From contig NC_068981.1 of assembly GCF_001194135.2 (NCBI RefSeq), forward strand, positions 94,106,360 through 94,170,359: DNA of 64,000 bases, given 5' to 3'. Within the stretch, counting starts at the first letter, position 1. The number at the start of each line of letters is the position of its first letter. Of this stretch, positions 1 to 64,000 are shown piece after piece. The stretch is from Octopus bimaculoides (taxonomy: Eukaryota). The position numbers and the translations under genes were made by a program. Below the pieces are notes generated by a model. It was not told where the DNA came from. It ran no database searches and was given only the letters and a program-made list of their open reading frames with translations.

Positions 1-399
1 ACAAACGGAAAAAGGGAAAAATGAAGAGGGTGTGGATGAAATTTTGAAAATGCGGTTTTTGAAATTTTTTTTCAGAATCGGATCCACCATAGCCAAAACC
101 GTGGGATACCGTAAAAAAAAAATCAATATATATCCATTTTACCGAAAGTTATGACGGAAAAATCGGATCTTGTGAATTTTCCAAAAGTTCTCTCCCCACC
201 CACTAGGTCGTTAGCACAAATTCTTTTTTTTCATATTCGTTTTCTACATACTTGTTAACACCCAGCAGGCTGATTTATTATTTTTTTGTTCACAGGTGAA
301 GATCTTTATATTGACCTTATGTTTTATGTAAGATATAAAAGCAAAGCATTGAACATGATTGGTAAATAAAATGAAAACTAATGAGTTTATATTTTACTT

Positions 400-509
400 G
401 GCGGAGGTAAGGGATACGCACACCACTCGTTTTCGGCATAACCCTAACCCTAACTCTAAACCCTAACCCTAACCTTAAAAACCGGGTGTACATATTCTTT
501 ACCTTCGCC
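400..509. mobile_element. 110-bp MITE with ~25-bp imperfect TIRs and internal (CCCTAA)n
   Basis: ggcggaggtaagggatacgcacacc versus the reverse complement of the right end, ggcgaaggtaaagaatatgtacacc. Flanks ttttactt/ttttattt resemble an 8-bp TSD with one mismatch. Confidence 0.7.
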
Positions 510-1744
510 TTTTATTTTTACATAATGCACAAGTAATGACATTAGTCGTGTTACACTCATATTTGGAGGTGAAATTCAGATCTCAGAGGTAAAAATATAA
601 CATTTTGCACTTACTGTAACATTAAGAAAAAACAAAAAGAAACATGATCATTGCTTACAAACTTGTGTTATAACATTATGCAACAGCTGTACTTGATGGA
701 ATTTTCCCTGCATTTTGTGGAATTTTCCAATTGTGGTGAGTCATTTGAAATGCTTTCAGATTTTGGAGATTTTCAGTTTTGGGAATTTGAGACAAAAAGT
801 GTTTTCAACCCAGCATATCAGCCATGGTAAATATCTTTATTAATCCTCTAAATTATATAATATGAAACTGTTTGACTTCAATCCTTAAAGCTAATGTTTT
901 TACTAACAGAAGTACATAATGTAAATAACAATTTGAATAAAAAAAAAACTATGATGAATTAATTTAACAATAATAACCTCGCATACAAATCATATGTAGA
1001 AACTCAATAAAAAATTGTTATAGTATCATAGTACTTGAACAAAACAAGTATAATGACAAATCTAAACATATTTTGGTATTGTTAGAATAACTCCTCCTTT
1101 TCTTGTGAGATTGTGTCATTTAAAAAAAAAAATGCTCTTATTATCAATGATGAAAGACATGATTGTATGGTAAGAAGGTTGTTTCTTAACTTTATGGTTC
1201 TGGGTTCAGTCCCACTATGTGGTACCTTGGGTGAGTGTTTCCTGCTATAACCTCAGGCTAACTAAAGTCTTGTGAGTGGATTTGGTAGATGGAAACTGAA
1301 AGAAGCCCATCCTATATGTGTGTGTGTGTTTGTGTTAGCGTTGGTTCCCCACCACTGCTTGACAACTGGTGTTGATGTGTTTACATCCCTGTAACTTAGC
1401 GGTTCAGCAAAAGAGACCAATAGAATAAATACTAGGCTTTAAAACAAAAATAAGTACTGAGGTCGATTCACATGAGTGAAAATTCTTCAAGGTGGTGCCC
1501 CAGCATGGCCACAGTCAAATGACTGTAACAAGTAAAAGTTAAAAAGTAAAAGATCTTGGCTTATTACATCAAGAATGATAGTGTCCATTTTACTATTTAG
1601 ATTTCCTGCAACAAATGTCCACATGTGCGTGTGTGCGTATGTGGTGACATGTCTTTCAGAAGTTGCCATCAACAGATACTATCAAAACCTGTATTTATGA
1701 TATCTACAGTTTCAAGTTTGTCCCAGTTTGATTCCTATTATTTG

Positions 1745-3330
1745 AAGGTTGTCCTGGCTTGAGCCTAAGAAATTATGTAAGAGAGTTATAGACCAATTAA
1801 TTTGGAACACAATTAGACTAGATGAGATGCAGTTAGGTTGTGTACTGGGGAGAAGTGCCACTGACGCTGAACAACTTTTGATAAACAAAGCTCTATTGTC
1901 TAAAGTGAAAAAACATCGTAGTAGCCTTGCAAAAATATGGCTTGATTATAGGAAGGTATTTAACTCAGTTCTCACTCATGGCTACTGAAGTGTTTACATT
2001 TGGCTAAAGTATCTACCACTTTTATTGCTGCCATCAAGAGGCTCACAAAATTCTGGGCATCACTTAGAACTGAAAGTGGAACAATCATCTCCAATGTTAT
2101 GAATATTTCAAAGAGAATAGTCCAAGGATATAGTTTTTCTGTAATTCTCTTCATTTTGGCATTAAATCTATTATCATTCCTGCTACAAAAAAAACAACTC
2201 CATAGATGTTAAAACCCACAAGATACTGGTATCAACTGGAAACTTCCACAGAAACAGTGATATTGACAGGCTCTACCTAAGAAGAGATAAAGGAAGTAGT
2301 GGCTTGAGACAGCTTTTGAATGTCATATAGTTTCTTTCAGACTGTACTTGCTAAACAACAACAACAAAAATAAATACATTAACTCAGTGCTGAAAAATGA
2401 AGAGAACAGTATCCTATATGTTGGTAGTAAGATCCTCAGGAAGCACTCTCTTCCTGATGACCACCCACACAACCCCCCAAACAATGGACTAACATACCTT
2501 AATGAAGACCTGGATGCATAATGCTCAACATACCAAAGAAGTGCTGCATAGGTATGTTTCCTGAAGACTTGAAGAATACATTAATATGAAGCAAAGCCTC
2601 ACTTGGACTTGTGACTGCTACATCACATCACACTTCAAAGGCTATGCTTTTACAATCCAAGAACAGGAGATTGCTATGAAATAGCTTATAAATAAAAGAG
2701 ACAATGAAGCCTTTGGAGCTCTAAGATGCAATGAAAAATGTAGATTATGCCATATTTCTGGGGAAGCCATCACACACGTGATTAGCAGCTGCTTAAAATG
2801 CCATCAAGATTCCACCTCCTTATGCAAAAATAATATACAAGGCAATTCAGAGAAAGACTATCCTCAAATAAATATAGAGAATCTCCCTATTATTGAATAC
2901 ATACACAAACATCAACACAAGGAATACTAGCGGAACATCCCATCAAAACATCTGTCCAGTGTACACACAACAGGCCAAATATAGTTGTTTGGGACACATG
3001 AGAAAAAATATGTTCTGTCATAGAGGCCATGTGTCCTGCTGATGCGAACATCTCTCTGGAAATCAAAAAGAAAGAGAACAACTATGGACAACTATTTCAA
3101 AACCTCTAGATTATAAATTTACATTTATACCAATAATAATTGGCGTGCTTGATTTTGTGAGTAAATACTCAAGTTCCAATCTGGATAAGCTAGGATTTTC
3201 AGAAAAAGAAATCAACCAACTAACTTGCACATTACAAATACAGTCTGTAAGTGGAACAGTAAAATGTGCAAGACTTTGCTCAAGTTTAAAATGCAACATT
3301 GTCTTTGTATTCTACATTCTAATGATAGAG
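1745..3330 (+). mobile_element. Decayed non-LTR retrotransposon, R4/Dong-like (RT plus RLE endonuclease)
   Basis: Fragments QLLINKALL, WLDYRKVFNSV, IVQGYSFSVILFILALN, RLYLRR, CRLCH...HVISSC and RPNIVVWD, with many stops and frameshifts. Confidence 0.8.
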
Positions 3331-3883
3331 CTTTGTATCTTTGTTGGAAACCAGCTCCTTCCTCAGAAGAATTTTTAAATAATTAAAACCATACATACAC
3401 ACACACACATACATACGTACGTGCATGCATACATACATGAGAGAGAGAGAGAGAGTGTGTGTGTGTGTGTGTAATGCTTACTATAATTTCTTAGGCTCAA
3501 ATCGAGACGACCATCATATTATAGGTAGCAAATTGGGACAAAATTCAAATTATAGATACTGATGCTATCTGTCAGTCGCCATTTTTCGGTGATGGGTCGT
3601 GATTTGAACTTACAATGCACGCAACTCAATCAATTCGAATATTTCCCTATTGTGGAGTGGTAGTTTTTAATCAATCGCAGAGTCGGAACAAAAACTGTGA
3701 GGCATTTCTTACTGACACTAACAACTCTACCAATTCATCACCTTAGCAAGGGACATAACTCTTTAATTTTGTTGAGTTAGATAATTACCGCAGTGTTTAT
3801 TTAGTAGAAATTTACGCTAAACACAGATTTTTTTTAAAAATATAAATATTGTTTAGATTATTTAATCCATTTTACAAATTTTG

Positions 3884-3920
<37 letters not shown>

Positions 3921-4299
3921 NNNNNNNNNNATATATATATATATATATATATATTTATTGAATAATTGTAACTGTAATAAGAAGCTGAAAAGTGAAATAA
4001 ACAACCACTAACAACAAAAATAACTGCAGTAATAACTTTCATCTGAACACTCTTCACAACAAAATATAGTCGTTTCCTTTTATGTCTAATGACATTTCGC
4101 AAATAACTGCTGATCAATACTTCGGGTTTTAATTGTTAGAATACTATGTGATGACGAAATATTAAGGGAAGATCTCCTGATATATCTCCTGATATTGATG
4201 ATAATAATAACATTGTCTAGCAGACTACCCAATGAGCAACGAGTTTAGTTAGAAACGTTTATTCATGACTTGGCTTGATGTCCGTTTTGACACACCTTC

Positions 4300-4451
4300 T
4301 GGAGTTGCTAACATACGCGCTTGCTTAATATTCGTGTCTAAATTTGGATTACCAACCACCAGAGTAAGGTAATCTTTTTTGCATACTTGCACCTCTGAAC
4401 AGCTATTTTGCAACATGAGTGACCGTTGAGGAATATTTTAACTGAAAACAG
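4300..4451 (+). other. Candidate non-coding first exon of PNPLA8 (start approximate)
   Basis: Strong donor AACAG|GTAAGA at 4451/4452 in a mildly CpG-enriched stretch upstream of the acceptor at 11861. No transcript evidence. Confidence 0.4.
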
Positions 4452-4647
4452 GTAAGAATATTAAATTGATATTTCATTTATACTTTATTTTATATTTCAT
4501 ATTGGATTTTATCAATATTTATAAATGCTTGTTTAGAATTCTGTTAATTTAGTTCCATGTTCACACATCTCTGCTGGGAAATTTTTCAATATATTTTACA
4601 TTATCACGTAATATCTGAGAACGACTGTTTGACCTACTAGAAATAGT

Positions 4648-4731
4648 GGCATAACTACAGGGTTTTACCCCCCAGACTTTGGGAGGTTATGACCTCCCAA
4701 AGTCTGGGGGGTAAAACCCTGTAGTTATGCC
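4648..4731. mobile_element. 84-bp perfect palindromic insertion with 8-bp TSD
   Basis: 40-bp perfect arms around a 4-nt loop (tatg); gaaatagt duplicated at 4640-4647 and 4732-4739. Confidence 0.85.
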
Positions 4732-5575
4732 GAAATAGTAGCCGAATCTCTCAAATCATGTGCTGTCTTTGGAAAAAAAAAGGGGGCTATGTTATATTAA
4801 TGCAGATAAACTATAACTTTAAGACGAGCAGGTCACAGTTGGAATGGTTTACTGAATCAAGTCTAAAAAAAAAAAGACATTTTTTTTACTCATCTGTGTT
4901 ATTTAAAGTATTGGCTATGTGCCAATTCAAGGAATAATTATTATATAAAGTATTGCGTCTTATCATGTTTGTTTAGTATTACCAAAACGAATAGTTACGT
5001 AATATATCAGTAAAAGTACTAAATTCTCTTTCCAAACTCCCATTAGAATGTATAGCATATTGTACAAATAACGGTAGATTGAGATGGTTACATTTTATTC
5101 GTAATGTCTTCGTTATTCTGAAAGAGAGAGAAAGAGAAATTTTGTTTTTATTTTCAGACGGAACTAGCGTTAAAGGAATGTCTATAGCGGGAGGGATTAA
5201 CATGTTATTGCCAAGATTATTGATATGGTCAGTCTAAATACTCGGTCTGTGGCAACGCAAAAATGCTAATACAAAAAAAAAAAAAAATAATAATAATAAA
5301 TATATAAAAATAACAGCGACAAAATTTGTTTCAAACACGGTGGTAGAAATTATAAGATGTTCATAAATTTACCTTTAGTTTCTGTGAATCAACTAAAAAT
5401 AACCAGAAGGTAAACAAATTTAAATGTCATTTAAAATCATTCACACATTACATATATACACTCAAACTATATGATGAGCCTAGAAACCTCTATCTGTCGT
5501 CCAATATGCTAAGAGCAGCCAAATTTCCATTAGATTTCGCCCATATGTTTTAATTAAGTAAAAGATGCATTCGAT

Positions 5576-5788
5576 CAGTGGTTCTCAACCATTTTTTTTA
5601 CCTATGGACCCTTTTGATTCCTATTTTACTCGGAGCGGGGTCCTTCATAGACATTTGATGTCTAAAAACTCCTATTGCAGAGGAAAGTGTTTGAATATTT
5701 TGCCTTTTGTAGAAGAATAATCGGTTTATTCCCCTACCCCCAAATTTAAACAGAAAAACCTTATATGGACCCCGGTTGAGAGCCACTA
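5576..5788. mobile_element. hAT-type MITE (CAGTGGTTCTCAACC termini)
   Basis: TIRs cagtggttctcaacc / ggttgagagccacta; decayed 8-bp flanks cattcgat / cattagtt. Confidence 0.7.
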
Positions 5789-6611
5789 CATTAGTTAGTG
5801 TAGTGCTACATATTCCTAAAACACGAGATGGTCAAAGATGGAATGACTTTGATCGTAAGTTGTAGAATTGTAGAAATGGCTTTGACTGTCGAGCGGTTAA
5901 TAATATCTCATTCGGTACCTCATGAAGATTTTACTGTGGTTGACCACATAATACCAGTTAGAAATTGGTTTTATTCAGTCCAGTATATTCTCCTGCGGTC
6001 AACTGAGAAAAATCAATTTCTGTTAAAGACACGTCAGAATTTTTTTTTCTCTTTACTTGTTTTCATTTTCAAGTTTCATTGAATCTCTGATATAATTTCG
6101 AAGAAATACTGATGAGATCTGTGGATGAGTACAATCATTAGAACATCGGACAAAATTCTTTAGCCTTATTTGATTATTGGGATTTTCGCCCTGAATTCAA
6201 AATCCAGCTGAAGTCACGTTTTGCCTTTCAGCCTTCCTGAGACAATAAAATAAAATGCCAGTCAAATTTCGAGTCGATTTATATTCTTATAATGCACCCT
6301 AGATATGGATGAGATTATAACAACAAGGGGTAAAAAATAGTGGCTAAGTTGTAGTAAACTAATCCAGTTGAAATTAATTTATCATTTGAATCATCATTCT
6401 ATAATTTAATAAAACTTATTAATTTCGTTAAATCGTGAATATTTCAGTTAAATCTAGTGTTATACATTGAAGTACTAAGTTTATAGGATGACTGCTTATA
6501 TAATATATCTATATAGTATATAATATATAATAAATGACCAGTTATCTGCAAAACATTGTCATCAAATGTTTATTTTGGTCTTTAACTGAAAAACCACAAT
6601 TGTTGAATTGT

Positions 6612-7411
6612 CAGTGGTTCTCAGACGGTACTCCATAGCATACTGATGCATTGCAAAAGGAATCCAGGCATGCTGAATATATATAAAATAAGTGTGGACA
6701 TGGTTGTGTAGTTAAGAAGCTCACTTCTCAACCATGTGATTTCTTATTCAATCACACCGTGGGGCGTCTTGGGCAGGTATCTTCTATTGAGCCAACCAAT
6801 GCCTTCTGAGTGAATTTAACCTTTAGCATTCAGATTATTCTGACAATTATATTCATATTCGTTCACATTGTTTTGAATTAATCATACTTTATCTTGTAGC
6901 TTCGAGAGTTGATTATTTATTTTTAGAATGACATTATAGGGTTGGTTTGAATATAAAACAGAATATTTGCATCTTGTAAGGCTAGTTGAAATGCTTAAGG
7001 GTTAATAGACAAAAACTATACAGATTCCAGTGTGTGTGTGTGTGTGTATTTGCATTCTGCACTTCGCTTTAAAAAGTTACAAATGGGGTTTGTTGACATT
7101 CACTGTCAACAAAACATTCACTAGTTCAATATTTTCAATAACGCATAGAATGAAAAATCCCTTACATGTAAAACAGGTAAGGGTTAGTGACTAGAAGGGA
7201 ATTTAGCTGTGAAACAATTCCTCAGTAATCTGCATTCGTACAATCCAAGTCAACATAGAAAAATGGATGTAAAACAAATGAAAGTTATGGCTTTAGAAAA
7301 TTTATATTTGAGTGTCTTGAAAAGCAGTTTTATTTGAAATTTCCATGCAAAGTGCACCAATAATTTTTATGGTTGATCTTCAGTGTGCCATAAAAAGTTC
7401 AAGAACCACTG
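6612..7411. mobile_element. hAT-type non-autonomous element containing a nested piggyBac-like MITE (6820-7001)
   Basis: Termini cagtggttctca / caagaaccactg; the nested element is bounded by TTAA on both sides. Confidence 0.55.
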
Positions 7412-10309
7412 TGTTCTGTGCAAGACACTACCCTTTTCTCTCATTCACTTCCTTAGCATGATGGCAAATATAAACAGAAAATTTGATAGCTGAGGTAAAT
7501 GAAATTGACACAGAAAAAGAAATGAACTTATTTAGCAGAATGTCAGTCAAGTATTGATAATTACTTTCTTGTATGTTAAGCATTGATTCATCTCATGAGC
7601 TGGCCAACTTCTATAGATCACTAAATTGATAAAGTTTGATACAATTCTGATATGTTAGATGTTGATACAATTCTGATGGAGGGAAGAAATCAGATGTTTA
7701 GATAATCATACGTTTCCCCAGCATATTTAATGAGAAAAGCTTTGTAATAAAAAGGGTCATAAGAAATATAGGCATTTACAGTCAAATAGAATGCCCAAAT
7801 CTACAACAAAATTGCTACAGTAGATTTGAGCTCAAGATGTTTTAACCTAGTTCAATACAGTATCTACTTCATTTTTCAGTTCTTGGAAAAGGCATTTCCA
7901 TCACTTCTCTTCCTGTTCAAAAATATTGTGTCCCTGTAATAAATTAATTTGAATTAGTAAAATAGCAATATGATACTGATGCATTTTTTGTTCTTTTTTA
8001 AATTTGTTTTTGAAACATTTCACTTATATCTCTAATATTCTTGAGAGTGATGTAAAGACCACAACTTTGCATTTTTGTCTACTTAATATATAGGATATTA
8101 CAAACATAAAAACCAATATTTCACACTTACATAATTAATCTTGTTGAATATAACATTGCAGGATTTTAACTTATTCTATATTTGAACTGCTGATTTGATG
8201 TTTAATCTAGAGTCTATTAAGGCACAAACAAGATTGAAAAGAAATCTACAAATGCTTGCAATTTTCCTAAGATAATGATAACAATGGTTGCAGATCTAAT
8301 TGATGTTGTGAAACAAAGAATTGTCAGGATAAAACATTAGAGTTAATGACTATCAAACTTAGTGCATAAAAAAATCAGACATTTCATTCTTAATGACCTG
8401 ATAATACATTTATATATGATTCATTTATAAATGAATTATTCTTTCTATTCCCAAGTAGACTGAAGATACTTTATCATTGTATATCTATGATAATGGGGGA
8501 CCCTATAGAAAGACTACTTTAAGATGTGCTCAATAAATTTCATAAGGATTTCAGCACATTTAACATCCTTTCTTTTATTTTCATGGCTTAATCCTGAGGA
8601 GGAAGGGAGAAAGTTATCCTAAGAGTGGAAACCTGGTTTGAATGTTTGGACAGAATAGATTCTGCCAAAGTTGTTAGATGGTAGTGTTAAATTGATTGAT
8701 GAATTATGTGGATCAACCAAAAACAGGATCAATCCCTCTGATATATTTGTACACAGTTTCTGTCTAACGAATATTTCTCACAAGGCTTTAGTTGACTCAA
8801 AGTTATGCTCTAGCTATTGTACTGTGAAATTGAATCCAAAACCAGTTGTGAAGCAAACTTCTCAATAACATAGCCAAACCTGAATTACCTAGGTTATCTC
8901 ACTGATGTTGGAGTAGTTGCAGTAAAGCACTAGAAATTACTGTAAAGAAGGAATGGAAAATGTTCTAGGAGTTGTAGCCAGTATGATGCAGTATGATTGT
9001 GAAAGATGTACATATACTGGAGAGAAATGAATCAATGGAATTGTAATGTTAACCGATATGAAAAGTAGAGGATGTGGGCTGAGTGTTGTTGCTGAGTATC
9101 AATTAAATTATGCCAGTGAGATGACTATATAGCTCGAGTGCAACTATACTGAAGTATGGCTAACATATCTGAGGTAGAGCTATTATTGCTATACATGTAA
9201 GCATGATAAAGTGCATCAAAATCAGGCCTTTTGTTTGATTGGCAAAGACCCAATCAGTAAAACACAACAACTGCAAACTCAGAAATTTGTTTCTTTCTTT
9301 TGCCTCTTTTACTACAACTATGATGATCTTTGTTCCTCTGAACAAGCCATATGGATATCTCTTCAATATAAGCAAATCTAATACTTCTTATTTTCTTCTC
9401 TCGATACTCCTACTGTGTTTCCACATTGTAGGGATATCAGGAGCCTGCATTGAACAATTTACTTTATTTTTCCCCCAGAGATACAATTTGATGCTTCCTG
9501 CATGTTTTCCCTTCAAACTACCTATAGATATTCAAGCCAAACAACCTCATCAATTTTCACCATCAGAGGAGGATGAACAGCTGCTCATGATATTGCTAAT
9601 TTTACTCTGATTAACTGGTAACAAAAAGAAATTACAACCAGAAAGACTGGATCAATGGCTTTGTAATAAACTGATTTTGATGTGTTAGGATTTCGTTGCT
9701 AAGCAAACATTTCTTTAATTTGTCTCATACTAATGAATCTATGGGTTCTGTTTGCATCTAATTTGTCTATACTTTTGATATATTTTTGATATATTCATTA
9801 AAATTATGTTGAACATTTAAACAGTTTCCTAGATGACCAATACATTACATTATTTCATTTTATTTCTCTTAGTTTTAAGTTCAAATCTTAGTGTGTTTAA
9901 CTTTTTTTATCCCTCCAAAATTGTTGAAATACCAATAGTACCCTAAGATAAAAGGTAATAATAATAATATTCATGGATTCAATTAATTGTGAGCATCTTT
10001 TTTAATTGGCTTTCTGCTCATCAAATCTAATCAGCAAATCGGTATTAACAAAACTCAAAATTTAGTAAAAACTAGCAATGCATCCTGGCGTTGCCTGGAT
10101 GTTAGGACTTACAGCCACATTGTATTATTTGTTCCTTTCTTATGGGCAGAATCAGCATTGGTGATATATAGTGAACTGGATTACTGGCTTAATGGAAGTT
10201 TTTGTTGGTTTAAAAGTGAAGTGGGAGGGTACAGATTGCTTGGGTTTGCATTAAAGTGCCTTCTATTCTTCAGAGGGCTCTCAAACCATGTATTGTTTCA
10301 TTGTATTAA

Positions 10310-11030
10310 AGGGGGTTAATATGAGTTTGCCCAGAAATCACATTTTCAAAATTTTAATTTTCCCCTGTCCCCTCTGCAATTTCTAAATTTGTAACTTTTT
10401 ACAAATTTTTTTTATCCACTAGATTATGAATCTGGGAAATATATATCGTTTTTTAAAGTTTGATTTTTCTTAAAGAAACACTCAGTAACCCTTCCCCCAC
10501 CTTGCCCACCCATCATTTAACTGCTTTCAAAAAGCTAAAATCTCCTAATGTTTCACTTTCTTCTGATATTTTGCACATGCGCAAAATTGTACTGCAATAG
10601 CAGACGTAAAAAATACCAGATCACCATCAGAAAACCTGATATGCTAGAAACAACAGGTAAACAACATTATTTCTGTAGAAACTTTCCTGCTTTCCAAAAA
10701 GCTAAAAGTTAAACATTGGGAGTTTGTAGCTTTTTGAAAGGGGTGAGGTGATGGGTGGATGTTTGGGAAAGAGATTTTAGTGTTTCTTTAAGAAAAAAGG
10801 AAGTAAGAAAATTCTTAAGTATTTGTACTCTCTGTTTTTTCTCTGTGGATTACCAAGAAATTTGGAAAAAAGTAAAAAGTGAAGAAACCTAATCTCCTGT
10901 ATCGAAAACATGGGAATCAGAAGAAATTTAGGGAAAAAATAAGCGGGGTGCATAAATGTCACCTCAGACATGCTAGAAATAAGAGGTAAAGGACAGGGTT
11001 CTGGGGAAAACTTCCTTTTAAGTTTATATT
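10310..11030. mobile_element. Long-TIR MITE/foldback element (boundaries approximate)
   Basis: 10505-10560 is an imperfect reverse complement of 10704-10760, and similarity extends outward (tttttcttaaagaaacact / agtgtttctttaagaaaaa). Confidence 0.6.
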
Positions 11031-11880
11031 GAAGAATCAGGTTTTTAAATACGCTCATCACAAACACAAACTACAGAATAGAAAAAGGTAATTTCAATTG
11101 GATTTGATCTGTAATTTTGTGCATATACACAGCAAAAAAATAACATAATTCGTACACAAATTTTACCTAGAGTGTGTGTGTGCCAGCCAGAGAAAGTTAT
11201 TTTATAGCATTTCATTTGAAGCAGCAAAGTTGTCAACTTGATCATATGAGATCATATGATTGTTCGTTAAGTTCTGTAGAAAATTTTTATTTCTTTATCC
11301 TTTGAAGAGAGGAGAAAGTGAGAGCACATAGTGAAAGAGAGGAGAAAGTGAAAGATGTATGTACATGTATATGAAATGGATGTGAGTGAAGGAGTGTGTT
11401 GTCATGTATGTATTTTCTTGCATGTATGTGTAAGTGGCATTCATTTAATGTTGCAGAAATCATTTCTATGGTCACAGATTCTTCAGATGAAGTGGGACAG
11501 AGATGTGGAATTTTTTCTATCTCTGCACCTGAAGGAGTGCATGTGCTATATATACCTTCATTTAAGGCTGTTGGCTGTCATGCAAGTGTAGTGTCTTGAG
11601 ATAATATATGTATATGTAATATGTGTAATACTTCTGTATAATATGTATTTACCTAATCCATGCTAACATGGAAAAAAAATATGTAAATGAACAAATAACA
11701 TATGTAATGTATATTCTAGTATTTCTTTTATATGCATTCAGATTTAATTTTTGTAGAAAGACATTATATACTCAAAGATTACCTTAGAATAATTGTATTT
11801 TCTAAGTTGATATTCATAAAAAGAATGCTTATTTTATGGAAACTGTTTTCCTTTTTTTCAGATATTGGAATGAAGAAAAA

Positions 11881-12648
11881 ATGTCTAGTATCCGAAGTGT
11901 TCCAAATTGTATTGTTCTGAAACAAAAACAGTTTATTTTCTACATGCCAAAAAGTTGGCCTGCATCTACTATTCGTATAGAGCCTGATCAAAAATGTACT
12001 ACAATTCATTTTAGAACAGTCACAAAGGATGTGACCTCAAAAAAGAAACGTGACTTTTTATATTCTGTTAAAGATCAACTGAAAAATTTAGTAAAAAGGA
12101 CAAATAATTTTGGTAATGTTGCTACTCTGCGCGAAACTGACATTAATCAGATGATCAAAAATTATTATAAATTTGTTGAAGCTTACTTGGAAAACTTGAA
12201 ACATGCTAAGGATACTAAGCACCCACCTTCCAAAAATTCATATACAAGCATTCAAAAAACTAAAGATTTGTCTACTTTTGAAGAGATGATGAAGGAGACT
12301 CATGAAAGTGTAGCTTCTTTTTATGAATCCAAGAAAAATGTTCGTAGTCAAGTTTCTGCAAAATCTATCAGCACAGCTTCAGAGGATTTAAACAAAAATG
12401 AACCAAACCTCAATAAATTGGTATCCTGGGTGACTGTGAAGAAAGATTTAGATGAAGAGAAAACAGATGTGAAAAAAAAGCCTGTGATACGGAAAGATTT
12501 TATTTCACGGACAGCTGTTGAAAATAGGTCTCGTGCTTTAGTCAACAATCTGAAATTAGCTCAGTCAATTTCATCTAAAATAACTCGGATAGATGATTTA
12601 AACAAACACCTCATGATATACCCTGCGTCTCGGTCTATTGCAAAAAAG
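11881..12648 (+). CDS. PNPLA8: PNPLA8 first coding exon (N-terminal region, MSSIRSVPNC...ITRIDDLNKHLMIYPASRSIAKK)
   Basis: Long ORF. Polypyrimidine tract with acceptor AG at 11860-11861, ATG at 11881, donor GT at 12649 (phase 0). The exon end resembles the pre-patatin region of vertebrate iPLA2-gamma as recalled. Start codon choice is inferred. Confidence 0.85.
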
Positions 12649-13349
12649 GTAAATTTAAATTACTGTGTTTTTGATGGCCTATAAGGTGCACATCTTATGT
12701 CAGAAAATTAGCCATCTTTTATAAATCTAAGGTCAGAGTTGGGTTTTTGGTAAGTGATAGTGCAAGATAGGGCCTGTCAAAACTGAAATACATTTTATAA
12801 ACCCATGCAACTTATTAGCCATCAAATATTGTGGGTTTTCTTTTTTTTAACTTAAAATGAAAAAAAATAATGTTAGTGCTGATGAAAGAATATATTTTTA
12901 TAAGTTTAGGTAAAATTAGACAGGATAACTTGGTGCATCAAGGCAGTTTAAGAAACATTGAAGATATGAGAGTTTTATTATAATTTTCACCAAAAAATAT
13001 TGAATGAAAGTTTTTTTTTTTAAATTGTTTGATTAGAAAAAAAATTTTAATTGCTAACTAATTTCTGACAAAATATATTTTAATTATTTGTTATGCAAAT
13101 TAGATAATCATGGATCAATGTTTATAGTGATTTTGTATAACAGTTTGCTTGAGCTAGCCAATGGCCCAGAGATTGATGATTTGACTCTTAGGACTAACTT
13201 TTTAATACGGTATTATATCTGGATATTAAATGTGTCTGTAAGTGTAGCATGAACCTACAGACAAGTTAAAACTATCAGCTGACTAGCTACAACCATCCTA
13301 TCTTTTATTTTTGGCTATGCTATTTAAAAACAAATTAGAACTTATTTAA

Positions 13350-13568
13350 CCCTTTAGCATTCAGATTACTCTGTCAAATTTAATGCTTATTTATTCAGTG
13401 TTTTGAATTAATCATGCATTATCTCATAGCTTTGAGATTTTAATGATGTGATTGTTTATTTTTACAATGACATTGTTGGGTTGGTGTAAGAGGACAGATC
13501 TGGCCAGTTTTCAAATAGTAACAGGTAGAATATTTGAGCTGGTTATGGCTAGTTTAAGTATGAAAGGG
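13350..13568. mobile_element. piggyBac-like MITE, ~220 bp
   Basis: TTAA|CCCTTT...AAAGGG|TTAA. Related copies near 6820-7001, 13570-13760, 42320-42840 (interrupted), 47116-47325 and 60645-60872. Confidence 0.75.
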
Positions 13569-25395: not shown

Positions 25396-27168
25396 GTAAG
25401 TAACAGTTTCTTCATTTTATATGTACCATATTTACATGTAGATGAGTCATACTCATGTTAAAAGTTGCACCACTAATCTAGTGTTAAATTTTGGTCCAAA
25501 ATTATTTCCCTTCATAGTTTTAGCTTTACCTTGTGTATAAGACACACTCCAGTTGTTCCCAGTTAAGACCAAGTATAAAATATTGTGAGTTATACACATA
25601 TAAATATGGGTGTATCTTATTTTTTTTTAACTAAGACTTATAATGTATTTTAAAAACATGACAAATGTTACTTGCCACTAGGACCCATAGGAAAGTAATT
25701 TGGTTGCTACATTGGTCCAGAATCTGAAAAACCACAGAGGCGCCTGAAACTATCTGCTGAAACCCACTTTAATCTGAAGAAAAAAATAGCTTACAGAACT
25801 TTTGAATTTTGAGTGGAGACCCCACACTTCTGCCAGAAACCAACAACAGTGTTTTGCTTTGCAAAATTCTGTTAGAGGCCCTGTTCATAACATTTGTAAT
25901 AACATAAAGAAATGGTATACCTAACATGATAATATTTTAATATATCACTAATTGGTAGAAATGTTGGAATGTCGAACAAATCTTTTTGTGATCTTTAATT
26001 ACAACCTTCTATGACTTGATTTTGAATCCTACTGAGGTAAACTTTACTGTGGCCATGCTGTGGCACTGTCATTATTATTATTCTTTTTTTGTTATTAGGT
26101 TTAAATGCTTATCAGTATTATGTAAGTAGACAGATACATACATTGTTGGCAAAAGGGAAAATAAGTATTCAAATATGCTGGCTTACATTGTGGAATTTTC
26201 ATGGGTCCTGCTAGTTATCATCATCATCATTATTTAATGTCCATTTTCCATGCTGGCATGAGTTGGACAGTTTGACAGGAGCTGGTTAGCTGAAAAGCTA
26301 CCTGGGCTCCATGTTTGTTTTGGCATGGTTTCTATGGTTGGATGCCCTTTCTAACACCAACCACTTTATCGAGTATACAGGGTACTTTTATGCAGCTCTG
26401 GCACAGGTGTCTTTATGTGGCACTGGCATAGGTGCTTTTTTCATGGCACCAGCAACCATGAGTCCATAAGATTAGGATCACTTGGCCAAAGAGGGATGCA
26501 GTGGACATGCCTGAATGCAAGTGACAGTCACGATTTTACTTAGCTTGATGTGTCTTCTCTAGTACAGCAAACCACCAGAAGTCTCAATCCCTTGTCACCC
26601 TCTCTGTGAGGTCTCTGGGATCAGCAAAATAGTTCCATAGTAGTGAGGTTGATTCAATCAGTTATATCCTTAACTCTTATAAATTTATGGCCTTGTGCCA
26701 GAGTAAGAGTCATTATTGATTTTGATGTAAGACCAGAAAGTTTGAGATTTGGGGGCAGAACCATTAGCATGCCAGGCAAAATTCTTAGCAGCATTTAGTC
26801 CATCTCTATGTTCTGAGTTCAAATTCTATTAAGGGGTTGATAAAATAAGTACCAGTTGAGCACTGGGGTCGATGTAATCAACTTATCTCATCCCCTGAAA
26901 TTACTGACTTTGTGCCAAAATTTGAAATCAACATTGGTTTCAAATTTCAAATTGAAGAGAAAAAAAACTAAAAAAAAAAAAATGAAGGGATTATTCCAGT
27001 ACTCAACAGGTACTTATTTTAACCACCTCCAAAAGGATGAAAGACAAGTCGACCTCTGTGGAATTTGAACATAAAGAGCTAGAAGAAATGCTGCCAAACA
27101 TTTTGCCAGTTTGCTGCCTTAAGAGTTTTTAATAATGAAATACAATTGGGACATATTTTCTGTTTTAG

Positions 27169-27360
27169 ATGTCTGCTTTATCATGTGTTGTTAATATGGC
27201 AAAAATGAAGAACTATGTATTTCGAACTTATAACCTACCATCGGGAGTGTACTCTCAGTACCCTGGAAGTTGTAAATATCAATTATGGGAAGCTATTCGA
27301 GCATCATCTGCTGCTCCTGGTTACTATACAGAATTTCAGTTGGATGATTTAATTCATCAA
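27169..27360 (+). CDS. PNPLA8: PNPLA8 coding exon 5 (YVFRTY...WEAIRASSAAPGYY...LIHQ)
   Basis: ttttag acceptor and gtaagt donor, phase 0 to 0. Patatin ASSAAP motif. Confidence 0.97.
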
Positions 27361-27573
27361 GTAAGTAATATCTATTAATTAATTTCTCTGTTTAAACCTT
27401 GAAACTACTACTGCTGCTGCCATCAGCACTGCTTTTGTTACTGTGGTTGTTGTTGTTACTTTCATACTTCCTGTTTTATATCCTGTAAGGCCACATCCAA
27501 ACAATAGGCCTAGTGTGCTGTAGGTAAGATGTTACTTGATTGACAGCACTCTCCATAGTATGCTATCTGTTCC

Positions 27574-27604
<31 letters not shown>

Positions 27605-28275
27605 CATTAGCACACCAGGCAAAATGCTTTGTAGCATTTCATCTGTCTTCGCATTCTGAGTTCAAATTCTGCTGTGGCTCACTTTGCCTTTCATCCTTTT
27701 GGGGTCAATAAAATAAATACCAGTTGAATCCTGGAGTCAATGTAATCGACTTAGTCCTCCCGCCAAATTACTGGCCTTGTGCCAAAATTTGAAATCATCA
27801 TCATTATCATTATGATTATTATTAGGAAGGTGGGGAGATGGCAAAATGATTAGCATGCTGGATAAAATGCTTAATGGTAATTTGGCCATCTTTGTTCTGT
27901 GTTCAAATTCCACTGAGATTGACTTTGCCTCTCATCCTTTCCGGGTCAATAAGTACCAGTTAAACATTGGGGTCAATGTAATCAACTAGCCTTCTCTTCA
28001 CAAAATTTCAGGCCTTGTGCTTATTGTAGAAAGGATTATTGGTAAGGTGGCAAGCTGTAAGAATTATTAAGCAAGCTAGACAAAATGCTGCTAAGCATTT
28101 TGTTCATCTTTACATTCAGAGTTCAAATTCCGCAGCGCTTGACTTTTGCTTTCCATCCTTTCAAGATTGATAAAATAAATATTAGTTGAGTGGTGGGAGT
28201 GGGGGGGTGTCAATATAATTGACTAGCACCTCGCCCAACCACAAATTTCAGGCTTTGTGTCTATAGTAAAAAACT
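27605..28275 (+). mobile_element. Three head-to-tail copies of SINE family D
   Basis: Shared core ttctgagttcaaattc...gactttgcctttcatcctt...aagtaccagt...aaatttcaggccttgtg. Other copies near 23942-24130, 26735-26935, 36885-37035, 38555-38760, 59318-59700 and 63035-63230. Confidence 0.8.
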
Positions 28276-28804
28276 ATAATTATTATTAAAATATGTAGTC
28301 TGTTACAAGACTTTCACATTGTTCATGGGTAAGATACTTGATTTCATATGTGTTAGGTTTTATATGTAAAAACAGCCTGGACTGAAAAATAGGTGCAACA
28401 TGTTTAGACTATTACTATCTATATTTGCAAACTCTGCATGGCTGGGTGTGTAAATCAGATGAAAAGTTAGCTAAACCTCCCATGTGCTAAATATTTGGCT
28501 CACTGCCAGTTAGTAGGCAGTAATCAACTACTGTATAGTGGAAGGTGGAATTTGGTTCCAAACCTGACTGAAACGTGACACATTCAGAAGAGTTAATTGA
28601 GATTTACTTAACAACCACAACAGATATATTCCTGTATTTTAAATTTCATCACAACATTCCAGATGGCATGAAATATTTTACTTATAAAAATCATTTGATA
28701 AAATTAATTTCTACTTGCTCTAAATTTTTTAAATATAAATATTGCTCATGATTCAATGAGATATAATCCTATTTTCACTTTGTTTTTAATGCTATTTTTA
28801 TTAG

Positions 28805-29000
28805 GATGGAGGCTTATTGACCAATAACCCAACTGCTTTAGCTATTCATGAATGTCGATTATTGTGGCCAGATACTCCCCTTCAATGTGTAGTCTCTGTT
28901 GGCAATGGAAGATATGAACCAAATTTAGAAATGAACACCAATAAAAGTAGCCTCAAAGAGAAAGTTGTTAAAATATTAGACAGTGCAACTGATACAGAAG
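28805..29000 (+). CDS. PNPLA8: PNPLA8 coding exon 6 (DGGLLTNNP...SATDTE)
   Basis: attag acceptor and gtaatt donor, phase 0 to 1. Starts with the catalytic DGG aspartate motif. Confidence 0.97.
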
Positions 29001-29098
29001 GTAATTAATGTCTTATCATTATATTAATATTTTTCTTTTATAATGATTCATTGATATCAATGTTTTTCTATAGCTGCTTTTTTTAATAATTCTATAGA

Positions 29099-29501
29099 AC
29101 AGTTCTATATTTAAGAGATGAGGAATTATGTAGATTATTTACATTTGACGGATATTTGTCCTCATCTTGTTTATTGTTAACACAATGTTTCAGCTGATAT
29201 ATCCTCCAACCTTCATCAAGTGTCTTGGGGAAATTTCGAACCTGGGTTCTCATTCCTAAGGTATTTTTTGTTGTTATTATTATTGTTCAGTAGTTTTATT
29301 TTTATAACGTGCTTTCACTTCACTACCGAGCGCAGCTATGTGTGCCTTAGGTATGTGCTGTGGTTTGCTCTTATGGTTACTGTATTGAAAGTGTTTTGCG
29401 TAGGATGTGTGCAGTGCCCAGTAGTGCAATTTTCTGTATGTTATATATATTTGTANNNNNNNNNNCCAGTAGTGCAATTTTCTGTATGTTATATATATTT
29501 G

Positions 29502-29539
<38 letters not shown>

Positions 29540-29660
29540 GTTCAGGTCACTGCCTGAAATCGAACTTGGAATCTTGGGATTAGTAGCCCACGCTCTTAAC
29601 CGCTATGCCATATCCGTCAAATGTAAATAATGTCTCATCTCTTAAATATAGAACTGTATT
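29099..29660 (-). mobile_element. tRNA-head SINE with hammerhead-like tail and an inverted copy of its 3' end at the 5' side
   Basis: Head at about 29540-29615 on the minus strand, (taa)n spacer, tail 29099-29260; 29610-29660 is the reverse complement of 29099-29155. Confidence 0.75.
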
Positions 29661-29809
29661 ATCTAATCGGTATGGAGCCGACATTAGACTTCAATAGAGA
29701 CATATAGAGAAACTCCATCAAAAACTAGCTCATCTTTCAAACCATCTAACTTAGATACTCAAAGCTAATACCACCTGGATTGAATATAATAAAAGAAAAA
29801 AAAGAAAAG

Positions 29810-30058
29810 CCCACGGGCATATGGCGTAGTGATTAAGAGTGCGGACTACTAACCTCAAGATTCTGAGTTCAATTCCAGGCAGTAACCTGACTAATAATAA
29901 TAATAACAACAACATTGAAAAATACCTTAGGAATGAGAACCCAGGTTTGAAATTTCCCAAAGACAACTGATGAAGGTTGGAGGGTGTATCAGCTGAAACG
30001 TGCTAACAACAAACAAGATGAGGACAAATATCCATCAAATGTAAATAATGTAAATAAA
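29810..30058 (+). mobile_element. Second copy of the same SINE, inverted relative to the first
   Basis: A box tggcgtagtga, B box gagttcaattcc, (taa)n, CTGATGA...GAAAC at 29967-29999 and a gtaaataat tail. Confidence 0.8.
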
Positions 30059-31012
30059 TTCTATAGTAGTTTTTCAAATTCCAACACCTGTATGTTTTGA
30101 TTATACATTGGTCATAGAGTAGTGGTTGGCTTCTGTTGAGCCAGGTTTATGAATTTGGATATAGACAATAACTTGAAGATGTTTGGGCTCTATTAAATTG
30201 ATTTACCCTTGAATACTTTGCGATGAAATCTTCAGTAGTATACAAATAACATGATACAAATACGTGATATTTTCAATAGTTTGTACATATTATTAGAAAA
30301 ATAACTTAACTGGAATGTACTTTGTCTAAATCACAATATAGTGTCTGAAGTTGAAACTTATCAGTGCTCACCTGCAATGAATAAACAAGCAATTATGCAA
30401 TGGGAGTGTCTTTTTATTGTATTTTACATCCTGGTGTAGGTGCAGTTAGTTTTGAAAATAACTGATAACAAAGTTGAATTTCTATTCACTCAGCTAGGAA
30501 GTAGCTGATATTTTTCAGGAAAGCTGACTGTAATATGTCTTACCTGGAGGCATGACTAAAGTAATGTTTTTTTAATATATCAATCACAATTTGTTCCTAT
30601 TTTAAATTTGTATTTGGAGACATCTGCATACAAATTTTTAATGGATATAAACAACTCTTTATAGTATTCATTTTTCATTTCTTTTATTTATTTTAAATGG
30701 ATTTATATTTTATATAAACATATTTATATTTTATTAGCTGGTAACTTGTTAAAACCTGGAGTCGAAATAATATCATAGTGTTTGAAAAAGTTGTAAATTA
30801 GAATTTATTACAGGCATAACATTGATTTTCCAGAATCATTGGTTCCCAAATCTCTCTTGATTACTGATTTTTCTGAACCAAGGGTGGTCACCATGGTCAA
30901 CACACTAAATTGAACAAATATTAAATTTACTTAGATAATTAAATGAAATATGGGTACCTCTGCATGATTATAATTGACACAAGTTTATTAATACTGTACT
31001 ATGCATGATACT

Positions 31013-31395
31013 GTGGAGGCGCAATGGCCAGTGGTTAGGGCAGCGGACTCACGGTCATAGGATCGCGGTTTCGATTCCCAGACCGGGCGTTGTGAGTGTT
31101 TATTGGACGAAAACACCTAAAGCTCCACGAGGCTCCGGCAGGGGATGTTGGCGAACCCTGCTGTACTCTTCCACCACAACTTTCTCTCACTCTTACTTCC
31201 TGTTTTTGTTGTGCCTGTAATTCAAAGGGTCAGCCTTGTCACACTGTGTCACGCTGAATATCCCCAAGAACTACGTTAAGGGTACATGTGTCTGTGGAGT
31301 GCTCAGCCACTTGCACGTTAATTTCACGAGCAGGCTGTTCCGTTGATCGGATCAACTGGAACCCTGGACGTCGTAAGCGACGGAGTGCCAACAAC
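31013..31395 (+). mobile_element. tRNA-head SINE family B, full length with 12-bp TSD
   Basis: A box tggccagtgg, B box ggtttcgattcc, (caa)n tail; atgcatgatact at 31001-31012 and 31396-31407. Confidence 0.9.
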
Positions 31396-31764
31396 ATGCA
31401 TGATACTAGTCTGTGCAAAGTACTAGTAAACTAATCTGGTGGCTACAGGAATTTGAAGTTGCTGTTTGTAAATTAATATGGATTATAAGAGGTTCTGGAT
31501 CATTAGTGTGTGAAATGTCTGGGTTGTATCTGTACCATAACAGTTAAAATTCATAGGGTCACAAGGGCTGTAAATAGCTGAGAGTATTTAGTTTTTGAGT
31601 CAAAACTCTCCTTCTGGTGCTTGGTAAAATAAGTGCCTGCAATATGCTAGAGTTGAGTCACTCTGCTATTTCCCCTTCTTCTATATAAATTAATCATGAG
31701 CCTATAACATTCATATTTCATCTTATTCATCATTTAAGATATATTATTTACTTTCTTCTTTTAG

Positions 31765-32018
31765 CTGTTAATACAACTTTGACCGATTTACTACACCCAA
31801 GCAGCTACTTCCGATTCAATCCATATCTTTCTGAACCCTGTACATTAGATGAAATCAGAATGCAAAAACTCGAGCAAATGCAGCATGATACTCGAATGTA
31901 CCTACGCAAAAATGAATACAAAGTGCAACGATGTGCAGAAAAATTACTAGAACAAAGACATCTCTACCAAAAAGGATTTGATTGGTTACAATTAAAGAAA
32001 GATATGCTAAATAAATAA
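31765..32018 (+). CDS. PNPLA8: PNPLA8 last coding exon (YFRFNP...LKKDMLNK*)
   Basis: cttttag acceptor, phase 1; YFRFNP motif; TAA ends at 32018. Spliced CDS is 1887 nt = 628 aa plus stop. Confidence 0.96.
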
Positions 32019-32319
32019 TTTAAATCATTCATAAATAAGTAAATTATGTTCCCAGGCAGTTCACTTTGAGGTCATTCATTGTAAATTTTAATTACATCAG
32101 ATTCCTTACTATTTATTTGCTTCTAGCCTTCTCTTAAATCAACAATCTACCTTTCTTCAGGAATAAGTTTACAAGAGACTTGCCTGTCCAGTTGCTTGGA
32201 GACAGTTCATGTTCATAAATGACTAAACGAATTTGATATATATATATATATATATACACACATACACTTACACACACATTGTATGTGTATATTATACATA
32301 TATAGATGTATGTATGCTG

Positions 32320-32655
32320 AAACCCCCTTCCGTCATGATTGACCATGGGATTGCACCTAGAAAGTTACTCTCTCAGGCACAAGTCCAGGCAAGGTTGTTT
32401 ATGGAAGACCAGCAGTCACCCATGCATACCAGCCTCCCCTCTCCATGCCACCAGTGTTATCCAAGGGAAAGGCAAAGGCCGATACAGTTTGACACCTGTG
32501 ACATCGCAACTCATTTCTACAGCTGAGTGAACTGGATCAATGTGAAATAAAGTGTCTTGCTCAAGAACACAACACACAGCCCAGTCTGGGATTCAAACTT
32601 ACAACCTCACGATCGTAAGCTCGACGCTCTAACCACTGAGCCATGCGCCTTCACA
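32320..32655 (-). mobile_element. tRNA-head SINE family G
   Basis: Head tgaaggcgcatggctcagtggttagag...gtttgaatccc. A related copy at about 55350-56100 is interrupted by another element. Confidence 0.8.
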
Positions 32656-32691
32656 TGTATGTATGATATCATACATATATATGTATGCATG

Positions 32692-32728
<37 letters not shown>

Positions 32729-32871
32729 TATATATATGCATATATAATATATATGCATATATATACATTATGTACTTATATAATATATATACAAATGCAT
32801 ATATACATTATGTACATATATAATATATATATATATGCATATATACATTATCTACATATATAATATATACG

Positions 32872-32925
<54 letters not shown>

Positions 32926-33269
32926 TCATCATCATCGTACACACACACATGCAAATATACACACAAATAATCCTGTGCAATTTGATGGCTGTTGATTTGT
33001 ATGCTTTGAAATAAATGAGAAAGGTTCTCTATCAACCTCTTTTTCTCTGTCTTTTTAGCCTCTCTCTACATTTATTTATATACCTTTTACCATCATAAGA
33101 CCATGGCCATGCCAGGGGGACCGCCTTAAATATAAATACATAATTACAATGGATGATGCCAGGTAGCCATAAGCAGTGAACATGCTTTGCTGGCATATCA
33201 CCAGGGACACACCCAAAACACAATTTAAATTTTAGATTTAAATCTAAACTCTAATTATAACTTTAGTGA

Positions 33270-33500
33270 CAGGGTGGCCCAAAAGTAGGTTTACAGTTAT
33301 TCAACTATCTCCTTCACATTCATATATTAACAGTTTAGATCTTAATTGTAAAAAAATATGAAACCATTATTCTATGCTAATTTAGTTTTCTCAAGCTCCC
33401 TTTTCAGTTTATAAGATAGAAATTTAAATGTAATAAAATATTTTAAAAGAAATTTAAAGTGCCTACGTGATAACTGTAAACCTAATTTTGGGCCATCCTG
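33270..33500. mobile_element. Tc1/mariner-type MITE
   Basis: ~30-bp TIRs cagggtggcccaaaagtaggtttacagtta / taactgtaaacctaattttgggccatcctg followed by TA. A similar element type lies near 63379-63505. Confidence 0.75.
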
Positions 33501-34768
33501 TATATAAATATAAATGTATGTAGATGCATGCACAAGCATGTACAAGAAAGCCAGAAGTGAAACTTATGAGTAAAACATGATCCTCTGACCTGTCTAGGAG
33601 GGTAACATCTATAAATAAGAATTGATTTATATCATAACAATGCATCAAACCCAGTATGGAAAGCAGACATGAAATGATGATAAAGATTACATATATATGT
33701 AAGTGAAATAACTTATAATGAAAACAGAAAGCTTCTAATAATAAGAAAAGGGAAAATTAAAATACCTTTATGTATTTCAGGCATCTTACATTGATGATTG
33801 CCAAATGGGCTATCATCTGTAAGGACTTGCATAAACTGATATTTCTAAGCCATTTACTTCCGATGATAAGTGTTTGTGTCTGAAATATGTAAAAGTTTCT
33901 TAACTTTCCCTTTGCACTTTATTAGAAGTTCTCCATCTTCATTGTTTGTTGTTTTACTTCCGTATCACAATGCTTCAAGCATACTACAATGTTCTTCTGC
34001 ATTAATAAAAACATATATATTTATATGTACTTATATATCCCTCTCTCTCTCTCTCTCTCTTTCGGAGAGAGGCACAAGCACATACACAGATATATACACA
34101 TGCAGCAGTAACTTTCACCTACCAAATTCAATCACAAAGTTTCGGTCGGCTTGGGGCTATAGCAGAAGACACTTGCCCAAGGTGCTACGCGGTGGGACTG
34201 AACCCGAAACCATGTAGCTGGGAAGCAAGCTTCCTAACTACNNNNNNNNNNACCATGTAGCTGGGAAGCAAGCTTCCTAACTACACAGCCATGCCCGTGC
34301 CAATATATATTTGTACATATAAATGAATACGTGTGTGCATATGTATGCATACATGTATGTGGGTGTGTGCATGCACATATTCATGTGTCTGTGTGTGCAT
34401 GCGCTCCCATGGACACACTCACATATACAAGTATATACTTGTACATACCACCCCTTCCTACTTCCCCTCCAACCACACGACTGATTTCCGGTCTACTACG
34501 CGGTATTTTCCAAGTAACTGTTGTCACTGATATACCAACATCAAACCACATGACCTTCCTCTACCAATCACAGCCCACCTTATGGTAATAAAAATCAACT
34601 TCTCTCATTCAAATTCAATGTAGTTGAAGATTAGCATCACGCTTGAAACTCTTAGAGTACCAACGAATTTGAATCAAACTATTTTGATCCATACCTGTAA
34701 ATATGTTGAGTGTCCTTTTGTTTGTCCACTCACTTGTGTGTATACATATATATATATATATATATATA

Positions 34769-35475
34769 GAATTGATAATGAAGAGGAGAGTGATTTGTTC
34801 ACATCTAAAACATTTTTATTAAAATGTTCTCGGGCCGACCAAAGACTTGTGAGTGGATTTGGTAGATGGAAACTGAAAGAAGCCTGTCGTATATATATAT
34901 GTGTGTGTGTGTTTGTGTGTCTGTATTTGTCCCCCCCCCACCATCGCTTGACAACCGATGCTGGTGTGTTTACATCCCCGTAACTTAGCAGTTGGGCAAA
35001 AAGAGATCGATAGAATAAGTACTAGGCTTACAAAAGAATAAGTCCTGGGGTCGATTTGTTCGACTAAAGGCGGTGCTCCAGCATGGCCGCAGTCAAATGA
35101 CTGAAACAAGTAAAAGAGAGTACAACATATATAACTCTGACCTACATATGTTTTGACTGCACATTGCTCTGTATGCAATTATGCATTCTAGTCACTGCAA
35201 TTTCATCAAGCGTCCACCACTCACTTTTTTTCCAAAGTGAACTGATTTAAACAAGCGTCCTGAATACCAGCGCAGGATGCTTGTCTGAAGCAGTTCACTT
35301 TAAAAACACTGAGTGATGGACCCTTGATGAAATTGCAGTGACAAGAATGCATAATTACATACAGAGCAATGTGCAGTCAAAACATATGTAGGTCAGAGTT
35401 ATATATGCTGTAGAAAACTTTAATAAAAATGCTTTGGATGTGATTAAATCTCTACTTTCCTCTTCATTATCAAAT
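34769..35475. repeat. Foldback (long inverted repeat, ~210-bp arms) interrupted by a SINE A copy at 34821-35120
   Basis: 35121-35260 pairs with 35270-35412, and 34769-34820 pairs with about 35412-35475. Confidence 0.85.
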
Positions 35476-35779
35476 ATATACTCTACGGAATATTTGCAGT
35501 TCAGAATAGGAACATGGACTACTCAACAAATGAAGCTTACCAGTATCTCTTTTAATCTTGAGTACTATTTAATGGACCGTTGTGGATAGCTGACATCTAT
35601 ACCAATACGTGAGATAATATGGTATCTGCACGAATAACTTAAACCTTTTATACTCTCTCATAACTTCAAGCCAATAAGGCCACTGAACCTGACAATGTTT
35701 CTTCCATTACCCATAACTGGTGTGCACCAGATCTAGTTCCTAACTTCAAAATATTCAATCTCTTCCTCTTGAGGGATAT

Positions 35780-35910
35780 GGCTCAATCTTTTGGAACATA
35801 CCTATTCAGTGTGTTCTATCTCCAAGAAGGGAAATCCCTCTAACCTTGCCAATCATCATACTAGCCTACTCACAGTATCTCAAAGTGATGGGAACAGCAT
35901 TTAACAATAA
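35780..35910 (+). mobile_element. Small decayed LINE RT fragment (CR1/L2/Jockey-like)
   Basis: KGNPSNLANHHTSLLTVS resembles the RT motif KGDxxxxxNYRPISLL; heavily degraded. Confidence 0.35.
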
Positions 35911-38900
35911 CCTCTAATACTTTGAGTTTCTCTTCAGAACAGATTTGGCATGAGATGCTTAGGTTTCATGTGGATGATTTTTGGGTATAGGAGTCCATAA
36001 CTGGCAAAAGTCTTTGAATTTATTTTATGGGTGTTTTAACAACAACTCCTGTTTTGCTATTTTGATAGTCTTTATGTTCCATGAACATGACTGTGATCTT
36101 TACACATCTCTTGTGGATCTATAGTTTACATTTGCTATACAATACAGAGTTTCTACCTATACCTTGCATACTAAGCATGGTCACTTCTTGTTATTGTATG
36201 CTGTTTGTCATTTTCTTTTATTTGAAAACTATCATGCAGCTTATATTTTCAAAGTGTCTTCTCCAGTATATATTGAACTTTTTTCATTTTTATTGGGTTG
36301 GTCTGGAGCAGAGACATAACTAGGGTTTTTTCCACCTGGGGTTGATCTTTGAGTTTGCAAACCCAGCTCCATAAAAATAGAACATAATTCACATTAAAGT
36401 GCTCCCATACTAAATTCATGCCATAAACCTACAGATTGTGAAATAACTATTTAAACAAATTTATTTAAATACTTATTTATTCTAAATAATCTATTTGCAA
36501 TATATTTCATCTTAAGGCTAGTAAAATTTTAGATGTATTAAACACATAATGCTAATAACTGCAATTAAAAGTGGCTTTCTATTATAGTAGCAAAGTGAAT
36601 GTGGCAACTAAAAAATGGTAGCTATATTATAACCATAAAAAGTGAAGTTAGTAAATAGTTGTAGGTAGCCAATCAAAGATGAGTTGCTTGGACTATCTCT
36701 ATACTCATTTACAGTCAAAGTGTACTGGTTATCTCCTTTTTACTTTCCATTTAACAAACTGTCTTTATCTATGATATACTGTCATTGTAAGTAGCATTAT
36801 TTTTTATAAAATGTTCAACTACACTTAATATTGATTATATTTCAGTATAAAATGGTGAAAATTATAAACCATATCTTCAAAATTCTTTCTACTATAGGCA
36901 TAAGGCCTGAAACTTGGGGAGAGGGAGGCAATCAATTAGATTGACTCCACTACGCAACTGGCACTTAATTTATCGATCCTGAAAGGAAGGCAAAGTTGAC
37001 AATAGCGAAATCTGAACTCAGAATATAGCAATGGGCAAAATAAATCGCATCTTTAAAGACGACAACACATCATGGTACAAATAATTCTATAGTGTTTACT
37101 CATATTACACTCTAATAGTTGTCTGCATTGGCAGAATCATCAGTGATCAACAAAATAGCAAGTAAGTTCTTTCTGACACAGAGAATGGCAACTCTTCTCT
37201 GTTCTGTTCAAGTCATTTGAGCTTACATTATCATCTATAAATTCCATCTAATTTCTTGAAATTATCTAGAATGGAAAAGATTTTATTTAATGTTTTGAGT
37301 ACTTTGCTAAAAAGGTATCATTTGTCCAGTCATTATTCAATATTAATAATTGAATATGTTGTACCTGAGACCCATCTTTGTTTCCTGCCAACTCTATCCT
37401 TTTAAATAGTGTATCAAAGATTTGTGTGTAGATTATTTTAATGGTATAATCTGAAAAGCAAAGCAAGAAGATAAAATGAGTTGTTCTTGCATGAGGAGAC
37501 AATGGTTTAGAGAATTTGTTTTGATCAGTGTTTAATGTTAGTGAATAATCTGTCACCATTATAGTCACATATAAGTGTTTTTTATAAGTGAAGGTGGTTA
37601 GGCTGTTGCACTCACCATCACTAGATCGTGGGTTCAATTCCATGATTGGATGGCATGTTGTGTTCTTCAACAAAATACTTCATTTCACATTGCTCCAGTC
37701 CCCCTTTCAATCAAGGGGGAATGTTGGCCTGCTTGCCTAGCCAGCAGGGAGGCATTATCTGAAGGCTAAAACACTGCAAAATGCATTGTGACCAGTGATG
37801 TGGAACAACATTTGATAGCCTAGTCGGACACATGATCATGTGATAAGTGTTTTTATATCTTGTCAATAAAAGGTCTAGTTAGAGTTTGTTGTACATCCAT
37901 GTATTCCTTTGTTGAAGAGTTGGTGATATGAAGTCAGTCCTCAGTTAAACAATTATGACTGTGGAATCAACAGCTCTGCTAGTGTCTGCATTTCAGATAC
38001 ATAAATCTGTTTCTGGGGGATATCATTTTAATAGACTTCTTAATGAATATTTCAACTATGAATGGAGAAAGCATAATGAATAGAGATGGGTTTCTGGTTG
38101 AAGTACATTTAAGAAGATAACAAATCTCAATAGAGTTATGGCATCTATTTGAGGTACTGAAATTTGTAAAATATGTCAGCGTTAGGTGAGAAGGTTGTCA
38201 GGAACTTTTGTGGGTGTGAATTTGTTCATTAAAGCTAATAGAAAGTTAGTGCTATTTAAAGGTTTCTTACAACTGTTTGAGCTATATGATGTTACAATAT
38301 TGTCTGAAGTTGATATGTTGCTGTTGAAAACTGTCTTCATACAGTTCTTAAACTACCTTTAACTGCTTCTGTAGTGCCTGGTGTTTCAACAACAAGCTTT
38401 ATTATCTGTCAATTATAAGAACAGTATGGATAACAAAGCATAGTTTTGTACCACTTCATTATGAATTTCACAAAAACCTTTGAAACTATAAACTCAGAAG
38501 CTCTTCAGTAGATAATAGTGAAAGTAGGCTGAAACCCCTAATAATTTTTTCTGTAGGCACAAAACCCGAAATATTAGGGGAGGAGGCTAGTTGATTAAAT
38601 CAACCTTGGTATTCAACTGGTGCTTATATTATTGACCCGAAATGGATGAAAGGTAAAGTTAACCTTGGTGGAATTTGAACTTGGAACATAAAGCTGGAAA
38701 AAACGGTTATTAAGTATTTTGCTTGGTTTGGTAGTTATTCTGTCAGCTTGCCACTTTTGAAACTCTTAATGACATGAAAGAACAAGTATCAAACACCTTA
38801 ATCAATTTTATAAATGGATGTAACAAATCAAATATTGTTTAATGTTTACTGGTAATTATACACCAACTACCTTTCAATGATATTAGTATTGCAGAAATCT

Positions 38901-40525
38901 ATATTTCCTACAGATTAACTGGCAAGCACTTCAACATCTACACTACAAGTGCTCTGCTAAATTAGAGCTATCAAAAAAGATCACCAGAGATCAACTGAAT
39001 GTAAAAAAACTGTGACTTCATTAGCACACTAATGAGAGAACATGCATAATTATAAACAATTTCCTATCTGTTAGATTACAATTGAGTTTTATAACCAATG
39101 TAGAAAATGTTCCCTATTAATATAGTCTGAGAAAAACTTACATTCAACAAACTGGTTAGTTACTTGTATTCTGTTCTACTTAATATAAAAAAATATTGAA
39201 ATTAAATAAATGAGAAGAGAATAGGAATTACATAATTAACTTCATTAGCTTATTACTGTTTCTGCAACAAGATGCAGTGTACTCAGAGCTGAGTGCTTGT
39301 GCATCACTTAATAGCTTAAAATGAAGTGCTTGTTTATTTGAGAAAGTATTTAAACATGAGAAAATTCTTAACCATGATCAGGCTAAAATTCTCAACTTTG
39401 TGGTTTTCAGAATTCACAATTGTAATTCTCTGTTTTTGCTATCCTGAAAACAGCACCAGAATATATATACATAAAGTCTTCCAAAATTATTGCACTCATA
39501 CACACACTTAAGATTCTCTTTCACAGAAGTATGTCCTCTATGTTAGTTACAAAAAATAAAATAGTTATATATTTAATAAGTTTTGACATGACTTACAAAA
39601 GTATTAATTCTTACTTTATTAACATCTTGCAACTAACTTCCTTAGGCTACTTCAAACTTTAGTCAATACCAAGTAGTAATAATCATGAGAACCACACTTG
39701 GATTAAGTATACAAAACAGTAGCTGTGTAAGTTGTGTAATATAAACATTGTTATCAAGGCCTTATCTTTTCAGCATATTACATTAATCATTGACATGGAA
39801 GCACCACAGAAATATCAACAAATCCAGCTTCGTTGGAAGAAAAGAAGGGGTCTAGGTCATGGTTTTCCAAGAAATCTTGAAAACATTATAATGTTTGGAC
39901 AACATATAGGATATAAATTCAACTCTAGTTCTAGTCTGCTTCTATGTATTCAAGCAAGCAGGATATGTATGTTGTATATTGAATAGCTGATGTCTGCTGA
40001 AAGTACTGAATATTATTCTATGTTGATGATTTGGATATTTTGAAAATACCAAATTTTCAAAGCATCAAAAGAATTGTAAAATTTAAATTATAATGGAGTG
40101 GTCACAGATTGTAAACAAATGGTAAATTTTGATATTAGAAAGTATAAACGACTTTGATTATAATTTAGGGAACCTAATGTATGGGCTCAAAACAATTCTT
40201 TTGATGCTTTGAAACTAACTTCCTTAGGCTACTTCAAACTTTAGTCAATACCAATGTTGTGGCCTTTTAAGTAAGTGGCATCTAATTCTGAAATCTGTGA
40301 TATGTTTAACTGGAAACACCAGTATCCTGAACGTACTCACTTCAGAGTACCTGACACTTCTCTCATATGTAAAACAATAACAAACACATATTTATAATGC
40401 ACATGCTCACATTCATGCAATATATTACACACATCCATGCATTTATTATTTCACATTTAATTAATCAGTCCAGTTCAAAATAAATTAGTTTCATAAATTT
40501 ATAAGATTTTAATTCTCTAGAAAAT

Positions 40526-40704
40526 TCAGTCTGTTAACGTAAATCTGATACTCTCTAAGCCGGGAGTGAAACATTGTTGGCTCAAGTTGTTTTCCGTGTA
40601 GAATTCAGCCCAGGCTGGATAGTATTTACTGACTGCACCGCCCCAGCTCCAGCCATTGGGGATTAATATATTTGTTAAACCTTTAGAAATAATCTCATTA
40701 TAAC
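40526..40704 (-). CDS. EEPD1: EEPD1 last coding exon (GYNEIISKGLTNILIPNGWSWGGAVSKYYPAWAEFYTE...FTLTD*)
   Basis: ttccag acceptor, phase 1, TGA stop. Strong match to recalled EEPD1 GLTNPWIPDNWSWGGVASEHCPVLAEFYTE. AATAAA on the minus strand at 40442-40447. Confidence 0.93.
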
Positions 40705-40829
40705 CTGGAAAAGAAATGAAGAAATATATAAATAAAACAAAAAATCTTTAAATTCAGCATTCCACAAAAAGACAAAAAAGCAAGATATCTATTATATCAC
40801 ATTTCAACCAGAAAAATGAGAACAACATA

Positions 40830-41540
40830 CGAAACAATCCAAATTATTTGACTGTATTTAACAAAGTTTTCTAACAAAGTTTCCCCATATATATGCCTCC
40901 TTCTGTCCAACATCCTTTGGATTGAGAGTCTGATGTCAAATTGATCTACCACAGCATGTATCATCCACACATAACCAAGACACTTCATGGCAGACTTGCA
41001 CTTGCTCCATGAACAAAAGCTTCAAAAACATCCTTCATCATACAAACCAAAGACAGAGTCTTGTATTACACTTCTTCCTTAAGCATGAACAACACAAAGC
41101 TAACCATAATATTGCTACAAAAGCTAGGCCTCAATCTCTGACAATCTCTCATGGTGACCTCATGTATATAACATTACTAAAATTGTATTCCAAAGACTAG
41201 GTTTCCTCTTGAAGGCCAGAACATACATGGGCCATTATTATTTGTCTCTGCAAAGTTCATGTGCAATCACATTAGAATACAAGTCACACACTCAGTCTTG
41301 ACTTTATCAAAAAATGGTTGCTGATAAGAAAAGATTGAATATGCTAGATATTCAAATTGAGCATCAAACCATATCGATCATATCTGTCTAAGAAGTTTGA
41401 AAAGATTCCAACCATTGCTTTCTTCCTCTGTCTAGCACAGAGAAAAACAGTCTGCTTCTCTGAACTAACAAGCAGCCATGTAACCTTCAGTAAAATACCC
41501 ATGCATTTATCTCTCCTCACTAACATCTTTGCGGTGTCTT
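40830..41540 (-). mobile_element. Heavily decayed RT relic, probably Penelope-like
   Basis: On the minus strand, ordered remnants QF...YIHEVTMR (compare YxQxxGVAMG), VA(N)IM and YV[tg]DDT (YVDD after removing a 2-nt duplication). Confidence 0.4.
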
Positions 41541-42936
41541 AATCACCAATCACTACATTAAAGACTTTTATTCTAATTCTTTTTTTCCACTGGATCTCTG
41601 CTTTTCCTTCTTTGTCTACTAATATCATTCTTCAAAAGTATTAACTATATAACAACTACCCTTCTAACAATCAGATGGGCCTGCAAAGTTCAAGGAACCA
41701 CCTTTCCCCTAATTAAATCTAATTGGTTAAATTAAATTTGAAACAGGGATTTGCTATGACTTACAAAATGATTAACCAGTGTAAATTAAAAATATTAAAG
41801 CTAATAGGTAATGCAGAAGGTTTTTTTAATTCAAAATAGACATTCATTTCTCTTATTTTAGCTGTCTTATCTTGTCAAAGACTATATTTTCACAGATAAA
41901 ATTACAAATAAGATCAAGTATATGGTTACCCCCACAGGGCAGTATGATAAAACTTCTAATCTATAATCTAAAATGTGATATAACCACACACCAAAATACA
42001 TAGAGTTTCAAATACAATTCAAAGGTATCAAAGTACAAGGACCTTTGGATTGAAACAAAATAAATTAAAGAGAATGGAAATGTAAACAACAATAATTAAA
42101 GCATTAAATATGAAAAACAAAAATAGGGGCCACATCTAGGCCAACAAAATTGCACATAGAGAAATAGTAATACCATACAGAGTAGAGATTCTACTGAAGG
42201 CAATTTCAAAACAAATAATAGTCCACATTACATCATATAGAGAGAACAATAAACATCTTAACCAACGACAATAAGCAATAAATATCACAACACATTATAT
42301 TTTCAACATTATATGTTTTAGCCCGTTAACATTTAGATTTCTTTGTCAAATGTTTTGAATTAATTATGCATCATCTCATAGCTTTGGGATTTCAGTGATC
42401 ATCATCATTTAACATCTGCTTTCCAAGCTAGCATAGGTTGGACAATTTGATTGGGGACTGGTGAACCAGACTCCAATCTGACCTGGCAGAGTTTCTACAG
42501 CTGGATGCCCTTCCTAATGCCAGCCACTCCGAGAATGTAGTGGGTGCTTTTTATGTGCCACTGGCACGAGGGCCAGTCTGGTGGTACTGGCAAAGGTCAC
42601 GCTCAAGGCGAAGCTGGAAACGATCGCGCTCAAATGGTGCTTTTTACGTGCCACCGGCACGGAAGCGAGACCGCTGCTCTGGCAGTGATCCCGCTTGAAT
42701 GAATATTTTTAGAATGACATTGTTGGATAAGTATAAATCCAACAATGTCATTTTAGAATGACATTATGAGATAACTAGATCTGGTTGATTCGAACATAAA
42801 ACAAATAGAATATTTAGGCTTTTAAATGTTAAAGGGTTAAAACTGAAACCAAAATAAAAACTAGTCAATTCTCTCAAGAAAAGAGTTTGAAGTTTCTTTA
42901 ATCCTAATGTGTATTTTTATGTATCTTCAACAGTAT

Positions 42937-43331
42937 TGTTGTTGTTGTTGTTGGCACTCCGTCGCTTACGACATCGAGGGCTCCAGTTGATCTGATCAAC
43001 GGAACAGCCTGCTCGTGAAATGAATGTGCAAGTGGCTGAGCACTCCACAGACACGTGTACCCTTAACGTAGTTCTCGGGGATATTCAGCGTGACACAGTG
43101 TGACAAGGCTGGCCCTTTGAATTACAGGCACAACAGAAACAGGAAGTAAGAGTGAGAGAAAGTTGTGGTGAAAGAATACAGCAGGGTTCGTCACCATCCC
43201 CTGCCGGAGCCTCGTGGAGCTTTTAGATGTTTTTGCTCAATAAACACTCACAACGCCCGGTCTGGGAATCGAAACCGCAATCCTATGACCGCGAGTCCGC
43301 TGCCCTAACCACTGGGCCATTGCACCTCCAC
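42937..43331 (-). mobile_element. SINE family B copy with 12-bp TSD
   Basis: Near-identical to 31013-31395; cttcaacagtat at 42925-42936 and 43332-43343. Confidence 0.9.
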
Positions 43332-44057
43332 CTTCAACAGTATGCACATGTCTAAATTAACAAAAATCATCTAATATGCTAACACAGGTAGATACTCTTC
43401 TCACTACCAGACAGTGAGCTGTGATTAGAGTGACAGCTGTTTCTTGTCAAGTTAACAGGAACAAAGGCACAGGCTTAGCTATGCAGTTAAGAAATTTGCT
43501 TTGGAACCATGTGGTTTCAGTTCCACTGCTTTGCAACTTGTGCAAAAGTCTTCTACTATAACTCCAATCTGACCAATGCCTTTTGAGTAAATTTGGTAGC
43601 TGGAAACTGAGTGGAAGTCCATTGTGTGTGTGTGTGAGTGTCTTTGTGTTTGTCCCCACCACTACAGCCTGATAACTTGTGGTGATATGTTTACACCTCT
43701 ATAACTTAGCAGTTCAGCAAAAGAGACTGATAAAGTAAGTATCAGCCTTAAAAAAGAAGTACTGGGCTCAATTTGTTTGACTAATTCTTTTAAGGCGATG
43801 CCCCAGAGTGTCTGGTGTTCACTGACTGAAACAAGTGAAAGATAAAGATTAGCCTGTTGATGAAAAGCTTTTTCAAATTTGGGCATTTCATACTATGGAA
43901 GATAGGCAAAAAATTATTGGGATTAACGTTTGCATATTCTAATTTCTTGTCAGAAGTAGTTAGTTCTTATTTTACTTTCTTCTTGGAAAACATTTACAAC
44001 TGTTAACAACTTTAGATAATGTTAGAAAGAATTTTTTTTAAAAAAAAGGACAAGTAC

Positions 44058-44276
44058 CTGTATATAAGTGCTTTGAATTTTTATTGAACCAAATGTTTCC
44101 TGCCATTGTTTTGGAACAAGCTAAATGGCTACACAAACTGACACTGCTATTGTAGCTACTGTTACTTCTTTTGAGATGTGGTTGACTAACACTGCGATTC
44201 AACTCAAGAGGTAACATGCTAGGTTTTTCAGTGACTACACACTGAATGTAACCATGTTCTTGCAGTAATTCTTTTA
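44058..44276 (-). CDS. EEPD1: EEPD1 exon (KELLQEHGY...MAGNIWFNKNSKHLYT)
   Basis: 219 nt open frame, ttttcag acceptor and gtactt donor, phase 1 to 1. GNIWFNK corresponds to recalled DNIWISK. Confidence 0.9.
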
Positions 44277-46923
44277 CTGAAAAATAAAAGTAAAATATGT
44301 TAGATCAATACCTGGGAAGGTTTTGTTTTCATATTTGGTTTGCAAGATTCTAGATGTGATGAACTCATATGCTGAAACAGATTTTGTTATGTCTTGGGAG
44401 GGTTATCAAACCAATAATAAATATGTGCACTGGTTTCATTTCATTGTTTTTTTATTAATCAATTTCTTAACATTTAATGTATTAGTTAAACCATTGTTCA
44501 ATTAATTGCTAGGTTAACCTACCAGTGATCTCATGAGATCACTTAAAAATTACAAATTTCGTAATTATCTGTCAATATTTACACATATCTAACCTTTTTG
44601 CTATATCTACTAGGTATATTTCTCTGATATTCAAATGAGGTTTGCTAATTTTTCACCCAATATCTTGCTTATTTCTATTTAAAATGTTATTTTGATCATT
44701 CCAGCGTGTTTCTAAGGTAGTTTTATGCTAGAAATCCCAGTTAATAGAATTATGGGAGGTAATGGGTTAATTAGTCAATCAATTAGTTAGGTTTGTCAAA
44801 GTTCTTTCATTGTCATTTTCAACTTCACCAATGACAAGCCCTCTCCACTGCAGGTCTGCTTCAGACTTGTCTGAGGCCTTGTGCCAAAATAAGAAAGAAT
44901 GATTGGCATAATGGCCCTCCCAAGATACAACAAAATATGGGAAGGTGTTATAAGTCTTCTGCAGATCTTTAGTATAAAGCATCATATATTGACTGAAATA
45001 AGTAACAGTTGCATATAAATATCCATTAATAGCAGTCTTTTACCTTATGTAAAACACAAATCATCGCTTTATGTCCACTTTCCATGTCGGCATGGGTTGG
45101 CTGGATTGATATAATTTAATTCAATTCTTATAAGAAGCCACTACTTTCACAGATTAGTGCTTGTAAATACCAAGCCAAAAGGACATGCATGAGCACCAAT
45201 CTATGAGTAAAGTGGGTTACAATAACAACCAATTCAGAAAATAGCAGCTCATCTATCCTATGCTACAATGGAAAATGGACAGAAAATGCTGCCGATGTTG
45301 CCAACCATGAGGATGATCTAAGTTTTTTTTTTTTTTTGATGGCAATAAACTGCTTGAAACTAAAGTTTTAGCTCTAATTGTAAAAATTAAAGGAAAATAA
45401 TTCTGGGAGGTGATTTTTTAAAAACTTGTTATGACGAATGATAAATGTCGCTTTAAAAGTTTAATTTTTTAAAAAAATGTTTACTGGCTTCCTAAAAACA
45501 CAATGAGAATTTGTTTTCTATTTTCACACAAACATTTGGATAATGTTTGTCTTGCTTAATGGGCTCTTATGAGATTTTTGATTTTTTTTTATGAATAAAG
45601 TTTACCCCCCAGTTTCTGCTGGGAAATCTTAGGAGAAGTGACATAAAAAGAGAAATTAAGATTTATGCAAATAGTTCAAATTATTTTACTTTTCAAACAA
45701 AAAAAATCATGATATATTTATAAACTGGCAGGTTAGTAATAAACTGTCATCATTATCATCATCGTCGTTTAACGTCCGCTTTCCATGCTAGCATGGATTG
45801 GACGATTTGACTGAGGACTGGTGAACCAGATGGTTACACCAGGCTCCAATCTGATTTGGCAGAGTTTCTACAGTTGGATGCCTTTCCTAACGCCAACCAC
45901 TCCGAGAGTGTAGTGGGTGCTTTTACGTGCCACCAGCATGAAGGTCAGTCAGGAGGTACTAGCAACGGCCATGCTCGAAATGGTGTTGGCATAAATTTGG
46001 ATTGGAGATAAATCACCACTTCTATTTTCATTTGTAGCATATATGTTTCTGAAACAGAACTTGACATTTGAAGAACTCCTGAGGGAATAGTCATTGAATA
46101 ATTTTCAGGTTTCATTTGGTAAAAGAGTATAAGGAAAATGATAAAAAGTTCACTATTCACAATCACAGTATTTAATATCATTTAATCATGAACAATTACA
46201 CCAGACATTTTATAAACTGTTTCAGAGTTTGTGGGTATAGTCATTGGTTGTGAAGTTTGCTTTGCAGCCCTGTGGTTCAGGGCTTGACTCTAATGCACAA
46301 CACTTTGGGCAAATGTCTTTCACTGTAACCTCAAAGTCGACTAATGTTCTTGAGAAGAGAAACTGTGTGGAAACCCATGTGTGTGTGTGAATGTATGTAT
46401 ATATGTATACACATACATTGTTTAATGTCCACCTGTCAATGCTTGCATGGGCCAGACAGAATTTACTGGAACATGTATGTATATATATATACACATATAT
46501 ATGTAATGCATGTGTAGGTGTATACCACCACCATCTATTTACTTTAGGAAAAAAAATGGTAACTTAGCTAGTCAATAACTAAAGATTAATAAGATGTTGA
46601 AATAAGTACTGGGGCTTAAATGACTGACTAAAACTCTTGAAGGCAGTGCCTCATCATGATTGCAATCCAGTGATTGAAACTAGCGAAAAATAAACAAAAT
46701 ATATGTAGCAAATATTGTTTTTTTTTTGTATGTGTGTGTGTGTTTGTGTTTCAATAATTTGTTATAATAATTTAGAGGCAGACATGTAAGTATTAAATTA
46801 TCAATACAAATCCAGGGCTTCAAACCTAACCACAAATATTGGTAATTAAGCAATAAAGTAGCAATAATAAGGCAATGATATAGAAATGTTTATATTTAAT
46901 TAAGAAAATATAATGCAACAAAC

Positions 46924-46977
46924 CTTCTAGTCCAAGTTCAACATCCAGATTACCAAAAATAATTATGTGATTTTCCT
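46924..46977 (-). CDS. EEPD1: EEPD1 micro-exon (EENHIIIFGNLDVELGLE)
   Basis: 54 nt, ctttcag acceptor and gtttgt donor, phase 1 to 1. IIIFGNL aligns with the EEP GDF strand (recalled human VIILGDFG). Confidence 0.85.
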
Positions 46978-47576
46978 CTGAAAGCAAACAGAAATACTTA
47001 ATTATCTAAAAACAAAAAGAAGCAAGCTCAGTATGCCAAACACAAATCTAGTTTCCAGTTTTCAAATCATGTTCTCTTTTCATGCATTCCATTCTTCAAA
47101 AGATAAAAATTACATAACCCTTTAGCATTCACATTATTCTGTCAAATGTAATTCTTATTTATTTGCATTATTTTGCATTATCTCATGCATTATCGAGATT
47201 TTGATGATGCGATTGTTTACTTTTAGAATGACATTGTAGGAAAGGTGCAAGAGATAGGATCTGGCTAGTCTGAACATAAAAACAGGTAGTATATTTGGGC
47301 CAGATTTGGCTGGTTTAAATGCTAATGAAGAAAAGCCTTTTATATTAACGCTTCATGTTTTGCACATCTCTCAGATAATGTTATCAAAACAGATAGCAAA
47401 TTATTTGGGTTTTTTTTTACTTTACTAATAATTTATTTTTCCATGTTGGCATGAGTGGAATGATTTTTCTTAAAGTATGTTTTGTAGCAGGATGACGTTC
47501 CTGCCATTATCTACACAACTGTACGACAGTGTAACGAAGGATCAAATGGGCTTTCAGCCCGATTTGGGGTAAAGTT

Positions 47577-48008
47577 NNNNNNNNNNNNNNNNNNNNNNNN
47601 NNNNNNNNNNNNNNNNNNNNNNNNNNNNNNNNNNNNNNNNNNNNNNNNNNNNNNNNNNNNNNNNNNNNNNNNNNNNNNNNNNNNNNNNNNNNNNNNNNNN
47701 NNNNNNNNNNNNNNNNNNNNNNNNNNNNNNNNNNNNNNNNNNNNNNNNNNNNNNNNNNNNNNNNNNNNNNNNNNNNNNNNNNNNNNNNNNNNNNNNNNNN
47801 NNNNNNNNNNNNNNNNNNNNNNNNNNNNNNNNNNNNNNNNNNNNNNNNNNNNNNNNNNNNNNNNNNNNNNNNNNNNNNNNNNNNNNNNNNNNNNNNNNNN
47901 NNNNNNNNNNNNNNNNNNNNNNNNNNNNNNNNNNNNNNNNNNNNNNNNNNNNNNNNNNNNNNNNNNNNNNNNNNNNNNNNNNNNNNNNNNNNNNNNNNNN
48001 NNNNNNNN
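47577..48008. other. Assembly gap (N run); another at 17988-18088 and 10-N gaps at 3921, 16465, 29456, 34242, 50404, 53595 and 61759
   Basis: N characters; several 10-N gaps are flanked by duplicated sequence. Confidence 0.99.
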
Positions 48009-51000
48009 AGGTAACAAGAATGACCACCAAATTCAAAGGGGACGATGAACAAAAACTTGAGAACTTGGCTAATATAATCTATCAGGAAGGAGAGAAAAGA
48101 TTTGGATCTGAAGCAGCGGGGAATGGAGAATCATCAGCAAATGGCGGACCATCGAGGAGAGAAAGATGGATTGCAAAGATACAAGAACAGAAGAAAAACT
48201 CAGAACCAGACGGAGGGATGCAAAGGAGGAGGAAAGAGAAGGGTTAAAACAACTATATGAAGAGATAAAAAAGAGGCATCGAAAACAACTAAGAAAAGAA
48301 AGAAGGAAGAACAGAAGAAAGGACAGAGAAAAGAACTCTTGTATTTTTGTAAACAACCCATAACAATATGCTAAACGTTTGTTTACTGAAAGTAAAAGTG
48401 GAAGATTAGATTGCACTAAAGAAGAGCTCGAACACCATCTTAAAGGGACATACAGAGACGCTAATAGAAATAAAGTACTTCCTGAAATGCTCGGGCTGAA
48501 GAAACCATCTGAACCAAGAGTACCATTTGATTTGAGTGACACCAGACGGAAGGAAATGGATAAGTTCATTAGAAAATTAAGAGCAAAATGTTCACCAGGG
48601 AATAACGGAGTTAGCTACAAGGTTTATAAGTATTGCCTAAAATTGCATTTACAACCGTTTGCACTGATAAGGGAAATGTAGAAGAAGAAAGATGTAGTAG
48701 ACTGATTGAGTACAGCTGAAGGTATCTATTTACCTAAAAAGGAGGCAAAAACACTAGGGCAATTCAGACCCATTTCACTATTAAATACTGATGGGAAAAT
48801 CATGTTTGGAATTATTGCTAGGCGAATCATAAAATTCATACAACATAGAACATGCATTTGCCATCTGGGAACCTATTAACTGTGCAAAACAACTTAAGAA
48901 AAACCTGTACATTGTATGGCTAGATCTTGCCAATGCATATGGATCTGTTCCACACACACTAATTCAAGCAGTTATGGACTTCTTTTGGATTCCAGAAGAT
49001 GCTCAATGAATGCTCATGTGTTAGTTACTACGACAACTTGAGGATTAGATTTACAGCAAGAAAGTTCACAACAGAATGGCAACGACTTGAAGTAGGTATT
49101 GCAGCTGGATGCATGATATCAGTTATCTTATTTGTGCTAGTCATGGAGATGTTACTAAGATCAACAAACTGTGAGAAATCTGTTACAAAGACACCATTAA
49201 GGGCTTTTATGGATGATGTTACTGTATTATCAGAAAGTAGAGAAGCAGCAGATGGAATGTTAGAGCAGTTGGACGAACTAATAGGATGGGTGAGAATGAA
49301 ATTTCGTGAAAGGAGACCAAAAAGAAATGAAATTCAGATAGGAGGTGAAGATATACCAACAGTGAAAGAACAATCAGTAAAGAGTACAGAGATTTACTAA
49401 ATGATAAGCAGCAAAGCAAAGAAACACATGATTTAGTGGAACAAAGAGCAAAGGCAATTGACAGAACAACATTACCAGGGAAATTCAAATGTTAGATATG
49501 GCAATTTGGGCTGTACCCAAGGATAATGTGGCCATCACAAATGTACGAAATAGCCTCGAGTAGAGTAGAAAGGATGGAACAAAGATGCAGTGTGTTTATC
49601 AGAAAATAGCTTGGTCTTCCAAAACCACTGAATACAACTTCACTATATGGAAAACCCATGCTGCAACTACCAATAACATTAATTGCTGAAGAATATAAGG
49701 CAGGAAAGGCAAGGACACTAATGATGGTAAAGTATTCGAAAGATCAGAGCATCCGAGAAAACCTTCCAAAAGTATGAACAGGGAGGAAATGGAAAGCAGA
49801 AGAGGCAGTAAACAGGGCGATTGGAAAGCTAAGGCATACCAATATCGTTGGAGCGATGCAAGAAGCAAGAGCCAGTCTAGGGTCACACAATTTCAAGCCA
49901 TTTTGCAACAGCAGTGTAAAAGAGATGAAAGAGGCAGTGGTACACGAAGTGAGAAAGGAGGAAGAAGAAAGGCGAAATATACATTTGGTGCAATGTAGTC
50001 AACAGGGACAGTGCCTCAGATGGGAGGAATATGTAGTCCGTTGCAGAATCTCATGGAAAAAAACTTTGGGCTTGGGATCAAGCAAGGACATCCTTTCTGA
50101 TCAAGTCTACCTTCGACATTTTACCCTCACCGGCGAATTTAGTCCGGTGGAACATACAAACAACTGATGAATGTAGATGTGGAAAGAAAGCAACGGTGAG
50201 ACATGTTCTGTCAAACTGCAGGCTAACACTAGACAGGTATACATGGGGTCACAATCAAGTCCTCGGCATCATAAGTGCAGCACTCAAGGAGAAGATCGAG
50301 GGATATAATAGGGGAGTGTACCCAAAAGTGGCAAAGCGCAGAAAAAAATGTACTTCCAGAAGAAGAGAAAAGGACATAAGGCCAGGTCTTCAAAAAAAAT
50401 ATANNNNNNNNNNAGAAGATCGAGGGATATAATAGGAGAGAGTACCCAAAAGTGGCAAAGCGCAGAAAAAAATGTACTTCCAGAAGAAGAGAAAAGGACA
50501 TAAGGCCAGGTCTTCAAAAAAAATATAAGAGACAGATGAAATATGGAAGGGATACTGGGAGCCGGTCACGGATTTGGAAAAACTGTTAATATTTCCACTC
50601 ATAAAAACAGCAAAAAGACCAGACTTAATCCTATGGAACACAGAATGGAAAATTGGAATTTTGCTAGACCTGACAGTGCCATAGGAAGAGAATATCGCTA
50701 ATGCAGAGCAACGGGAGGAGAAGAGGTATGAGAGATTAACTGAAGAGTGTAGAGAACAGAGATGGACTGTTGAGTATTACCACCTGGCAGTGGTGGCTAG
50801 GGGCTTCATTGAAAGGAAAATGATAACGCTATTCAAAAGAAAATTTACATTTTCGAGCTCAGAGCTGAGAAAAGTAATAAGGAGGATACCAGAGGCAGTC
50901 GAAAAAGCCAGCTTCTATATATAGTTGAAGTGAGAAGACTGAAAATGGCTTGAAAGCCATAACATGCTAACTGGGAAATAGCTTCGCTAAGTGAGGCTGG

Positions 51001-51540
51001 CTGACACTTAAGCAACATTGCTGATTGACAGGTGGGCCAAGGTAGTGACCTCGTTCATAGCGCACCCTCCTCCTGGTTCGAAGGCTTGTACCACCAAACA
51101 ACTGGTCGGCTCTGAAACTAACACAATATTGTTGGAAGGCAGGTTTAAAGAGGGTGCGGGCTAAAACTATGTGCCCTTACCCTCCATTGGTCAGTTGAAG
51201 CTTGACAGTGTCACGTGACAGTTAGCTGGTACTGGCTACTGGAGCTTACCAGTGAATATTTAAAGGGAAATTTGGTAAGATGGTCAGTCACCCACTGGCA
51301 TTCGTTGATGCTGCATTGAAGAAACCAAAGAACAAAAAAAAAAGGAGAAAGAAGAAACGCACTCAACACCAGAACTGAAGACACCTCTGAAAGGAAGGGG
51401 GGGGGCGCCATGTCAAAAATGGTAGAGGAGTAGGGGCTGAAACCGGACGTAGTTCCTCCTGATGATGTCTTTAACAAATGGATCCTATAAAAGGGCTGTT
51501 GAGGTAGCGAACCATGAAACATGGTTGGAATTCCTCAGAT
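48009..51540 (+). mobile_element. Decayed RLE-type non-LTR retrotransposon (R2 superfamily, Hero-like)
   Basis: NIIYQEGEKRFG, FRPISLLNTDGK, LDLANAYGSVPH, GIAAGCMIS, AFMDDVTV, CRCGKKATVRHVLSNC (zinc knuckle) and KRPDLILW (RLE). Multiple stops; the 5' end is lost in the gap 47577-48008; the 3' UTR limit is approximate. Confidence 0.88.

Positions 51541-64000: not shown

What the first reader, a model, noticed from the sequence alone, without database searches (positions are those of the whole stretch)
40526..46977. EEPD1 appears to be a catalytically degenerate pseudo-nuclease
Seen: GNLD where the EEP GD[F/L]N strand lies (46924-46977), AGNIW where recalled human EEPD1 has LDNIW (44058-44276), and SKYYP where human has SEHCP (40526-40704). 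Yet the reading frame, splice sites and the flanking WSWGG/AEFYTE sequence are intact. Established: these positions correspond to APE1 D210, D283 and D308/H309, which are needed for catalysis in EEP-fold enzymes. Inference: purifying selection on a non-catalytic role. A-to-I editing could restore Asp (AAT to GAT) and Glu (AAA to GAA), but could not create the His or the second Asp.
Basis: partly seen in the sequence, partly recalled or inferred. Interest (0 to 1): 0.7.

Follow-up and report, generated by a model that had tools for sequence, protein, structure and literature searches.

The report
Octopus EEPD1: a dead nuclease domain
The window holds the last six exons of the octopus EEPD1 gene, whose nuclease-like domain has lost four of its six catalytic motifs yet has stayed under strong selection in octopuses and cuttlefish, a lineage-specific and extreme case of the "pseudo-nuclease" state published for human EEPD1 in 2026.

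Summary
On the minus strand, six canonical GT-AG exons (60994 to 40526) translate exactly to residues 347-614 of Octopus bimaculoides EEPD1 (XP_052824235).

**Catalytic motifs.** GNLD, AGNIW and SKYYP sit where canonical EEPD1 has GDFN, YDNIW and SDHCP.

**Age of the losses.** Octopus, Argonauta, the cuttlefish Sepia esculenta and a fourth, unidentified cephalopod-like transcript share all six replacements. Every chiton, gastropod and bivalve examined keeps the full canonical set, so the losses predate the octopus-cuttlefish split.

**Still a working gene.**
- dN/dS is about 0.11.
- The predicted structure still matches the human EEPD1 EEP-domain crystal structures (TM 0.8).
- The Trp-handshake dimer residues are intact.
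- The Pfam nuclease model no longer detects the domain.
- The EEP domain, unlike the HhH region, evolved unusually fast on the cephalopod stem.

**Novelty.** The interpretation (a non-catalytic role under purifying selection) is supported, but the idea is not new. Shen et al. (NAR 2026) already describe EEPD1 as a pseudonuclease with variable active-site motifs across Metazoa. The cephalopod case is not mentioned in any paper I could search. It is a natural test bearing on the current dispute over whether EEPD1 is a nuclease.

The RNA-editing idea is possible at the codon level but untested. Cuttlefish transcripts read the unedited codons.

The parts
60896..60994 (-). EEPD1 coding exon, aa 347-379 (ICDELNHPRLSNVRKWKGRNRKWEYVMANPNIE), phase 0/0
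   Evidence: tblastn with human EEPD1 gives E=1.4e-4. AG/GT flanks were read. Exact match to P0121.
57879..58007 (-). EEPD1 coding exon, aa 380-422 (NVEHSGFIYD...ALSGFFQ)
52246..52372 (-). EEPD1 coding exon, aa 423-465. It carries EEP motif iii, where the canonical His is replaced by Tyr434 (TAT 52339-52337), followed by His435 (CAC 52336-52334).
   Evidence: Found through P0121. Splice sites. Alignment.
46924..46977 (-). EEPD1 coding exon, aa 465-483. It carries motif iv as Asn474-Leu-Asp476 (AAT 46951-46949, GAT 46945-46943) in place of Asp-Phe-Asn.
44058..44276 (-). EEPD1 coding exon, aa 483-556. It contains a cephalopod-specific Ser-rich insertion (about 44169-44116, KRSNSSYNSSVSLCSHLAC), predicted to be disordered. 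It also carries motif v, with Gly542 (GGA 44100-44098) in place of Asp.
   Evidence: AF2 pLDDT is about 30 for residues 499-538.
40526..40704 (-). Last EEPD1 coding exon, aa 556-614 plus stop. The Trp-handshake hairpin is conserved: Trp574 (40651-40649) and Trp576 (40645-40643). Motif vi reads Lys582-Tyr583 (AAA 40627-40625, TAC 40624-40622) in place of Asp-His. The stop TGA is at 40528-40526.

Best explanation
The window carries the 3' two-thirds (six of eight coding exons, aa 347-614) of Octopus bimaculoides EEPD1. No second copy was found. It is on the minus strand.

Its C-terminal EEP-fold domain is a dead-enzyme module. In the common ancestor of octopuses and cuttlefish, four of the six EEP catalytic motifs were replaced:
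- His(iii) to Tyr
- Asp-x-Asn(iv) to Asn-x-Asp/Glu
- Asp(v) to Gly
- Asp-His(vi) to Lys/Arg-Tyr/Phe

Only the Asn(i) and Glu(ii) metal and phosphate ligands remain. Both of those lie in exons outside the window.

Shown here: the fold, the reading frame, the exon structure and the residues of the EEPD1-specific tryptophan-handshake dimer interface are all kept. These are the equivalents of human K275, N278, W522 and W524. The domain is under strong purifying selection.

Inferred: the domain no longer hydrolyses phosphodiesters. It probably works as a non-catalytic dimerisation and scaffold module that pairs the two N-terminal (HhH)2 DNA-binding arms, as proposed for human EEPD1 ('clamping, not cleaving').

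The basic residues that the human model places along the DNA backbone (K347, K481, K487) are also changed in cephalopods, and a disordered Ser-rich loop is inserted next to them. DNA contact through the pseudo-active-site face is therefore less certain in cephalopods than dimerisation is. The Lys/Arg at the former metal-ligand position could bind phosphate without a metal; that is speculation.
For: - Exact gene model with canonical splice sites.
- Identity to the annotated O. bimaculoides EEPD1.
- Motif table and alignment blocks. All five cephalopod sequences read N-E-Y-N-(D/E)-G-(K/R)-(Y/F). All 20-plus other molluscs, two nemerteans, a starfish, a shark and chicken read N-E-H-D-N-D-D-H.
- One of the cephalopod sequences is a spliced Sepia esculenta RNA-seq contig. 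This dates the loss to before the octopus-cuttlefish split and shows the gene is expressed.
- dN/dS is 0.111 [0.068-0.164] for Octopus against Argonauta over the window exons. It is 0.109 [0.066-0.150] for the EEP domain between Sepia and L002.
- Exon sizes are identical in Argonauta.
- Pfam PF03372 no longer matches the Octopus or Sepia protein but matches Haliotis at 1.8e-8.
- The AF2 model has pLDDT 84-93 in the EEP core.
- Its best structural matches are the human EEPD1 EEP-domain crystals, with E about 1e-23 and TM 0.80-0.82.
- The dimer residues read KNWW in 223 of 242 family members, cephalopods included, while the catalytic pattern varies widely.
- Acceleration is domain-specific. The cephalopod EEP domain is 33-40% identical to other molluscs, which share 55-69% among themselves. 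The HhH region is 52-69% identical.
- Mechanistic context: D210N and N212A in APE1 cost at least 10^4-fold activity, and purified human EEPD1 shows no nuclease activity (PMC12988330).
Against: - No biochemical data exist for any cephalopod EEPD1.
- An acidic residue persists two positions downstream of the lost Asp(iv), at Asp/Glu476, on the same face of the strand. Tyr at motif iii is what APE1 itself uses. Asn(i) and Glu(ii) remain. A weak or altered activity therefore cannot be excluded from sequence alone.
- Hromas et al. (PMC13153614) report AP-endonuclease activity for human EEPD1 that depends on H404 and D448. The dead-enzyme reading of the family is therefore contested.
- The DNA-clamp role is extrapolated from human data. 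Three basic residues of the proposed human DNA path are not conserved in cephalopods.
- Predicted coordinates could not be inspected, so active-site geometry rests on alignment only.
- No Nautilus sequence was available, so the loss is dated only to before the Octopodiformes-Decapodiformes split.
Confidence: 0.8

Rival explanations
1. The cephalopod EEP domain is still a hydrolase that uses a rearranged catalytic set. This would be swapped Asn474/Asp476, APE1-like Tyr434, the neighbouring His435, and the retained Asn303/Glu337 metal site. It might act on a different substrate, or use a nucleophile other than water.
For: - An acidic residue is conserved at i+2 (Asp in octopods, Glu in decapodiforms), and a further Glu at i+4.
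- Tyr at motif iii is the APE1 state.
- Motifs i and ii are intact.
- The replacement residues are conserved or conservatively substituted across the four cephalopod species, with strong purifying selection on the domain.
- Shen et al. themselves leave open an undetected reaction that does not need water.
Against: - His(vi) and its orienting Asp(v) are both gone, replaced by Tyr/Phe and Gly.
- The metal-ligand Asp(vi) is replaced by Lys/Arg.
- Even human EEPD1, with five of six motifs, shows no or disputed activity.
- The Pfam EEP model no longer recognises the domain.
- Conservation of the six replacements is no higher than the 56% background identity between octopus and cuttlefish EEP domains would predict.
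Confidence: 0.08
2. A-to-I RNA editing conditionally restores part of the active site in some tissues: Asn474 to Asp through AAT to GAT, and Lys582 to Glu through AAA to GAA.
For: - The codons allow it. AAT is conserved in all four cephalopods. AAA or AAG occurs in three of them.
- Coleoids recode extensively (general knowledge, not tested here).
Against: - Editing cannot recreate His(vi), Asp(v) or His(iii).
- The fourth cephalopod has Arg (AGA) at the motif-vi position, which would edit to Gly.
- All Sepia-cluster RNA-seq-derived protein variants read Asn and Lys at these sites: 11 carry the full motif pattern and 12 carry Lys-Phe at motif vi. These variants come from more than 50 contigs. 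There is therefore no majority editing in those samples.
Confidence: 0.03
3. The gene is a fast-evolving paralogue, and a canonical, catalytically intact EEPD1 exists elsewhere in cephalopod genomes.
For: - The EEP domain is unusually divergent, 33-40% identical to other molluscs.
- Only annotated proteomes and assembled transcripts were searched, not whole genomes.
- A few unassigned lophotrochozoan-like sequences (P0292, P0151, P0160, P0314) have no named close relative.
Against: - A search with the octopus protein returned only one Octopus cluster, one Argonauta protein and two decapodiform-type clusters.
- No second cephalopod-named protein appeared among the top 120 hits, where a canonical copy at about 400 bits would rank.
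- The canonical unnamed mollusc-like hits are 72-92% identical to named bivalves.
- The HhH region shows normal orthologue-level identity.
Confidence: 0.05
4. The locus is a decaying pseudogene or an annotation artefact.
For: - Catalytic motifs are lost.
- The Pfam EEP match is lost.
Against: - The open frame is intact across six exons with canonical splice sites.
- Exon sizes are identical in Argonauta.
- A full-length spliced transcript exists in Sepia RNA-seq.
- dN/dS is about 0.1.
- A confident EEP fold is predicted.
Confidence: 0.01

Closest known systems
Human EEPD1 as a pseudonuclease dsDNA clamp (Shen et al., NAR 2026, PMC12988330; PDB 9yi2, 9ysf, 9yxy)
   Same: - Orthologous protein with the same architecture: N-terminal Gly2 lipidation motif, two (HhH)2 domains and a C-terminal EEP fold.
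- The Trp-handshake dimer residues are conserved (K275, N278, W522, W524 equivalents).
- The predicted fold matches the crystal structures at TM 0.8.
- The active site is incomplete while the gene is conserved.
- The paper already states that all six active-site motifs vary across Metazoa while the dimer residues do not.
   Different: - Human lacks only Asn(iv) (DFG) and has Glu for Asp(vi). Cephalopods lack the canonical residues of motifs iii, iv, v and vi.
- Cephalopods also lack the K347, K481, K487 and R510 equivalents.
- They have Leu at W517.
- They carry a disordered Ser-rich insertion of about 20 aa before motif v.
- The paper says invertebrates retain DXN and does not mention cephalopods or molluscs in its main text.
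Canonical-motif EEPD1 of other molluscs (Haliotis, Liolophura, Pecten, Saccostrea, Babylonia and others)
   Same: Same gene and same domain order. The HhH region is 52-69% identical. The dimer motifs are identical.
   Different: These keep all six motifs (N, E, H, D-F-N, D, D-H) and still match Pfam PF03372. Their EEP domains are 55-69% identical to one another but only 33-40% identical to cephalopods.
APE1, TDP2 and DNase I: active EEP-fold phosphodiesterases
   Same: Same two-layer alpha/beta sandwich fold. TDP2 and DNase1L3 are the next-best structural matches. Tyr at motif iii is the APE1 state.
   Different: The octopus protein lacks the Asp-x-Asn water-activating pair, the Asp-His pair and the orienting Asp. 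Sequence identity is 10-13%. It has the dimer hairpin and HhH domains, which these enzymes lack.
Independently degenerate EEPD1s of spiders, beetles and other arthropods
   Same: Motifs iii-vi are lost convergently while KNWW is kept. Spiders read S / D-F-I / S / K-H. The beetle Aromia reads M / D-F-S / T / P-Y. His(vi) to Tyr/Phe recurs.
   Different: The residue choices differ and the origins are independent. Asp(iv) is usually kept in arthropods but lost in cephalopods.

Membership tests
EEPD1 orthologue | Architecture: N-terminal tandem (HhH)2 domains plus a C-terminal EEP-fold domain | tested here: met
   P0121, which contains the window exons exactly, has two HHH_3 hits at E=5e-34. Its EEP-fold C-terminus matches 9yxy and 9ysf at E about 1e-23. 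The HhH part lies outside the window.
EEPD1 orthologue | Trp-handshake dimer elements (human K275, N278, W522, W524, and the L513/T514/N515/P519/G525/G526 hairpin) | tested here: met
   All are conserved in the alignment. W522 and W524 are encoded at 40651-40643. Exceptions: W517 is Leu, as in several bivalves, and R510 is Ser. Dimerisation itself was not tested.
EEPD1 orthologue | N-terminal myristoylation Gly2 with nearby Cys residues | tested here: met
   P0121 starts MGGMNSCC, and G2 is nearly invariant in the alignment. This lies outside the window.
EEPD1 orthologue | Best hits are EEPD1, with a single copy per genome | tested here: inconclusive
   All significant PDB and database hits are EEPD1, and no second cephalopod protein was seen. 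Whole cephalopod genomes could not be searched.
Catalytically competent EEP hydrolase | Motifs i (Asn) and ii (Glu) | tested here: met
   N303 and E337 of P0121 are present. They are encoded upstream of the window.
Catalytically competent EEP hydrolase | Motif iii His (Tyr in APE1) | tested here: inconclusive
   Tyr434 is at the His position, with His435 displaced by one residue. This is the APE1-like state, but it is non-canonical for EEPD1.
Catalytically competent EEP hydrolase | Motif iv Asp-x-Asn | tested here: not met
   The motif reads Asn474-Leu-Asp476, and Asn-Ile-Glu in decapodiforms.
Catalytically competent EEP hydrolase | Motif v Asp | tested here: not met
   Gly542 in all cephalopods.
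Catalytically competent EEP hydrolase | Motif vi Asp-His | tested here: not met
   Lys582-Tyr583, and Lys/Arg-Phe in decapodiforms.
Catalytically competent EEP hydrolase | Match to Pfam PF03372 (Exo_endo_phos) | tested here: not met
   No hit at E<=0.01 for Octopus or Sepia. Haliotis gives 1.8e-8, above the curated cut-off.
Pseudoenzyme (pseudonuclease) | Enzyme fold retained, catalytic residues lost, gene under purifying selection | tested here: met
   Fold. Residues. dN/dS about 0.11.
Pseudoenzyme (pseudonuclease) | Absence of catalytic activity | not testable with these tools
   This needs a nuclease assay on recombinant protein.

The most novel reading that the evidence does not exclude
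After losing catalysis in the coleoid ancestor, the EEP domain was rebuilt for a new job rather than merely kept as a dimer scaffold. Three observations fit this: a burst of domain-specific change; a remodelled pocket (Tyr, Asn, Asp/Glu, Gly, Lys/Arg, Tyr/Phe) then held for the whole time since octopuses and cuttlefish split; and a new disordered Ser-rich loop next to the former DNA path. The domain could be a metal-independent phosphate- or ligand-binding, phospho-regulated module specific to cephalopods. Molluscs would then offer a within-phylum pair of a possibly active EEPD1 and a certainly dead one, with which to settle what EEPD1 does.
Probability: 0.12. Interest if true: 0.6.

Novelty: new member of a known kind. 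Interest (0 to 1): 0.35.

Why it matters
Two 2026 papers disagree on whether EEPD1 is a nuclease. Hromas et al. report that activity depends on H404 and D448. Shen et al. find no activity and propose a DNA clamp.

Coleoid cephalopods are a natural mutant at exactly those residues, and also lack His(vi), Asp(v) and Asp(vi). They have nevertheless kept the gene under strong constraint since before octopuses and cuttlefish split. This shows that at least one conserved EEPD1 function needs no canonical EEP catalysis. It points to the dimer interface and the HhH arms as the selected parts.

Other molluscs keep a textbook-complete active site. That gives a tidy comparative system (abalone or oyster against octopus) for testing whether ancestral EEPD1 was an enzyme.

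Tried and rejected
- The word-indexed protein search with the 149-aa window C-terminus found nothing. The query was too short or too divergent for the index. The exhaustive representative search found the family instead.
- Pfam on the C-terminal fragment gave no hit, even at E<=10.
- A vertebrate-based HMM and tblastn with human EEPD1 failed to find the motif-iii exon or any N-terminal exon in the window. The motif-iii exon was located only with the octopus protein.
- The small exon for aa 333-346 and exon 1 are not in the window.
- My first splice-threading of the Argonauta locus failed because the search window around the exon-1 donor was too narrow. Widening it gave a single solution.
- I looked for a Nautilus or other non-coleoid cephalopod sequence among the hits, using the Lys/Arg-Tyr/Phe motif-vi signature. 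None was found.
- I looked for cephalopods in the supplements of Shen et al. No supplement text is held.
- Literature searches for EEPD1 with 'octopus' or 'cephalopod' returned nothing.
- I asked whether the six replacement residues are themselves unusually conserved. Three identical and three conservative positions is what 56% background identity predicts, so I make no such claim.
- The pseudogene and alignment-artefact readings were rejected on the evidence given under the rival explanations.

Full report
**What is in the window**

That alignment places AGNIW on LDNIW and SKYYP on SEHCP. I verified the human sequence against 9yi2_A.

tblastn with the human protein found two more upstream exons. 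An exhaustive phmmer search of 1.84 billion representative proteins returned P0121. P0121 is a 614-aa protein that NCBI names EEPD1 of Octopus bimaculoides, XP_052824235. It revealed a sixth exon at 52372-52246.

Six exons, spliced at canonical sites, translate exactly to P0121 residues 347-614:
- 60994-60896
- 58007-57879
- 52372-52246
- 46977-46924
- 44276-44058
- 40704-40526

Exon 1 (both HhH domains and motif i) and a small exon carrying motif ii lie outside the window. The Argonauta hians locus (L003) has eight coding exons. Its last six have the same sizes as those in the window.

**The catalytic motifs**

Shen et al. (PMC12988330) define six EEP motifs and give the human EEPD1 residues:
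- N267 (i)
- E301 (ii)
- H404 (iii)
- D448-x-G450 (iv; APE1 D210/N212)
- D490 (v)
- E530-H531 (vi; APE1 D308/H309)

I made a 58-sequence MAFFT alignment in which the flanks around each motif are unambiguous. Five cephalopod sequences read N, E, Y, N-x-(D/E), G, (K/R)-(Y/F). They are O. bimaculoides, O. vulgaris, Argonauta hians, and two transcript-derived proteins about 58% identical to octopus.

Every other mollusc examined reads the fully canonical N, E, H, D-F-N, D, D-H. This covers a chiton, seven gastropods or gastropod-like sequences, and more than ten bivalves. Two nemerteans, Owenia, a starfish, a shark and chicken read the same.

One transcript (L001, run SRR19578112) comes from Sepia esculenta larval RNA-seq. 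The other (L002) is 86% identical to it, and its species is unknown. The replacements therefore predate the split between octopuses and cuttlefish. No nautiloid sequence was found.

Pfam's Exo_endo_phos model matches Haliotis EEPD1 at 1.8e-8. It gives no hit at E<=0.01 for the Octopus or Sepia protein.

**Is it still a working gene?**

Yes.
- Nei-Gojobori dN/dS is 0.111 (bootstrap 0.068-0.164; dS 0.64) for the window exons against Argonauta.
- It is 0.109 (0.066-0.150) for the EEP domain between the Sepia and L002 cDNAs.
- It is 0.063 for their N-terminal halves.
- The Sepia protein is encoded on a spliced 2.4-kb RNA-seq contig, and related variants occur on dozens of contigs.
- AlphaFold2 with a 46-sequence alignment gives pLDDT 84-93 for the EEP core. 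It gives about 30 for residues 499-538, the cephalopod-specific Ser-rich insertion.
- Foldseek's best PDB matches are the human EEPD1 EEP-domain crystals, with E 1e-21 to 2e-23, TM 0.80-0.82 on the target and 31% identity. TDP2 and other EEP enzymes follow.

**What is kept and what is not**

The residues of the EEPD1-specific tryptophan-handshake dimer are conserved in cephalopods. These are human K275, N278, W522 and W524, plus the L-T-N...P...W-S-W-G-G hairpin. Across 242 family members of at least 430 aa, 223 read K-N-W-W at these four positions.

The catalytic positions vary widely across the same set:
- Mammals have DFG.
- Frogs have Gly at Asp(iv).
- Spiders read S / D-F-I / S / K-H.
- The beetle Aromia reads M / D-F-S / T / P-Y.
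- His(vi) to Tyr/Phe recurs in many arthropod-like sequences.

This matches the published statement that all six active-site motifs vary in metazoan EEPD1 while the dimer residues are strictly conserved.

Cephalopods have also changed the equivalents of K347 (to Glu), K481 (to Pro), K487 and R510. The human model places the three lysines along the DNA backbone, and R510 acts as a structural clip.

**A domain-specific burst**

In the HhH region, cephalopods are 52-69% identical to other molluscs. That is the same range other molluscs show among themselves (55-70%). In the EEP domain, cephalopods are only 33-40% identical to other molluscs, which share 55-69%. Even starfish against molluscs is 49-53%.

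The EEP domain therefore changed rapidly on the coleoid stem and was then held under constraint again. Whether the burst reflects relaxed or positive selection was not tested.

**Mechanism**

Shown:
- The fold is retained.
- The canonical residues of motifs iii-vi are lost.
- The dimer elements and the HhH domains are retained.
- Purifying selection is strong.

Inferred:
- The domain cannot carry out canonical EEP phosphodiester hydrolysis. In APE1, D210N and N212A each cost at least 10^4-fold activity, and here the His-Asp pair is missing as well.
- It probably serves as a dimerisation and scaffold module for the HhH DNA-binding arms, in line with the 'clamp, not cleave' model for human EEPD1.
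- Lys/Arg at the former metal-ligand position might bind phosphate directly. This is speculation.

Caveats:
- An acidic residue sits two positions after the lost Asp, on the same side of the strand.
- Tyr at motif iii is what APE1 uses.
- Motifs i and ii are intact.
- No coordinates could be inspected and no assay exists.

**RNA editing**

The codons are AAT (Asn474) in all four species. At position 582 they are AAA, AAG, AAA and AGA. Editing could give Asp at 474 in all four species and Glu at 582 in three of them. It cannot recreate His(vi), Asp(v) or His(iii). All Sepia-cluster transcript-derived proteins read Asn and Lys at these sites, so majority editing is absent in those samples. Low-level or neural editing is untested.

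**Comparison with what is known, and novelty**

A pseudonuclease EEPD1 was published in March 2026 (PMC12988330). A competing paper reports nuclease activity that depends on H404 and D448 (PMC13153614).

The cephalopod case is not mentioned in the main text of the first paper, nor in any searchable paper. That paper's orthologue selection required an InterPro EEP annotation, which cephalopod proteins may fail.

I file this as a new member of a known kind. It is an extreme, old, lineage-wide instance of a published phenomenon. Its added value is as a natural mutant of exactly the residues in dispute, and as half of a within-phylum canonical-versus-dead pair.

**Verdict**

Interest is moderate (0.35).

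Noticed in passing
window 1315-1546, 15289-15474, 18125-18288, 18467-18700, 21588-21822, 22251-22446, 34890-35118, 43623-43846, 52604-52803, 53605-53760, 57200-57480: A SINE-like repeat of about 230 bp occurs 11 times on both strands at 70-89% identity. Several copies lie inside EEPD1 introns. Their translations give the recurring 'LFYLFQSFDCGHAGAPPLVEQIDPRTYS' pseudo-ORFs.
   Followed up: partly
window 48999-49400 (+): A reverse-transcriptase fragment (Pfam RVT_1, E=3.6e-8) lies antisense to EEPD1, inside the 5.3-kb intron between the exons at 52246 and 46977. The long low-complexity minus-strand ORFs at 48069-48614 lie nearby in the same intron.
   Followed up: partly
window 11836-12684 (+): A 282-aa ATG-initiated ORF, Lys/Ser-rich, has no Pfam match. 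It could be an exon of a neighbouring gene or a chance ORF.
   Followed up: partly
window 62727-63098 (-): A 124-aa stop-free stretch (…VELTVPHEDNMDAALARKIDRYVKLLEKCEDAGWKAEHFPIEVRCRGFVGH…) looks like a transposable-element protein fragment. It has no Pfam hit.
   Followed up: partly
window 47577-48008 and 61759-61768: There are assembly gaps, 432 N and 10 N, inside or just upstream of the EEPD1 part of the window. The small exon encoding aa 333-346, which carries the motif-ii Glu, was not found in the 3 kb upstream of 60994. It may lie beyond the window or in a gap.
   Followed up: partly
window 44116-44169 (-); P0121 residues 499-538: A cephalopod-specific Ser-rich insertion (KRSNSSYNSSVSLCSHLAC; longer in Sepia) sits just before motif v, in the region aligned to human K481-K487. 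It is predicted to be disordered and contains basic-x-x-Ser patterns, so it is a possible phospho-regulatory loop.
   Followed up: partly
related proteins P0100-P0118 (frogs), P0054/P0068/P0089/P0111 (marsupials), P0130/P0303/P0310/P0321 (spiders), P0129 (beetle): Catalytic residues of EEPD1 have been lost independently in other lineages. Frogs have Gly at Asp(iv). Marsupials have Cys at His(iii) and Asp at Glu(ii). Spiders and a beetle have lost three to five positions. The K-N-W-W dimer residues stay almost invariant throughout.
   Followed up: partly
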